Shown piece after piece: positions 1 to 64,000 of a DNA stretch of 64,000 nt; position 1 is the stretch's first letter, and each line of letters opens with the position of its first letter. The notes under the pieces were generated by a model that was not told the DNA's origin, searched no databases, and saw nothing but the letters and a program-made list of their open reading frames with translations. Position numbers and translations under genes: made by a program. Source of the stretch: Myxococcota bacterium (GTDB lineage: Bacteria; Myxococcota_A; UBA9160; UBA6930); contig OZ245015.1 of assembly GCA_965223705.1 (NCBI GenBank), forward strand, positions 2,592,001-2,656,000. The letters run 5' to 3'.

Positions 1-48
1 TGGAACATTGGTTGAGTCAGCTGCGGAAGAGCTGACTCAACCTTCGCC

Positions 49-918
49 CTAGGCTCGAATCCGCCGGCGTCGCGCCGCGAGGGCGACGAGACCGGTACCG
101 AATAGGATCGCCGTACCGGGCTCGGGGTTCAGCACGAAGTTGCCGACGCCCGCCGAGCCGCCGAAGTTGATCCGGACGGAACCGAACCCGCTCAGGCCCA
201 GCTCGACTGCGCTAAACGGACCGGCGCGGTTGATCGTGTTGTTGCCGAAGATGGCGCCGTCGCGAGCGATGAGATCCAAGGTGCTTCCCGACGGATCGTA
301 GAAAGCGATCTCCGCGCCGACAGCGGAACCCGTGCAGGCCACCGAAGATTCGCAGAATGCCACGCTTCCGAATTCATTGAGCTCGACGTCGAACAGATCG
401 AACCCGAAGAGCAGCTGCGGCTCGTCGAAGCGGAGCTCGATCCACGTCGAGATATACGTCGTGTTCATGTCTTCGTCATCGGGCGTCGTGCAGATGCCGT
501 TCGTGCAGCCCGTGTAGTCCTGCCCCTGCACGACCAGGATGTTGCCGACGAACGTGTTCGGATCGACGTTGCCGCCGGCCCAAGGCGGCCCGGTCAGGTC
601 GGGGTCCGGGGTCGTCCCCGGATTCACCGTCGTGTCGAAGACCACGGCGTAGTCGTCTCCGGGACTGTTGACGCGGTTCTTCGCGTGGATCTCTGCGCAG
701 CCCGCGAAGGGATTGACGTAGGCCTGGACGCCGGAGTTCGCGTTCACGACCTGGCCGTGGGGCAACCCGTCGAGAGACAGGCCGCCGCTGGGGCAGCCGC
801 CGCCGCTGGGCGGCAGAAAGTCCGCGTGCGCGGCGCCACTGCCGAGTAGCGTGAAGGTCAGCGCCAGCATCAGCGCGAGACGCACGGCGACCCGACCGCA
901 ATCGAATTGATGACTCAT
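49..918 (-). CDS. PEP-CTERM sorting domain protein (secreted, Cys/Gly/Asp-rich)
   Basis: Signal peptide ending AHA; C-terminus NPEPGTAILFGTGLVALAARRRRIRA = PEP motif + TM helix + basic tail; ATG at 918 preceded by GGAGGAGG RBS. Confidence 0.9.
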   Translation of the reverse strand: MSHQFDCGRVAVRLALMLALTFTLLGSGAAHADFLPPSGGGCPSGGLSLDGLPHGQVVNANSGVQAYVNPFAGCAEIHAKNRVNSPGDDYAVVFDTTVNPGTTPDPDLTGPPWAGGNVDPNTFVGNILVVQGQDYTGCTNGICTTPDDEDMNTTYISTWIELRFDEPQLLFGFDLFDVELNEFGSVAFCESSVACTGSAVGAEIAFYDPSGSTLDLIARDGAIFGNNTINRAGPFSAVELGLSGFGSVRINFGGSAGVGNFVLNPEPGTAILFGTGLVALAARRRRIRA

Positions 919-1087
919 AGCCTCCTCCAGCGCGGCACGGCCGCGGCTCGGGCAAAGATTTCCTCGCAGGTGAGTGGCCGGAAGGAGGGGGCTTGTGACG
1001 AAAAACGTCGCTAAATTCAGGACTTGCTCGCGATCTGCAAACTCACTGCGCAGGCGATGCGCAACGGGTCGGAGGCTCTGGGTTTCG

Positions 1088-1501
1088 ATGCGTAAGGCGA
1101 TGACTCTCTGGGGCCTCTCGGTGAGCACCCTCTTCCTCCTGGCCGGCAACCCGGCCGCCTCCCCAGGGGACCACATCCCTCGGTCGGTGACCTGCGACGC
1201 CCTCCTCGCGGCGGGCGTTCCGGACGCGTACGCAGCAGGGCTCCTCGACGGGGTCCGGGCCCTGGAAATCGCTTTCCGCACCGACGTGTATCGCCTCCGC
1301 CGAGATGGTGAGAACGAACTCGCGGCGAGGTCCGGCTTTGTGGCGGAGGCGCTCGCCGAGCGACTCCGCCATGCCGAGGGGAAGAGTGCGCGCCAGCTGG
1401 CGCAGTCGATCAGGGCGAGCTGCGCCGACGATCTCGACGGGACGGCGGAGCTTCACTTCGTGCTCGCCCTCGACAACTGGCGCCGAGGCCAACCGCTCTA
1501 G
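1088..1501 (+). CDS. Hypothetical small secreted helical protein (weak Rap1a/HdeA-like pattern)
   Basis: Hydrophobic N-terminus MRKAMTLWGLSVSTLFLLAG, two Cys, fills gap between PEP-CTERM and MMPL genes; start uncertain. Confidence 0.55.
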   Translation: MRKAMTLWGLSVSTLFLLAGNPAASPGDHIPRSVTCDALLAAGVPDAYAAGLLDGVRALEIAFRTDVYRLRRDGENELAARSGFVAEALAERLRHAEGKSARQLAQSIRASCADDLDGTAELHFVLALDNWRRGQPL

Positions 1502-3822
1502 GAACGCGCGCGACCTCGGCGTCGATCGATCGCCATCAACAGCGTCGGCAGGAGGAAAAAATCCGCGAGAAGCGCCGCGACGATGGTGATGGCGACGAGC
1601 AGCCCGAAATGCGAGTTGATCCGAAAGCTCGATAGCGCCAGCGCGGTAAAACCCGCGATCAGAACGAGGGACGTCACCCAGAGCGCGCTCCCGACAGTCG
1701 AGAGCGCGTAGCGAACCGCGTCCTCAGCTCCGGCACCCTGCTCGCGCTGGGCGCGCAGATACTTGCTCAAGAAGTGCACGGTGAAATCCACCACCACGCC
1801 CAGGCTGCACGCTGTGACCGTCGCCGCGGCGAGCCCGACTTCTCGCACCGTGATCGCCCAGACCCCGAACGCGACGACCGTCGGCACCAGGTTCGGGACG
1901 AGACTGATCAATCCGAGTCGCACGCTCCGCAGGGACACCATCAGGATGAGCGAGATCAATACAAAAGCGATGATCGTCCCTTCGGTCATCGTCTCGATGT
2001 TTCGCTTCGAGATATGGGCGAACATGAGGACAGCGCCCGCCCCCGCGTCGCGCATCGCTTCGGGGGCATTCTCGACGAGCCATGCGTTTGCGCGCTCATC
2101 GATCTCACGAAGTTCTCGCGCTTTGATGTTGTCGACGGTCGCGGTGAGCTTCGTCGCGCTCTTTCCGACATCGATCTGGTTGTTGAGGTCGAGCCCGTAG
2201 GGAAGCGACATCTCGTAGAGCAGCAGGTACTGCGCCGCGAGCTCACGATCGTCGGGCAGGCGGTAGTACGCGGGATCGTCCGCGTGCATGTTCATGTTGA
2301 GCCGCTTCATCGTGTCGGTGATCGTCGCGACGTGGTGCACGTAGGGCTGCTCGCGGAACCATTCGGCAAACTCGTCGACTTTGCGGAGATACGCCGGTTC
2401 GTGGATCCCCTGCTCTTCACCGGCGCCGAGCGAATAATCGAACTGGTAGATGCCGGCCAACACCTCCGTCGAAAAATCCGTATCGCGACGAAATTCGATC
2501 GACGGAGCGAAATACGAGACGAACATGTCGTTGAGCTCGATCCGCGGGATGAACGTCGCGGCGATAACAGCGACGGCGGAGCAGACCGCCAGGACGGGTG
2601 TTCGTCGCCGCACGAGGAACTCGGCGAGCCGCGACATCGAGAAGCGCGTTTCACGTGCTTCTCGCACGCGGTACGGAACCACCGCGACAAACGCCGGAAG
2701 GAAGCTCACCGAAAACAACCAGGCAAAAGCGACGCCGATGGCGGTCAGATTGCCGAGGTCCCGAAACGGGGGCGCATCGCTGTAATTGAGACTGAGAAAA
2801 CCCACCACCGTGGTCAAGCTCGTTAGGAATACGGGGGCCCAGTTGATGCGGACCGCTTCGACAAGGGCATCATTCTTCGCCAGCCCGTCGCGCATGCCTT
2901 TCGAAAGCGTCACCAAGATGTGGACGCTGTCGGCAATCGCCATCGTCAAGATGATGGTGGGTGACGTTGCAGCGGGAGGTGTCAGCGGGATGCCGAGCCA
3001 GCCTCCGAGGCCCATGGCCGCGGCCGCGGCCAAGGCGGCGAGCAGAATGGTCCCCAGGGTCCCCCAAAGCGAGCGGAGAAACAGGAACATGGTGACGATC
3101 AGCACCGCATACATCAGCGGCACAATGGTCTCGAGATCGTGTTGGGTCGCTTCGTTGAAGGCATTCGACATCGGCGCAAAGCCGGTCAAACCGACCCGGA
3201 AGCCCGGGAATCGCTCGTTGAACGCGACGATCACTTCTCGGGCATAGGCGGTGATTTCGGGCTCGACCCCCCCGCCTTCGGGGAGCTGCACCGTCACCAT
3301 CACGGCCGTGGCGCCTGCATCTCGAGCGACGAGACGACCCGCCAAGAGCGGTTCGGCGAGCGCGACCTCTCGCGCCCGAGCGCGCCGCTCCGGCGTGAGG
3401 TCTTCTTCTCCGGTGACGAGATCGTCGACGATCAGCTCGTCGCCGTCGGCCCAGGTGTGCTGAAAGTTGGTGATGGAGTCGACGCGGTTCGAGTAGGGAA
3501 CTTGCCAACCTTCTTCGGTGAGCCACAGCAACGCGCGCAGCGACGCCTCGCTGAAGACGTCACCGTCGTCGGGGGCGACGACGAAGAGCACGTTGTCGGT
3601 CTTCGTGTAGGTGTTTTGAATGCGATCGAATGCGGCGAGCTGGGGGTTTTCCGCGCCAAAGTTGTAGCGGTAGTCCGCGAGGAAGTAGAGATGGCGCGCG
3701 CCCGATGCCGCGAGCAGCGTGATCACCACGCTCGCGAGTAGCACCGCGTACCGGTATCGGATGAGAGCTCGGGCGTAGCGCGTCACCCATGCGTCGACGC
3801 GACTCAAGGACTGTCCGTTCAC
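1498..3822 (-). CDS. MMPL-family RND transporter (putative lipid exporter)
   Basis: Two repeats of TM1-large periplasmic loop-5TM; motifs IADSVH / LTSLTTVVGFLSL and LGVVVDFTVHF; GTG at 3822 preceded by AAGGA. Confidence 0.9.
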   Translation of the reverse strand: MNGQSLSRVDAWVTRYARALIRYRYAVLLASVVITLLAASGARHLYFLADYRYNFGAENPQLAAFDRIQNTYTKTDNVLFVVAPDDGDVFSEASLRALLWLTEEGWQVPYSNRVDSITNFQHTWADGDELIVDDLVTGEEDLTPERRARAREVALAEPLLAGRLVARDAGATAVMVTVQLPEGGGVEPEITAYAREVIVAFNERFPGFRVGLTGFAPMSNAFNEATQHDLETIVPLMYAVLIVTMFLFLRSLWGTLGTILLAALAAAAAMGLGGWLGIPLTPPAATSPTIILTMAIADSVHILVTLSKGMRDGLAKNDALVEAVRINWAPVFLTSLTTVVGFLSLNYSDAPPFRDLGNLTAIGVAFAWLFSVSFLPAFVAVVPYRVREARETRFSMSRLAEFLVRRRTPVLAVCSAVAVIAATFIPRIELNDMFVSYFAPSIEFRRDTDFSTEVLAGIYQFDYSLGAGEEQGIHEPAYLRKVDEFAEWFREQPYVHHVATITDTMKRLNMNMHADDPAYYRLPDDRELAAQYLLLYEMSLPYGLDLNNQIDVGKSATKLTATVDNIKARELREIDERANAWLVENAPEAMRDAGAGAVLMFAHISKRNIETMTEGTIIAFVLISLILMVSLRSVRLGLISLVPNLVPTVVAFGVWAITVREVGLAAATVTACSLGVVVDFTVHFLSKYLRAQREQGAGAEDAVRYALSTVGSALWVTSLVLIAGFTALALSSFRINSHFGLLVAITIVAALLADFFLLPTLLMAIDRRRGRARS

Positions 3823-3929
3823 GATGTTCCTTCGGTGGGCGGACCCGGAGTGTAGGACGCCGGTACCTTTGCGCATCCGCTCTCCGTCTCAAGCTGACAC
3901 CGCCCGAGGAGCGAGGCTAGGATAGGCAG

Positions 3930-4661
3930 GTGTTTGCGCGGAGCCCGTCGTCGCTTCCCGCCTTCCCACACGGTGGCAGGTGGGTGCGTCTCCTGTTCGC
4001 CTCGGCTGCGGTCGCGGCGACGGCCCTGCTCGCGGCGCACGTCGCGAGATTACTCGCCGGTTGGAGCGTCGAAGCCGTGCCCGCGATGGCTGCGGGGCTC
4101 CTGTTGGGGGCCCTCGCAGCGGACGGGGCCACGGGCTGCGTCCACTGGGCGTGTGACAGCTTCGGGAGCGCAGCGGGGCGCGGGCCTCTGGCCGCCCTCA
4201 TCGCATCGTTTCGCGAGCACCACCGGAATCCCGAGGCCATGCTCGAAGGAGATTGGGTGACCGTAAACGGCGAGGCGGCCACCGCTTCCTGCCTGGGACT
4301 CGCGGTGCTCTCCTGGCCCGACATCACCGAGATCCTGGCCGCGCGACCGGAGCTTCACGCCGCCGCGATCTCGTTTGTATCGCTCGCCGGAGCGGCGAAC
4401 CAGCTCCACCGATGGGCGCACAGTACGACCGTTCCGAAAGCGGTCGGTTGGCTACAGCGCGCGGGACTCGTTCTGTCACCCGCTCGGCACGCGCGACATC
4501 ACTGCGGAGCCCACAACCGGGCGTATTGCATTTCGCTCGGATGGCTCAACGCGCCACTCGACCGCGTCCGTTTTTGGCGCGGTTGCGAGCGCGTCGTGGA
4601 AACGCTGACGGGACACAAGCCGCGGGAAGACGCTGCAGAAGGGTCGCTATGGAAATCGTAG
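3930..4661 (+). CDS. carF: CarF/TMEM189/FAD4-family membrane lipid desaturase
   Basis: His motifs VHWACD, FREHH, NQLHRWAH, HARHH and YCISLGWLN typical of TMEM189_B domain; start uncertain (3930 or ~3984). Confidence 0.85.
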   Translation: MFARSPSSLPAFPHGGRWVRLLFASAAVAATALLAAHVARLLAGWSVEAVPAMAAGLLLGALAADGATGCVHWACDSFGSAAGRGPLAALIASFREHHRNPEAMLEGDWVTVNGEAATASCLGLAVLSWPDITEILAARPELHAAAISFVSLAGAANQLHRWAHSTTVPKAVGWLQRAGLVLSPARHARHHCGAHNRAYCISLGWLNAPLDRVRFWRGCERVVETLTGHKPREDAAEGSLWKS

Positions 4662-5161
4662 ATTGGCTTCGGGAAAACGTTACGGCCGACCGCCGCGCCC
4701 TCGACTGGTTCGCCGAAGAGGGAGCCGACGAACGAATCTCCGCAGCCTATCGAGAACTCCTCTCGGGCTACACCGTCGAGCCGAAGACCGTCTTCAAGAC
4801 AACGCGGATGTTGCGCGAAGACGAGCAGCCGGGGCTCGTCGAAGTCAACCAGATCGCGTTCTATTCGATCTGCGCCCACCATTTCTTGCCGTTCTTCGGC
4901 CACGTCGACATCGCCTACGTCCCGGGAGATCGCATCCTGGGCCTCGGCAAGCTGCCGAGAATCGTCGACGTGTTCTCGCGGCGCTTCCAGATCCAAGAGG
5001 ATTTGACGCAGGAGATCGCACACGCGATGCACGAGCACGGACACGCGCGCGGAGTCCGGGTGCGCGCGGAGGGTCGGCACTTGTGCATGTGCAGCCGCGG
5101 CCCTTCGAGCCCGGATTCCGTGACCCGGACGGAATACGCACTCGGCAGCCTTTCGGGGTGA
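4649..5161 (+). CDS. folE: GTP cyclohydrolase I (divergent, short)
   Basis: FYSICAHHFLPFFG, AYVP, GKLPRIVD, QIQEDLT, HLCMCSRG; Zn ligands C/H/C retained; ATG overlaps carF 3' end. Confidence 0.85.
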   Translation: MEIVDWLRENVTADRRALDWFAEEGADERISAAYRELLSGYTVEPKTVFKTTRMLREDEQPGLVEVNQIAFYSICAHHFLPFFGHVDIAYVPGDRILGLGKLPRIVDVFSRRFQIQEDLTQEIAHAMHEHGHARGVRVRAEGRHLCMCSRGPSSPDSVTRTEYALGSLSG

Positions 5162-5997
5162 GGACCCTCGCGCCTTGGCTGGCACTCGCGGCCATGCTCT
5201 CGGTTTCTTCCGCGGGTGCGGAAAGCGACGCGGAGCTCCGCTTCTTCCGAGAGGGGCACGTCGTCGCCGCGAGCAGCCGCGCGGACCTCGAAGAAAAGGT
5301 CGCAAGCGAGCGGGTTCTCGTCCATGAGCCCTACGAAGATCGAACCGTTGCGTTCTCAGCGCTCCCGCTCCCCGAGCTACTCGACGCGGTCTACTCGAAA
5401 GCCTGGAGGAGCCTGCGCAACCGACAAGTCCTCTTCACGTGTCGTGATGGGTATCAACCGACGATTCCGCTCGAGCGTTTCCTGACGTATCGCGCGTGGC
5501 TCGCTTTCGATCGAGCGGATGCCCCCGGTTTCTCGATCGACAAACTCGAATCCGGGCGCGTGCGGAAGGTCTCCCTCGACCCTTTCTACGTCGTTTGGAA
5601 CAACCGCGACAATGATGCACTTCTCGCCGAAGGCGACTACGGCTGGCCGTATCAGGTCGTGGCCATCGATCTCATCAAGACCGAGGAACGCTTTCCGGGC
5701 ATGATTCCTCCGGCGGACTCGGACCACCGTGTCCGTGCGGGCTTCGCGGCGTTTCAGATGCACTGCACGCGCTGCCACCCGATCAACGGCCACGGCGGCA
5801 CGATCGGGCCCGAGCTGATCGGTCCCGGCGAGCGGCTCATCTCCCGCGGTCGGCCCTGGCTGCGACAATGGATCGACGACCCGAGCGCCATGGTCCCCGC
5901 CGCGCGGATGCCCCGCTTCAACCCGACGACGCCCGATCGAACGCAATCGATCGAGCGCATCATCGACTATCTCTACGCGATGGATCGCGCTCCGTGA
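5158..5997 (+). CDS. Periplasmic c-type cytochrome with N-terminal molybdopterin-oxidoreductase-like domain
   Basis: Signal peptide; FTCRDGYQPTIP...LAF...PFYVVW...WPYQVVAI pattern; heme motif CTRCH, IGPEL and distal RMP Met; GTGA overlap with folE stop. Confidence 0.8.
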   Translation: MRTLAPWLALAAMLSVSSAGAESDAELRFFREGHVVAASSRADLEEKVASERVLVHEPYEDRTVAFSALPLPELLDAVYSKAWRSLRNRQVLFTCRDGYQPTIPLERFLTYRAWLAFDRADAPGFSIDKLESGRVRKVSLDPFYVVWNNRDNDALLAEGDYGWPYQVVAIDLIKTEERFPGMIPPADSDHRVRAGFAAFQMHCTRCHPINGHGGTIGPELIGPGERLISRGRPWLRQWIDDPSAMVPAARMPRFNPTTPDRTQSIERIIDYLYAMDRAP

Positions 5998-6785
5998 ACA
6001 CGCTTCCCGGTGGGTTCGAAGCGTTCTACGGAAGCGTGTGGCAGCACCCATGGCTGCTGTGGGCGGTCGCCCTGCTCGCCTGCGCGTACGCCTACAAGCG
6101 GCATCCGGCCGGAAGCGACGCGCGTCGCTATGCGACCGCGCTCACCGTGCTGTCGCTGTGCGACGCGTGGCTCACCGCGAACCACGTCTTCGGAATTGGA
6201 TCGTGGTGCGGAGGAGCCGCGTCCCTCGTTCCGCTCTTCTTCGTCCTCGCGGGAGACTTTCGATTCTTGCTGCTCCTCGGCGCGGCCAAACCGTCGGGCG
6301 CCATTCGCCCCGACGCGCCGAGCATCGCGATCGGGCTCGCGCTGACGGCGATCGTGCCGCTCTCGTCCCAGTTTCTCGTCGGGGCGATCCCCGGCGCATC
6401 GGAGGAGCCACGGGTCCTCTTCTTCATCTACGAGGTTCTCTTCGTGGCCCTCGCCTTGGCCTTGCGCAGGTTCCACCCGACGGCCCGGACGCTCCGCTGG
6501 GTCCGGTCTCTGTGCGGCTTCGTCGCCGTCTACTACAGCCTCTGGGCGACGGCGGATGCCGTCCTGCTGCTCACCGGATGGGACCTGGGTTTCGGGCTGC
6601 GGGTCGTCCCCAACGCGCTGTACTACGGCGGTTTCATCGCCGCGATCGCCCGGTTTGCGCCGACGCTCCGCGACGAGGGCTCGGGCCAAGCGCCCCCGGC
6701 CTACGGCGAGCCGAGTTGCGCGACGATCGGCGCAACGCCCGGACGCGCGAGCACCCGGTCCACGAGCGCGGCGAACCGTGGATAG
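5994..6785 (+). CDS. Hypothetical integral membrane protein (~7 TM)
   Basis: Multiple hydrophobic helices; GTGA overlap with cytochrome c stop; 3' end overlaps convergent GST by ~85 nt. Confidence 0.75.
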   Translation: MNTLPGGFEAFYGSVWQHPWLLWAVALLACAYAYKRHPAGSDARRYATALTVLSLCDAWLTANHVFGIGSWCGGAASLVPLFFVLAGDFRFLLLLGAAKPSGAIRPDAPSIAIGLALTAIVPLSSQFLVGAIPGASEEPRVLFFIYEVLFVALALALRRFHPTARTLRWVRSLCGFVAVYYSLWATADAVLLLTGWDLGFGLRVVPNALYYGGFIAAIARFAPTLRDEGSGQAPPAYGEPSCATIGATPGRASTRSTSAANRG

Positions 6786-7336
6786 CGGCCGGCGTCGATG
6801 TCTTCGCCGGCCGCGCGGTAGTTGGCGATGGGTGACGCGACCGCGATGTCGGCAATCGAGAGCGCCTCGCCAAACAGATAGGCGTCCGTCGGGGCGATGC
6901 CTTCCAGGTAGGCGAAAACCACTGGCGCGGCTTCGTCGATGGCCCGACGGACGACGGCCTCATCGGTGGGCTGGTTCAAGATCATCGGCTTGGCGACCCG
7001 TTCAAAGAACACCGGCGCGGTGGCCTCCACCAGCGCCGTATCGGCGTACTCCTCGATCCAGAGCGCTCTCGCGTAGTCGCGCGGATCCGCGGGGTAGAGC
7101 GAAGGGGTCGGATGCTTGCGTTCGAGATAAGCGCAGATCGCGGAAGAATCCGGGACGATCAGTCCATCGTCTTCCAGAACCGGCACCTTGCCGAGGGGGT
7201 TCATCGCGAGTAGCGGCGCGGGTTTTGGCGGTGCCGGGATCATCGTCTTCAAGTCGTAGGGCACCTCTTTTTCGGCGAGGGCAATCTCGACTTTGCGGAC
7301 AAAAGGCGATGCGTGAAAACCGTGAATGACGGGCAT
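6701..7336 (-). CDS. Glutathione S-transferase family protein
   Basis: SPFVRKV, NPLGKVPVL, DSSAICAYL, LSIADIAV motifs. Confidence 0.95.
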   Translation of the reverse strand: MPVIHGFHASPFVRKVEIALAEKEVPYDLKTMIPAPPKPAPLLAMNPLGKVPVLEDDGLIVPDSSAICAYLERKHPTPSLYPADPRDYARALWIEEYADTALVEATAPVFFERVAKPMILNQPTDEAVVRRAIDEAAPVVFAYLEGIAPTDAYLFGEALSIADIAVASPIANYRAAGEDIDAGRYPRFAALVDRVLARPGVAPIVAQLGSP

Positions 7337-7389
7337 GGAAAAGGCCTCCTAAGTTCGACGGCTTCACGTTGGAGGATCGCATACCATTT

Positions 7390-7431
7390 ATCCAACAGAT
7401 TTTTTGAATTATATCTATCGATATTGTGAAT
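7390..7431. promoter_or_regulatory. LysR-type operator region between divergent GST and LysR genes
   Basis: AT-rich island in a GC-rich window; T-N11-A box ATCGATATTGTGAAT (7417-7431) overlapping the LysR start. Confidence 0.55.
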
Positions 7432-8346
7432 GATGATGCCATCGATATCCGCCAGCTCGACCTGAACCTCCTGTGGGTCTTTCTCGCCCTGATGGACGAG
7501 CGACAAGTCACCCGCGCGGCTTTCCGGGTGGGCCTGTCGCAGTCGGCTCTGAGTAACGCGCTCGGTCGCCTGCGGGAGGCCTGCGGGGATCCTCTCTTTG
7601 TCCGGAGCGGTCGCGAGATGGTGCCGACGGAGCGGGCCGGCGCGCTGGAAGGGCCCGTGCGGGAGGCGCTCGCCGCTCTCGAGGGAGCCCTCGCTTCGCA
7701 GGGCGCGTTCTCCGCAGCGCATTCGCAGCGTCGCTTCCGGATCGCGTCGGCCGATTACTGTGAGTTCGTCGTGCTCCCACGGCTCATCGCCGAGATCGCG
7801 GAAGACGCTCCCGGAATTGCTCTCGACGTGACGCCCCTCGGCGGCGCTCTGCCCGCCGACGATCTCCGCGCCGGTCGCTTCGATTTGGCGATCGGTTACT
7901 TCAGCCAAATCCCCGACGATTGTCTGATGCGCGACTTGTTTCGCGAAGACTTCGCATGCATCGCGCGACGCGATCACCCGGCCATCGGGCAGCGTCTCAC
8001 CTTGAAACGCTTTACGGAAGCCGGCCATGTGCTGATCACTCCGACGGGGCGCCCCGGTAGCATGGTCGACGACGTCCTCGCCAAGCGCGGGCTGAAACGG
8101 CGGGTCGCCGTCACGACGCCGCACTTCCTCGTGCCCCCGCGCGTCGTCGCCGAGACCGACCTCATCTCGACGCTCGCTCGGCGCGTCGCCGCGCACTACG
8201 CCGAGCTCTATCCCCTGCGCGTGCTCGCGCCGCCGATCCCCCTGCCCGGCTTTCCGATCAACATGGTCTGGCACCGCCGCCTGGATGACGCCCACGATCA
8301 CCGCTGGCTTCGCGAGCGCATCGAGCAGCTGTGTGCGGCGCTCTAG
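7426..8346 (+). CDS. LysR-family transcriptional regulator (NodD/LeuO-like)
   Basis: DLNLL...VTRAA..VGLSQSALSNALGRLR..DPLFVR HTH plus substrate-binding domain. Confidence 0.95.
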   Translation: MNDDAIDIRQLDLNLLWVFLALMDERQVTRAAFRVGLSQSALSNALGRLREACGDPLFVRSGREMVPTERAGALEGPVREALAALEGALASQGAFSAAHSQRRFRIASADYCEFVVLPRLIAEIAEDAPGIALDVTPLGGALPADDLRAGRFDLAIGYFSQIPDDCLMRDLFREDFACIARRDHPAIGQRLTLKRFTEAGHVLITPTGRPGSMVDDVLAKRGLKRRVAVTTPHFLVPPRVVAETDLISTLARRVAAHYAELYPLRVLAPPIPLPGFPINMVWHRRLDDAHDHRWLRERIEQLCAAL

Positions 8347-9158
8347 TCCGAGGGGCGTTCGCGCAGCCGACGATCCGTCGCTTCGTCGGCCGGAAAATAC
8401 GACTCGATCCATAACTCTTGAGCGGTCACGTCCGTGGGCGTACCCAGGGACGTCAGCGTCGTGAAGAGCCGGAGCTCGAGATCGCCCTTCTTGACGTGGA
8501 CGGGCAAGCACACCGGAGGCGGCGACAGCGGATCGAGGCCCTCGAACCGTCCCGGCACGTCCGGGTATTTCGCAATCGCCGCGAGAAGCTTCCGCTGGGC
8601 CCCGTCCTCGCGTTCGAAGAAGGCGTCCCGGTGCATGCGTTCGAGCAGATGGCGACTGACCTCGTCCCAATTGACGACGGCCTCGCGAAATCCCTTCGGG
8701 CTGAACGCCGCATGCATGACATTCTGAGCGACTGCGGGGTCCGTGGGGTCGTTCATCAGCTCGGGAAAGAGCCGCGCCGCGGCGGCGTTCAGCTGCACGA
8801 GGTCCCACCCCGGGGTCACGGCAATCGCTGGAAAGGGTTCGTGGTGACCCAAGATGAGGTCGAGGGTTCGACGCACCGGAGAGGAGGCCTCGGCCGCGAG
8901 TGACGACTCGCGGTAGACCGCTGCAAAGCCGGCACTTAAGAGCAGCAAATTCCGATCGCGCAGTGGCAGATCCAGTGCGCTCGCGAGGACCAACACCATC
9001 TGGCGGCTCGGCATCGATTTGCTGTTCTCGAGAAAACTGATGTGGCGAGCCGAGACCTCGGCCGCGAACGCGAGCTCTTCCTGGCTCAGTCGGCGGGACT
9101 GCCTCCAGCTTCGCAGCAGGGGTCCAAACCCGATGTCAGCGACAGCGGCCTGCGCCAT
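8343..9158 (-). CDS. XRE-family HTH regulator with MmyB-like ligand-binding domain
   Basis: LRSWRQSRRLSQEELA...SARHISFLE...PSR HTH; C-terminal LFTTLTSLGTP...ELWIESYFPAD. Confidence 0.9.
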   Translation of the reverse strand: MAQAAVADIGFGPLLRSWRQSRRLSQEELAFAAEVSARHISFLENSKSMPSRQMVLVLASALDLPLRDRNLLLLSAGFAAVYRESSLAAEASSPVRRTLDLILGHHEPFPAIAVTPGWDLVQLNAAAARLFPELMNDPTDPAVAQNVMHAAFSPKGFREAVVNWDEVSRHLLERMHRDAFFEREDGAQRKLLAAIAKYPDVPGRFEGLDPLSPPPVCLPVHVKKGDLELRLFTTLTSLGTPTDVTAQELWIESYFPADEATDRRLRERPSD

Positions 9159-9189
9159 CGCACCATGCTAGCTCGGGGCATCAAGGCCC

Positions 9190-9210
9190 CCATGACCTCC
9201 GAGGTCATGG
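9190..9210. promoter_or_regulatory. Perfect palindromic operator CCATGACCTC-C-GAGGTCATGG
   Basis: 10-bp perfect inverted repeat with 1-nt spacer between divergent XRE regulator and DUF2834-like gene. Confidence 0.75.
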
Positions 9211-9256
9211 TCGAGTCACCTCGCAGGGGGGAGATTCTCAATCGAAGGGAGGACCC

Positions 9257-9571
9257 ATGAAGTCCCAACTCGCGTTTCTCGCTTTCGTGCTGATCGCCTT
9301 CACCCTGTACACCGTCGGTGTCGTCCTCGAAGAGGGTTACACCGGCTTCCTGACGCTGGCTTGGCGCGAGGCCTGGGCCGGACAGATGTTCGTCGACCTG
9401 GTGATCGCGCTGACACTCTTTCTGGTCTGGATGCTCCGCGATGCCCGCGAACAGGCGTTGCCCGCCTGGCCCTACGCGCTGCTGATCCTCACCACCGGAT
9501 CGATCGGCGCACTCGCCTACCTCGTCCATCGGAGCGCTCGGGGGATGAGGCTTGCGCCTGCTGCGGCGTAG
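9257..9571 (+). CDS. Small membrane protein, DUF2834-like
   Basis: 3 TM helices; QMFVDLVIAL...WMLRDAR...GSIGALAYL pattern; GGAGGA RBS. Confidence 0.75.
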   Translation: MKSQLAFLAFVLIAFTLYTVGVVLEEGYTGFLTLAWREAWAGQMFVDLVIALTLFLVWMLRDAREQALPAWPYALLILTTGSIGALAYLVHRSARGMRLAPAAA

Positions 9572-9647
9572 TGGAGCGGGAAACGGGATTCGAACCCGCG
9601 ACCCTCAGCTTGGGAAGCTGATGCTCTACCAACTGAGCTATTCCCGC
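9572..9647 (-). tRNA. tRNA-Gly (anticodon CCC)
   Basis: Reverse complement GCGGGAATAGCTCAGTTGGTAGAGCATCAGCTTCCCAAGCTGAGGGTCGCGGGTTCGAATCCCGTTTCCCGCTCCA: 76 nt, cloverleaf, TTCGA T-loop, encoded CCA. Confidence 0.97.
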
Positions 9648-9686
9648 GTCCGGCTGAAAGGTCGCATGCGGGTTCGGGCGGGGCAA

Positions 9687-10640
9687 CTACTCGTTCGGGA
9701 CGAGATCCTCGGCGCTGAATTCGCCGGTGGGCACTTCGTCCTCGTCGACCTCATCGGGCAGCGTCGTCAAATCGAGGGTGGACACCCCGCCGGGTGAGAA
9801 CAGGGTCGGCTGCGTGCTGGTCGGTGCGTACGACAACTCGAGTTCGGCTGCCGCCTTCTCGATATCGGCCTCGGTAGCCGCGAGTCGCCCCTCGAGATAG
9901 GCCTCGAAGAGGGCGTTGTCGGCGAGGATGTTGAGCCGTCGGGGGTTCCCCCGACCTCGATCCACCAAGCGCTTGAGCGCCCCCGATTCGAGGATGGCGG
10001 GATTCCCGCCGGAAGCTCGCATTCGGTGCGTCACGTACGCGCTCGAGGTACTGGCATCCATCTCGCTGAGCCGCACGCTGATCTCGACGCGCTCCATGAG
10101 CCCGGGCTCTTCGGCGAGCGCGGTTTCGAGTTGGGCGAGGCCGGCCAGGACCACGGTCAGCAAACGCCGATCGTCGTATTCGAGGTTGAGGAGCCCGCGA
10201 AGCTCCGCGAGCGCGCTGCTCTCGGCCAGGACCTGCGCTTCGTCGATCATCAAGACGGCCTGCCGGCCCTCTTCCCGCACCTCGACCAGCGCTTCGTACA
10301 CGCTCGCGAGCACAGCGGCGCGGTCGTCGGGAATCGACTCGATCCCGAGCTGAGCCGCGAAGCGGCGCAGCACCCAGTCGCCGTCGCTCACGCCCGGAAC
10401 CGGTACCAGGAGGCAAGCTTCGGTCTCGTCTTCGTCGAAGCTCTCGAACAAGTGTCGCAGGGTCATCGTCTTGCCCGTACCGGGCGGTCCCGAGAGAACA
10501 CACAAGCCCTTCCCCTGGCCGACCCCTCGCCGGAGGCGCCGCGCGCAGTTCGCGTGGACGTCGCTGTCGAAGAAGAGATCCGCCTGAGAGTCGTTCGCGA
10601 ACGGGTCCCGGGTTAAGCCGAAGTGTTGTAGATGTTCCAC
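9687..10640 (-). CDS. ExeA/GspA-family AAA+ ATPase
   Basis: HFGLTRDPF N-terminus, Walker A GPPGTGKT, Walker B LMIDEAQ, GNPRRLNILADNAL. Confidence 0.9.
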   Translation of the reverse strand: MEHLQHFGLTRDPFANDSQADLFFDSDVHANCARRLRRGVGQGKGLCVLSGPPGTGKTMTLRHLFESFDEDETEACLLVPVPGVSDGDWVLRRFAAQLGIESIPDDRAAVLASVYEALVEVREEGRQAVLMIDEAQVLAESSALAELRGLLNLEYDDRRLLTVVLAGLAQLETALAEEPGLMERVEISVRLSEMDASTSSAYVTHRMRASGGNPAILESGALKRLVDRGRGNPRRLNILADNALFEAYLEGRLAATEADIEKAAAELELSYAPTSTQPTLFSPGGVSTLDLTTLPDEVDEDEVPTGEFSAEDLVPNE

Positions 10641-10648
10641 GAAATCCC

Positions 10649-13600
10649 CTAGACGAATGAAATTTTGCGTTTGCGACGCTTCGACCGCGGCGTGTCGTCT
10701 TCCGGTTCCGCCGTTTCGGGCGAAGCCCCTTCCGGCTCTGGTGCGTCGGGCGCGGTGATTTCCGCTTCTTCTTCGGCCTCGACAACGAATTCCTCTTCGC
10801 CGGTGGGCGCGATCTCGTCGTCTTCGAGCACGGCAGGGGCTTCGGCACCGAACGGCTCGGGGTCGTCGTCGAGCAGCTGTGCCTCTTGGGCGAGCATGTC
10901 CTCATCCGCGTCCGTGAAAGGCGGTTCTTCGGTGAAAGGCTCGACTTCTTCCGCGAGGTCATCGAACGACTCGAATGATTCCGCAGGCGCCGCTTCCATG
11001 TCCTGACCTTGGACTTCCTCGATCAAGTCGTCGAACGACTCGAAGGTCTCGCCGGCCGCGGACCCTTCCGGTTGCACATCGCCGGATTCGATTCGCGCGA
11101 TGCGTTCGGAGACATCCCTGAAATCGGGAACTTCCTCGGCAACTTGGCGGAAGAAAGCGAGAGAGCGCTCGAGGTCGCCCGCAGCCTGACAGGCGTCCGC
11201 AAGGTCGTAACGCAACGCCGCGATCTGGTCTGCCGGGAGCTCTGGGAAGGACAAGGCCTGTTCGAAGTGTGCCATGCCGTCTTCATGGCGTTCGAGCGCG
11301 ACGGCGCACAACCCCATCATGTGGAGGCACTCGAGCTGGCGACCTTCGTCTGCCTGGGCGACGCGAAACTCGGCCAGCGCATCTTCGAAGAGACCCATTT
11401 CGCGGTAGGCGATGCCTAGATCGAAGTGCGTCGCCGAATCTCCGGCGTCGACCTCGCGCTCGATGTGCCGTTTGAAATCGGCGAAAACCTGTTCGAAGGC
11501 GGGCGCCTCGCGATCGGTGACCACCTGCGGTGTCTCGGCGGGCTCATCAAAATTGAGCTCGGCTGCGAGATCGAACCCTTCGGCGTCCGCGCCGTTGTCG
11601 TCGTCGGCTAGCAAGAACTCGGCGGGCGTCGTTCCCGGATCGTCGGCTGACATCGCGTCGGCGGCATCGAGGTCCGGAACATCGGTTTGTTCGGCCGCTG
11701 CGGCGGCCAACGCCGCGGTCAATTCCGACGTGTCGTCGGCATCGAAGCTCAGCGCTTCACTGGGCTCCTCGAAATCGAGTGCCCCCTGCGACTCGCCCAA
11801 GCTCTGCGTGTCGTTGGACGGGTCGGTGAGGTCGGGCGTCAGGGTCGCCGTGTGGTCGTCGTCGACCGGTTCCTCGAGCGGGGAGACGCGCCCTGACGCC
11901 TCGAGGGCATCGACTTCCGCGGGATCCGGAGCGGGCTCCGCTGCGATGTCGAGCTCCGCCGAAATCGCGCCCTCATCCGAACCGGATCGCGCCTCAAGCT
12001 CGCCCAGACGGACCAGGGCCTGCGGCTGATGCGGAATGACGTCCAGGATTCTCCGGTAAGCCGCTTCCGCCTCGCTCCACATCTCCTGTTGAAAGAAGAA
12101 GTCCGCTTCCTCGAGTTCGTCGGCGAGCTGACCGGGCTCGATGGACGCGGTGTCGCTCGCCTGGTCGAGGGATGAAATCGTCGAGCCAAAGTCGGAATCC
12201 TCGGGAAGCGGAGCGTTGGCATCCGCGTCGAGGGCTTCGTCGAGCTCCTCGGAGGAGAGCGACGCTTCGAGATCCGCGAGGTTGAAATCGTCGGACGCCG
12301 CCAAGTCGCCGTCGATGTCCGGGAAGTCGTCTGAACCCGCGTCGCGGATTTCTTCCTCGTCGATCGCGTCGTTCAAGGAGGGCGCTTCGACTTCGACCGA
12401 GGGCTCATCGGTGAAGGCGACGGATTCCGCCTCGTCCACATCGTCCGTGACATCCGTCGCTTCGTCGAAGTTCGGTATTTCGAGCTCGATGGACGGCTCG
12501 CTCTCCGGCGCTTCGAACTCGACCGACGGCGCCTCTTCCGGCATCTCGAACTCGACCGACGGCGGCGCCTCTTCCGGCGCATCGAACTCGAACGATGACG
12601 CCTCTTCCTGCGCTTCGGCGCCGACAGCCGCCCCGTCGTCGTCTTCCGGTAACTCGAAGCTGCCGGATAGATCTTCCTCCGGCGCATCGGCTGCCGGCGA
12701 TTCGATTTCGTCCGACCCGCCCGGAAGCGGATCGTCCGCGTCGGCGGCCTCGAGAAGCCTTCCCTGTTCCGGGTCTAGGCGACAGACCTTGTCTCGGAGC
12801 ACGCCGAAGACGCGATCGTGGCCGGCATCCCGGTAGAGCGCCGCCGCGCGGGCGTAGGATTTAGCCGCGTCGACGTTCTCTCCGGCGTCCTCCAAGCACT
12901 CCCCGAGTTTTGATAGGGCTTCGCGATGCTCCGGATCTTGCTTGAGGATCGCCTGCAAGCTCGCGATCGCGCGGTCGCGTTTTCCGTAGCGTAGATACAC
13001 GGCGGCTTCCGCGAGAAGCTGTGCAGGATCGCCTTCGACGTCGTCGGAACCGCCGACCGCAACGGGCTGATCCACGAGCGACGGGGCGTCGCTGCCAACC
13101 GTCGTTTCCGGGGCTTCGACGGGCAGCTCGAGCGCGTCCGATGTCGCATCGAGATCGAAATCGATCTCCTCCGACTGCGGCCGGGCATCGAGTTCGATCT
13201 CCTGTGCGGACGGCTCTGCCTCGACTTCCGCAGAGAGCGGATCCGGGTCGAACTCCTCCGCAGTCAGCGGATCGACCTGGGTTTCCTCGGCGGCCGAAAA
13301 CGCGAGCTCTTGCGAATCCGCTTCGTCGGCGGTGAGTTCGATCGAGGGAATCTCGAGCTCTTCAGCATCGTCCTCGAAGCTCAATTCGAACGGTGTTTCT
13401 TCGATCGCCGCGGACGGATCGGTCTCCGCCGCGGTCACCACGGGCATCTCGTCGCCCATCGAGAACACATCGGTGTGGTGGGTGGGATCGTCGAGCTCGA
13501 TGAGATCTTGTTCCGCGTTCGTGGGCTCGACGACGAGCTCTCCGGCGTCGACCAAGCGCTGCATCACGTCGCGCGCTTCCGCCTCATTGCCCCGGGCGCG

Positions 13601-14395
13601 GTGGAGCTCCGCGATTCGCTTGTAGAGCGGGTTCAGCTCGCTGTCCCGACCCATTTCTCGGTACGCCTCGGCCAGTGCCTCGTGCGCCGGGATATCGGCA
13701 TCGGCGGGTCCGGCGATGTGCTCTTCGAGAAGCGTCGCGGCATCGGCGTACTTGCCCTGGGCGAGGTAGCTGCGCGCCAGGTCCCCGATGTGTTGCTCGC
13801 GACTACCGAGTTCCATGACGCGTCGGATCGCTTTGGAACGCCCCTCCTCATCCCCGACGCGACCGAATTCCGCTGCCGCCGCCTCGAATTCCGCGACGGC
13901 GTCTTCCGTCAGGCCTTCGGCAACGAGCAGTTCCGCGACCTTCAGTCGATGGGTCGTATTGCTCGGGTCGATCTCCGCCATGCGTCGCAGCACGGCCAGC
14001 GCGCGGTTCTTGTCCCCTTCCTGGTGGAACGCTTCTGCGGCGGTCTCGAGCGACGCCAACGCATCCTTCGCGAGGCCGAGGCGCTCGTAGAGCTCGGCGA
14101 GCGGCTCGTGAAGCTCGAGTCGCTTTGGATCGATCTTGAGAATCTGCTTGTAGAGGGCGACGGCCTTCGCGTCGAAGCCGTCTTCACCGAAACGCTCCGC
14201 GACCTTCAGGTACGCTGTTACGGCTTCGTCCGTCTTCCCCTGTTTCAGGTGGACGTCGCCGACCTTGAGGCGGATGTTCGTATCCTTCGGGTCGGCTTGA
14301 AGAAGCTTCTCGTAGTCCCGTAGGGCCTTGTCGAGCGCGCCTTTTTGGAGGTGTTTTTGCGCCGACTGAAGAACTTTACGCTTGTTGATCGCCAA
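10649..14395 (-). CDS. sgmX: Large TPR protein with acidic linkers, SgmX-like
   Basis: N-terminal TPR array, central AEAAVYLRYG TPR block, C-terminal THFDLGIAYREMGL TPRs, basic tail RKRKISFV; position downstream of pilQ/roadblock and upstream of ExeA-like ATPase as in myxobacteria. Confidence 0.75.
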   Translation of the reverse strand: MAINKRKVLQSAQKHLQKGALDKALRDYEKLLQADPKDTNIRLKVGDVHLKQGKTDEAVTAYLKVAERFGEDGFDAKAVALYKQILKIDPKRLELHEPLAELYERLGLAKDALASLETAAEAFHQEGDKNRALAVLRRMAEIDPSNTTHRLKVAELLVAEGLTEDAVAEFEAAAAEFGRVGDEEGRSKAIRRVMELGSREQHIGDLARSYLAQGKYADAATLLEEHIAGPADADIPAHEALAEAYREMGRDSELNPLYKRIAELHRARGNEAEARDVMQRLVDAGELVVEPTNAEQDLIELDDPTHHTDVFSMGDEMPVVTAAETDPSAAIEETPFELSFEDDAEELEIPSIELTADEADSQELAFSAAEETQVDPLTAEEFDPDPLSAEVEAEPSAQEIELDARPQSEEIDFDLDATSDALELPVEAPETTVGSDAPSLVDQPVAVGGSDDVEGDPAQLLAEAAVYLRYGKRDRAIASLQAILKQDPEHREALSKLGECLEDAGENVDAAKSYARAAALYRDAGHDRVFGVLRDKVCRLDPEQGRLLEAADADDPLPGGSDEIESPAADAPEEDLSGSFELPEDDDGAAVGAEAQEEASSFEFDAPEEAPPSVEFEMPEEAPSVEFEAPESEPSIELEIPNFDEATDVTDDVDEAESVAFTDEPSVEVEAPSLNDAIDEEEIRDAGSDDFPDIDGDLAASDDFNLADLEASLSSEELDEALDADANAPLPEDSDFGSTISSLDQASDTASIEPGQLADELEEADFFFQQEMWSEAEAAYRRILDVIPHQPQALVRLGELEARSGSDEGAISAELDIAAEPAPDPAEVDALEASGRVSPLEEPVDDDHTATLTPDLTDPSNDTQSLGESQGALDFEEPSEALSFDADDTSELTAALAAAAAEQTDVPDLDAADAMSADDPGTTPAEFLLADDDNGADAEGFDLAAELNFDEPAETPQVVTDREAPAFEQVFADFKRHIEREVDAGDSATHFDLGIAYREMGLFEDALAEFRVAQADEGRQLECLHMMGLCAVALERHEDGMAHFEQALSFPELPADQIAALRYDLADACQAAGDLERSLAFFRQVAEEVPDFRDVSERIARIESGDVQPEGSAAGETFESFDDLIEEVQGQDMEAAPAESFESFDDLAEEVEPFTEEPPFTDADEDMLAQEAQLLDDDPEPFGAEAPAVLEDDEIAPTGEEEFVVEAEEEAEITAPDAPEPEGASPETAEPEDDTPRSKRRKRKISFV
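12480..12614. repeat. Four tandem 33-36 nt coding repeats (S[VF]EFE/DxPEEAP-type) in the SgmX-like linker
   Basis: Units start at 12480, 12513, 12546, 12582; core TCGAACTCGACCGACGGCGCCTCTTCCGGC. Confidence 0.8.
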
Positions 14396-14462
14396 CGACC
14401 CCTCCGTCCGGGACGTAATCCGAGAGATTGGAAAGGCGGACGGGCCAATCCCCTACGCCCTT

Positions 14463-14490
14463 GTATCGGGCGCGCGGGGAAGCCCCTTGA
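14463..14490 (-). promoter_or_regulatory. Sigma28-like promoter upstream of sgmX-like gene
   Basis: TCAA-N16-CCCGATAC on minus strand, ~70 nt before start. Confidence 0.65.
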
Positions 14491-14512
14491 GCTTCTGCAC
14501 AGGGGCGTTGGG

Positions 14513-14968
14513 CTACGAGAGACGTTCGAGAAGAGCGCGTAGGCCGAGCTTGTAACTATCCGGCCCAAAACCGGAAATCACCCCGACGGCGATGTCCGAA
14601 ATATAGGAATGCCGACGGAATTCCTCTCGCGCGAAGACGTTCGACAAGTGCACTTCAACGACGGGCAGCTCCACCGCGAGCAGTGCATCGCGAAGCGCCA
14701 CGCTGGTGTGGGTAAAACCACCGGGGTTCAGCAGGATCCCGTGGGCCGTGCCGAGACAGGCTTGGACCGCGTCGATGAGAGCGCCCTCGTGATTCGACTG
14801 AAAGGTCGCCACGCGACAGCCCGCGGCCTTTCCCTGCGCGATGAGCGCGGCGTCGATCTCCGCGAGGGTGGTCGCGCCGTAGACCTCCGGTTCACGACGA
14901 CCGAGCAGATTGAGGTTCGGTCCGTGAAGTACCTGGATCGCCGATGCGTGGCCTGCGTCGCCGCTCAT
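14513..14968 (-). CDS. aroQ: Type II 3-dehydroquinate dehydratase
   Basis: [45 protein letters not shown]. Confidence 0.97.
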
Positions 14969-14999
14969 GAAACAACCCTAGCGGCTTCCGGCCTGCGGG

Positions 15000-15353
15000 C
15001 TAGAGCTCTTCGCGGAGAGCCAACAGGTGCCGGCGCATTTCGAAGCGCGCTTTTCCGAAATTCGCGTCGCCGTCGAGCACGGTCAACAAGAAGATGTCGT
15101 TGTCGACAGGACGCAGCAGGACCCACAGATTGGACGCGCGCACGATCAGCTCTTCCACGGCCCCGCCGCTCGATGCGTCGGCGGCTTTTTGCAGCTCGGG
15201 GAGAAAGCGACCGAACTCGACACCGACGACGTTCAAGTCAAAACCGTCGCGACCGACCTCGGCGATGGGGATCCCATCGACGCCCATCAGCGAGGCGCCG
15301 CGCGCGTCGGCGCAGCCGTTCAAGATGCTGTGAAGGACGGAATCAAAGCTCAT
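15000..15353 (-). CDS. Roadblock/LC7 domain protein (MglC-like)
   Basis: ASLMGVDGIPIA...NFGKARF motif; syntenic position downstream of pilQ. Confidence 0.8.
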   Translation of the reverse strand: MSFDSVLHSILNGCADARGASLMGVDGIPIAEVGRDGFDLNVVGVEFGRFLPELQKAADASSGGAVEELIVRASNLWVLLRPVDNDIFLLTVLDGDANFGKARFEMRRHLLALREEL

Positions 15354-15901
15354 CGGTAGGCCCTCCGGATGTTGAGCAACCAGCGCTCGAGGGTTTCCAA
15401 AACGGTGGAAGACGATGCGATCTCTCGGGAACGCATCGACGATCGGATTTCGGCCGCTTCGCCTGCGAGACCTTGTCGTTCGAGCAAGGACGCCATGGTC
15501 GGGGTCTCGAAACGCTCGTCCGGCAAGAGTTGACGATCGATGCCTTCGGGGCGATCCCCATCCACCGCCCGAGTCGCCGCCTCGGCGAGCTGGTTGGCGT
15601 CGATGATCTGATCCGTCAGAGCGGTCGCCTCCGCGAAGGCGCTGTCGAGCTCCACATCGGCGATCTCGTTGTCGCGATCGCCGGCCGACGCCGTTGCGTC
15701 GAAATAGCCCGCGAGCAATGCGCGCGCTTCGCCGGGGTTACCCAGGTCGAGCCAGGCCAAGCCCGCGACGAGTCGCGCCTCGAGGGAAAGCGGATCGCTC
15801 GCGAGGACGAGCTGCGCCGCGTCGAGCGCCGCCTCGGGCCGACCTTCACGCCACAGGGTTTCGAGTTCCGTCTGTGCGGGAGCTGTGTCTCGATCCGTCA
15901 C
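15350..15901 (-). CDS. TPR-containing protein conserved downstream of pilQ
   Basis: N-terminal TPR; TPTMASLLERQG motif and C-terminal LETLERWLLNIRR helix. Confidence 0.7.
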   Translation of the reverse strand: MTDRDTAPAQTELETLWREGRPEAALDAAQLVLASDPLSLEARLVAGLAWLDLGNPGEARALLAGYFDATASAGDRDNEIADVELDSAFAEATALTDQIIDANQLAEAATRAVDGDRPEGIDRQLLPDERFETPTMASLLERQGLAGEAAEIRSSMRSREIASSSTVLETLERWLLNIRRAYR

Positions 15902-16998
15902 TGCCGATCGACCTTCCTTCGCGCCGGGAGAATCTCCGCGGGCGAGAGCGGAACCGTCGTCGCTCGGCCCAAGGAGCGCAAGACGACGAAGCGGATCCGC
16001 GAAGCGGTACGTTTCTTATCGACCCGAATGGCCTCGAGATAAGCCTTTCGAGGGTAGTCGGGAAGCTCGGTCGGCAATTCCGCTTCGGCGAGCAGGGCCT
16101 CGAGGCGGTCGGCGGTGCCCGAAGGCGCGTGTCCGAGCTCTTCGGAACGGCGCGCGGCGAAGCTCATCCCCATCGCGACGGCCTCGCCGTGCTCGCCGCG
16201 GTAGCCGCCCAGGGCCTCCACAGCGTGGCCCAGGGTGTGGCCAAAGTTCAGCAGCATGCGCAGGCCCGCTTCCCGCTCGTCTCGAGCGACGACCTCCGCC
16301 TTGATGCCGCAGCTCTTGCGGATGATGGGCAAGAGAGTTGCCGGTTCGAGATCGAGGGCGCGCGCAACGCCGGCTTCGAGTTCCTCAAAATGCGTGCGAT
16401 CCCAGATCGCCGCGTGCTTGATGACTTCGGCCATGCCGGCGGCCCGCAGCCGTCGCGGCAGTGTCTCGAGCGTTGCTGCTTCCACCCAGACGAGGCGCGG
16501 CTGATAGAACGCACCGACCAGATTCTTGCCGCTCGGCAAGTTGACGCCGGTTTTGCCACCGACGCTCGCATCGACCATCGCCAACAGTGTCGTCGGTACC
16601 TGAACGAACGGAAGCCCGCGCAAGAATGTCGCGGCGGCGAAGCCGACCATATCCCCGACGACGCCTCCCCCCAAGGCGACGAGTACGGTCCGGCGATCGG
16701 CCTTGAGGCCGAGAAGCGCGTCGTAGAGCTTCGCCACCGTCGCCAGGGTCTTGCGACGGTCGCCGTCCGGGACCTCGATCTGTTTGGGAGCCAATCCCGC
16801 GGCGCGCAGGGAGCGCATGAACTTCTTCGCGTGGAGCGCTCCGACGGTCGGCGACGTGACGAGGACCGCGCGATCCGCCCGAGTCTGCCGGGCCACCGCG
16901 TCGCCGAACGCGTCGAAACGGCCCAGTCCGATGCGGATCGGGTAACTCCGATCGCCGAGCTCCACGCGCAGCGGGCGCAGCGAGCGCCCGCGCTTCAC
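15898..16998 (-). CDS. aroB: 3-dehydroquinate synthase
   Basis: ALGGGVVGDMVGF, QVPTTLLAMVDASVGGKTGVN, LNFGHTLGHAVE. Confidence 0.97.
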   Translation of the reverse strand: MKRGRSLRPLRVELGDRSYPIRIGLGRFDAFGDAVARQTRADRAVLVTSPTVGALHAKKFMRSLRAAGLAPKQIEVPDGDRRKTLATVAKLYDALLGLKADRRTVLVALGGGVVGDMVGFAAATFLRGLPFVQVPTTLLAMVDASVGGKTGVNLPSGKNLVGAFYQPRLVWVEAATLETLPRRLRAAGMAEVIKHAAIWDRTHFEELEAGVARALDLEPATLLPIIRKSCGIKAEVVARDEREAGLRMLLNFGHTLGHAVEALGGYRGEHGEAVAMGMSFAARRSEELGHAPSGTADRLEALLAEAELPTELPDYPRKAYLEAIRVDKKRTASRIRFVVLRSLGRATTVPLSPAEILPARRKVDRQ

Positions 16999-17546
16999 CG
17001 AGCGTCTCCCTCGAGCGCCACACGGATCTCCTGCATCACGTCCGCGGCACTTCGTCCGTCGGTCACCACACGGATCTTCGCTGTCTCGTAGTACGAACGC
17101 CGCGCTTCATAGAGTTCCCGCAGCCGATCCGTCCGGGCTCGCCGATCCAAGCCGGCGAGAAGGGGCCGCGTATCGTCGTCTCCGATCCGTTCGGCCAGAG
17201 TCTCGGGGGACGCCTCGAGGTAAACGACGGTGCCCGTCTCGGCGAGTCGATCGGCCGTGCCCGGAAACGCGATCGCGCCGCCTCCGAGGGCCACGACCCG
17301 CGCGCGACCCGCCAGACCTTCGATCGTGGCGCGCTCGATTCGCCGGAACTCCGCTTCCCCGTCGTCGGCGAATATCGTCGGGATCGTTCTCCCCTCGCTC
17401 TTCTCGATGGCTTGATCGGTGTCGACAAAGGACCGCCCGAGGGCCTCCGCGAGGAGCGGCCCGACGGTCGACTTCCCCGCCCCCATCAGGCCTACCAACC
17501 AGATCGTTCCGCCCGTTCGTGGCGACTGCTCAACCGGATCCCCCAC
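16995..17546 (-). CDS. aroK: Shikimate kinase
   Basis: LVGLMGAGKSTVG, DTD, FRRIE, ALGGG, RPLL; start approximate. Confidence 0.95.
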   Translation of the reverse strand: MGDPVEQSPRTGGTIWLVGLMGAGKSTVGPLLAEALGRSFVDTDQAIEKSEGRTIPTIFADDGEAEFRRIERATIEGLAGRARVVALGGGAIAFPGTADRLAETGTVVYLEASPETLAERIGDDDTRPLLAGLDRRARTDRLRELYEARRSYYETAKIRVVTDGRSAADVMQEIRVALEGDAR

Positions 17547-17636
17547 AACGCGAGGAGTATAGGCGACCCGAAACGCGAAACGGCGGAGCGGGTCGAAACC
17601 CACTCCGCCGCTCTGTCGTTTCAGCCCCTGCGCAGG

Positions 17637-20600
17637 CTAGGAGCCCGCGTCCGGGTTCACCACGATTCGCGGCGTCACGAAGACCAGGAGTTCCTGACGG
17701 ATATCCCGGATCTCGGTGTTGCGGAACGCCGGTCCGAGGAGCGGGATCTTGTGCAGGTACGGCACCCGCGACTCCCGATCCGACTTCCGGACCACGTAGA
17801 TGCCACCGATGACGAGCGTCTGACCGTCCTTGACGAGCGTTTCCGTCTCCGCCTGGTTCTTGGCGATCGCCGGCGAGCCGGTCGGCGTCGGAACGCTGTC
17901 GTCGGGCGCGTTTCGCTGGACTTCGATGTCCATGATGATCGAGCGATCGGCCGTGATGTGCGGCGTCACCTCGAGCTTCAAGACCGCGTCGATGAACTCG
18001 AGCTTGGCGTCGCCGTTCTCGAACGTCTGGAACGGAATCGACACACCCTGCTCGATCGTCGCCTCGCGATTGTCGAGCGTGACGACCCGCGGACTCGAGA
18101 TGACCTTGCCCTCACCGTTGCTCTCGGCGGCCTCGAGGCGGAGTTCGACGTTGAACTTCTCGTCGAGGATGAATGCGCCGAGGTCGAGCAAGCCGTTCGC
18201 CAGACTCGTGATCGGGTTCGCCACGCTCACATGGTTGAACGTATCGGTGAATCCCGTGAGCGACGGGTTGTTGTGGAACTTCAGGTCCTCACTCCCGATG
18301 TCCTGTCGGATCCCGCTGTCGGCGTCGAATCCGTCGACGAGCGGCTGAGCGCCGAAGGCCCAGGTGCTACCGATCTCGCGCGAGAAGTCGAGGTTCGCTT
18401 CGACGATTTTCGCCTCGATCAGCACCTGCGGTGTCTGCGTGTCGATCGCTTTGACGAGCGCGGTCGCTTCGTCGATCACCGACGGGATGTCCTTCAGGAT
18501 CAACGTGTTGGTGCGCTTGTCGATATCGACGGTGCCGCGCGCTGAAAGCAGGCGCTTCACCATGTCGGACACTTCGTTCACCGCGGCGTAGTTCACGGGC
18601 TGCAGTTTCACGACCAGGTCTTCGAGCTTTTCTTTCGCCCGTCGTTCCTGGAGGCGCGCTTCCTCTTCGGCCTTGAGCAGGTCGAGCGGAGCGATGCGCA
18701 ACACGTTGCCGACGCGGACAAAGCCCAGACCCTTCGTCAAGAGGATCACATCGAGGGCCTGGTCCCAGGGAACATCGACCAATCGAATCGTGACCTGGCC
18801 CTGCACTTCGTCCCCGGCGATGACGTTCAGATCCGACACCTCGGCGATGAGTCGCAGAACGTCCGCGATCTCGACGTCCTTGAAGTCGAGCGAGACGCGA
18901 CGCCCCGTATAGGCCTTGCCCTCGATCAGACCGCCTTCCTGCAGGATGTCGATCGCCTCCATGGGCTCGATGGCCGCGGGAACCGGCTCGGGCATGAGCT
19001 CCGCGTGATTCTGCGCCATCGCCTTGTCGGCCACGTGATGGACCTCGGGCTCCACGGCCGCCGCGCGGTCCGCGGCCGCGAGCATCGGAATGTCGGCCGC
19101 CATCCCCGCCGAATGCGGGAAGTCGAGGAACAGCATCGTGCCCTGCTGCGTGATCTCAGGCGTGACGCCCGGGGCGCGTCGAATGACGATCCGCACCTCG
19201 GGAACTTCCGTCTCCGGCTGCTGGAACGCGCGCACCATGGACACCGCCGCGGGCTCTTCAGGAGCCAGTCGGACGGCCGCTTCGGGATCGATATCCGCGT
19301 GTGCGAGCTGCAGGATCAGCGTGCTGGGATCGGGCTCGAGAACTTCGTAGCGAGCCTGCGAATCCGACAACACCACCACGCGATCGCGATCCGACTGACC
19401 GTCGAACTGAACGCCGTACACGTGGATGCCGGCCCCACTGCGGTGGGCCGCGGCGTCCTCCTCGGGCGTCGCCAGCTCGTCGGCGACGGTGTCGGCGTAC
19501 TCCTCCGCCGGAGCCGGATCGTCCACGAGAGCGTTCGCGTCCTCGGTGAGGGCCCCGGTCGAAGGTTCTTCCGCGAGAAGCGGCTGCGTCTCGTCGCTCG
19601 TCTCCGCGATGAACGCGTCGAAGGAAGCGTCGTCCGTCGCCTCGGTATCCGGAGCGAGTTCGGCCGGGACCGCTTCGTCGAGTTCGTTTGTCGCAAGCTC
19701 GAGACCTTCGTCTTCGAGCGTCAGCGTCGGCGGCGTCTCCGAGAGCTCCGTCGCGTGCTGCGAACCCGCCGCCGCGTGCTCCGAGGGACGGCTACCGCCC
19801 CACGGCCAGTAGGCCGCGTGGGTCGGCGTCGCGTCGCCAATCACCAGCGTCAGGCCCTTCGAGGTCTGCACGAAGCTCGCGGCCTCGAGCTCCTGGCCGT
19901 CGCCGGCGGCGTCGAGCACCACACGGACCTTGTCCGCGTGCTGGCCCACGCGCAGTCGCGCGACCGCATCGGTTCCGACGTCGATCTTGCTGGTCGAGAC
20001 ACCGTTCGTCAGTCCGGGCAGATCCACGACCAATCGCGTCGGATCCGGAATCACGAAGTGGGTCATGTCGGTGATTTCGCCGTCCGCCCACAAGGTCACC
20101 AGCGTGCCGCTGTCCTGGCCGGCGGCTTCGATCCCCGTAAGCTTCTGTGCGGGATCGGCAGAGGCGGGAAACCCTCCTCCACCTTCACCGACGAAGGTCA
20201 TCTCTTCCGGCGAGTCGCCGTAGGTCGTTCCCGACGAGGCCAGGTCGCTCACCGAGTCGGCGTCGTAGCCCGCCTCGGCGGCGTCATTTGCCGCCAGCCC
20301 GGCACTCGCGCCTTCGCTCTGCCACACCCGCAGCTCGAAGCGATCGCCGAGGCCTTCGACGTCGTACTCGACCTCGGTCGCCAAGGTCACCTCGAGTCGG
20401 GTGCGCGGCTCCGCGCCCGGTGCGGTCAGGGTCTCGAGCGTCACGTCTTCGATCAGGCCGTCGTAGATGGCCATCGAGTCGACGATGTCGCCCACCGCAA
20501 CTCCGGGAAGATCGACCACCAACCGGTCCGGCGCGTGCTGCCGGAACGCGGTGTAGATCGGATCCGCCAGGCCGACCAGCTGCACGGTCGTGATGTCGCC

Positions 20601-20795
20601 GTCGCGATCGACCAGGACATCCTCAATGGTGCCGGCCAGCTCGGGCAATTCGGGTTCGGTCGCTTCACCGTAAGTCGGCTCGGGCGGAGCGGGCGCCGGA
20701 TTCGGGCCGTTCGCACAGGCAACGAATGCCATTAGCGCAGCTCCGCCGAGGAGCAGCGCTCCCCGCAACGTGTTGCTTCGTACCATCGAGCTCAC
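17637..20795 (-). CDS. pilQ: Type IV pilus secretin with AMIN domains
   Basis: RLVVDL AMIN repeats, YTGRRVSLDFKD N0, VPWDQALD, QVLIEAKIVE secretin core, ELLVFVTPRI end; lipobox-like FVAC. Confidence 0.95.
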   Translation of the reverse strand: MSSMVRSNTLRGALLLGGAALMAFVACANGPNPAPAPPEPTYGEATEPELPELAGTIEDVLVDRDGDITTVQLVGLADPIYTAFRQHAPDRLVVDLPGVAVGDIVDSMAIYDGLIEDVTLETLTAPGAEPRTRLEVTLATEVEYDVEGLGDRFELRVWQSEGASAGLAANDAAEAGYDADSVSDLASSGTTYGDSPEEMTFVGEGGGGFPASADPAQKLTGIEAAGQDSGTLVTLWADGEITDMTHFVIPDPTRLVVDLPGLTNGVSTSKIDVGTDAVARLRVGQHADKVRVVLDAAGDGQELEAASFVQTSKGLTLVIGDATPTHAAYWPWGGSRPSEHAAAGSQHATELSETPPTLTLEDEGLELATNELDEAVPAELAPDTEATDDASFDAFIAETSDETQPLLAEEPSTGALTEDANALVDDPAPAEEYADTVADELATPEEDAAAHRSGAGIHVYGVQFDGQSDRDRVVVLSDSQARYEVLEPDPSTLILQLAHADIDPEAAVRLAPEEPAAVSMVRAFQQPETEVPEVRIVIRRAPGVTPEITQQGTMLFLDFPHSAGMAADIPMLAAADRAAAVEPEVHHVADKAMAQNHAELMPEPVPAAIEPMEAIDILQEGGLIEGKAYTGRRVSLDFKDVEIADVLRLIAEVSDLNVIAGDEVQGQVTIRLVDVPWDQALDVILLTKGLGFVRVGNVLRIAPLDLLKAEEEARLQERRAKEKLEDLVVKLQPVNYAAVNEVSDMVKRLLSARGTVDIDKRTNTLILKDIPSVIDEATALVKAIDTQTPQVLIEAKIVEANLDFSREIGSTWAFGAQPLVDGFDADSGIRQDIGSEDLKFHNNPSLTGFTDTFNHVSVANPITSLANGLLDLGAFILDEKFNVELRLEAAESNGEGKVISSPRVVTLDNREATIEQGVSIPFQTFENGDAKLEFIDAVLKLEVTPHITADRSIIMDIEVQRNAPDDSVPTPTGSPAIAKNQAETETLVKDGQTLVIGGIYVVRKSDRESRVPYLHKIPLLGPAFRNTEIRDIRQELLVFVTPRIVVNPDAGS

Positions 20796-21367
20796 CCTCC
20801 CTCGCTCTGGCGGACGCGTACTTCGATCTCTTTCGTGGTGCGAGCTCCGACGTAGTCTACGTAGGTCTCTACCACGCGCATCGAGTTATCCCCGATCGCG
20901 ACAATTTCACCGTCGTTCTTACCAATGGGATCGCCGGTCCGCACCACGTAGGATTGGCCCGACGGATCCGTCACCAAGGCCCGCGGGTTGTCGGTTTCCC
21001 AAACAACGCCGAGGAGTTGAAGTTGTGCGAGATCGAACTGCTCGAGGGGGCCTTTCGCCTCTTCGGAATCCTCGTTGATTCGATCCAACACGAACGAACG
21101 GAACGGGTCGCGCTTGCCGATCGGGTCGTAGGTGTAACCCGCTTCGATCGCGCCCAATCCTTCGACCCCTTCGTTCTCCGCAGCCGGATTCTTTGGAATC
21201 CGCGTACCCGCTGTCGGGTCGGCCTGGCGCTCCGCGATGAGCGCGGCGCGCTTCTCTTGGTAGTCGCTCGCGGTCGGCCCCGTCGACTGCTTCTGACACG
21301 CCACCGCGAACGCAGCGACAAGCAGAACCGCGACGAGACCGCCGGTTTGATGCAATCGGATTACCAT
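20792..21367 (-). CDS. pilP: Type IV pilus lipoprotein PilP
   Basis: Lipobox AVAC; YDPIGKRDPF; PLEQFDLAQL..G. Confidence 0.93.
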   Translation of the reverse strand: MVIRLHQTGGLVAVLLVAAFAVACQKQSTGPTASDYQEKRAALIAERQADPTAGTRIPKNPAAENEGVEGLGAIEAGYTYDPIGKRDPFRSFVLDRINEDSEEAKGPLEQFDLAQLQLLGVVWETDNPRALVTDPSGQSYVVRTGDPIGKNDGEIVAIGDNSMRVVETYVDYVGARTTKEIEVRVRQSEGG

Positions 21368-21370
21368 CTC

Positions 21371-22000
21371 TTACCCCTGCCCCGGAACCGCACCCGCTGC
21401 GGGTGCGGCCTTGTTCTCGAGGAAGCGAAATGTCCTGGCTTCACCTTTCACGTGAAGCGTGGTCGTCACCGAGTCTTCCTGATGGATGGTCATGTCGAGC
21501 TTGCCGACGTTGACGATCCGCGGAAGCCGCGAAATCTCGTCGAAGAAGCGCACCACGTCGTGGAAGTTGCCGGTGAATTCGATCTCGATCGGCACTTCGG
21601 CGTAGAAATCTCGATGGTTCTCGGGGGTCGGCCTGAAAGCCTTGAAGTCGAGGCCCGCGTTTTTTCCGAGACTCGAAATGTCGGTCAGGAGAACCGGAAG
21701 CTCCTTGCTGTTCGGAAGCTGCCGCACCGCGACCGCGAGCTTCGCCTCGAGCTCCGCCAGTGTGGCTTCGTAGCTCTCGATGTTCTCGGCGACGGCCTGA
21801 ACTTCCCGAAGCTTGCGCTGCAGGTTCTGCTGCTGCCCGCGAACCCCCATCAGGGTTTGTTTCGCCGGCATGTACGAGAAGTACACATACCCGCCGAGTA
21901 CGACGACAGCGATCGCGGGCGCGAGCGCCATCTGGTACGCCTTCGGCAGTTTGCCGAGCTTGTCGAAAGCGCCCGATAGCTGATCGAGATTGAGATCCAT
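21371..22000 (-). CDS. pilO: Type IV pilus assembly protein PilO
   Basis: TM + coiled coil; QLPNSKELPVLL, FYAEVPI, LPRIVNV. Confidence 0.93.
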   Translation of the reverse strand: MDLNLDQLSGAFDKLGKLPKAYQMALAPAIAVVVLGGYVYFSYMPAKQTLMGVRGQQQNLQRKLREVQAVAENIESYEATLAELEAKLAVAVRQLPNSKELPVLLTDISSLGKNAGLDFKAFRPTPENHRDFYAEVPIEIEFTGNFHDVVRFFDEISRLPRIVNVGKLDMTIHQEDSVTTTLHVKGEARTFRFLENKAAPAAGAVPGQG

Positions 22001-22009
22001 CGCGACCCC

Positions 22010-22582
22010 CTAGTTCTGGCTCGAGGCGACCGTACTGGTGCCCGCCATCTGTGCCCGGGCGCGAACCCGAAACTCGTTCAACCGGAAGCCGCCGACGTCC
22101 GTCGCCTCCGTCGCTTCGAGTTCTACGTCCTGAAAGAAAGGCGAACTCGACAGCGACGTCATGAACGCAGCGACGAGTTCGTTGTCGAGGCTCAATCCTT
22201 CGATCCCGATCCCGTTCTCGGAGTGTTCAAACTTCGTGAGCCACAACCGGTCGGGAATATGCGTCGCGATCTCGTCGAAGACGCGGACCGGACCGCTTCG
22301 CGACTCGTCGAGCTCCGCAATCACGCCGAGCTTGTGCTCGATGGCGGCCTTCTTCTTCTTGAACGCTTCGACCTGATCGAGCTGCGGCTTCAACCGGTCG
22401 ATCTCGGCCTGCGTGCGCGTCAGCGATGCCCGCGCGGCACTCAGATCGGAGCGCATCTTCATGAAGTGCAACGCTGCGAGCGCGACACTGCCGGCCAGGG
22501 TCACGGCCAGCATGACGACCAACTGTCGCTGGCCGGCCTTTCGTTTCGCTTCGCGAATCGGGAGTAGATTGATCTCGAGCAT
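22010..22582 (-). CDS. pilN: Type IV pilus assembly protein PilN
   Basis: N-terminal INLLP PilM-binding motif, TM, coiled coil; ATG overlaps pilM TGA. Confidence 0.93.
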   Translation of the reverse strand: MLEINLLPIREAKRKAGQRQLVVMLAVTLAGSVALAALHFMKMRSDLSAARASLTRTQAEIDRLKPQLDQVEAFKKKKAAIEHKLGVIAELDESRSGPVRVFDEIATHIPDRLWLTKFEHSENGIGIEGLSLDNELVAAFMTSLSSSPFFQDVELEATEATDVGGFRLNEFRVRARAQMAGTSTVASSQN

Positions 22583-23649
22583 CAGACGTCCATCCTTCGC
22601 ATCGCGAGACCGACACACACACCCAGAGACGGAGCGATTTCGTCGAGCTCATCGGGGTTCCACTTACTGGACGAGATCATTCGGGCGAGCGGGTTGAGCC
22701 GCTCCACCGGAATGTTGGTCTTGCCCTGGAAGGCGGCGTCGAGCCCGGAAACGCGACAGCCGCCGCCGGACAGGATGATCCGGTTGATTTCACTTTCGGC
22801 GGAGGTCGCGGAGTAGAAGTCGAGCGAGCGCGTAATTTCCCCGATCAGGTTGTCGGTCACGCCGCGCATCGCCTGTTCGACTTCCGCAGGGACGACTTCC
22901 TGACTCTCGGTTCCGGCGGCGCCGCCGATCTTGATCTGCTCGGCTTCGTCGAACCCGATCGACAACGCCTTTTGGATCTCCTCGGTGTAGGCCTGCCCGC
23001 CGGTCGTCATGTCTCGCGTGAACACCGGAATCCCGTCGCAGACGATGTTGATGTTGACGACCTGCGCCCCGATGTTGACCAGCGCAGCGGTTTCCCCGGC
23101 CGCCGGCTCGAACGCGTATTCGTAAGCGTTCTCCACTGCGAAGGCGGCGACATCGAGAACCGCGGGCGTCAAGCCGGCGTCCGCAATCACCTGGGTGTAG
23201 TCGTCGATCAAATCCTTCTTGGCCGCAACGAGGAGCACTTCCATCTGCTCTTCGGCGTCGGCGTGCCGCACGATCTGGAAATCGAGGTTGACTTCGTTGA
23301 TGTCGAACGGGATGTACTGTTCGGCTTCCCAACGGATGGATTCTTCGAGCTCGTCCTCCGACATCTCGGGCAAGCTGATTTTCTTGACGATGACAGCGTG
23401 TCCCGAGATCGCGGTGGCGGCCTGCTTCGCTTTGATCCCCGCCGTGTCGACGGCCTCGCGAATCGCCTCGACGATCGCGCCCGAATTCAGGAACGCTCCC
23501 TGGACAATCGCCTCCGCCGGCAACGGGGCGATCCCCATGTGCAGGAGCTCGAGACCCTTCGGCTTGATGGCGATCTCCATCGCCTTGACGGAAGAGGATC
23601 CGATATCGAGCCCGACGATCGAACTGGATCGCGAAAAAGGCAGCTTCAT
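22582..23649 (-). CDS. pilM: Type IV pilus assembly protein PilM (actin-like)
   Basis: VGLDIGSSSVK, EAEQYIPFDI, LVAAKK, ILSGG, VGLAMR. Confidence 0.96.
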   Translation of the reverse strand: MKLPFSRSSSIVGLDIGSSSVKAMEIAIKPKGLELLHMGIAPLPAEAIVQGAFLNSGAIVEAIREAVDTAGIKAKQAATAISGHAVIVKKISLPEMSEDELEESIRWEAEQYIPFDINEVNLDFQIVRHADAEEQMEVLLVAAKKDLIDDYTQVIADAGLTPAVLDVAAFAVENAYEYAFEPAAGETAALVNIGAQVVNINIVCDGIPVFTRDMTTGGQAYTEEIQKALSIGFDEAEQIKIGGAAGTESQEVVPAEVEQAMRGVTDNLIGEITRSLDFYSATSAESEINRIILSGGGCRVSGLDAAFQGKTNIPVERLNPLARMISSSKWNPDELDEIAPSLGVCVGLAMRRMDV

Positions 23650-23667
23650 GGCGGCTCGCTCCTTGCC

Positions 23668-23937
23668 CTACGCGCTTTCCGCGCGCGGGGAACCTTCCTG
23701 GTGAGTGGGCGATCGCGGCACGTCGTGCGCGCCGTCCTCGGGATTCCCGAACACGCGCGGTCCGTCGGACACCTTCATGTCGAGCGCGTGCAAAATTTTC
23801 CGCTTCGTATCCAGACGACACGGCCGTCCGGCTTCGATCCGGTCGATCGTCAACGTTGAGAGACCCGCTTTCCGAGCCAGCTCAGCCTTGCTGAGCATCT
23901 GTGCTTCGCGGAAGCGCTGAAGATTGTTTTGAGGCAA
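23668..23937 (-). CDS. Small XRE-family HTH protein leading the pilM operon
   Basis: NNLQRFRE..MLSKAELARKAGLSTLTIDRIEAG..CRLDTKRKI; TTG start with GGAGGG RBS. Confidence 0.8.
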   Translation of the reverse strand: MPQNNLQRFREAQMLSKAELARKAGLSTLTIDRIEAGRPCRLDTKRKILHALDMKVSDGPRVFGNPEDGAHDVPRSPTHQEGSPRAESA

Positions 23938-23981
23938 CTCGCACCCCTCCCCGGGGGCATCCAACCCCCGTTGCTTCCCGG

Positions 23982-24009
23982 ACATCGGCCTCTCGGAGTT
24001 GCAACTTGA
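23982..24009 (-). promoter_or_regulatory. Sigma28-like promoter upstream of HTH-pilMNOPQ
   Basis: TCAA-N16-GCCGATGT on minus strand. Confidence 0.65.
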
Positions 24010-24107
24010 GGCACAGAAACTCGCAACCAACGCTCCCGAGCTGGCAGCGTTCCGCCGACTCACCTCGGGGCCGCAAAGGACCGAAAAGCCGCCTGAAGGA
24101 GGTCGGC

Positions 24108-25478
24108 TTGGCGGAGCGGATCTTGATCGTGGACGACGACGACAGCCTCCGGGAAAGCCTGGAGCTCGTTCTCGCCGCCGAAGGCTACGAAGTGAGCGCG
24201 GCCGCGAACGGGGCCGAGGCCCTGGAAATCGCACTTTCGGTCTGCCCCGAGATCGTGCTTTGTGACTTGCGCATGCCCGGGATGGACGGCTTGGAACTGC
24301 TTCCCGAGCTCGGTCAGCGCCTCCCGGAAGCGACCCTCATCATGATGTCGGCGTACGGCTCTGCCGACCTGGCCGTCGAAGCGATGCAGCGCGGCGCCTA
24401 CGACTACGTGGCAAAGCCGTTCAATCCGAGCGAAGTGCTGCTCGTCCTGCGAAAAGCCCGCGAGCGGGAACGCCTGCGTCGCTCCCACGCCTTGCTTCAG
24501 CGCGATCTCGAGCGCCGGGGCGCCGGAGAGGCCGTGGTCGCCGCAGCGCCGGCGATGCGGGAAGTCCTCGAGCTCACGACCCGCGCGGCGGGCTACAAAG
24601 CCACGGTGCTGCTCACCGGCGAAAGTGGAACCGGCAAGGAAGTCCTCGCCCGCGCTGTGCATTCGGGCTCGCCGCGATCCGAGCAGGCGTTCGTCCCGAT
24701 CAACTGCGGCGCGATCCCGGAGAACCTGCTCGAAAGCGAGCTCTTCGGCCACAGCCGCGGCGCCTTCACGGGCGCCGACCGGGCGCGGCGTGGGCTGTTC
24801 GTAGAAGCCGATCGCGGCACGATTTTCCTCGACGAGATCGGTGAGCTTCCCCTTCCCCTCCAGGTCAAGCTCCTGCGCGTTCTCCAAGAGGAGGAAGTCC
24901 GACCGGTGGGAGATTCAAAAGCCCGTAGCGTCGACGTGCGGGTGATCGCCGCCACGGCGCGGGACCTCCAGGCCGACGTCGCCGCGGGTCGCTTTCGCGA
25001 GGACCTCTTCTATCGCTTGAACGTCGTACACATCGAGGTGCCGCCGCTCCGCGAACGTCCCGAGGATATTCCCGTGCTCGCGGGCCACTTTCTGACCCTC
25101 ATGACAGGCCGACTCGGGAGACCTGACCTCCGTTTCAGCGATGAAGCCCTGCAGTTGCTGTGTGCTTACCACTGGCCGGGGAACGTTCGAGAGCTCGAGA
25201 ACACCGTCGAACGCGCGGTCATTCTCGCGGACGGCGACGAGATCGACCTGTCGAGCCTCCCGAAAGAACTCCACGGGGCCGGGTCCTCGGAAGCTTCGGC
25301 GCCGTCCGGCCCGGGAGATCTCTCGCTCAAGAAGGCGCGGCGCGATCTCGAGATCGAGCTGATTCGCCGCGCCCTCGACCGCACCGGCGGCAATCGCACC
25401 CACGCCGCCAAAGAGCTCGGAATCAGCCACCGGGCCTTGCTCTATAAGCTCAAAGACTACGAGCTGGGCGACGCCTGA
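24108..25478 (+). CDS. Sigma54-dependent response regulator (NtrC family, PilR2-like)
   Basis: Receiver (IVDDD, DLRMPG, KPF), [24 protein letters not shown], Fis HTH; TTG start after GAAGGAGG. Confidence 0.93.
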   Translation: MAERILIVDDDDSLRESLELVLAAEGYEVSAAANGAEALEIALSVCPEIVLCDLRMPGMDGLELLPELGQRLPEATLIMMSAYGSADLAVEAMQRGAYDYVAKPFNPSEVLLVLRKARERERLRRSHALLQRDLERRGAGEAVVAAAPAMREVLELTTRAAGYKATVLLTGESGTGKEVLARAVHSGSPRSEQAFVPINCGAIPENLLESELFGHSRGAFTGADRARRGLFVEADRGTIFLDEIGELPLPLQVKLLRVLQEEEVRPVGDSKARSVDVRVIAATARDLQADVAAGRFREDLFYRLNVVHIEVPPLRERPEDIPVLAGHFLTLMTGRLGRPDLRFSDEALQLLCAYHWPGNVRELENTVERAVILADGDEIDLSSLPKELHGAGSSEASAPSGPGDLSLKKARRDLEIELIRRALDRTGGNRTHAAKELGISHRALLYKLKDYELGDA

Positions 25479-25519
25479 GCGCGGCCCAGCTCGCTGGGTT
25501 CATCGGATCCCGGGGCCCG

Positions 25520-25855
25520 CTAGTCCACGTTGCCGTGAATGACGCGGATCGATCGTGCGACGAGCGCTCCGTTGACATCGTCGGCTTCGAACTCGATCGC
25601 CTCGTCCCCCACCGTCTTGTAGCCGTGCGCGAATTTCGCTCCCGACGGCAACTCCTCGAAAGTAAGCAAGGAGCCGTCCTTGTCGCGGATGACGGTCGTC
25701 GGGCTGACGACGAGCCAGGTTGTCCCGTTCAGCAGCAGGCTCCGATTGCTCGCGTTTTTCTCGAGGATCACGCCGACGCCCTCGACAGCCCAAGCTGCTC
25801 CGGGCAGCAGCGAGATCCATCCCGCCAGTACCAGTAGTTTCATTGCGCGTCTCAT
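25520..25855 (-). CDS. Small secreted beta-rich protein (DUF5666-like) downstream of pilY1
   Basis: Signal peptide ending AWA; pattern G.I......L..NG......PTTVI.D......L..G...VE. Confidence 0.6.
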   Translation of the reverse strand: MRRAMKLLVLAGWISLLPGAAWAVEGVGVILEKNASNRSLLLNGTTWLVVSPTTVIRDKDGSLLTFEELPSGAKFAHGYKTVGDEAIEFEADDVNGALVARSIRVIHGNVD

Positions 25856-25869
25856 GCGGTTCTCCTCGC

Positions 25870-28800
25870 CTAGTTGGGCAGTTCGCGCCAGAGCGCTTGA
25901 CCGGAAATCTTCGGCTTCGTGAACTTGAATTTCGTTTCGTGCCGGATCAACACATTCGCGTCGTCACCGATCGAGATCTTCGGGTCGACCGGCGGCTTGC
26001 CGTCGATCTTCTGTCGGGTCTCGGTCGTGCTCCCGTTCGAATAACCTTCGCCGCAGTGGACCTTGAAGGTATAGAGCCATGCCTCGCCTCCCGCCTCGCA
26101 GGGTGACGCCGGCGGTGTCGGCAAGTAGGACAACACCAAGACGTAGTACGCGAAGATCTCGCTCTGGGTAATCCACTTCTCCCCTTCCCGTCCCCGGAAG
26201 TAGAAACCGCGGTAGTTCGAGAGATCCATACACGTGACGTCGTCGGTGTGGTCGACGAGGTCGACCTCCCCGAGTGTCGGGTACGGCGTCGGCAAGGGAA
26301 CCGTGAACCGGCGCTTCTCGAACGGGTCGAGATCCGTCATCGAGTAGAAGCGATTGTTCTCGTCCTGGGTGCTGGAGAACCCAGCGAACGGGAGGTTCGA
26401 GCGTTCGCCACTGCCGAACGCGAGCCACAACGTGCCGCTCTTGATCGTTCCGCTCGGGGCGTGGTAGAAGCTCTTGTAGTAGAAGTTCGTCCCCGAGTCG
26501 TAGACCGGCGCCGAGAAGAACTTCTTGAAGTGCCAGTTTGCGTCCTGATCCTCGTCACCGACGCTCCCGTTCACGATATCATCGGCGATCTCCTTGATCA
26601 CCCACTTCCAGACGTTTCCGCCGAGGTCTCCGATGTAGATCAGGTCGGCGTAGCCGTCGAAGTCGGTGTCATAGACGGCCGGCCGCGACGGGATGGCATA
26701 GAGCATGTCCTGCTCTTCCTGAGACGCGCTGGTCGAGGGATCGAACTTCTTGCGCGCGAGGATCTCTCCGGATCGCAAGTCGAGCACCACGATCGATCGG
26801 CCGCCGAGATGCGCCGGATCGTAGGTCGCGTGGGAGTTCGGATCGCTCTTCTCGTCGTAGCCGCCCCCGATGATCGCGACCCAGCGCTCGTAACCTTCTC
26901 CGTTGTTGTCGTCGCTATTCACGCGAACGCGGATCTTCGTGATGATCGGCTCGGACCAACTCTCGCCCTGGTAGTCGGCGATTGAGGCCGGCGCGTCTTC
27001 CCGCGGCCATTCCCAGAGGTAGCCCGGGTAGGACGACGACGACGGATCGGTGACATCCATGGCGTAGTAGGACCGTCCGCCTTGGCGCAGGCCACCCACC
27101 ATCATGGTCATCCACTCGTTGCTCGACTTCGTGACCTGCCGCCCGTCCACGGCGGAAGGCAGCCACACGTCGGCGATGCTGGGCGTGCCGTCGACGAAGT
27201 AGAAGTCCCGCGCGTTGTCGTCCGTCGGCAGCTCACGCACGTTCTGGCGCGCGCCGTAGGGCATGAACCCGAACAGCTCGACGCCGGTGCCCACGGTGTA
27301 ACGCGGCGGGTTCAGGTTCGTGTCGAGGTAGCCCCCTTCGAAGAACCGCAAGAAGCCGTCGTTCGAGCCCGCCACCACGATGCGGTCGCGGTCGCTGAAG
27401 TTGGAGGCGAACTGCTTGTACGACAACTCGTTCTGGAAGCCCCGCGGTGCCGGAATGACGACCGGAGCGGAGTGGAAGATGTCGCCCAACAAGTGGTTGC
27501 GCGGAATACATGCAACTCCGTTCGCGCCGGTTCCGAAGCGGCAGCCTCGTACGTTGGCGACGATTTCGCCGGTCAGTTCGTCCGCCGTCGTCGCGACACT
27601 GCCCGCCGGAGTGACCGGGGGCGGGAACGTCACGCCGAGATGCGCCGCCGTCACCTCGTTCGCCGGGCTGCTCGTCAGGAGCTGATGTTTGAAGGGCCGC
27701 ATCGTCGAGGTACCGGTCCCCGTGAGAACCGAGGTATGGAGATTGCGGCTCGCCGGCGCCGGGACGTTGTCCGCCGCTTCCCAGAACGGGATCGCACTGC
27801 CGAGGAACTCGCCGCTGTTGCACTCGCCCGGATCGGGATCGTCGAGCGCACAGATGTCGCCCTGCCCGAGGATGTCGCCGTTCGCGAGCATCTTCCACGC
27901 CCGGAGGCTGCCCGTCCAGTAGCCCGAGTCGCGCTCGGGAATAAACGAACTCGTGTAGAACATGCCGCCATCGGCCGTCCGGGTCGCCGGAACTGCCGAG
28001 GCCGTAAAGGTGTGCGACTTGCGGATGATGTCCGTCAAGATCGAGACGATGTCCTGGGCCAGATCTTCAGCGCTCGTGCTGTAGTAGAACTGTCCACCGC
28101 CGACCTGGGCCGTTTTCTGCAGCACGGAATTCGCGTCGGGAGACGTGCTGAAGCCCACGGTGTAGACATCGATGGTCTGGTCGTCCGTCATGTCTGGCCG
28201 GAAATCGTTCCGGTTCATGAACATCGCGACGTCGTCGAGGTAGCGGCTGCCGTCGCCGCCCCACGGCACGGTGAGCTCGTTCTCACCGTCGGGGTTGTAG
28301 TCACCGATCAGGTTCATGAAGTTGGCAAAGCCCTGCTCTTCGCTGCTGCCATCGCCGGTAAAGAGATCCTTGGTGGGCTCGCCGTCGGTGATGATCAGGA
28401 CGAAATTCTTCTGGCATTCCCACTGCACCGGACTCTCGGGGACGGTCGGAGCCCCCGAGCTGCTGAACGGGCCGCCGTCTCCCGCGGTCCGGGAGGTAGT
28501 GTAGGAGTATTTCGGAAACTGCGTCGCGGGAAGGTTGGCGCCCAGCGGAATATCCGAGGTGTTCCGGCTCATGAAATACGTGTAGACCTGGAAGAGCGAC
28601 TCGGCGAGGGGCGTCCAGGATTCTCCGGTGAGCTCATCGATCGCGTCGTCAATGTGATCGCCGTGCGACTGCGTGTTGCCGTTTAGGGTGTAGACGTTCG
28701 GGTTCTGGCTCGCGTCGAGAAAGTCGTCCGCCGGCACGCGAACGTAGCCGCCGTCCGTGTGGGAGCCGGCCCCGGGGCGTCGGAACTGCGCCATGCCGAA

Positions 28801-29319
28801 GCGCACTGCGCCGGCGGCGTTCACTTGGCAGACCACCTCGCGCAGCACGTCTTTAGCCGCGGTGACGCGCGCGCGTCGGTACTTCGAGTAGGTGCCGCCG
28901 CCGATGCAGCTCGAGTAAGTCCCGTTGCTCGCGGCTTGAATGTCCGCGTTGTACGCGTTCGACTCGGGGCTGAACAGCCAGTTCAAGTAACGACCCGAGA
29001 AGCGCACCCAGCCGCCCGCAACGTTCGGATCGATGTAGACCGTCAAGGTCTTTCCACACTGCGTCGTCGTGAAGTTCCCGCTCGCCCAGTACGTGCTGCC
29101 ATTGCTGTAGGCGCCGCAAGTCGGTGTGGCGGAGTCGTCGTACGCCGGATGCCACACCATGTGCGTCATCGATCCCGAGTTGTCGACCAGGAGCATCACA
29201 TTGGGCGGAACCAGTGTGGAGAACAGCGCGGTGTCGTCGGCTTGCGCCCAACTCTGCTCGGAGCCCGCCAAGAGAGCGAGCCCAGCCAGTAGAACGAGTG
29301 CCTTGAATCGATTTCGCAT
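25870..29319 (-). CDS. pilY1: PilY1 pilus tip adhesin (vWA + beta-propeller)
   Basis: Signal peptide; MIDAS DNSGSM, ITDGEP; LGDIFHSAP, GSNDG, FVDG; Ca-loop DTDFDGYAD; C-terminal WRE. Confidence 0.93.
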   Translation of the reverse strand: MRNRFKALVLLAGLALLAGSEQSWAQADDTALFSTLVPPNVMLLVDNSGSMTHMVWHPAYDDSATPTCGAYSNGSTYWASGNFTTTQCGKTLTVYIDPNVAGGWVRFSGRYLNWLFSPESNAYNADIQAASNGTYSSCIGGGTYSKYRRARVTAAKDVLREVVCQVNAAGAVRFGMAQFRRPGAGSHTDGGYVRVPADDFLDASQNPNVYTLNGNTQSHGDHIDDAIDELTGESWTPLAESLFQVYTYFMSRNTSDIPLGANLPATQFPKYSYTTSRTAGDGGPFSSSGAPTVPESPVQWECQKNFVLIITDGEPTKDLFTGDGSSEEQGFANFMNLIGDYNPDGENELTVPWGGDGSRYLDDVAMFMNRNDFRPDMTDDQTIDVYTVGFSTSPDANSVLQKTAQVGGGQFYYSTSAEDLAQDIVSILTDIIRKSHTFTASAVPATRTADGGMFYTSSFIPERDSGYWTGSLRAWKMLANGDILGQGDICALDDPDPGECNSGEFLGSAIPFWEAADNVPAPASRNLHTSVLTGTGTSTMRPFKHQLLTSSPANEVTAAHLGVTFPPPVTPAGSVATTADELTGEIVANVRGCRFGTGANGVACIPRNHLLGDIFHSAPVVIPAPRGFQNELSYKQFASNFSDRDRIVVAGSNDGFLRFFEGGYLDTNLNPPRYTVGTGVELFGFMPYGARQNVRELPTDDNARDFYFVDGTPSIADVWLPSAVDGRQVTKSSNEWMTMMVGGLRQGGRSYYAMDVTDPSSSSYPGYLWEWPREDAPASIADYQGESWSEPIITKIRVRVNSDDNNGEGYERWVAIIGGGYDEKSDPNSHATYDPAHLGGRSIVVLDLRSGEILARKKFDPSTSASQEEQDMLYAIPSRPAVYDTDFDGYADLIYIGDLGGNVWKWVIKEIADDIVNGSVGDEDQDANWHFKKFFSAPVYDSGTNFYYKSFYHAPSGTIKSGTLWLAFGSGERSNLPFAGFSSTQDENNRFYSMTDLDPFEKRRFTVPLPTPYPTLGEVDLVDHTDDVTCMDLSNYRGFYFRGREGEKWITQSEIFAYYVLVLSYLPTPPASPCEAGGEAWLYTFKVHCGEGYSNGSTTETRQKIDGKPPVDPKISIGDDANVLIRHETKFKFTKPKISGQALWRELPN

Positions 29320-29355
29320 GAGTCTTCCCTTCCGACTAGCGGTGCCCGGGTAGTG

Positions 29356-29372
29356 AGCAAACGGCATGCCAG
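29356..29372 (-). promoter_or_regulatory. Sigma54 (-24/-12) promoter of pilY1
   Basis: CTGGCAT-GCCGT-TTGCT matches TGGCAC-N5-TTGC consensus, ~37 nt before ATG. Confidence 0.85.
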
Positions 29373-29473
29373 CCGTGTGGATTTCGCAACGCCTTGTTTT
29401 TCAAAGGTTTTTCACCGATGCGCAACCCGGTCTCGCTATGCAAACGGCTTCGCCCCGCATTTTTCTTCGCGGC

Positions 29474-30535
29474 TCAGCGCGCATCCGACGGACTCGCGGG
29501 GGTCGGTTCCTCTTCGTATTCCTCCGACACTTCGAGGTGGAACCGCATGGCCGTGCTCTCGCCGTGCGGGTCGGTCACCCGGATCTCCACGGGGTGTCGC
29601 CCGACTTCCGCGCCCCCGGGCCGCCAGTGGAGCGTTCCCAGCACCGGATCCATCACCATTCCGTCGGGCCCTTCGACGAGCTCCCAACGAAGCCGACGAT
29701 CGCCGTCGGGATCTTTCGCTTCGAACTCGTAGGTGAAAAGATCGCCGGCTTGTTTGGGCTGGGGCACGCCGCGCGTGACGAACTGCGGCGGCGAATTCAC
29801 CAGGGTGAGCGTTTCGCTGCGTCGGGCTTTGCCGGAGACACGACCGTCACTCGGTGTGACCTCGACTTCGATCCGATCATTGCGGCGCAGGCCGTTCGTC
29901 GAGAACTTGCGCTTGGTACCGCGCTCGTTTCCGTTGACGAACCACCGATACGTCAGCTTGATAGCGTCCCCATCGGCGTCCTCCGCATCGACGATCGCCT
30001 CGACAACCTCGTTCGGTCGCACGATTCCGGCGGGACCGGCGACGACGCTGCGGACCTCGGGAGGCGTGTTGCCGAGCGTGATACGAGCGGTCGCCGGCTC
30101 GCTCGTCAGGCTTCCGTCGAAGGCCTTCGCGATCACCTCGAGTACGTCGCCGCGACGCAGACCATCGGTCTGAAACGTCGAGCCCGTCTGGTCTTCGACG
30201 CGTCGTCCATTCACGGACCATTCGAAAAGAACCCGAGGACTTCCCCCGTTGGGGTCGCTGGCCTCCACCTGTGCGCGGGCGACCTGGCCGGGTCGCAAAG
30301 GCTTCGGCTGGAGCTCGAGTCGGTCGACCTTCGGCGGCTGGTTGAGCCCCGGCTCTTCTGTATTCGCCGGCGCTTCGTTGAGCGGAGGACCCGAAGACTG
30401 CGGTTGCTGCTTGTCCGATCCGCAAGCCCACGCGAGCGTCATCGCGCAGATGAGGCTGATCGCCCGAACTGTCGCCTCGAAATTGCGATCGGCCGCGCCG
30501 GCGATCACGCCACACGCGCGTCGATGGTTGCGCAT
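29474..30535 (-). CDS. Lipoprotein with tandem Ig-like/cadherin-like domains
   Basis: Lipobox-like LAWAC; three N[QTS]PP-initiated repeats with DP[ND]G / DADGD motifs and Y/F.W.VNG. Confidence 0.75.
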   Translation of the reverse strand: MRNHRRACGVIAGAADRNFEATVRAISLICAMTLAWACGSDKQQPQSSGPPLNEAPANTEEPGLNQPPKVDRLELQPKPLRPGQVARAQVEASDPNGGSPRVLFEWSVNGRRVEDQTGSTFQTDGLRRGDVLEVIAKAFDGSLTSEPATARITLGNTPPEVRSVVAGPAGIVRPNEVVEAIVDAEDADGDAIKLTYRWFVNGNERGTKRKFSTNGLRRNDRIEVEVTPSDGRVSGKARRSETLTLVNSPPQFVTRGVPQPKQAGDLFTYEFEAKDPDGDRRLRWELVEGPDGMVMDPVLGTLHWRPGGAEVGRHPVEIRVTDPHGESTAMRFHLEVSEEYEEEPTPASPSDAR

Positions 30536-30565
30536 TGTCCCCCCTGTCCGCGCCTTTGCGCTCGC

Positions 30566-31090
30566 TCAGTACCCCTTGCCGAGGATCCGAGCCTCCATCA
30601 CTTCGAGTCGTGCCTGAGAGCCGTTCGGGCTCTGCCCGGTCACGTTGATCTTCCAGAGCGTTTCGACGAGCTTCTGACCGCCTTCGCGCATGTCCGTGCC
30701 CGGCGCGATCTTGCCCTCTTTCTCGTACTTGACCGGGTTGGCCTCTGTCGGGTCGCCGTAGAACTGAGGCTGCGCCTGCTCCACGTTGTAGAGGGCGAGA
30801 TCTCCCAGCAAGGTCGGCGCACCTTGGGTCGGAAACGGAGGCGTATCGGTTCGCTCATCGACGACGTTGTTGTCACCCACGAAGCTTCGCCCGAGGTTGA
30901 GACCCGACTGCGCGGCGTAGAGTGCCGTCCGCGACTGGTTCTGGAAGCCGGCGACCTCGCCGTCTTTTGACACCGAGTCCATCGCGGCAATGCCCATGAA
31001 GCCCATCAACACGAGCACGCCCACGGCGATAAACAGCGCCGAACCGCGTTCTCTGCGTTGTCGGCGCGCGGTTTGAAGCGTTGCGATCAC
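30566..31090 (-). CDS. pilX: Minor pilin PilX-like
   Basis: Class III signal RERG/SALFI without Glu5; ALYAAQSGL; W.INVTG. Confidence 0.85.
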   Translation of the reverse strand: MIATLQTARRQRRERGSALFIAVGVLVLMGFMGIAAMDSVSKDGEVAGFQNQSRTALYAAQSGLNLGRSFVGDNNVVDERTDTPPFPTQGAPTLLGDLALYNVEQAQPQFYGDPTEANPVKYEKEGKIAPGTDMREGGQKLVETLWKINVTGQSPNGSQARLEVMEARILGKGY

Positions 31091-32148
31091 AATCGACCTC
31101 CCACGTTGCGCGGTCGAACTGCCGCGGTGTGCACCCTTCGGCGCAAACCATCGGTGCCGGGCACCAATTGACGGTTCTCCGTCTCGATGAACTCCCCCTG
31201 CCCGCTCATCTGGAAGTCTCGATCGTTCGCGCGCGTGGCGACCACGATGTTGACGCGAATCTCGTTCAGCTCCGTGTTGTCCCACAGGCTCGAGTTGTAG
31301 ACCGGATCATTGATCGTTCCGGGGATCTCGCCCGCGTCCACGATGCCGTCGTCGTTCAAGTCGTAGTACGCGGAGAACTGAAGATCGCTCACGCTACTCG
31401 CGAGCACTTGGTTGTCTCGCAGCAACCGTCCGTTGGCGTCGACCGTGTACCAATGCGCGGGAACGGCGATGAGTCGCTCGACGTTCATGCCGGGGAGGAC
31501 GGGTGCCAGCGCCGTGGTCGGGTTGCCTCCAGCGCCGGCGTTGCCTTGGAGGCTGAAATCCACCGTCAGCGTTTCTGCGCCGATATTGACGTTCGTGATG
31601 ATCCCGCAAGCGGCGCCGCGATCGGGGTTTGCGGCGTCGACCACGATCACGCCGCCCTGAATGCCATTCGCACCACCGCTCTGGCGAAAGTCGGAGTCTG
31701 GATTGCCGTCGCCGTTCAGGTCGTAGAACAGGTCGTCATCTGCGGCGTGCAGCTGAGAGCCCGGGCCGCTGTTCAGATCGAGCGTGTCGTTGCCCAGGCC
31801 GTCGAACCCGCTCTGGATATCTTGACCGAGGTCGTAGAGGTAGACGTTCGAAAAATCGAGCGCTTCGTAGTCCGTCACGAACAAGTAGTCGGACCCCGTC
31901 ACCTGATCGAGACCGCAGAGCGCTGCCGACTCCGGGACCATGGTCGCGGTCGAGCGCAGATCGCGCTCCAAGAGCTCGGCGATAGCGCGCAGGTTTTGCT
32001 GCGCCTCCGTGACCTGATCAACGACCTGATACGCCTTGCTCTGGCGCGTCATCATCTCCGTCAGGTAAATCGATATGACGCCCAGAATGGCCATCGCCAC
32101 CAGGACTTCGACGAGGGTGAACCCTTTGAGATTTTGCTTGTGCATCAT
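31087..32148 (-). CDS. pilW: Minor pilin PilW-like
   Basis: KG/FTLVEVLVAMAIL; QQNLR...LERDLR; C-terminal VRPRN. Confidence 0.85.
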   Translation of the reverse strand: MMHKQNLKGFTLVEVLVAMAILGVISIYLTEMMTRQSKAYQVVDQVTEAQQNLRAIAELLERDLRSTATMVPESAALCGLDQVTGSDYLFVTDYEALDFSNVYLYDLGQDIQSGFDGLGNDTLDLNSGPGSQLHAADDDLFYDLNGDGNPDSDFRQSGGANGIQGGVIVVDAANPDRGAACGIITNVNIGAETLTVDFSLQGNAGAGGNPTTALAPVLPGMNVERLIAVPAHWYTVDANGRLLRDNQVLASSVSDLQFSAYYDLNDDGIVDAGEIPGTINDPVYNSSLWDNTELNEIRVNIVVATRANDRDFQMSGQGEFIETENRQLVPGTDGLRRRVHTAAVRPRNVGGRL

Positions 32149-32663
32149 GAGTCGTCGTACCGGGACGAGCTGATGGCGAACCGTCGAGGGGGTGCCCCTG
32201 CGTCGTCGTTGTGTTCGCGCCAAGTGACACGTACATCGATATTCCGGAGATCGGGTCGGGCCGGATTGGTCGTGAGCCGCCAGTCGACCGTGTAGACCTC
32301 GTCCGTAAAATTTTGACCGGCGGCGTTGAGCGTGATGTTGTCCGTAACGACGTTCGCGCCGATGACCCATCCACCGGTGTCGGCGAACTGCGGATCGTCG
32401 TACGGAAAGCGGTGAAAGACCTCGACCTGATCCCGTGCGATGCGCGCCGCCCGTGTGTAATGGCGGCCGACGGTCCCCCCGCGCATGGCGTGGATCTGCA
32501 TCGCCAACATCGCGAGCATCCCGAACGTCAAGACGACCATCGCCACCATCAGCTCGATGATGGTGAGTCCCGCCTGTCGCCGGCTCGCTGTCCGGCGAAA
32601 CGGTGAGACGCGCCGGCGGAGCCGCCTCGCGTACGCCGCTGTGTGTTGCCCTAGTTGGTCCAT
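32145..32663 (-). CDS. pilV: Minor pilin PilV-like
   Basis: AG/LTIIELMVAMVVL..G.LA; IDVRVTW. Confidence 0.85.
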   Translation of the reverse strand: MDQLGQHTAAYARRLRRRVSPFRRTASRRQAGLTIIELMVAMVVLTFGMLAMLAMQIHAMRGGTVGRHYTRAARIARDQVEVFHRFPYDDPQFADTGGWVIGANVVTDNITLNAAGQNFTDEVYTVDWRLTTNPARPDLRNIDVRVTWREHNDDAGAPPRRFAISSSRYDDS

Positions 32664-33334
32664 ATACCCGCCGTCTGTTCCCAGCCGTGGATCTTCACGG
32701 CACCGAGCGGCGTCAACACGACGCCGTAACCGCGGCTGCCTCCGCCGGCCGCGTTGTTCAGATAGATTCCGCCGCCTCCGGAGCCCGTCGGGCCCAAGTT
32801 GCAGGCGTTGTCCGACGTGACGGGCGTGCCATCGGGCCGAAAGACCACCCAGTTTCTCGCGGTCCCGCCCGTATCCTGAAAGCTCAGTCCTGAAGCCCCG
32901 TGAGGAGCCAATCCGGAGTCATCCGGTGCGACCGGCGCCCCGCCGAGGACGCCCCAGTTGATTCCTTGAACCGGGTCGATGATTTCGGTCATCACGAGTT
33001 CGCCCGCGTCGACGCAACAATCGCCGTCTTGATCGTCGACGACCTGGACCGGGCGAACGAAGCCCGAGACCGGCTCAACGGGGAGCCCGATCCCGCAGGC
33101 GTCTTGTGCTGTCAGCGTTCCGAAGAACACGATCTGGTTGCGCCGCAACCGGATCGCGCGCTGGCGGGCCACGTGCAACACGCCGGCAGTCTCACGAGCG
33201 ACGGTCTTCAACCGCGTGTTGTTTCGAATCTCCCGAAACTGCGGCACGGCCATAGCGGAAGCGATCGCCAAGATCGCGATCACGACCAGCATTTCGATCA
33301 CCGAGAAACCTGCACTTCGATTGCGTTTGTCCAT
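32651..33334 (-). CDS. fimU: Minor pilin FimU/FimT (GspH-like)
   Basis: AG/FSVIEMLVVIAIL....AVP; ARQRAI; VVFRPDG. Confidence 0.85.
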   Translation of the reverse strand: MDKRNRSAGFSVIEMLVVIAILAIASAMAVPQFREIRNNTRLKTVARETAGVLHVARQRAIRLRRNQIVFFGTLTAQDACGIGLPVEPVSGFVRPVQVVDDQDGDCCVDAGELVMTEIIDPVQGINWGVLGGAPVAPDDSGLAPHGASGLSFQDTGGTARNWVVFRPDGTPVTSDNACNLGPTGSGGGGIYLNNAAGGGSRGYGVVLTPLGAVKIHGWEQTAGIWTN

Positions 33335-33360
33335 TCCGCCTCGCAGCCGGAGCTTCCTTG

Positions 33361-33377
33361 AGCAAGCCCCATGCCAG
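33361..33377 (-). promoter_or_regulatory. Sigma54 (-24/-12) promoter of the minor pilin operon
   Basis: CTGGCAT-GGGGC-TTGCT, ~27 nt before fimU ATG. Confidence 0.85.
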
Positions 33378-33383
33378 GCGTAG

Positions 33384-33411
33384 AAATCGGTATCGCTGGG
33401 TGTTCGCTTGA
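33384..33411 (-). promoter_or_regulatory. Sigma28-like promoter upstream of fimU
   Basis: TCAA-N16-ACCGATTT on minus strand, immediately upstream of the sigma54 site. Confidence 0.5.
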
Positions 33412-33414
33412 GTT

Positions 33415-34962
33415 TCAGGGCTTTTGCGCGCGAAGCGGTTCGCAGTCTTCTTCGCACTGCGAAGCGGTTTGCGCACTGCGCGCCGCGCCCACAGGCAACT
33501 CCGCCTCATGAGCCGGCAACACCAGCGCAAAACGCGTGCAAAAGTTTTCGGTACCCGCTTGCCACTGCAGCACGCCACCGAGCTCTTCGGCGAGTCGCGC
33601 GGCGTTTGCCAGACCCAATCCCGTGCCTTCTCCCGGAGGTTTCGTCGTGAAGAACGGGTCGAACAAACGATCCGCATCTTCGTCTCGCACCCCGGACCCG
33701 TTGTCATCGACGCAACACCGCACGGCGTTCGGCGGGCGCCCGGCGCGGAGGGCTTCCTCCGGCTGCTCCCCCTCTCGGGAATCGAGCACCCACGGTTCGA
33801 GGAGCACCCGGATCTTGGGATCGTGCGTCTCGAGGAGCGCGTCGCCGGCGTTGAGGAAGAGGTTGATCAGGATCTGACTCACCGAGCCGGTGTCCGCAAA
33901 GGCGAGCGGCACGGAGCCCTTCTCTTCCCGAGTCACTTCCACCCGCGAAAAGCGGGGCTGAGCCGTCACCAGCGCCACGGCCTCCTGGACGAGCAAATGC
34001 ATCGAGACGGGCTCGGGGACGGTTCTCGGCGGGCGCGAGAAGTCGAGAAGCTGACGGAGAATCCGACGCACCCGGTCGCCTTCGCGCGCGACGCGCTCCA
34101 AGTGTCCCCTGCCGTCCTCCGACAGTCCCGGGTCGCGGCCCGCCAGATCGACCAGGGCCAACATCGCGCCGATCGGATTACCGACCTCGTGGGCCACGCC
34201 GGCGGCGAGTCGGCCCACCGACGCCAACCGCTCGGCGCGGTCGAGCCCCGCTCGCGTACGCTTCAGCTCCGCGTTGGTCCTGCGCAGCTCGAGCAGCGCC
34301 TTTTCGGTGGCGTCGCTTCGCTCCGCAAGCGCCTCGGCCATTTCGTTCCACGCGGATCCCAATTCGGCAATCTCCCGGACACCGTCGATCGGTACCCGCG
34401 GACGGACCTCTCCGTCGGTGAGTTGTCGCACCGCGAAGACCAACTGTTCGAGGGGGCGCGCGACGCGACGGCGGACGAGGTAGACGCCCAACAACGTGAA
34501 GATCAGGACGTCCCCGACCAGCACCCAGAAGACGACTTGTGCGCCCGACCAACGCGTCTCGAGGGAATACGTCCGCGGGAGCCGACCGACAACGGCCCCT
34601 TCTTCGACCGGCGCCGCGAAGCGCACCTGGCCCCACAGACGGCCCGGTTGTAGGAGCACCTGCGCTTCTTCGAGGACGCGCTCGCCGAGCTCGCGACTGG
34701 CGGGGTCGATCCGACCGGCCGAAGCGTTCCGCGGTGCGACACCGTGGTTCGCGGTGACGGTCCACCACTCGGTGCCGGGGATGGCACTCTCGCCGATGGG
34801 TCGGGGATTTCGCGCCTCTTGAAGCAACACCCGGCCCAGAAGCTCGCGGGTCTGGGCTTCGTGGTGGGAAAAGAGGAGACCTGCGAGCACGACCCCGGAC
34901 AAGGCCATGACCACGGCGAGACTCACGACGAGTGCCGTCTGAATCCCGGCCGGTCGCCGCAT
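33415..34962 (-). CDS. HAMP-domain sensor histidine kinase (PilS2-like)
   Basis: 2 TM + HAMP; H-box AAGVAHEVGNP; N-box NLFLNA; DNGSG, FDPFFTTK, GTGLGL. Confidence 0.92.
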   Translation of the reverse strand: MRRPAGIQTALVVSLAVVMALSGVVLAGLLFSHHEAQTRELLGRVLLQEARNPRPIGESAIPGTEWWTVTANHGVAPRNASAGRIDPASRELGERVLEEAQVLLQPGRLWGQVRFAAPVEEGAVVGRLPRTYSLETRWSGAQVVFWVLVGDVLIFTLLGVYLVRRRVARPLEQLVFAVRQLTDGEVRPRVPIDGVREIAELGSAWNEMAEALAERSDATEKALLELRRTNAELKRTRAGLDRAERLASVGRLAAGVAHEVGNPIGAMLALVDLAGRDPGLSEDGRGHLERVAREGDRVRRILRQLLDFSRPPRTVPEPVSMHLLVQEAVALVTAQPRFSRVEVTREEKGSVPLAFADTGSVSQILINLFLNAGDALLETHDPKIRVLLEPWVLDSREGEQPEEALRAGRPPNAVRCCVDDNGSGVRDEDADRLFDPFFTTKPPGEGTGLGLANAARLAEELGGVLQWQAGTENFCTRFALVLPAHEAELPVGAARSAQTASQCEEDCEPLRAQKP

Positions 34963-34969
34963 CTTGAAG

Positions 34970-36352
34970 CTACGCTTCGCCGTCTTCGAGCCCGAGCTTT
35001 TCGAGCCGGTAGCGGAAGGAGCGGAAGCTGATTCCCAAGAACTGCGCCGCGCGCTTCTTGACACCGCCACTGCGGCGCAACGCCTCCCGCAAGATCTTGC
35101 GCTCGAACTCGTCGACCATGGTGTTCAGGGTCTCGCCTTCTGCGGGGACGAGATCCAGCTCGGGCTTCTCGGGTGCCGCCGAAAGGTTTGCCGGTAAGGA
35201 GTCGATCCCGACCGGTTCCCCACTCGACAATGCGACCGCTCGCTCGACGACGTTCTCGAGCTCGCGCACGTTGCCGGGGAACCGGTAGCGGAGCAAGCAC
35301 CCGAGGGCTTCCTCGGTAAACGTGACGCCGGGCCGATCGAGCTCAGCGGCGTACTTCTCGCCGAAGTGCTGCATCAAGAGCGGGATGTCATCGGTGCGAT
35401 CTCGGAGGGCCGGCAGCGGAATCTCGATGACGTTCAAGCGGTAGTAGAGATCCTCTCGAAAGCGACCGGCCGCCACCTCGTCTTCGAGCCGCCGGTTCGT
35501 CGCGGCGATGATACGCGCGTCGACGCGCCGATCGCTGGTACCGCCGACGCGACGCACGGTCTTGTCCTGAATCGCGCGCAACAGCTTGACTTGAAGGGAC
35601 TGCGGGAGCTCGCCGATTTCGTCGAGAAACAACGTCCCGCCATCCGCTGCTTCGAAAAGCCCTGCCTTGTTCTCGACGGCCCCGGTAAAGGCGCCTTTGA
35701 CGTGGCCGAAGAGCTCCGACTCGAGGAGATTCTCGGGAATCGCGCCGCAATTGATCGCGACGAAAGCCCCCGAGGCCCGCTCGCTCTGCTCGTGAACGGC
35801 GCGGGCGACGAGTTCTTTGCCTGTTCCGCTCTCGCCACTTACCAACACGTTCGTGCGCGTCATCGCCACTTGCGCGATGAGCTCATACACCTCTGCCATC
35901 GCGTCGCTGTTTCCGATCAGATGGCGATTCCGAGCCTTGTCGCGAAGCTCCGTGCGAAGGCGTCGGTTCTCGGTGGTCAGGAGTTTCTTCTCGAGCGCCT
36001 TTTCGATGACGAGCCTGAGCTCGTCCACTTTGAAGGGCTTCGTAACGTAGTCGTAGGCGCCTTGTTTCATCGCCTGAATCGCCGTCTCGGTGGTCGCGAA
36101 GGCCGTGATGACCACCACCAGCGTCTCCGGTGAGACGTCCTTGATCTCGGATAGCAACTCGAGGCCGGTTCGATCCGGCATCTGCATGTCGGTGATGACG
36201 ACGTCGAAGTCGTCCGCCTCCACCGCCATCAGCGCCGTTCCGACGTCTCCCGCGGTGAGCACTTCGTACCCCTCGCGCTGGAAGAAGATCTGCAGGAATT
36301 CGCGCATGCTGTGCTCGTCGTCGACGACGAGAATGCGTGCCTTGGCGCTCAC
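34970..36352 (-). CDS. pilR: Sigma54-dependent response regulator PilR
   Basis: Receiver, [37 protein letters not shown]; follows pilS. Confidence 0.92.
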
Positions 36353-38034
36353 AGCGGCTCTCCTTCCCCTTCGGGCAATCGGACCGTAAACCGCGTTCCG
36401 ACACCGACTTCACTCTCGACCCGGACCCGCCCGCCGTGGGCCTCGACAATCCTGTGCACCGTGGCGAGCCCCAATCCAGACCCTCCGGGTCGACTCGTAA
36501 AGAACGGGTCAAAAACGCGCTCAAGCGCTTCTGTTGGAATTCCCACGCCCGTGTCCGAGACCCTGATCTCGACCCACGTTCCCTTCTCCTCACTATGTCG
36601 GTCCGGATCGCAGTCCCCTTGAGGCGGGTCCTCTCGCACGCGTGTCCCTTCGATCGCAAGCACGCCACCGCCCTTCTCCATCGCGGCGGCCGCGTTCAGC
36701 GTGAGGTTCCACAGGACCTGATGAAGCTGCGCGCGATCTGCCAGCGCGCGCAGCGACGCCTCGCACTCGATACGCAGCTCGATGCCCGCATCCCCCGACG
36801 ACCGAAACAATTCAGCGACGTCGGCCAAGACGTCCGCCACCGGAACCGCTGTCGGCATGGTCGTCGAAGGCCTCGCATAGGCGAGAAACTCTGTCAGGAG
36901 ATGGTCGAGCCGCTCGATTTCGCGAATCGCGATGCCCATCAAGCGATCGGAGGCGTCGGCGTCGTGTTCACCCGACCGGAGCATCTCGATCGAACCCGAG
37001 ATCGCCGCGAGGGGATTGCGGATCTCGTGCGCCATGTGAGCCGACAGTTCCCCTGCCGCTGCCAGCCGCTCGTTCTGCCTGAGATCGTGCTCCATGGCGA
37101 CGACGTCCGTGACGTCCTGGAAGATCCACACCGCGCCGCGTGGGTCTCCGTCGGCGTCCCGGAGAGTCGAATGCGCCATGCCCAGGTGGCGCTCCCGCCC
37201 GGCTCGATCCCGATAAGGCACGCGAATCCGTCGGCCCGACTCGGCACGTGCTCGGCGCTCGAACAGCGGAAGACTGTCGACGAGCAGCTCTCCCAGGAGC
37301 TCCTCGCGAGCGAAGCCTGTGATGCGCTCGGCCTCTCCGTTCACGGAGGAGACGCGGCCCTCGACATCGACCGTGATGAGCCCGCTGGTCAAACTCTCTA
37401 CCGTCCGTTCGTGAAGTTGGCGCAGATCGCCCAGATCTTTCCGGCTTCGGTGCAACGCTTGCCCAGCGGCCTCGAGCTCCCGGCCGAGCAAGCGCGAAAG
37501 AGCCGCCACCAGCACGAGGACAGCGGACATCAGTGCCCATGGGTAGAAGAGCGCCGGTCCCGGAAGCCCCAAGTGAAACACTTCGCGGAGCCCGGCCATT
37601 TCCGCGCCCACGAGAGCCGCGAGGTACCCGGCCGAGGCCCCACCCGCCCCGAAATAGGCTCCGCGGCCCGGATTGAACAACGCGCCGTACACCGTGACGG
37701 GCAGGAAGAGGAAGCCGAAGATCGACGCGGTTCCGCCGGTAAAGAGGACCAAGCCGCTCACGATGAGAACGTCGCTGGTGAGCTGCCACCCGACGAAGTG
37801 GCGCGGCCGCTTCACCTGGCGAAGCGCAGCGGCAAACACCACCGTCGACAAGAAGCCGAACGCGAGCGTCCCGTAGAGACCGACCTCGGCGATCTCGGCA
37901 CCCTTGCGCCCAGCACCGATCATGGTGAGAGCCAGAGCGAACGCGCCGCAAGAAAGGGCGAGCCTCGCAGCGAGCAGCTGCGTCAACCGCCTGCGTGCGC
38001 GTCTCTCGAGGGGCCGTGTTTCCGTCGCGTCCAA
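36349..38034 (-). CDS. pilS: Sensor histidine kinase PilS (6 TM + PAS)
   Basis: TM region with LFTGG..S.F motif, PAS, AHEIRNPL, NLTLNA, GSGLGL; follows pilC; start approximate. Confidence 0.9.
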   Translation of the reverse strand: MDATETRPLERRARRRLTQLLAARLALSCGAFALALTMIGAGRKGAEIAEVGLYGTLAFGFLSTVVFAAALRQVKRPRHFVGWQLTSDVLIVSGLVLFTGGTASIFGFLFLPVTVYGALFNPGRGAYFGAGGASAGYLAALVGAEMAGLREVFHLGLPGPALFYPWALMSAVLVLVAALSRLLGRELEAAGQALHRSRKDLGDLRQLHERTVESLTSGLITVDVEGRVSSVNGEAERITGFAREELLGELLVDSLPLFERRARAESGRRIRVPYRDRAGRERHLGMAHSTLRDADGDPRGAVWIFQDVTDVVAMEHDLRQNERLAAAGELSAHMAHEIRNPLAAISGSIEMLRSGEHDADASDRLMGIAIREIERLDHLLTEFLAYARPSTTMPTAVPVADVLADVAELFRSSGDAGIELRIECEASLRALADRAQLHQVLWNLTLNAAAAMEKGGGVLAIEGTRVREDPPQGDCDPDRHSEEKGTWVEIRVSDTGVGIPTEALERVFDPFFTSRPGGSGLGLATVHRIVEAHGGRVRVESEVGVGTRFTVRLPEGEGEPL

Positions 38035-38044
38035 GCGCTGTGCG

Positions 38045-39256
38045 CTAGTTGATGTTCTCGGCGAGCTTGAAGATCGGGAGATACATCGCCACGAGGAGAC
38101 CGCCGATCGCGCCACCGAGGAACACGATCATGATGGGTTCCATCAAGGAGGTGAGCGCCCCGACGGCTGTGTCGACTTCATCATCGTAGAAGTCGGCGAT
38201 CTTGCTGAGCATCTGATCCATCGCGCCGGTGGACTCACCCACCGCGATCATCTGCACAACCATGCTCGGGAACACTCCGGATGCCTCGAGCGGTTCCGCG
38301 ATCGTGCGCCCCTCTGAAATTGCGGCGCGCGTCTCGAACAGGCTCTTCTCGATGACCTTGTTACCCGATGTCTTCGCGCAAATCTCCAGTGCGTCGAGGA
38401 TCGGCACACCGCTCGAGATCATCGTCCCCAACGTCCGACTAAAGCGGGCGACCGCCGTCTTCTTCAGCAACGGTCCGAACACCGGAAGTTTCAAGAACAC
38501 TGCGTCGCTCTTGTAGCGAAAGCTCTCACTGCGTTTTCGCGCCTGGAAGAACGCGATAAAGACTGTAGCCGCCGCGAGCAGCATGTAGACGATGTACGCC
38601 TGCATGAAGTGGCTCAGGTTCACGACGATCTGCGTCGGTGCGGGTAGCGCACCGCCGAAATCCGCAAACATCTTCTCGAATACCGGAATGACCTTGACGA
38701 GAAGGAGAACGATCACGCCGATCGCAACGGTCATCACCGTCAGCGGATACACCATCGCACCCTTGACCTTGCGGCGCAGCGCGTCCGCCTTTTCCAGGTA
38801 CGTGGCGAGGCGATTCAGAATCGTGTCCAGAATACCCCCGACTTCGCCGGCGGCGACGAGGTTGACGAACAACTCGTCGAAGATCTTCGGGTGCTTCCCC
38901 AACGATTCAGCGAATGTGGCGCCTTGCTCCACATCGCCTTTCACTTTCGCCAGAACGCCCGCGAAAATCGCGTTCGGTTGTTGGCTCGCCTGAATTTCTA
39001 GGCACTGCACCAACGGGAGACCCGCGTCGATCATCGTCGCGAACTGACGCGTGAACACCACCAGATCGCGGATCTTCGGACCGCTTCCCGGCAGGTTGAC
39101 GTTCTCAAAAATGTCCTTCGGCTTGAGCTTTACCTTGACGGGCGCGATCGACTGCGCGCGCAATTGCGTCATGACAGCGGCTTCGTTGACCGCCTCCATC
39201 ACGCCTTTCTTCTTTACGCCGCTGCGCGTCTTTCCCGACCAGTTGTAAACAGGCAT
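38045..39256 (-). CDS. pilC: Type IV pilus platform protein PilC
   Basis: FTRQFATMIDAGLPL, AGEVGGILD, AMVYP, VGESTG, LMEP, AMYLPIF. Confidence 0.96.
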   Translation of the reverse strand: MPVYNWSGKTRSGVKKKGVMEAVNEAAVMTQLRAQSIAPVKVKLKPKDIFENVNLPGSGPKIRDLVVFTRQFATMIDAGLPLVQCLEIQASQQPNAIFAGVLAKVKGDVEQGATFAESLGKHPKIFDELFVNLVAAGEVGGILDTILNRLATYLEKADALRRKVKGAMVYPLTVMTVAIGVIVLLLVKVIPVFEKMFADFGGALPAPTQIVVNLSHFMQAYIVYMLLAAATVFIAFFQARKRSESFRYKSDAVFLKLPVFGPLLKKTAVARFSRTLGTMISSGVPILDALEICAKTSGNKVIEKSLFETRAAISEGRTIAEPLEASGVFPSMVVQMIAVGESTGAMDQMLSKIADFYDDEVDTAVGALTSLMEPIMIVFLGGAIGGLLVAMYLPIFKLAENIN

Positions 39257-39272
39257 TCGCTACTCCCGAACT

Positions 39273-40370
39273 CTACGCGGCGCTTGCGGCGCCGCCCCGA
39301 GCCCCTTTTCCGGAGGTGATGATCTGCTGGAGCTCCTCGGCGTCGCTGCTGCGACCGAGCGCATCGTCCAGAGAGATCGTTCGACGGCCGTAGAGACCCG
39401 CGAGCGATTGGTTCATGGTCTGCATGCCGAACTTTTCCTGACCGATCTGCATCTGCGAGTAGATCTGGTGGATCTTGTCTTCCCGAATGAGGTTCCGGAT
39501 CGCGGGATTCGGAATCATCACCTCGCACGCCATGACGCGGCCTGGCGCGTTGTTTCGCGGAAGAAGCGTCTGGCACACGACACCTTCGAGGCTGAACGAC
39601 AATTGCGCGCGCACCTGAGCCTGCTGGTAGGGGGGGAAGACGTCCACGATCCGGTTGATCGTCTGAACGGCGGAATTCGTGTGGAGCGTCGCGAACGCCA
39701 AGTGACCCGTTTCGGCCACTGTCAACGCCGCCTCGATGGTCTCGAGATCGCGGAGCTCACCGATGAGGACGACATCGGGATCCTGGCGGAGGATGTACTT
39801 CAGGGCCGTCTGGAACGAGTTCGTGTCCGCGCCCACCTCCCGCTGATTGACGAGACATCCCTTGTGCGGGTGCAGATACTCGATCGGATCCTCGATCGTC
39901 ACGATGTGCTCGTTGCGTTCGGAATTGATGAAGTCGATGATGCTCGCGAGCGTGGTCGACTTGCCCGAACCGGTGGGCCCCGTCACGAGAATGAGACCCC
40001 GCGGTTTTCGAGCCAGGCTCGTGATGACCTTGGGCAGATCGAGGTCTTCGAACGTGCGAATCTTGTAGGGAATCGCACGGAACGCGCCTGCAACGGCCCC
40101 GCGCTGCATGAAGATATTCGCGCGAAATCGCGAGAGGCCACGCACGCCAAACGAGAGATCGAGCTCGTTGTTCTCTTCGAACTTGTGCTTCTGCGCGTCG
40201 GTCAGGATCGAATAGCAGAGCTGCTTCGTCTCGGGGGGAGACATCGGCGGCATTTTGATCGGGACGAGTTTGCCGTCCACGCGAAGCTGGGGCGGACTGC
40301 TCGTGGTGACGTGGAGGTCACTCCCGCCTTTTTCGATCATCGCCTTCAGGAGCTGGTGCAGGTTGGCCAT
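39273..40370 (-). CDS. pilT: Pilus retraction ATPase PilT
   Basis: GPTGSGKSTT, TIEDPIEY, LRQDPD, AETGHL, AIRNLIRE, GMQT. Confidence 0.97.
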   Translation of the reverse strand: MANLHQLLKAMIEKGGSDLHVTTSSPPQLRVDGKLVPIKMPPMSPPETKQLCYSILTDAQKHKFEENNELDLSFGVRGLSRFRANIFMQRGAVAGAFRAIPYKIRTFEDLDLPKVITSLARKPRGLILVTGPTGSGKSTTLASIIDFINSERNEHIVTIEDPIEYLHPHKGCLVNQREVGADTNSFQTALKYILRQDPDVVLIGELRDLETIEAALTVAETGHLAFATLHTNSAVQTINRIVDVFPPYQQAQVRAQLSFSLEGVVCQTLLPRNNAPGRVMACEVMIPNPAIRNLIREDKIHQIYSQMQIGQEKFGMQTMNQSLAGLYGRRTISLDDALGRSSDAEELQQIITSGKGARGGAASAA

Positions 40371-40381
40371 TCGCTCGCTTT

Positions 40382-42082
<1,701 letters not shown>

Positions 42083-42188
42083 AGTGATCCCTCTCCTGCA
42101 GCAAGGGCCGTAATGCAGGAAACTCAACATCCTGGGCCGGCTATCACGAGACTTGCCGGCGGCAGAAAACCCCTGCGAACCCGCACGG

Positions 42189-42216
42189 TTATCGGCCTTT
42201 CGAAAAGGGATCTTTA
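42189..42216 (-). promoter_or_regulatory. Sigma28-like promoter upstream of pilB
   Basis: TAAA-N16-GCCGATAA on minus strand; both boxes match the FliA consensus, spacer 1 nt longer than enteric N15. Confidence 0.7.
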
Positions 42217-43245
42217 CTCGCTTTGCCGAACCCCCCCGAGGGACTCCGAGAGGGGTCTGCCTCTCACCCACAGCGCTCCGAGTCCCGGAAGCGTGGTTCC
42301 GATCCAAAACACACCGTGGGCCACGGTGCCGACCGCCACCGCCAGGCCTTTCGGCACCCCGTAGGGCTTTAGCGCCAGCCAACACGCCGCGTGATAGGGC
42401 CCGACGAATCCCGGGGCAGCGGGCAGCGCGACCCCGCCGGCAATCCAGATCGTCATCGCCACGGCTGCGTCCATGGACGATCCGGACGCAATCGCCCCCG
42501 GGGCTCCGTCGACACTCATAAGAGCCGACCAGAGCGGCGGCACGGAGCTCAACCAGCACGCGACCGTCAAGAGGGAGACGGGTGCGAGGGTGCGCAGATC
42601 GCGCAGAACCGCGCACCCCGCGGCGGCGTCCCCGGCGAATTGGGTGATCGCCAAGCGGACGCGGCTCCCCAACGGTCGCGCGAGCCACCCGACGATGCCT
42701 TCCGCTCGGGCTCGCGTCAGGCTCGGCAGAACGGCCAGGATGACGGCGGGTGCGATGAAAAAGGCCGGCAAGTAGGTCGTTAAGGTCGTGCCTTCGAGCC
42801 CCAGCACCGAAGCGCCACGCAAGCCGAGAAACAGAGCCGCCAGCAGCCCGAGTGCAGCGACGTCGAGGAGGCGCTCTACGAGGACCGTGCCCATCACGGT
42901 GGGGACGCGGACCTCCCCTTCACGGGCGAGGTAGACACAGCGCGCGACTTCGCCCGCGCGGAACGGCAGGACGTTGTTCAAGGCAAAGCCGACCCACACC
43001 GCCCGGAAATGCGCGCCGAAGCCCAGGTCGCCGACCGGGCGGGTCAGGTACTGCCAGCGCCGAGCGCGCAACGCGACGTTCAACAAAAAGCAAGGCAGCG
43101 AGATCGCGAGCACCAGGACCCAGTTCGCTTCCGCGAGAGCGTCCCCGAGCGAGCGGAAGTCGAGACCGCGGGCTACCCACACCAGCGCGGCCGCGGTGAC
43201 CAATCCCGCGAGCGCCGCGTGGATCGTGCGGCGGGAGCGACTCAC
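42214..43245 (-). CDS. Lysylphosphatidylglycerol synthase TM-domain / UPF0104 flippase-like protein
   Basis: LRARRW, NNVLPFRAGEVAR, VERLLD, LPAAPGFVG motifs. Confidence 0.88.
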   Translation of the reverse strand: MSRSRRTIHAALAGLVTAAALVWVARGLDFRSLGDALAEANWVLVLAISLPCFLLNVALRARRWQYLTRPVGDLGFGAHFRAVWVGFALNNVLPFRAGEVARCVYLAREGEVRVPTVMGTVLVERLLDVAALGLLAALFLGLRGASVLGLEGTTLTTYLPAFFIAPAVILAVLPSLTRARAEGIVGWLARPLGSRVRLAITQFAGDAAAGCAVLRDLRTLAPVSLLTVACWLSSVPPLWSALMSVDGAPGAIASGSSMDAAVAMTIWIAGGVALPAAPGFVGPYHAACWLALKPYGVPKGLAVAVGTVAHGVFWIGTTLPGLGALWVRGRPLSESLGGVRQSE

Positions 43246-44189
43246 CCGCGCAGGCGTCGCCGCGCTTCGGCGGCATCGGCGCGAATCTGAGCGACCAGGG
43301 CGTCCGGTCCGTCGAACTTCTTCTCGACGCGGATGTGGTGGATGAAATGAAGTTCCACGCGGCGGCCGTACACGTCTTCGGCGAAATCGAACAGGTGCGT
43401 CTCGGCGAGCACGGGGTCGCTGTCCTTGAAGGTCGGGCGGCGACCGACGTTCGTAACGGCATCGAAGACCGCGCCGGCCGGTGGCGTCCCCTCGTCGAGG
43501 AACGCGAGACGCGTCGCGTACACGCCGTCGCGCGGCAGCACTTCGTTGTCGGAGGAGAGATTCGCGGTGGGAAAACCGATGGTACGGCCACGGCGATCAC
43601 CGGGAGCGATGCTTCCGCGAACGGCGTAGCTGCGCCCCAAGAGACGCCCGGCGGCTTCGACATCGCCTTCTAGCAGCAGGGAACGGATCCGGGTCGAGTT
43701 CACGGCTTCGTCGGAAACGGTCACCTCGGGGATGATCGTCACGGAAAAACCCAGGGCGGGTCCGAGCTCGGTCAGCGTCTTCCGAGACCCTTCGCGATCG
43801 CGACCGAAGTGGAAGTCGTATCCCACGTAGACTTCGCAGGGTGCGAGCCGCGCGTGGACGACTTCTTGAACAAAAGCGTCCGCGTCGTAACGGGCGAAGG
43901 CGTCGGTAAACGGTTCAATCACCACCGCATCGATCCCGGCCGCTTCGATGAGCTTGAGCTTTTGCTCGAGCGTCGTGAGGAGCGCCGGCGCGCGCTCCGG
44001 CCGCACCACCTTCCGGGGGTGCGGGTGAAAGGTGTACACCACGGCGGGGCACCCGAGGACCGAAGCCCGGCTGGTCACGGTCTCCATGATCTGGCGGTGC
44101 CCCACGTGGATTCCGTCGAAATTTCCGATCGTGACCACGCCGCCTGTCCAGTCCCGCGGGACCGACTCACTGCCTCGAACGACTTCCAA
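43242..44189 (-). CDS. ribF: Bifunctional riboflavin kinase/FAD synthetase
   Basis: IGNFDGIHVGH, VGYDFHFG, NSTRIR, GRTIGFPTAN, NVGRRPT, ETHLFDF. Confidence 0.97.
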   Translation of the reverse strand: MEVVRGSESVPRDWTGGVVTIGNFDGIHVGHRQIMETVTSRASVLGCPAVVYTFHPHPRKVVRPERAPALLTTLEQKLKLIEAAGIDAVVIEPFTDAFARYDADAFVQEVVHARLAPCEVYVGYDFHFGRDREGSRKTLTELGPALGFSVTIIPEVTVSDEAVNSTRIRSLLLEGDVEAAGRLLGRSYAVRGSIAPGDRRGRTIGFPTANLSSDNEVLPRDGVYATRLAFLDEGTPPAGAVFDAVTNVGRRPTFKDSDPVLAETHLFDFAEDVYGRRVELHFIHHIRVEKKFDGPDALVAQIRADAAEARRRLRG

Positions 44190-44205
44190 CCGTTAAACTC
44201 CTGAC

Positions 44206-45255
44206 GTGCCGATTCTCGCGCGCCACTACGCCGGACGCTTTCTCGCGCATTTTTTCGGCGCGCTCATGATTCTCGCCGCGTTCCTCGTGATCGTAGAGCT
44301 TTTGCTCGATCTCGAGGAGATCCTCGAAGCCGAGACGACGTTCCTCGGGATCCTGGGCCTCGTCGTCACGCGAATCACCGCCTTCTACCTACCCTACCTC
44401 GTTCCGTTCGCCGCGTTTATCGGGGCTTTCCTGACCGCGGGTCTGGCCGCGCGAGCGCGCGAGATCACGGCGATGAAGGCCGGCGGGATTTCTCCGATGA
44501 GCGTCGCTTGGGCGATGCTCGCCATCGCGACCTGGATCTCCGTGGTGTCGTTCGTGGTCGACGAAACCGCGGTTCGCTGGGCGGAATCCGACTTGCGGTC
44601 GCGTGAGACGGGCGAAGCCACGACCATCGCCGTCCGGCACGGACGCATCTGGTATCACACGGGGCGATACATCTACAACATTCAAGCGATCGACGGGCAC
44701 GTCGTCCGCGGAGTCCGTCTCTACGAGCGCGACGAACTAGGACGCTTGGCACGCCTGATCGAAGCGCGCAGCGGGCGAGAAACCGAACCCAGCCGCTGGC
44801 GCTTTGATGACGCGACACTGCGTACGTTCGACCCCGATCGGCCGCGGACACCGCCCACGGTCACCGAAGCGGACCAGGTCGAGATCGCACTCGCTCCCGA
44901 ACGCAGCCCGAACGTGCTCCGCGAAAGCCTTTTGGAAGAACCGATTTGGGTGCTTCTCGGCGAGGCCGGCGACACCCACCCCTCGGTGCGCGCAACGATC
45001 CATCAGCGGTTATCGCAGGTGCCACTCTCGCTGGCCTTCGTGCTCCTGGCCATTCCGTTGGGTTTTTCGGTCGAGCGCGTCCGCAACCTGGCGAAGCCGG
45101 CGCTCGAAGGCAGCCTCGCCATCGGAGCGCTCCTTTCGATGCGGGAGTACGCGGCGAAATTGGCGGGTGCGGACGGGGGCGCATGGCTGTTGTGGGCCAC
45201 CTTGATCGGGTTCGCGCTCTACGCCGGCTTCCGCCTTCTGCGGATCGACCGTTAG
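44206..45255 (+). CDS. LptF/LptG-family LPS export permease
   Basis: ILARHY N-terminus, EITAMKAGGIS motif, periplasmic beta-jellyroll region, C-terminal TMs. Confidence 0.85.
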   Translation: MPILARHYAGRFLAHFFGALMILAAFLVIVELLLDLEEILEAETTFLGILGLVVTRITAFYLPYLVPFAAFIGAFLTAGLAARAREITAMKAGGISPMSVAWAMLAIATWISVVSFVVDETAVRWAESDLRSRETGEATTIAVRHGRIWYHTGRYIYNIQAIDGHVVRGVRLYERDELGRLARLIEARSGRETEPSRWRFDDATLRTFDPDRPRTPPTVTEADQVEIALAPERSPNVLRESLLEEPIWVLLGEAGDTHPSVRATIHQRLSQVPLSLAFVLLAIPLGFSVERVRNLAKPALEGSLAIGALLSMREYAAKLAGADGGAWLLWATLIGFALYAGFRLLRIDR

Positions 45256-46151
45256 GGCTCACGCGCCGGCGCGCCCTTCCCGTCTTGCAAGAATTTCAGG
45301 AAGGGGTGGTCGGGTGGCAGTACGAGCGTCGTGCCCGACCCGATGGTGTCCCGATAGGCCTCGAGACTGCGCACGAACGCAAAGAACTCCGCATCGGCTC
45401 CGTAGGCTTCGGCGTAGATCCGAGCCGCTTCGGCATCGCCTCGGCCGCGCTCGATTTCCGATTGTCGCCCGGCTTCGGCGACGGTCACGCGGGCCTCGCG
45501 ATCCGAGCTTGCGCGAATACGTCGCGCCTCCTCCTCGCCCTCGGCCCGGTGCTTTCGCGAGAGGCGCTCACGCTCGGCGCGCATGCGCGCATACACGTTC
45601 TTCTCGGTGTCCGTCGGAAGCTCGGTGCGATTGATCCGGACGTCGCGGACGGCGATCCCCGCTCCCGCTAACGCGCTCCCGGTTTTCTCCGTGATCGACG
45701 CCATGATCGCGACTCGCTTCTCTGTCACGACCTCGTTCAGCGTGTGCTGCCCGATGACTTCGCGCACTTTCGCCTTCACTTCTCGGTCGATCTGGGTCTC
45801 CGCCTCGCTCATACCGGTCGGAAAGGACTTGTAGAACAGCAGCGGATCGTCGATTCGCCAGATCGCGTAGTTGTCGACCACGATCCCTTCGCGGTCCCGG
45901 GTCTGCACGGTGTTCGGGGCGGAATCGAGTTGCAACCAACGTCGATCGAACGTGCGGACCTCCTGCACGAAGGGCCATCGGAAGGAGATCCCGGGTTCCG
46001 TGGGCCGGTCGCCGGGCTGTCCGAGCAGGAGCAGGATCTTCTGCTCATCTTCTCCCGTGATAACGACCGGACCGATCCCCCGCTGTCCGAGCAGGATGAA
46101 ACCGACGCCCAAGGCGACGATCACGACGATCAACAGCAGGAACTTCCTCAC
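45252..46151 (-). CDS. hflC: FtsH protease modulator HflC
   Basis: VVDNYAIWRIDDP, DVRINRTELP, RMRAER, EFFAFVRSLEAY. Confidence 0.95.
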   Translation of the reverse strand: MRKFLLLIVVIVALGVGFILLGQRGIGPVVITGEDEQKILLLLGQPGDRPTEPGISFRWPFVQEVRTFDRRWLQLDSAPNTVQTRDREGIVVDNYAIWRIDDPLLFYKSFPTGMSEAETQIDREVKAKVREVIGQHTLNEVVTEKRVAIMASITEKTGSALAGAGIAVRDVRINRTELPTDTEKNVYARMRAERERLSRKHRAEGEEEARRIRASSDREARVTVAEAGRQSEIERGRGDAEAARIYAEAYGADAEFFAFVRSLEAYRDTIGSGTTLVLPPDHPFLKFLQDGKGAPAREP

Positions 46152-47134
46152 GGCGTGGGCTCGGATCGGTTACGGCCCAGCGGCAAATACGGCATCACGT
46201 TGCTCCCACCGGGTTCCATGACGACGAGCTCGGCGCCGGTGAGCACTTCTTCCATCGCTTCCAGGTACAAGCGTTGCCGGGTGACCTGGGGCGCCCTTTG
46301 ATACTCCTCGACCAACGCGAGGAACCGCTTCGATTCGCCGTCGGCCTTCGCGACTTTTTCCTCCGCGTAGGCCTGGGCAGACTCGACGAGCTCCGTCGCC
46401 TCGGCGCGCGCTCGAGGGAGCACCTCGTTTGCGTAGCCTTCGGCTTCGTTGACTTTCCGATCGCGGTCCTGGGCGGCTGCAATGACGTCATCGAACGCCG
46501 CGCGCACGTCCTTCGGCGGCTTCACTTCCTGAAGCTGGATGCTCACGACGAAAATCCCGGCTTCGTAAGCGTCGAGCGTCTCCTGGAGCAGCTCGGTCGC
46601 CTCGGCTTCGACCGCGGCGCGTTTGTCGGCGAGCACTTCGTCGATCGTGGTGCGGCCGACCACTTCGCGCACGGCCGCTTGTGCGGCGTTGCGGAGGGTC
46701 TCACGTAGCTCGGCGAGTTGATAACGGGCGTTGAACGCGTTGCCGATGCGGTACTGGAGGACGAATTCGAGATTGACGATGTTGTTGCCCTTGGTCTGCA
46801 TCGTGGCTTCCGACAGACCGGTCCCCGAATCCTCAGTCGCCGCCGCAGCCCCGAAAGCGCCGAACTCTTCCCGCACGATCGAATCCACCAACATGATTTC
46901 GTGACTCTCGATCGGCGGAGGCAAGTGCCAGCGCAGGCCCTCCCGCGTTTCGGTGTACTGGAACTCGCCCAAGCGCTGGACGATCGCCGCCTGACCCGGC
47001 TCCAGCTGGTAGATCCCGAGGTACGCCCACGCGGAAGCGAGGCCGAACACCAGAAGCAGCAGGAAGAGGTTCGCTACGGTGCTCGCGGCGCTGCGGCGCT
47101 CTTTTGCTGCGGCGCCTTCTTTGCCCTCGGCCAT
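46148..47134 (-). CDS. hflK: FtsH protease modulator HflK
   Basis: GLRWHLPPPIE, VRAAFDDV, EAEGYANEVLPRA, VTRQRLYLEAME. Confidence 0.95.
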   Translation of the reverse strand: MAEGKEGAAAKERRSAASTVANLFLLLLVFGLASAWAYLGIYQLEPGQAAIVQRLGEFQYTETREGLRWHLPPPIESHEIMLVDSIVREEFGAFGAAAATEDSGTGLSEATMQTKGNNIVNLEFVLQYRIGNAFNARYQLAELRETLRNAAQAAVREVVGRTTIDEVLADKRAAVEAEATELLQETLDAYEAGIFVVSIQLQEVKPPKDVRAAFDDVIAAAQDRDRKVNEAEGYANEVLPRARAEATELVESAQAYAEEKVAKADGESKRFLALVEEYQRAPQVTRQRLYLEAMEEVLTGAELVVMEPGGSNVMPYLPLGRNRSEPTP

Positions 47135-47135
47135 C

Positions 47136-47903
47136 TCAGCCCTCCGCCGTGCCTGTTCCGCCCGGGGTGATAAAACTGCGAACCGTGTCGATCGGCACCG
47201 GGAAGACGACGGTCGAGCTGTTCTCCGTCGCGATTTCCGCCAGGGTTTGCAGGTAGCGGAGCTGAATGGCCTCCGGTTGCGTGGACAGCACCCGCGACGC
47301 TTCCGCGAGCCGCTCGGCGGCTTGGAACTCACCCTCGGCGTGGATGACCTTCGAGCGCTTCTCTCGCTCTGCCTCGGCCTGTTTCGCCATCGCGCGCTGC
47401 ATGTCGCTCGGGAGATCGATCTGCTTCACCTCGACGGCGCGTACCTTCACGCCCCACGGCTCGGTTTGCTGATCGATGATCTCTTGAAGCTGGCGGTTGA
47501 TCGCTTCGCGTTCTGCCAAGAGCTCATCGAGCTCGGCTTGACCGCAGACGCTGCGCAGCGTTGTCTGCGACAGCTGAGACGTACCGTAGAGGTAGTTCTC
47601 CACCTGGATAACCGCTTTCTCCGGGTGCAGCACGCGGAAGTACAGCACCGCATTGACCTTCACCGACACGTTGTCACGGGTGATCACTTCTTGGGACGGC
47701 ACGTCCATCACGATCTCGCGCAAGCTCACCCGCACCAGGCGGTCGACACCCGGGATAATCCAGCGGATACCCGCTTCTTTGACGCCGTTGAATCGGCCGA
47801 ACCGGAACACGACGCCCCGCTCGTACTCCTGAAGAATTCGGATGCCGGCGAACAACAGCGCGCCGACGATCCCGACCAGGATGATCGGTGAGAACGAGAT
47901 CAT
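47136..47903 (-). CDS. Slipin/stomatin-like SPFH protein
   Basis: [47 protein letters not shown]. Confidence 0.95.
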
Positions 47904-49279
47904 GAGCCCCCTCCTTGGCGTTCCATTCCGGTCGCCTCTTGCCGACGAACGCGCAGTTCGAGGCCTCGCACTTCGACGGCCTCAATCGATTCTCCGCTCT
48001 CGATCCGCTCGTCGGATCGGGCTTGCCAATACTCTCCGCGGATCGCCACGGTGCCGGTTGGATCGATCACGCTGACGGCCCTGCCCGTCATGCCGATCAT
48101 CTCCGACACCCCGGCGACCTGTGCGCGCCCGAGAGAGCGACCGACGGCGTAGACCACCAGGGCGCCGAACACCGCCATGCCGCCGACGGACGGTACCAAG
48201 ACCGACCAGAAATCGACGTTCAAGTCCGACACCTCCGGGCGATCGAAGAGCATCGAGCCGCCGATCAAGAAGCAGGCGATACCCGCGGCCATCAACGCTC
48301 CGTAGGACGTGAAAAAGAGCTCGGCGACGAACAAGGCGAGCCCCAGGGCGACGAACAGGGCGCCGAACCAAGAGAACGGGAGAATCTGCATCGCGATCAT
48401 CGCGAGGATCAGGCAGAGCGCGCCCGCGACGCCGGGGACGATGAGTCCCGGTTGACTGAACTCGATGTAGAGGCCGATGGCCCCCGCCAGGAGGAGGATC
48501 ATGGCGACGTTGGGATCGACCAAGACGTTGAGGAAGCGCGTCAAGGTCTCCATCGCGACTTCGCGCGTCGGCGCGCCCGCGACCGCCAGAGCCTGCGCGC
48601 CATCCCCGACGTCGACCGTCCTGCCTTCGAGTTGTGCGAGAAGATCCGCCCGGTCGTCGGCGACGAGGTCGATGACGCCGAGCTCGAGGGCTTCGGCGGC
48701 GGTCACGGCGACGGATTCGCGCACCGCCTGTGCCGCCCATTCGACGTTGCGCCCGCGTTCCTTCGCGATCGATTCGATGAACGCGACGAGAAGATTCTCG
48801 GCCTTTTGTGCGCTGTAGTCCGCCGGCTTCTGCTCTTCGCCGTCCTGCGCGGGAGCACCGCCGCCGCCGATACCGACGGGGTGGGCGGCGCCGATGCTCG
48901 ACCCCGGTGCCATGGCCGCGACGTGGCCCGCCATGGTGATGAACGTTCCCGCCGAGCCGGCCCAGGCGCCGCGCGGGGAGACGTAAACCGCGATGGGAAC
49001 CCGCGCGTTCAGCATCGCCTGGATGATGTCCTTCGTCGAAGCGACCAGCCCGCCGGGCGTGTCGAGCTCGATCACCAGGACCGAGGCGCCCTCCTCTTCC
49101 GCCTGGCGGATGGCCTTCTGCAGATAATCCGATGACGCCGGATTGATCGACCCGGCAATCCGGGCCACCAAGACCGGACCGGTCCGCGTGGACGCCGGGG
49201 CCTCGTCTTCGGCCAGCGCCATCAACGCCGGAACCGCAGTGAGGGCGGCGACGAGCCACGCGACCCACCGGCGCTTCAT
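47900..49279 (-). CDS. nfeD: NfeD-family membrane-bound serine protease (long form)
   Basis: [23 protein letters not shown]lpP-like domain, TM region, C-terminal OB fold (GEYWQA). Confidence 0.93.
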
Positions 49280-50475
49280 CGCGTGCCCCGAAGTTTTTCG
49301 ACGCGGTCGAGGATCCTGCCGGCGACTTCGCGCTTGGACATGAGCGGGAGTGCTTCTTCTTCTTCGCCCGGCGAGAGCAGGAGCACCGCGTTTTCGTCGG
49401 TTTCGAAACCGGCGTCGGCGCGACTGATGTCGTTCGCCACCAGGAGATCGCAGCCCTTGCGTTCGAGCTTGCGCCGTGCGGCGGCCGCCAGGTCGGAGCT
49501 CTCGGCCGCGAACCCCACGACCACGCGATCACCGCGGTCGCGCGAGACCTCCTCGAGGATGTCGGGGTTCCGAACCAACGACAGCGTCAGCGTGTCGGAC
49601 TCGAGCGCCTCTTTCTTGATCTTGTCGCGAGCGGTCTCGGCGGGCCGAAAGTCGGCAACCGCCGCGGCCATGACCAGCACCGTGGCGCGTTCGAACTCCG
49701 CGAAAACGGCGTCGCGCATTTCGAGCGCGCGCTGCACGTCGACACGCGTCACGCCGTACGGTGTGGGAAGCGCCGTGGGGGCGCTGATGAGGATGACCTC
49801 GGCGCCCCTGCGAGCCGCTTCTTCCGCGACGGCGTAGCCCATTTTCCCGGAGGAGCGATTGCTCAAGCTGCGGACCGGATCGAGTGGCTCCTGGGTTCCA
49901 CCGGCGGTCACCACGACGCGTTCGCCGGCCCAACTTCGAGGGCCCAGCACGTGCTCGACCGCGGCCGCGATTTCCGACGCTTCCGCCAGACGACCCGCGC
50001 CTTGCCAACCGCAAGCGAGGTCGCCCGCGTCCGGCCCCACGAACTGCACGCCGCGCTCGCGCAGCACACCGGCGTTGGTCCGCGTGGCGGGATGCTCCCA
50101 CATGTTGACGTTCATGGCGGGTGCCATGACGACGGGAGCCCGCGTCGCGAGCAGGACGGTCGAAACCAAGTCGTCGGCGATTCCCGACGCGGCCTTGGCC
50201 ATCAAGTTCGCCGTGGCGGGCGCCACCACGACCACCTCGGCCCAGTCCGCGAGATCGATGTGCCCGATTTGGCGCTCCTCCGTCGGGTCGAGTACTTCGC
50301 TCCGGACTTCTTCCCCGGAGAGGGTCTCGAGCACGAGCGGCGCGACGAACGAACGCGCCGCGGGGGTCGTTGCACAGCGAACGCTGTGGCCCCGTCGCTT
50401 CAGTTCGCGCACCAGACCGGGAATCTTGTAGGCGGCGATCCCTCCGCTGACGAGCAGCAGCACGTGATGTCCCAT
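49276..50475 (-). CDS. coaBC: Phosphopantothenoylcysteine decarboxylase/ligase
   Basis: SGGIAAYK, HIDLA, APATAN, PAMNVNMW, LACG, TAGGT, NRSSGKMG, VGFAAE. Confidence 0.97.
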   Translation of the reverse strand: MGHHVLLLVSGGIAAYKIPGLVRELKRRGHSVRCATTPAARSFVAPLVLETLSGEEVRSEVLDPTEERQIGHIDLADWAEVVVVAPATANLMAKAASGIADDLVSTVLLATRAPVVMAPAMNVNMWEHPATRTNAGVLRERGVQFVGPDAGDLACGWQGAGRLAEASEIAAAVEHVLGPRSWAGERVVVTAGGTQEPLDPVRSLSNRSSGKMGYAVAEEAARRGAEVILISAPTALPTPYGVTRVDVQRALEMRDAVFAEFERATVLVMAAAVADFRPAETARDKIKKEALESDTLTLSLVRNPDILEEVSRDRGDRVVVGFAAESSDLAAAARRKLERKGCDLLVANDISRADAGFETDENAVLLLSPGEEEEALPLMSKREVAGRILDRVEKLRGTR

Positions 50476-50588
50476 TCGGCTCCCCCACGGGCCTCGGGGC
50501 CCGGCTCGCGTCGGTGGCTTCACCGCGACGGTGAAGTGCGAGTGTAGCCGTCCGGGCCCCGGGGTCAGGCCTTCGTGACGGTCGTTGG

Positions 50589-51086
50589 CTATCGCCCGAG
50601 CTTGCTCCGGAGCGCCTCGGCCACGTGGGGCGGCACCCAGGCGTCGATGTCGGTGCCAAAGCGGACCAGCTCCTTCAGCCGGGACGAGCTGACGTAGAGG
50701 TATTCCTGGTCCGTCATCATGAACAGGGTTTCGATGTCGGGGTAGAGGTGCTTGTTCATCAGGGCCATCTCGAACTCGTACTCGAAATCGGCCACGGCGC
50801 GGAGCCCGCGTATCACGACTTTTGCTCCGATTTCCCTCGCGTAGTCGACGAGCAGACCGTTGAACGCTGTGACCCGTACATTGTCGAGACCCGCGCAGGC
50901 CTTCTCGAGGAGAGCGACGCGCTCTTCCACGCTGAACGTTCCCTGCTTCTCGACGTTGTGCGCGACGGCTACGGTGACCTCGGGGAAGGCTTCCCGAGCC
51001 CGGTGCACCAGGTTGAGATGACCGTTGGTCACCGGATCGAAACTCGCGGGAAAGAGGGCCAGTCCCGACCGCAGCTCTGCACTCAT
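50589..51086 (-). CDS. coaD: Pantetheine-phosphate adenylyltransferase
   Basis: FPASFDPVTNGH, IRGLRAVADFEYE, VSSS. Confidence 0.97.
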   Translation of the reverse strand: MSAELRSGLALFPASFDPVTNGHLNLVHRAREAFPEVTVAVAHNVEKQGTFSVEERVALLEKACAGLDNVRVTAFNGLLVDYAREIGAKVVIRGLRAVADFEYEFEMALMNKHLYPDIETLFMMTDQEYLYVSSSRLKELVRFGTDIDAWVPPHVAEALRSKLGR

Positions 51087-51652
51087 CGCTTCTCCTTCAA
51101 TTCACGGGGCGGCCGGAACCGCCGGATCACAGTATCACCGTAGCGCCGCTCGTCCTCTTGAACGAAAGGCGGCAAGACACCTTCCGGGCCCGCGGGGGAG
51201 TGCACCGACCTTTCGAGGACGAGCAGCCCTTCGGGTGTCATCACGTGCCGAAGTTCGTCTGCGAGTCCCTCGTGGGCGCGCGAGGCGTAGGGAGGGTCGA
51301 GGAACGCCAGGTGTGCCCGAACCCCCTCGTCCCGCAGGACGCCGAGAGCCGTGCGTGCGTCGAGCTTGAGGACGCGATACTGCGCCGGCGAAAACAGCGC
51401 GTCGAGGTTGGCGCGAAGAACCTTCGCCGTGCGACCGTCGCGTTCGACGAATACGACGAACGAAGCGCCGCGGGAAAGGGCTTCGGCACCCAACGACCCC
51501 GAGCCGGCGAAAAGATCCAACACGCGACATCCATCGAGATCCCCGAGCGCAGCAAACAGCGCTTCGCGTACGCGGTCCGACGTGGGCCGGACGGAACGAC
51601 CCGACGGAACGCGCAGCTTTCGCCCCGACAATTGTCCTCCGGTGATTCGCAT
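51083..51652 (-). CDS. rsmD: 16S rRNA m2G966 methyltransferase
   Basis: MRITGG, RPTSDRVREALF, LDLFAGSG, EALSRGA, DPPY, YGDT. Confidence 0.96.
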   Translation of the reverse strand: MRITGGQLSGRKLRVPSGRSVRPTSDRVREALFAALGDLDGCRVLDLFAGSGSLGAEALSRGASFVVFVERDGRTAKVLRANLDALFSPAQYRVLKLDARTALGVLRDEGVRAHLAFLDPPYASRAHEGLADELRHVMTPEGLLVLERSVHSPAGPEGVLPPFVQEDERRYGDTVIRRFRPPRELKEKR

Positions 51653-51806
51653 CGCGCAGAAAATTCTCCTCGTCGAAAAAACCTTTGCCGCAATCCGAAT
51701 AGCTCGCTTACTATGCGCGTCCTCTCGGAACGTACCAACGCACGCAAGTGTCGAACGCCCCAACCTCGATGCGACCCAGACCGAGGGAAACGCACGAACG
51801 GAGATC

Positions 51807-52046
51807 ATGCCGGTGGCTTCCATCGAACGGCAGAAAAGAAAACTACCCGAGCGTCTCGCATTGGTTCGAGGCGAGCGATCCCAGCGTCAATTCGCCCGGG
51901 ACCTCGGCGTCTTTCAGCAAAACGTCAATCGCTACGAGAGCGGGACGACTCCGCACGCGGACTTCTTGATGCGTCTCGCCGTGAAAGAAGGCATCTCCCT
52001 CGACTGGCTGCTGCTCGGCAAGGGCCGGATGCGCCGAAGTCGCTGA
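51807..52046 (+). CDS. Small XRE/CI-like HTH protein
   Basis: RL..VRG..SQRQFARDLGV.QQNVNRYE.G..P...ISLDWLLLGKG; GGAG RBS; possible TTGCCG-N18-TACTAT promoter at 51685-51714. Confidence 0.8.
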   Translation: MPVASIERQKRKLPERLALVRGERSQRQFARDLGVFQQNVNRYESGTTPHADFLMRLAVKEGISLDWLLLGKGRMRRSR

Positions 52047-52214
52047 GCGGTTCCGCCCCGGGATAACGCCACCTTCCGTCAGGTGGTAACGCGTTACCCA
52101 TACTACCGGTCGCGGGCGTCCGCACCGAGTAGCAACTGTCGCAACAACCCGCCGTAACGCATGATGTCTGCACACCTCGGCGCCGAGGGCATCCTTCTTG
52201 CCCTTAGCGACGGC

Positions 52215-52550
52215 ATGGGTTGGTTGATCTCTCTGGTCGTCCTGGTATCGGCTGCCGATCATTGGACCACGTATCTGTGCCTGCGCGCTCCCGTCTCCGG
52301 ATGGATTGTCACCGAAGCAAACCCCGTTGCGGATTGGTTGTTCGGGCAGTTCGGTCTCGTTGAAGGGCTGTTGATCGACAGCCTGATCACGTTGGCGGCG
52401 CTCTTGGTCCTCTACCGTACGAATCGCGTTCCACACGCCGCGAAATGCGCGTTCCTCACCGCAGTTGCGATGGGCACGGGCTATGCGGTGCTCAACAATC
52501 TAGGCGCCATCCACCAGCTGGGACTCGGGACGCTCGTCGCGGGCGGCTAG
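52215..52550 (+). CDS. Small membrane protein (DUF5658-like)
   Basis: D..TT.L.L.....EANP...LF pattern with 3 TM; start uncertain (52161 or 52215). Confidence 0.65.
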   Translation: MGWLISLVVLVSAADHWTTYLCLRAPVSGWIVTEANPVADWLFGQFGLVEGLLIDSLITLAALLVLYRTNRVPHAAKCAFLTAVAMGTGYAVLNNLGAIHQLGLGTLVAGG

Positions 52551-52558
52551 CTTTCCCG

Positions 52559-54046
52559 CTACCCGCCGTGCTCGTGCAAGGCGAGCGCGAAACGATCGAG
52601 CGCGCGCATGACCGCCGTGGCGTCTGGGCCGGCCCGATTCACCATCGCCGAGAAGACCAACAGGTCGCCGTCGCGGGTCTCGACATAGCCGGACAGGCCC
52701 GAGACGCCGTTCAGAAGACCGGTCTTCGCCCGTAGCGCTTCGCCGACGGACTTCGCCCGATCTTTCAACGTTCCGTCGGAACCTCCGATCGGCAAACCGG
52801 AAATGAACTCCGAGCCCCATGTGAAAGAGGTCCGGGCGGCCCGCAGCGCGCCGACGAGAGTCCGCGGCGAAACGCGGTTCTCACGAGAAAGTCCCGAACC
52901 GTCGACCCAGACCGTTTTTCCGAGATCGATGCCGCGGCCGACGAGTTCTGCGCGCGCCGCGCGAACGCCTTTCTCCCACGTCCCGGGGACACCGTGTGCG
53001 TCGGCGCCCATGGCTTTGAGCAGCGTCTCGCCGATCGCGTTGTTGCTCCACTTGAGAAAGCGCCGCACCGCCGTCGCAACGGAGGGGCCCTCGAACTCGT
53101 AGAGGGGCGCCTCACAATCGGCCGCACCTTCGCGGGCCTGACCGTCGACGCGGATCCCGTGGCCGCGGAGCTGTTCGAGGAAAACGGCACCGGCGTAGCC
53201 GACCGGATCCGCGACGCTTCGCGCGAACCGCCTCGCCTGGGCCCTTCTCGACAACTGGCCGCTCACGGAAACGGTCTCGCCCGGTGCTGCGAGCGCGCGT
53301 TCGACGCGGAGTCGCGACGAGCCGGCGACGACCTGCGCGCGGTTCGCGACCCGGAAGTACGAGAGCGGCGGGTCGACGCGCACCGCAGGCGCCTCCCCCG
53401 TCCCAGACTCGGACGACACCCACACTTCGAAGGCGCCGTAGTTCGCTCCGAGCGCACTCACCGGCCCGAAGTATGCGCGGCTTGTGACGGCGCCCCAGGA
53501 GGGGTGATGCCGGACGCCGTCAAAGGCGCTGGCATCCAGGATGAGATCCCCGGTGACCCGCTTGAGCCCCCGGGCCCGCAGGTCCGCCGCGAGGCGCCAC
53601 CACTGCTCCGAAGTCAGCAGAGGATCGCCGCTCCCGATGACGCACAGGGCTGCGACGGCGCCACTCGCCGGAAGTGTTGGAGTCGTTTCCACCCGGGTCG
53701 CAAAGCGATGAGCCGGCCCGAAGTGCGAGAGGACCGCGACAGCGGTCAGAACCTTCTGATTCGAGGCGGGGATGAGCGCCCGATCGGGATAGTGCTCGAA
53801 GACCGTACTCCCGTCGCTTGCGCGGACGGCCAAGGCCCCGACGCGTGCGTTCTTGAGGGCGGGCGCCGCCAGGGCCTGTGTCAGAGCCTTCGACGCCGCC
53901 GGCTCAAGTTCCCCCCGTGCCTGGGTCGATGCCGCCTGACAGGCGGTGCCTCCCAGGCCGGCGAGCCCGAGAAGCGCCGCGTATCCACCGATCGCGGCGA
54001 GCCGGCCGATGCGCGCGGTCCGGCGGCTTGACGCTAGCGGGCTTAT
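52559..54046 (-). CDS. dacB: D-alanyl-D-alanine carboxypeptidase/endopeptidase (PBP4, peptidase S13)
   Basis: PASNQK (SxxK), GSGDP, WSNN (SxN), DGSGLSR, AKTG; start codon not resolved. Confidence 0.93.
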   Translation of the reverse strand: MSPLASSRRTARIGRLAAIGGYAALLGLAGLGGTACQAASTQARGELEPAASKALTQALAAPALKNARVGALAVRASDGSTVFEHYPDRALIPASNQKVLTAVAVLSHFGPAHRFATRVETTPTLPASGAVAALCVIGSGDPLLTSEQWWRLAADLRARGLKRVTGDLILDASAFDGVRHHPSWGAVTSRAYFGPVSALGANYGAFEVWVSSESGTGEAPAVRVDPPLSYFRVANRAQVVAGSSRLRVERALAAPGETVSVSGQLSRRAQARRFARSVADPVGYAGAVFLEQLRGHGIRVDGQAREGAADCEAPLYEFEGPSVATAVRRFLKWSNNAIGETLLKAMGADAHGVPGTWEKGVRAARAELVGRGIDLGKTVWVDGSGLSRENRVSPRTLVGALRAARTSFTWGSEFISGLPIGGSDGTLKDRAKSVGEALRAKTGLLNGVSGLSGYVETRDGDLLVFSAMVNRAGPDATAVMRALDRFALALHEHGG

Positions 54047-54122
54047 CCCCGAGCCTGCGCCGCAGCACAGAAGCCCTCGGACGGCGCGCCACCGTCGGCC
54101 CCTGCCCCCCGCAGGAGCATTC

Positions 54123-55430
54123 TTGGTTCTCAATTGGATCTGGCTGGGACTGGTCGTCATCTCCGTCCTTTTCGCCGCATGGACCGGTCGGATGGGGGAT
54201 GTTTCCACCGCATCCCTGCAGAGTGCGAAGGACGCGATCCACCTCGTTATCGGATTGACGGGCGGGATGATCTTTTTTCTCGGTCTCGTCAAGGTCGCGT
54301 CGGACGGCGGACTGCTGCGCGGCATTGTCCGCGCCCTCTCTCCGGTGCTGCGCCGCCTGTTCCCCGACCTACCGCAGGAGCATCCCGCCATGCGCGCGAT
54401 GCTGATGAATTTTGCCGCGAATGTCCTGGGCCTCGGGAACGCCGCTACGCCTTTTGGTCTCAAGGCCATGGTCGAACTGAACCGTGGCAATCCTCACCCG
54501 GGTTCGGCGACGAATGCGATGGCGCTGTTCCTCGCGATCAACACATCGTCGATCGTGCTCCTGCCGCCCACCGGAACCGTCATGGTGCGACTCGCGGCGG
54601 ATTCGGCGGCACCGTTCGCAATTTGGCTCCCCACCCTGTTCGCGACGTTGTGTTCCACGACCGCCGCGATCACAGGCTGCCTCCTCCTCCAGCGCATCCC
54701 CTTCTTTCGACCGCGGCCGCCCCAAGGCGGAGCGGGGGATGTTTCGGTTCCCGACGACCTTCCCGAGCCCGAAGCCCTCGACGCCGCTCCCAGCGAGTCG
54801 CCGGGTTGGCGCAAGCCCGTCGCCTGGCTGGTGATGGCGGCCGTCGTGGTCGGAATCGGCTTCGAGGCGCGCGAGCTCCTGGCGCGCGAAGGCGGAGATG
54901 CCGTCCTCAAGGCGCTCGCGCGCGACTGGGTCCTGCCCCTTCTGATCCTGACCTTCGTTCTCGTCGGGTTCGTGGGCCGTGTACGGGTTTATGAGGCTCT
55001 CGTCGAAGGGGGCAAGGACGGCCTGTCCGTGGCGGTGCGCATCGCCCCTTACCTCGTCGCGATCATGGTCGCGGTCGGAATGTTCCGCGCGTCCGGGGCC
55101 CTGGACTTGCTGGTCGGTGTGCTCGACCCCCTGACGCGACTGATCGGCGTTCCGGCGGAAGCCCTCCCGATGGCTCTCTTGCGACCCCTGTCCGGCTCCG
55201 GCGCCTTTGGCGTGATGGCGGAGATCGTCAACGAGCACGGCCCCGACACCTTCATCGGTTACTTGACGAGTACCCTGCAAGGATCCACAGAGACGACGTT
55301 TTACGTCTTGGCGGTCTACCTCGGAGCCGCGGGGATTCGCGATGCCCGCCATATCTTGCCCGCGTGCCTCATCGGGGATGCCGCCGGCTTCCTGGGCGCC
55401 GTCGCAGCTTGTCACGTGTTCTTCGGATGA
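54123..55430 (+). CDS. spmAB: Fused SpmA-SpmB nucleoside-recognition (Gate) domain membrane protein
   Basis: LNWIW, NVLGLGNAATPFGLKAM, INTSS (SpmA); RPLSGSG, GSTETTFYVLAVY (SpmB); TTG start after AGGAG. Confidence 0.92.
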   Translation: MVLNWIWLGLVVISVLFAAWTGRMGDVSTASLQSAKDAIHLVIGLTGGMIFFLGLVKVASDGGLLRGIVRALSPVLRRLFPDLPQEHPAMRAMLMNFAANVLGLGNAATPFGLKAMVELNRGNPHPGSATNAMALFLAINTSSIVLLPPTGTVMVRLAADSAAPFAIWLPTLFATLCSTTAAITGCLLLQRIPFFRPRPPQGGAGDVSVPDDLPEPEALDAAPSESPGWRKPVAWLVMAAVVVGIGFEARELLAREGGDAVLKALARDWVLPLLILTFVLVGFVGRVRVYEALVEGGKDGLSVAVRIAPYLVAIMVAVGMFRASGALDLLVGVLDPLTRLIGVPAEALPMALLRPLSGSGAFGVMAEIVNEHGPDTFIGYLTSTLQGSTETTFYVLAVYLGAAGIRDARHILPACLIGDAAGFLGAVAACHVFFG

Positions 55431-56431
55431 GCGAAGAAGCAGACGCCTTGCCCGCTGTGGTCCGTCGCGAATTGGGACGTGAGATCGTCGCACGTCGAGA
55501 GCTGGCTCCCGGCCTGGGCTCGCGACGCTTTATCCGGCTATCGCTCGACGCCGCGCCGACGCACGTGATCGCACGTCTCGAGACGCCCCGCGCTTCGACA
55601 GGCGGAGAACCGCCTCTCGAGCCACTTCGCACCATTCTCGAACAGGCCGATCTCCCGGTCCCGAAGCGCTTCGGCGGTGACCCGTCTCGCGGCATCGATC
55701 TCCTCGAGGACGTGGGGGACGAGAACTTGGAAATCCGGTCCGCCCGACTCGATCCCGACGCGTTCGAAGCGCTCATCGCGAGGATCCTCGCGGACCTCCC
55801 CCGGCTGCAGGCCATCACCGGGCCCGCCGATCTTCCCGCGCTGGGTCGGCGGCTCGACAGCGACCTCATCGCGCTGAAGGGCCGTGTGTTCGCGCGTTAC
55901 TCGTTGCGCGGGTCCGCTGATGCCGTCGTGGAAGAGGGCTTCCGGGCGATCGCAGAACGTCTCGCCGGTGCCCCGATGCGCCTGGCCCATCGGGACTTCC
56001 AAAGTCAGAACATTTTCATCCAGCAACGCGAGGGCAAGGCCATCCCGCGTTGGATCGACATTCAAGGCGCGTTTCTCGCACCGCCCGAGTACGACGCCGT
56101 CTGCCTGCTGCGAGACTCCTACCTCGAGTTTCCCGAAGGGTCGGTCTCCCGGCTCATCGCCGGCCTGCGGCCCTCCCTGCCCGATGCGCCGAGCCAGCGC
56201 GCCTTCGCCGAGCGGTTTTCGCTCCTCTCGCTCGCGCGCAAAGGCAAGGACCACGGGCGCTTTCTCGAGGCCGCCCGAAAAAGAGGCGACCGCCGCTACC
56301 TCCGCTACACGCGACGGACGTGGCAATTGGTGCGAGCCGCGGCGAGCGAATGCGCGGGGTTCGATCCACGCCTCGAAAGACTCAACGAGGTCGTTGCCGC
56401 GATGCCGCCCGAGCAGGCGTGCGAGGCCTAG
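55427..56431 (+). CDS. amgK: Anomeric MurNAc/GlcNAc kinase-like phosphotransferase
   Basis: SRRFIR, LLEDVGD, HRDFQSQNI, IDIQGA, YDAVCLLRD; directly upstream of murU-like gene. Confidence 0.75.
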   Translation: MSEEADALPAVVRRELGREIVARRELAPGLGSRRFIRLSLDAAPTHVIARLETPRASTGGEPPLEPLRTILEQADLPVPKRFGGDPSRGIDLLEDVGDENLEIRSARLDPDAFEALIARILADLPRLQAITGPADLPALGRRLDSDLIALKGRVFARYSLRGSADAVVEEGFRAIAERLAGAPMRLAHRDFQSQNIFIQQREGKAIPRWIDIQGAFLAPPEYDAVCLLRDSYLEFPEGSVSRLIAGLRPSLPDAPSQRAFAERFSLLSLARKGKDHGRFLEAARKRGDRRYLRYTRRTWQLVRAAASECAGFDPRLERLNEVVAAMPPEQACEA

Positions 56432-56450
56432 TGGCCGGCGTGGAGCACGC

Positions 56451-57392
56451 ATGCGCGGAATGATCGTCGCCGCGGGACTCGGGACGCGTCTCCGACCGCT
56501 GACCGAGCTGTGCCCCAAGCCAGCCCTCCCGGTCCGGGGCGTTCCCTTGATCGCCTACAACTTGCGGTTGCTCGCAGCGGCGGGCGTCGACGAAGTCGTG
56601 ATCAATACGCATCATCTCCCGGCCATCCTCGAGCGGGAAGCGCGAGCCTGGTGCCCGTCGGGCGTAACGCTGCGATTCTCCTACGAGCGGGAGCTCCTCG
56701 ACACCGGGGGCGGCATCCGTCGGGTCGTCGATTTTCTCCGCGAGAGCGACCCCGCGATCGTGATCGGCGGCGACATGCTCATCGACTTCGATCTCGAGGT
56801 GCTGCTGGCCGCCCATCGCCAGAGCGGCGCGGCGATCTCGACCCTGCTCCTCGACGACCCAAGGGCGTCCCGGTTCGGTACGATCGGAATCGATGATGAC
56901 GGGCGCGTGCGACGCATCGCGAATCGCTTTCGCGCCCGGGGCGCGCCGGAGACGAGGTGCGGCCTCTATACCTGGGTCAACGTGTTCCGCCCCGAGTCCT
57001 ACGACTACATGCCCGAGCGAGATCGATTCAGCCACTTCGACGCGTGGTGGATCCCGGTTATCGAAGCCGACCCGGACGCGGTCCGCGGCTCCCTCGTTTC
57101 GCGAGACACCTGCCGGTGGGAACCCGTGGGAACGCCCGAGGAGTACCTCCAGGTGAACTTCGACGTGCCGCCGCCCGCGTTTTTTGACGTTGCCGCAGAG
57201 GCGGCGCGCACGGGCGCGACACTCCGTCCCGGCCGCGTGGTGGGTCGCGACTGCACCGTCGCCGGCGAAGCCAACCTCGAGCGCGTCGTCGTCTGGGACG
57301 GTCAGCAGGTCCCCCCCGGTCGCTATCGCGACGGCGTCTTTGCCGACGGACGCTTCATCCCGCTCCTCGAGGCGCCGGGAGGGGCCGCGTGA
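56451..57392 (+). CDS. murU: Nucleotidyltransferase, MurU-like
   Basis: MIVAAGLGTRLRPLT..PKP, VINTHHL, LLDTGGGI; adjacency to amgK-like kinase and anmK. Confidence 0.75.
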   Translation: MRGMIVAAGLGTRLRPLTELCPKPALPVRGVPLIAYNLRLLAAAGVDEVVINTHHLPAILEREARAWCPSGVTLRFSYERELLDTGGGIRRVVDFLRESDPAIVIGGDMLIDFDLEVLLAAHRQSGAAISTLLLDDPRASRFGTIGIDDDGRVRRIANRFRARGAPETRCGLYTWVNVFRPESYDYMPERDRFSHFDAWWIPVIEADPDAVRGSLVSRDTCRWEPVGTPEEYLQVNFDVPPPAFFDVAAEAARTGATLRPGRVVGRDCTVAGEANLERVVVWDGQQVPPGRYRDGVFADGRFIPLLEAPGGAA

Positions 57393-58126
57393 GCGAGCTG
57401 GTACTCGTCGGCACTTCGGACGCCTTTGGTTCGGGCGGGCGGCGGCAGTCCGCCTATTTGATCCGCGGGGAGAACGGAGGCGCCCTTCTCGACTGCGGCG
57501 CGACGACACTGATGGGGCTCGCGGAGATGAGCATCGAGCGAGCCGAAATCGACACGATCGTCGTGTCCCACTTTCACGCCGACCACTTCGGTGGCATTCC
57601 CCTGTTTCTTCTGGCTTCGATGTACGAGGACCAGCGCACGGCGCCGCTTCAGATCGCCGGTCCTCCGGGCGTCGAGAGTCGCGTCCGCGGCGCAGCCCAA
57701 GCTCTCGGGCACCGAATCGAAAACCACCGGTGGAGCTTTCCGATCGAATTCGTCGAACTGCGCGCCGGCGTGCGCCGACCGACGGGGCCGATCGAAGTCG
57801 AGCCCTTCGAGACGCATCACACCCCCGATGCGAACCCTCACGGGTTCGTCGTCACGGTCGGCGCGCGCAAACTCGCCTACTCCGGCGACACCGGATGGTT
57901 TGACACGCTCCCGCGCCGCGTCGCGGGTAGCGAGCTCTTCCTGTGTGAGTGCACGCAGGTCACGCGAGATTACCCGTTCCACTTGAGCCTCGAAGAGCTC
58001 CGGGCGCGCCGCGACGAGTTCGACTGCGGCAGAATCCTGCTCACTCACTTGGGGTCGGCGATGCGCGCGCGAAAAGATTTCGACCGTTTCGAGGTGGCCG
58101 ACGACGGCATGCGGATCCGGTTCTAG
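57389..58126 (+). CDS. MBL-fold metallohydrolase (RNase Z-like)
   Basis: GTSDAFGSGGR, LDCG, SHFHADH, YSGDT, LTHL; GTGA overlap with murU stop. Confidence 0.9.
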   Translation: MSELVLVGTSDAFGSGGRRQSAYLIRGENGGALLDCGATTLMGLAEMSIERAEIDTIVVSHFHADHFGGIPLFLLASMYEDQRTAPLQIAGPPGVESRVRGAAQALGHRIENHRWSFPIEFVELRAGVRRPTGPIEVEPFETHHTPDANPHGFVVTVGARKLAYSGDTGWFDTLPRRVAGSELFLCECTQVTRDYPFHLSLEELRARRDEFDCGRILLTHLGSAMRARKDFDRFEVADDGMRIRF

Positions 58127-59262
58127 CGGGGCCTCGGAAGCCCCACGAATTCGCCCAACACGCGAGCGGAGGCGGCGCCCGTGCAGCGCGGCAGATGGTT
58201 GACCTGCCCGCACAACGCGTTGCGACCCATGAGCGAGAACGCGATGGCTTCCGCTGCATCCGGGGAAACACCGAGCGAACCCATATCGACGACCGGCGCC
58301 GGGGAGAGGCGCGATTCAATCGCCGAGACAAGAGCCGGGTTCTTGGCCCCGCCGCCGCCGACGACCACGCGATCGGGAGGCCCCTCCGGCAAGAACTCCC
58401 GACAAGCTCCGGCAAACGCTTCGGCCGAAAACGCCACGAGCGTGGCAACGAGCTCCGGGAGCCCGAGGTCGGCGCGCTTCACCAAAGCTTCCGCCTCGGC
58501 GAGACCATAGTGCTCCCGACCGGTGGATTTCGGCGGCGTGCGTCTGAGGAAGGGGTCCGCCAGGAGCTCCGCCAGCAAGTCCTCGTCGACGGTTCCGGAA
58601 GCTGCGAGGCTGCCATCCCGATCGAAGCGCTCGACGCCTTCCGTCGCCAGTGTGACGACGCCGTCGATGAGCGCGTTCGCAGGACCGCAGTCGAACGCCA
58701 TGACGTCGTCCTCGCCGCAGCCTCGCGGCAGCCACGTCAAGTTCGCGATACCGCCCAGATTGAGGACCACGCGAGACTCGTCTTCCGAACGAAAGGCGAC
58801 CCAATGAAAGAACGGTGCGAGAGGCGCGCCTTCTCCTCCCGCCGCGAGATCCCGCGCCCGGAAGTCGGCGATCACCGTCGAGCCCGTCCGCTCCGCGATG
58901 ACCGAAGGATCGCCGATTTGAAGGCTGGCCCGACGTTCCGGATGGTGCGCGACGGTTTGTCCGTGCGATGCGATCGCGACGTCGGATAGCGGAATCCCGG
59001 CGTCCGCGGCCACAGCCGCCGCTGCGGCTGCGAAATGCGCGCCGAGCAGAACGTCGAGGCCGGCGAGCTCGGCGAGGACCTCCTCGGAAGGCAGCCGCAA
59101 CGCGGCCAACCGGTGAATCCGCTGCTGAAGCTCTCGAGGTAGTGGATCTTCGCGATAGGCGACGAGTTCGAAGGGAACCGGGGGACCGGCGTCGGGCCAG
59201 CGCACAAGCGCGGCGTCGATCGCGTCGGCCGAGGTTCCGGACATCAATCCGATGACGTACAC
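58123..59262 (-). CDS. anmK: Anhydro-N-acetylmuramic acid kinase
   Basis: IGLMSGTSADAID, SHGQT..H, DFRARD..GGEGAPL, NLGGIAN, FDCGPAN, PPKSTGRE, EAIAF. Confidence 0.96.
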   Translation of the reverse strand: MYVIGLMSGTSADAIDAALVRWPDAGPPVPFELVAYREDPLPRELQQRIHRLAALRLPSEEVLAELAGLDVLLGAHFAAAAAAVAADAGIPLSDVAIASHGQTVAHHPERRASLQIGDPSVIAERTGSTVIADFRARDLAAGGEGAPLAPFFHWVAFRSEDESRVVLNLGGIANLTWLPRGCGEDDVMAFDCGPANALIDGVVTLATEGVERFDRDGSLAASGTVDEDLLAELLADPFLRRTPPKSTGREHYGLAEAEALVKRADLGLPELVATLVAFSAEAFAGACREFLPEGPPDRVVVGGGGAKNPALVSAIESRLSPAPVVDMGSLGVSPDAAEAIAFSLMGRNALCGQVNHLPRCTGAASARVLGEFVGLPRPR

Positions 59263-59327
59263 GCAGCCCCCTCACGACGAGTATGACGTTCGCGCGGACA
59301 ACCGGGTAGCACCGCCGGCCGACCGCG

Positions 59328-59356
59328 TTGACAGCCCGCTAGGACCGCCGAATACT
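59328..59356 (+). promoter_or_regulatory. Possible sigma70 promoter for the GT4 operon
   Basis: TTGACA-N17-AATACT upstream of 59439. Confidence 0.45.
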
Positions 59357-59438
59357 CGTTTTCGGTAGGTCGGGCGCCCCGATCAAGCCCCAAAGAGGCT
59401 CGCTCGTTGACGAAAGCAACCCTTCCCGGTCGGCGACC

Positions 59439-59681
59439 GTGACCGACTCATCGCGAAGTCAGGGCGGCCTGATCTGTGTCGCCGCCGTGCTCGTCGGACT
59501 CATCTTTCTGGCGGGCCTTCTCGCGCGGAGCTGGTGGGCTGTAGCGATCCCGGTCGCCATCGCGCTGCTCTTTGTCCTCGGCCTCGTCTTTTGGGTCGGA
59601 TGGACCATCATGACGGTGGACCTCGACCCCGAGCCGCCGCCGGCGGACCCAGCCCCCCCTGCGGAGCAAGACGCTGACTGA
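59439..59681 (+). CDS. Small 2-TM hypothetical protein
   Basis: Two hydrophobic helices, Pro/acidic tail, GC-rich codon pattern. Confidence 0.65.
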   Translation: MTDSSRSQGGLICVAAVLVGLIFLAGLLARSWWAVAIPVAIALLFVLGLVFWVGWTIMTVDLDPEPPPADPAPPAEQDAD

Positions 59682-59775
59682 CGCGCGCCTCCTCTCGCTC
59701 CGGAGTCAGCGTTGCGCGTCGCTTTCTTGATTCGGAACGACCCGTGCGAACCGCACTCCTGATTCGGAATTGCCT

Positions 59776-61023
59776 GTGCGAATCGCGCTCCTGACGTACC
59801 GCGGCAACATGTTTTGCGGCGGTCAGGGCATCTACGCGTCCCACATCGCCGAAGAACTCCGAGCGCTGGGTTGCGATGTCCACGTCATTGCGGGCCCGCC
59901 GCTTCCCGAGCTCCCTTCGGGCATTCCGCTGCACGAAATCCCGAACGAGAATGTGTTCGGCGTGCCCCTCGCAGAGTGGGCCGAGACGCACGACCCGCGG
60001 CGACTCCTGGCACCGCTGTCTGCGTGGGAAGCGCTGGTTTCTCGGGTCGGTGTCTTTCCCGAAATGCAAACTTTCGGAGCGCGTCTTTTTCTCCGCTGGC
60101 CCACCTTGATGAAACAACATCGATTCGATGTGGTCCTCGACAATCAGAGCTTGACCTGGGGCCTCCTCGGACTGCGCGCGTTGGGCACGCCCGTGGTGGG
60201 TGTCATCCATCACCCCTTACACATCGACCGGGAAGCCGATTTCGCGATCGACCGGACGCTCAAACAGCGGGTCCGCCGCACGCTCTACTTTCCGATGTGG
60301 ATGCAGCAACGCGTCGCACCGAGACTCGATCGCATCGTGACGGTCAGCGAGGCTTCGCGTCGCGAGATCGCGTTGCGCTTCGGGATCCCCGAAAAGCGAA
60401 TCGACGTGGTGTGGAACGGAACCGACGCGGAGCTCTTCCGGCCCCACCCCGAGGTACCGAAAGAAACCGATCTGGTCTTCGTCGGCCGCACGGAGGATCG
60501 CAAGAAAGGGATCGGCACGCTGATCGAGGCTCTCGGGGCGTTGCCGGGGGTCACGCTCAAAATCGTCGATGGGCGCATCCCGGATCATGGCCTCGTTCCC
60601 CGCCTGCTTCGGAAGCACGGTGTCGAGGACCGCGTCGTGCTCGACCGCCGACTTCTCGAACGCGACGAGCTCGCAGCGACCTATACGACTGCCCGCATCG
60701 CCGTCGTCCCTTCTTTCTTCGAGGGCTTCGGTTTCCCCGCGACCGAAGCGATGGCGTGCGGCCTCCCGGTCGTCGCTCACGCGGTCGGCGCTCTACCGGA
60801 GCTACTCGGAAGCGACGATCGCTGCGGGCGACTCGTTCCGCCCCACAACCCGCCCGCCCTGGCGGCCGCCATCCGCTCGCTCCTCGATGAGCCGGGCGCG
60901 TGCGAAGCGGCCGGGGCCCGAGCGAGGGAGCGCGTCGTTCGCACGTTTCCCTGGCGCCAGGCGGGCGCGTCCCTGCTTCGGTGTCTGGAAGCCGTCGTGC
61001 GCGAGCGGCGCGGAGCCCGCTGA
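59776..61023 (+). CDS. Glycosyltransferase family 4 (paralog 1)
   Basis: RIALLTYRGNMFCGGQG, IHHP, WNGTD, KKG, EGFGFPATEAMACG. Confidence 0.92.
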   Translation: MRIALLTYRGNMFCGGQGIYASHIAEELRALGCDVHVIAGPPLPELPSGIPLHEIPNENVFGVPLAEWAETHDPRRLLAPLSAWEALVSRVGVFPEMQTFGARLFLRWPTLMKQHRFDVVLDNQSLTWGLLGLRALGTPVVGVIHHPLHIDREADFAIDRTLKQRVRRTLYFPMWMQQRVAPRLDRIVTVSEASRREIALRFGIPEKRIDVVWNGTDAELFRPHPEVPKETDLVFVGRTEDRKKGIGTLIEALGALPGVTLKIVDGRIPDHGLVPRLLRKHGVEDRVVLDRRLLERDELAATYTTARIAVVPSFFEGFGFPATEAMACGLPVVAHAVGALPELLGSDDRCGRLVPPHNPPALAAAIRSLLDEPGACEAAGARARERVVRTFPWRQAGASLLRCLEAVVRERRGAR

Positions 61024-61715
61024 TGCTGCTCACCGTCGATCTGGACGAGCTCGACGTGCGTCCCGGTGACCTCCTCCTCGACGCAGGGTGCGGAGAAGGT
61101 CGACATTGTGCGGGGGCACTCGATCGCGGCGCCCGCGTCATCGGCCTCGACATCGATCGCGCCGCTCTCGCCGCCGCACAGGCGACGTTGCGCGAGAGGC
61201 CCGGGCGCTCCGACCTGTTGCGAGGCGACGCGCTCGCACTCCCATTTCCCGATGCCCGCTTTGACCGCGTGATCTGCTCGGAAGTGATGGAACATGTCGA
61301 CGACTACAACGGGGCGCTCCGGGAGCTCGCGCGAATCACCCGTCCCGCGGGCCGGCTCGCCGTCACCGTGCCGACGGAGCTGAGCGAGAAACTCTACCTA
61401 CACCTTTCGGACGAATACTTCGAAAGTCCCGGCGGACACATCCGCATCTTCTCCCCGAAAAAACTCGCGCGCGCGATGCGTCGCGCGGGCTTCGAAGAGA
61501 TCCGAGCGGGCTTCGCCCACGCACTGCACACGCCCTACTGGGCGCTCCGAAATTTCGTCGGGCTCTCGGGTGCCGACGCGCGGCCGGTCGTCCGCGCATA
61601 CCGGATCGGTCTGCTGCGCGCGACGCAATCGCCGTTGGCCCACCGCCTGGAACGTATGCTGAATCGCGTATTCCCCAAGAGCCTGATCCTGTATGCCCGT
61701 CGCAGCGCACCCTGA
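61023..61715 (+). CDS. Class I SAM-dependent methyltransferase
   Basis: LTVD, LDAGCGEGRH, GDALALPF, SEVMEH, GGHIRIF, HALHTPYW. Confidence 0.92.
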   Translation: MLLTVDLDELDVRPGDLLLDAGCGEGRHCAGALDRGARVIGLDIDRAALAAAQATLRERPGRSDLLRGDALALPFPDARFDRVICSEVMEHVDDYNGALRELARITRPAGRLAVTVPTELSEKLYLHLSDEYFESPGGHIRIFSPKKLARAMRRAGFEEIRAGFAHALHTPYWALRNFVGLSGADARPVVRAYRIGLLRATQSPLAHRLERMLNRVFPKSLILYARRSAP

Positions 61716-63063
61716 ACACCTCCGCGTCGCACTGCTCTCTTACCGGGGCAACATGCGGTGCGGTGGTCAAGGGGTCTATCTCTGGCACCTCGCGAGAGGT
61801 CTCGCCCGCCTGGGACACCGCGTCGAAGTCTGGTGCGGGCCTCCGTACCCGGACCCGATGCCTTTCGTCGAAGCCGTCCACAGACTTCCCGGAAACGAGT
61901 TCTTTGGGAAGTGGTTCAATCCAGATCGGCGGGGCTTCCTGCCCGAACCGCGACCGCTGTCCGTGCTCAAACCCCTGCCGTTTTACGAGCTGGGCGCGAG
62001 CTGGCTCGGGTTTCTCGTCGAGCCCGCGCTGTTCTCGCTGCGGGCCTTCGCGGCGGTAACTGCGCGCGCGCAGCGGACCGGCGCGTTCGACGTGGTTCAC
62101 GACGTGCAGTCGCTGGGCTATGGGCTCCTCGGATTGCGTGCTCGCGGGACTCCCGTCGTCTCCACCGTCCACCACCCCCTGACCGTCGATCGCGCCGCGT
62201 CTTTTCGCGCCGACCGAACGTTCCGTGACGCCGTCGGCACGGCGAAATTCTTCCCGATCGGGATGCAAGCTTTCGTGGCCCGTCGCATCGACGGGATCCT
62301 GACATCTTCGCGCTCGAGTGCCGCGCGGATTCACCGCGATTTTCGGGTACCGCGCGAACGCATCACGGATGTCGCGAACGGAGTCGATACCGACTGCTTC
62401 CGACCCCGCCCGCTGGCGCGCGAGCCGTCGACCGTGTTGTGTGTCGCCCGGGCGGCCGACCCCAACAAGGGTGTTCGAGACTTGGTGCGCGCACTCCGTC
62501 ACCTTCCAGACGACATCGCGCTCGAACTGGTCGACGATGCCGGTCCGAGCAACCCGGCGCGCGTCTGGGCGAAACGAGCCGGGGTGGCGCACCGCCTGAC
62601 GATCACCGGCGCGCTCCCGATCGACGTCTTGGCCGAACGCTACGCGCGGGCGACGCTCGTCGCCGTTCCTTCTCACCACGAAGGCTTCGGCCTGCCGGCC
62701 GTTGAAGCCATGGCGAGCGAGACTCCGGTTGTCGCCGCCGCCGGCGGCGCTTTGGCAGAAGTTCTCGCGGACGGAGGCGGAACCCTCGTCCCCGTCGGCC
62801 AAACCGAAGCGATGGCCGGCGCGATCCGCGAGCTCATCGCCCGACCGTCGCTGCGCGCGACCTTGGGGCAAAAAGGTCGCGAGATTGCCGTTCGCCGCTA
62901 CAGCTGGGCGTCGATCACAGACGCCACCTGCGATGTCTACCGAGCGGTACGTGGTGCGGGAGTCGCCGGTGATTTCGGCCTCCCGACGAGGATCAGTACG
63001 TCCGCGGCCCCCGGGAAAACGCCCGCCAATCGATCCGCGACTTCGAGCCACGCCCGCGCGTAG
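61693..63063 (+). CDS. Glycosyltransferase family 4 (paralog 2)
   Basis: RVALLSYRGNMRCGGQG, VHHP, NGVD, NKG, EGFGLPAVEAMAS. Confidence 0.92.
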   Translation: MPVAAHPEHLRVALLSYRGNMRCGGQGVYLWHLARGLARLGHRVEVWCGPPYPDPMPFVEAVHRLPGNEFFGKWFNPDRRGFLPEPRPLSVLKPLPFYELGASWLGFLVEPALFSLRAFAAVTARAQRTGAFDVVHDVQSLGYGLLGLRARGTPVVSTVHHPLTVDRAASFRADRTFRDAVGTAKFFPIGMQAFVARRIDGILTSSRSSAARIHRDFRVPRERITDVANGVDTDCFRPRPLAREPSTVLCVARAADPNKGVRDLVRALRHLPDDIALELVDDAGPSNPARVWAKRAGVAHRLTITGALPIDVLAERYARATLVAVPSHHEGFGLPAVEAMASETPVVAAAGGALAEVLADGGGTLVPVGQTEAMAGAIRELIARPSLRATLGQKGREIAVRRYSWASITDATCDVYRAVRGAGVAGDFGLPTRISTSAAPGKTPANRSATSSHARA

Positions 63064-63737
63064 GGAGGCGGGAACCGCGCGAGTATTCGTGCGTACGCCG
63101 CGAGTCCCCAGAAGAGCGACGTCCCCGAAACCTCGACATCCGCGAGGTGACGAGACGCTTGCGCGACGAGAAGGTCGGGGTCATAGCGCGTGAAGTGATC
63201 CGCCGGAACGTCGTAACTCCTTCGCCCGCGCGGGCTTCCCCCGCGCAAGCAGCGAAGCAGTTCGTCGGCGACGCGGCCAATGCGACACGCGAGCGCCTCG
63301 AAGTTCGCTACCGCGAGGACGACGCGGCCGGATCGCTTCGTGACACGCGCCATCTCCCGGATCGCTTGATCCGGTGCGTCGAAGTGGTCGAGCGCTCCCT
63401 TACAGATCGCGGCATCAAACGCTTCGTCGGGGAACGGCAGTGCGTCGCCAAAGGCGCGCACGAAAACCGGTGGGTTCACCGCCGGAGCGTGCATGCGAGC
63501 CCAGCGCATCATTCGCCGCGAGGGCTCGGCGCCGATCGCACGCGATCCGCGCGCCGCGAGTGCCACGGTGTCTTGCCCGAACCCGCTCGCGACATCGAGC
63601 ACCCGTCGCCCCGGCCCCGCGTTCGCGAAAGCCAACGTGCGCTCGGTCATCCGCTCGAAGAGGAACGTGCTGTCCGGCGTGCTCGCGACGGGAATCACGT
63701 CGGGCATATCGCGGTCGAGCTCAGCCGACCGCATCAC
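62937..63737 (-). CDS. Class I SAM-dependent methyltransferase
   Basis: VLDVASGFG, GAEPS, DALPFPDEAFD, EMARV..GR. Confidence 0.85.
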   Translation of the reverse strand: MMRSAELDRDMPDVIPVASTPDSTFLFERMTERTLAFANAGPGRRVLDVASGFGQDTVALAARGSRAIGAEPSRRMMRWARMHAPAVNPPVFVRAFGDALPFPDEAFDAAICKGALDHFDAPDQAIREMARVTKRSGRVVLAVANFEALACRIGRVADELLRCLRGGSPRGRRSYDVPADHFTRYDPDLLVAQASRHLADVEVSGTSLFWGLAAYARILARFPPPYARAWLEVADRLAGVFPGAADVLILVGRPKSPATPAPRTAR

Positions 63738-64000
63738 GCGCCGGCGAGGCGCATGGCTTCGGCGATCCGCTCCCGGAGCTCGGCCTGTTCCCAGGGTTTC
63801 GGAATCACGCCCACGACACCGGCTGCGTCGAGATCGGGGCGCGACAGGACCTCCGAGAGCCCCGTCAGGAGAAGCCTCCCGACTTCGGGCTTCCAGGCGC
63901 GAATTTTTTCGAGAAGCTTGATCCCCGAGACGTCGGGCATTCGCTGGTCCGACAACACCACGGAGATTCCGCCCGCGTCGATACGGGCCAAGGCCTCCTG
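63734..64000 (-). CDS. Response regulator receiver protein (5' end outside window)
   Basis: VVLSDQRMP, LLLTG, IPKPW receiver motifs. Confidence 0.85.
   Translation of the reverse strand, partial: QEALARIDAGGISVVLSDQRMPDVSGIKLLEKIRAWKPEVGRLLLTGLSEVLSRPDLDAAGVVGVIPKPWEQAELRERIAEAMRLAGA

Follow-up and report, generated by a model that had tools for sequence, protein, structure and literature searches.

Does the fused SpmAB membrane protein encoded at a cell wall recycling locus of a Myxococcota bacterium import products of wall turnover, and if so, which ones? The locus comprises six ORFs spanning positions 52559..59262 of the window, the 64,000-nt stretch of DNA that we analyzed, and inspection of the ORFs and the sequence confirmed the genes, coordinates and start-stop overlap of the original prediction. 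On the minus strand, dacB (52559..54160) encodes a PBP4-type S13 DD-carboxypeptidase/endopeptidase (PF02113, 322 bits; TIGR00666, 262.8 against a cut-off of 107.8), whose start is uncertain, the sole in-frame ATG at 54160 overlapping the start of spmAB by 38 bp. Divergent from it, spmAB (54123..55430, plus strand) starts at a TTG codon with AGGAG upstream and encodes a 435-aa SpmA-SpmB fusion containing two Gate stretches, SpmA-like then SpmB-like (PF07670, 70.5 bits versus 29.6). An ATGA overlap (55427..55430, plus strand) joins it to an amgK-like gene for a 334-aa APH-fold sugar kinase (55427..56431, plus strand, PF01636). This is followed after a 19-bp gap by a murU-like nucleotidyltransferase gene (56451..57392, plus strand, 313 aa, PF00483), which shares a GTGA overlap with the gene for a short RNase Z-like metallo-beta-lactamase-fold (MBL) hydrolase (57389..58126, plus strand, 245 aa, PF00753/PF12706). 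The anhydro-N-acetylmuramic acid kinase gene anmK (58123..59262, minus strand; PF03702, 303.5 bits; NF007148, 397 against a cut-off of 387) converges on this operon, with stops overlapping by 4 bp. Promoter- and terminator-like sites were no more common across the locus than in shuffled sequence.

AnmK and PBP4 score above their family cut-offs. The kinase falls below those of both NCBIfam AmgK models (39.1 against 550 and 33.6 against 500), and 3CSV was its sole match in a PDB sequence search. The profile of its clade nevertheless found a single match in a gammaproteobacterial genome, a protein that scores 320 on the AmgK model (cut-off 550) and is encoded directly 5′ of a MurU scoring above cut-off. 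Our kinase is an APH-fold, single-copy protein encoded immediately 5′ of a MurU-type gene and orthologous to proteobacterial AmgK. The nucleotidyltransferase, encoded directly 3′ of amgK, scores 119 on the MurU model (cut-off 250) and lies further below the mannose-1-phosphate guanylyltransferase cut-off (134 against 440). At 313 aa it exceeds the 226-position MurU model in length, and its PDB matches, among which are several nucleotidyltransferases, include 4Y7T (E 9.5e-31) and 8HHD, named MurU (E 2.3e-26). Though sub-cut-off, both proteins behave like orthologs and are likely AmgK and MurU. The MBL hydrolase was below cut-off on all RNase Z models. These data support the original description of a convergent anmK and a divergent PBP4 gene around AmgK- and MurU-like genes, and the locus is likely a divergent anabolic MurNAc-recycling cluster beside a PBP4 peptidase.

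As originally noted, ampG, nagZ and mupP are all missing from the window. In our own profile run, the whole genome (95% complete, 2 contigs) contained no AmpG, the best match reaching 27.5 bits against 350; tblastn with the AmpG-like proteins of three relatives gave no match, and ampG is gone from its ancestral place. This genome has lost AmpG, and its genus also lacks it. Some 162 kb ahead of the window lies a NagZ-like gene that is coupled to an SSS-type sodium symporter gene (2429590-2431062 of contig C1); the 302-aa NagZ-like product scores 198 on NF003740 (cut-off 207) and has a variant active-site loop. Five HAD phosphatase candidates for MupP, drawn from two queries and a motif that may miss further ones, all lie outside the window, and the best scores 84.5 against 359, with phosphoglycolate phosphatase the better match. 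The genome also carries a MurQ-like gene (291.7 against 302), an ldcA/serine hydrolase/mpl run and an Amidase_3 gene, and has no match to Amidase_2/AmpD. The anabolic MurNAc-recycling route of Pseudomonas is described as AmpG-NagZ-AnmK-MupP-AmgK-MurU, with beta- and gammaproteobacteria possessing either MurQ or AmgK-MurU (PMC5371407). Like that route, our locus includes an AnmK above cut-off and an adjacent AmgK-/MurU-like pair; unlike it, the genome lacks AmpG and a clear MupP and has a MurQ-like gene as well, AmgK and MurU are far below their cut-offs, and anmK is clustered with them. A NagZ-type gene is missing from all five high-quality relatives tested, two of them closed chromosomes (best match 72 bits against a cut-off of 207, from long BglX-type frames). 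Four of these five hold anmK-amgK-murU at the locus and the fifth amgK-murU, and one relative, G025, lacks both a NagZ-type gene and AmpG. Recycling in this class thus appears unusual in its set-up, with AnmK alongside AmgK/MurU, MurQ in this genome and NagZ often missing.

SpmAB is encoded in one copy in this genome, and its homologs carry the names SpmA and SpmB. Its profile, A1, matched spmA as well as spmB in 42 of the 51 genomes of Bacillota, with E values per half mostly between 1e-60 and 1e-93; within SpmAB, the two halves themselves form a weak internal repeat (hhalign probability 84%). In B. subtilis, dacB-spmA-spmB is described as an operon (PMC8745062), and SpmA/SpmB, conserved in nearly all spore formers, are needed for core dehydration, in a manner that one study describes as unknown (bioRxiv 10.1101/2022.02.25.481979). 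The two arrangements share the Gate family PF07670 and a DD-carboxypeptidase neighbor. Unlike in B. subtilis, the protein here is fused, the peptidase is a divergently encoded S13 rather than a co-transcribed S11 enzyme, sugar-recycling enzymes lie downstream, and the lineage is Gram-negative. Our literature searches found no publication assigning a substrate to SpmA/SpmB.

A structure model of SpmAB (pLDDT 93.7) most closely resembles the concentrative nucleoside transporter-type (CNT) structure 5L24 (Z 14.7, rmsd 4.8, 284 aligned), followed among others by CNT 8TZ1 (Z 13.6) and VcINDY (Z 12.4). Although Z near 13 can be unspecific for helical bundles, all 13 of the top 13 structural matches are CNT or IT-superfamily elevator transporters, with weak agreement from Foldseek. 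SpmAB is therefore predicted to be a secondary transporter of the elevator type. Elevator transporters of the CNT and IT folds carry small solutes. SpmAB shares its predicted fold with VcINDY, AbgT/YdaH, TRAP and ArsB, and its Gate domain with CNT, but identity to these elevators is only 9-18% at rmsd 4.5-7, and the N- and C-terminal CNT domains are missing: the genome's own CNT matches Gate, Nucleos_tra2_N and Nucleos_tra2_C, whereas SpmAB matches Gate only. No convincing profile alignment between SpmAB and that CNT appeared among the matches listed, and CNT binding residues could not be mapped onto it. A PDB sequence search with SpmAB returned nothing meaningful, and the clusters returned by Atlas searches were all unnamed ones of MBL and SpmA. 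Two distant SpmAB homologs carry fused Kelch propellers whose similarity to the mutarotase NanM is weak and below cut-off.

Within the order, the arrangement is largely conserved. spmAB lies 5′ of amgK in 25 of 28 spmAB-holding relatives, the three exceptions being contig ends, and heads the amgK-murU run in 5 further relatives. dacB is divergent from it in 26 of the 28, murU has an MBL gene behind it in 14 of 16 relatives as well as in the two sister-order loci, and anmK holds the same position in 15 of 16. Synteny across the order extends over the entire region and takes in unrelated flanking genes, and in one relative (G011) the slot is cleanly without spmAB, with dacB, amgK and murU kept. 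Two SpmAB subtypes occupy the dacB-amgK slot, a single clade being rejected (p-AU 0.004) in a 49-row AU test that accompanied a quick tree; 9 rows of the clade itself (one long branch) and 18 from the outgroup had been set aside. In the sister order, the recycling block lacks spmAB in both loci examined (n=2), and spmAB instead sits, with short gaps, between aldolase/short-chain dehydrogenase genes and an SH3 protein gene (6/6 loci). Likewise, none of 23 members of the phylum from outside the class has spmAB upstream of amgK. These comparisons weaken translational coupling as proof that the two genes share a function: the 4-bp spmAB-amgK overlap recurs in 3 of 22 relatives' loci, the others showing gaps of 7-389 bp (sizes that rest on rough start calls), and spmAB is packed equally tightly in the unrelated sister-order operon.

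We found the SpmAB family in 52/201, 53/101, 25/101, 47/71 and 14/81 genomes of five other phylum samples. Across 340 spmAB loci from other lineages (3.05 Mb, six frames), amgK, anmK, nagZ and murQ occurred in none, with at least 3 kb on both sides in 152 loci and a positive control that worked for the AmgK profile; three weak nucleotidyltransferase matches did not adjoin a kinase. Where direct neighbors outside the order are wall-related, they are mostly peptide-side enzymes: among 610 direct neighbors there are eight Amidase_3, seven S11 DD-carboxypeptidases, six LdcA and two M14, plus single cases of NlpC/P60, a DUF1460 amidase, an Ala-Glu epimerase-like protein, alanine racemase, alanine dehydrogenase and an S13 peptidase. 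On an SpmAB tree of 356 sequences, LdcA neighbors turn up in four distinct positions and in three or more phyla, against an expectation of ~0.16 for a gene present once per genome; DD-carboxypeptidase neighbors do so in three positions, one of them this order. The LdcA cases are all two-gene spmA/spmB forms, however, and the nearest fused relatives of our clade have no wall neighbors; fused forms, the type found here, have one in only 27 of 230 cases. Overall, a wall-related gene lies within two genes of spmAB in 51 of 340 loci and in 289 there is none. Wall families made up 20 of ~358 scanned neighbor clusters compared with 2 of 150 genes in the control set (p 0.03). This enrichment is fragile: the family list was compiled after inspection of the data, p rises to 0.10-0.18 if the control count takes in one or two borderline genes, and peptide enzymes by themselves give p 0.12. 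The scan omitted 20 singleton representatives and 113 second- or third-place neighbors of GTDB loci, and one locus (L108) had no called spmAB. The original prediction named a lack of enrichment of spmAB near recycling genes as grounds for refutation; this lack is observed for the sugar genes, whereas peptide-trimming genes escape it only weakly. Pseudouridine synthase, which is not a wall family, likewise recurs beside spmAB in two phyla.

The original prediction cast SpmAB as the importer that defines an AmpG-independent recycling system. AmpG is missing from this genome and from the genus, which would suit a substitute carrying whole anhydro-muropeptides, and two relatives with a cut-off-level AmpG, G011 and G019, have spmAB absent from the slot and split into two pieces 80 kb apart, respectively. 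This signal of complementarity vanished in a sample of 96 class genomes, where the distribution of spmAB is not complementary to that of AmpG. SpmAB is present in 93 of the 96. These include every one of the 23 whose AmpG exceeds the cut-off and 37 of the 38 that gave no AmpG-like match; among the three genomes that lack spmAB, an AmpG-like gene is present but below cut-off in two and missing from the third. AmpG-like matches likewise occur in 7 of 10 SpmAB genomes of other lineages. Replacement of AmpG is therefore rejected on co-occurrence, and we regard it as very improbable, the more so as elevator folds carry small solutes and the symporter coupled to nagZ is the better candidate for an AmpG substitute in this genome. 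An AmpG-independent muropeptide importer is described in Agrobacterium, YejBEF-YepA, an ABC system of orders lacking AmpG (PMC9790009). As in that account, an alternative importer is proposed here in a lineage without AmpG, but SpmAB has a predicted secondary-transporter fold rather than that of an ABC system and co-occurs freely with AmpG.

The role of transporter retains the support of the predicted fold, while the sugar cargo originally proposed rests on one inherited arrangement, because none of the 340 other loci holds sugar genes and the sister-order block lacks spmAB. Import of free MurNAc or anhydroMurNAc, feeding AmgK/MurU and AnmK directly without replacing AmpG, would account for spmAB heading the amgK-murU run in this order. 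It would also provide a source of free sugar for the five NagZ-less relatives that keep recycling genes, of which G025 has no AmpG either, and for an AmgK that, with no clear MupP here, may depend on imported MurNAc; the closest fold, CNT, binds a sugar-containing solute, and the NanM-like Kelch fusions point the same way. Against this, the sugar genes are missing elsewhere with a working AmgK control, amgK manages without a preceding spmAB in the 23 phylum members outside the class and in the sister order, and in many carriers of spmAB, Bacillota among them, the partner is a peptidase. We consider free sugar rather unlikely, and peptides more probably the cargo. A solute unrelated to wall recycling, such as an ion or small organic acid, is a possibility that we rate as less than an even chance by a clear distance: it would equally suit the spore-dehydration phenotype, the closest folds transport nucleosides, dicarboxylates, arsenite and sulfate, and one inherited rearrangement would explain the position of spmAB, given the order-wide synteny, the empty G011 slot, the sister-order loci and the 289 loci without a wall-related neighbor. 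The independent, repeated adjacency to LdcA and DD-carboxypeptidases argues against it, as does occupation of the dacB-amgK slot by two subtypes, which fits retention, though recombination in place needs no positional selection.

We tentatively favor, at somewhat under even confidence, import by SpmAB of small wall-derived peptides (free stem peptides, dipeptides) or D-alanine, alongside AmpG-type import rather than in its place. Release of D-alanine and stem peptides is an established activity of the PBP4 and amidase families. PBP4 and a periplasmic amidase would release these products, SpmAB, as a predicted ion-coupled elevator-type importer, may carry them inward, and LdcA- and Mpl-like enzymes, judging by their families, would trim and then re-ligate them; the sugar arm would be supplied separately, here probably by the symporter coupled to nagZ. 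The genome has ldcA, mpl and Amidase_3 but no AmpD match, so free peptides need an import route, and retention of SpmAB regardless of AmpG fits a transporter with a different cargo. Several observations count against the peptide reading: in this order the genes that share the orientation of spmAB encode sugar enzymes, with the PBP4 gene pointing away; most loci have no wall neighbor; the enrichment is fragile; and sister-order spmAB is packed equally tightly among unrelated genes. A broader proposal is doubtful in our view, namely that SpmA/SpmB form an unrecognized, very widespread family of elevator importers for wall turnover products, here taking up free MurNAc/anhydroMurNAc or stem peptides in a recycling route that often lacks NagZ, AmpD or MupP and in which the coupled MBL hydrolase takes the place of the MupP phosphatase.

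A confidently predicted transporter fold and a short list of substrates make SpmA/SpmB function directly testable in E. coli K-12, in a family that many lineages other than spore formers also carry. Import of wall turnover products, if true, would provide a biochemical function for a 30-year-old spore-dehydration factor; the value of this is limited by evidence that consists of gene neighborhood and by the failure of the AmpG-replacement claim. In E. coli, YjiG/YjiH is described as an inner-membrane Gate-domain protein of elusive function (PMC13311989). The Gate domain is found in both it and SpmAB, but the two are distant. SpmAB matches PRK10519, which we take to be YjiG, weakly (E 2.3e-7, below cut-off), and E. 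coli yjiHG presumably precede the isoaspartyl dipeptidase gene iadA.

The locus at 52559-59262 of the window, which occupies G000:C1:2592001-2656000 of a 4.56-Mb genome (G000; 95% complete, two contigs), holds a genuine operon, conserved among relatives, that amounts to a variant form of anabolic MurNAc recycling with a predicted elevator transporter at the front. Sequence and profile searches bore out all six genes of the original prediction and their order. A PBP4-type S13 peptidase gene (dacB; TIGR00666, above cut-off) is divergent from a run of fused spmAB, kinase, nucleotidyltransferase and MBL hydrolase genes, read from the sequence in one direction, and anmK (above cut-off) converges on this run. 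The spmAB and kinase genes overlap by ATGA and the transferase and MBL genes by GTGA; each locus gene occurs once in the genome, and close homologs bearing names come from Myxococcota MAGs. The dacB frame lacks any ATG, GTG or TTG from 54133 to 53833 (region 53833-54160), and the ATG further upstream overlaps spmAB in head-to-head orientation; a non-standard start or an error in the sequence may explain this.

The kinase falls far short of the AmgK cut-off and the transferase far short of that for MurU. Of 91 genomes from the phylum, 58 have one match each to a profile built from 19 kinases of this clade, and the profile's sole match in a gammaproteobacterial genome has an AmgK-model score of 320 and lies directly before an above-cut-off MurU. 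Judged from sequence, the two proteins are likely divergent AmgK and MurU. The gene for the short, RNase Z-like MBL hydrolase (57389-58126) is linked to murU in this order and its sister order alike, and the nearest solved relatives of the protein are RNase Z and Apyc1-like phosphodiesterases; it may stand in for a MurNAc-6P phosphatase. No clear MupP is seen among the genome's five HAD candidates. Elsewhere in the genome, directly after dnaB, lies an ldcA-serine hydrolase-mpl run (L042, G000:C1:752759-756332). The beta-lactamase-fold hydrolase in its middle could be an AmiE-like amidase substituting for the absent AmpD; the genome search returned no Amidase_2 match. A MurQ-like gene (L043, G000:C1:656180-657016; 291.7 against a cut-off of 302) coexists with the AmgK/MurU-like genes, whereas proteobacteria are reported to use one route or the other, with either MurQ or AmgK-MurU present (PMC5371407; see also the Caulobacter paper PMC13046382).

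Within the order, spmAB is present in 28 of 30 relatives, with amgK after it in 25 (the other three are contig ends) and dacB divergent in 26; among 16 wider loci, 15 have anmK and 14 the MBL gene. Unrelated flanking genes are just as syntenic in these 16 loci, and the locus is therefore one inherited block. The flanks, a small HTH-like ORF with a DUF5658 gene (51813-52550) and a pair of GT4 glycosyltransferase genes plus a methyltransferase gene (59439-63063), are conserved across the class. The predicted ATGA coupling of spmAB to the kinase exists in the window but is conserved in only 3 of 22 loci, by rough start calls. In the sister order of the same class, both loci examined keep the gene order dacB, amgK, murU, MBL, anmK but have no spmAB in it. 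Of the 23 genomes from that order, 22 hold spmAB somewhere. In all six loci fetched (L571-L576) it sits in a conserved run, tightly flanked by an aldolase/short-chain dehydrogenase gene on one side and a gene for a TIGR04211 SH3 protein on the other; an unassigned 290-aa protein follows, with purU next in four. None of 23 phylum members outside the class has spmAB before amgK.

Trees place 25 of 27 SpmABs filling the slot between dacB and amgK in one clade; the other two (L057, from relative G026, and L445) group with the sister-order type. A single clade was rejected (p-AU 0.004; 49 rows, a quick tree, run after the outlier had been seen), which implies at least one in-place replacement of the SpmAB in this slot and lends modest support to positional retention. 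Three loci titled Spirochaetaceae/Spirochaetales (L062, L063, L066) show the same syntenic block nested in the order's SpmAB clade; these titles are probably wrong.

An AlphaFold2 model of SpmAB (mean pLDDT 93.7, 79 input sequences) was compared with 48,161 solved chains. Elevator-type transporters take every one of the first 13 places, led by CNT (Z 14.7, rmsd 4.8, 284 aligned); others among them are CNT3 (Z 13.6), VcINDY (12.4), ArsB (12.1), TRAP (11.6) and YdaH (10.7), and the first unrelated chains appear at Z 7.1. Foldseek recovered the same families, weakly. The model favours a role in the secondary transport of small solutes; the fold is silent on which solute. Membership of the CNT family was ruled out by domain content and profile comparison. 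In two distant homologs (P0139, P0145), SpmAB follows a Kelch beta-propeller within one fused protein; the propeller resembles NanM, a sialic acid mutarotase, weakly and below cut-off.

One preprint states that the mechanism of SpmA/SpmB is unknown (bioRxiv 10.1101/2022.02.25.481979), and another paper calls the function of yjiG elusive (PMC13311989). PMC8745062 and PMC13188902, citing Popham 1995, describe dacB-spmA-spmB as an operon whose loss raises core water (see also PMC3533761). Our literature search, covering main texts and few subscription papers, found no substrate for the family among the matches listed and no paper joining spmA and spmB to peptidoglycan recycling; among the matches listed for amgK, murU and anmK, none contained 'spore maturation protein'. 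The operon makes this long-open question testable, though the neighbourhood evidence is modest.

According to the original prediction, SpmAB imports (anhydro)MurNAc or small wall fragments and would define an AmpG-independent system. An AmpG-independent muropeptide importer, YejBEF-YepA, is described for Agrobacterium (PMC9790009). The genome itself yielded no AmpG. An AmpG-like match occurs in 20 of 30 relatives, above cut-off in three; the sub-cut-off genes have the AmpG model as best match and share one ancestral place, from which the gene is gone in G000. Across 96 genomes of the class, 93 hold spmAB and 58 an AmpG-like gene (23 above cut-off), and spmAB accompanies 23 of 23 above-cut-off AmpGs and 37 of 38 genomes without a match; in other lineages, 7 of 10 spmAB genomes have an AmpG-like match, three above cut-off. 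spmAB is close to a core gene, kept regardless of AmpG, and the AmpG-independent system fails on these counts. Relative G011 (75% complete) has a cut-off-level AmpG and a slot cleanly without spmAB (~190 bp between dacB and amgK), and G019 has spmAB in two pieces; this pattern did not generalise in the wider sample. That SpmAB substitutes for AmpG is thus very improbable, and a better candidate is an SSS sodium:solute symporter gene whose stop is overlapped by a NagZ-like gene (G000:C1:2428685-2431062, L187 and L044; NagZ score 198 against a cut-off of 207, variant active-site loop). The pair recurs in relative G027 (L142), the symporters being 48% identical and both genomes lacking AmpG; in genomes with an AmpG-like gene, no such pairing was seen within 1.5 kb at any of five NagZ loci. 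The symporter is a candidate importer of GlcNAc-anhydroMurNAc disaccharide.

Import of free (anhydro)MurNAc by SpmAB appears unlikely. In its favour, a NagZ-type gene is absent from all five good relatives tested (G014, G025, G012, G017, G005, all keeping the amgK-murU cluster), one of which also lacks AmpG. Of the relatives' 30 best GH3 loci that were fetched, only 7 show the NagZ-type motif. Because NagZ is often absent, one relative lacks AmpG and G000 has no clear MupP, AnmK and AmgK of the order may need imported free sugar. The expected neighbourhood of spmAB with sugar-recycling genes did not materialise outside the order's block: a six-frame search of 340 loci (70 collected in a GTDB scan, the other 270 in six phylum samples plus a scan of metagenomes; 3 kb covered on both sides in 152, 900 bp downstream in 307) found no amgK, anmK, nagZ, murQ, mpl or ampG, with single-sequence profiles for murQ and mpl and about 0.8 matches expected by chance for a single-copy gene.

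The leading reading, held tentatively, is that SpmAB takes up D-alanine or small peptides derived from the wall; carriage of an unrelated solute is possible, if somewhat less probable. Wall-related genes make up 38 of 610 direct neighbours and fall into 20 of the 378 homology clusters, of which about 358 were scanned; distant control genes gave 2 of 150. The difference between clusters and controls has p 0.03 (0.10-0.18 if a control decarboxylase and BON protein are counted; 0.12 for peptide enzymes alone), with the family list drawn up after the data were seen and related loci not independent. Two-gene forms have wall-related neighbours within two genes in 24 of 110 cases, fused forms less often, in 27 of 230. 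Recurrence on the tree is a firmer sign than these statistics: LdcA lies directly beside spmAB at four separate places and DD-carboxypeptidases at three, while elsewhere the neighbours include amidases, M14 peptidases, alanine racemase, alanine dehydrogenase and an Ala-Glu epimerase-like gene; all of these act on stem peptides or alanine. Such recurrence does not by itself prove a link, since a pseudouridine synthase shows it too, in two phyla. A Tissierella locus (L122) carries, all in one direction, ABC genes, an SH3-NlpC/P60 dipeptidyl-peptidase-like gene, spmA, spmB and ldcA, a run that we take to resemble the Bacillus dpp/ykf peptide-recycling run. An Ignavibacteria-type arrangement (L082, L107, L110, L221, L336 and others) joins Amidase_3, a long spmAB, a 2-hydroxyacid dehydrogenase and alanine dehydrogenase.
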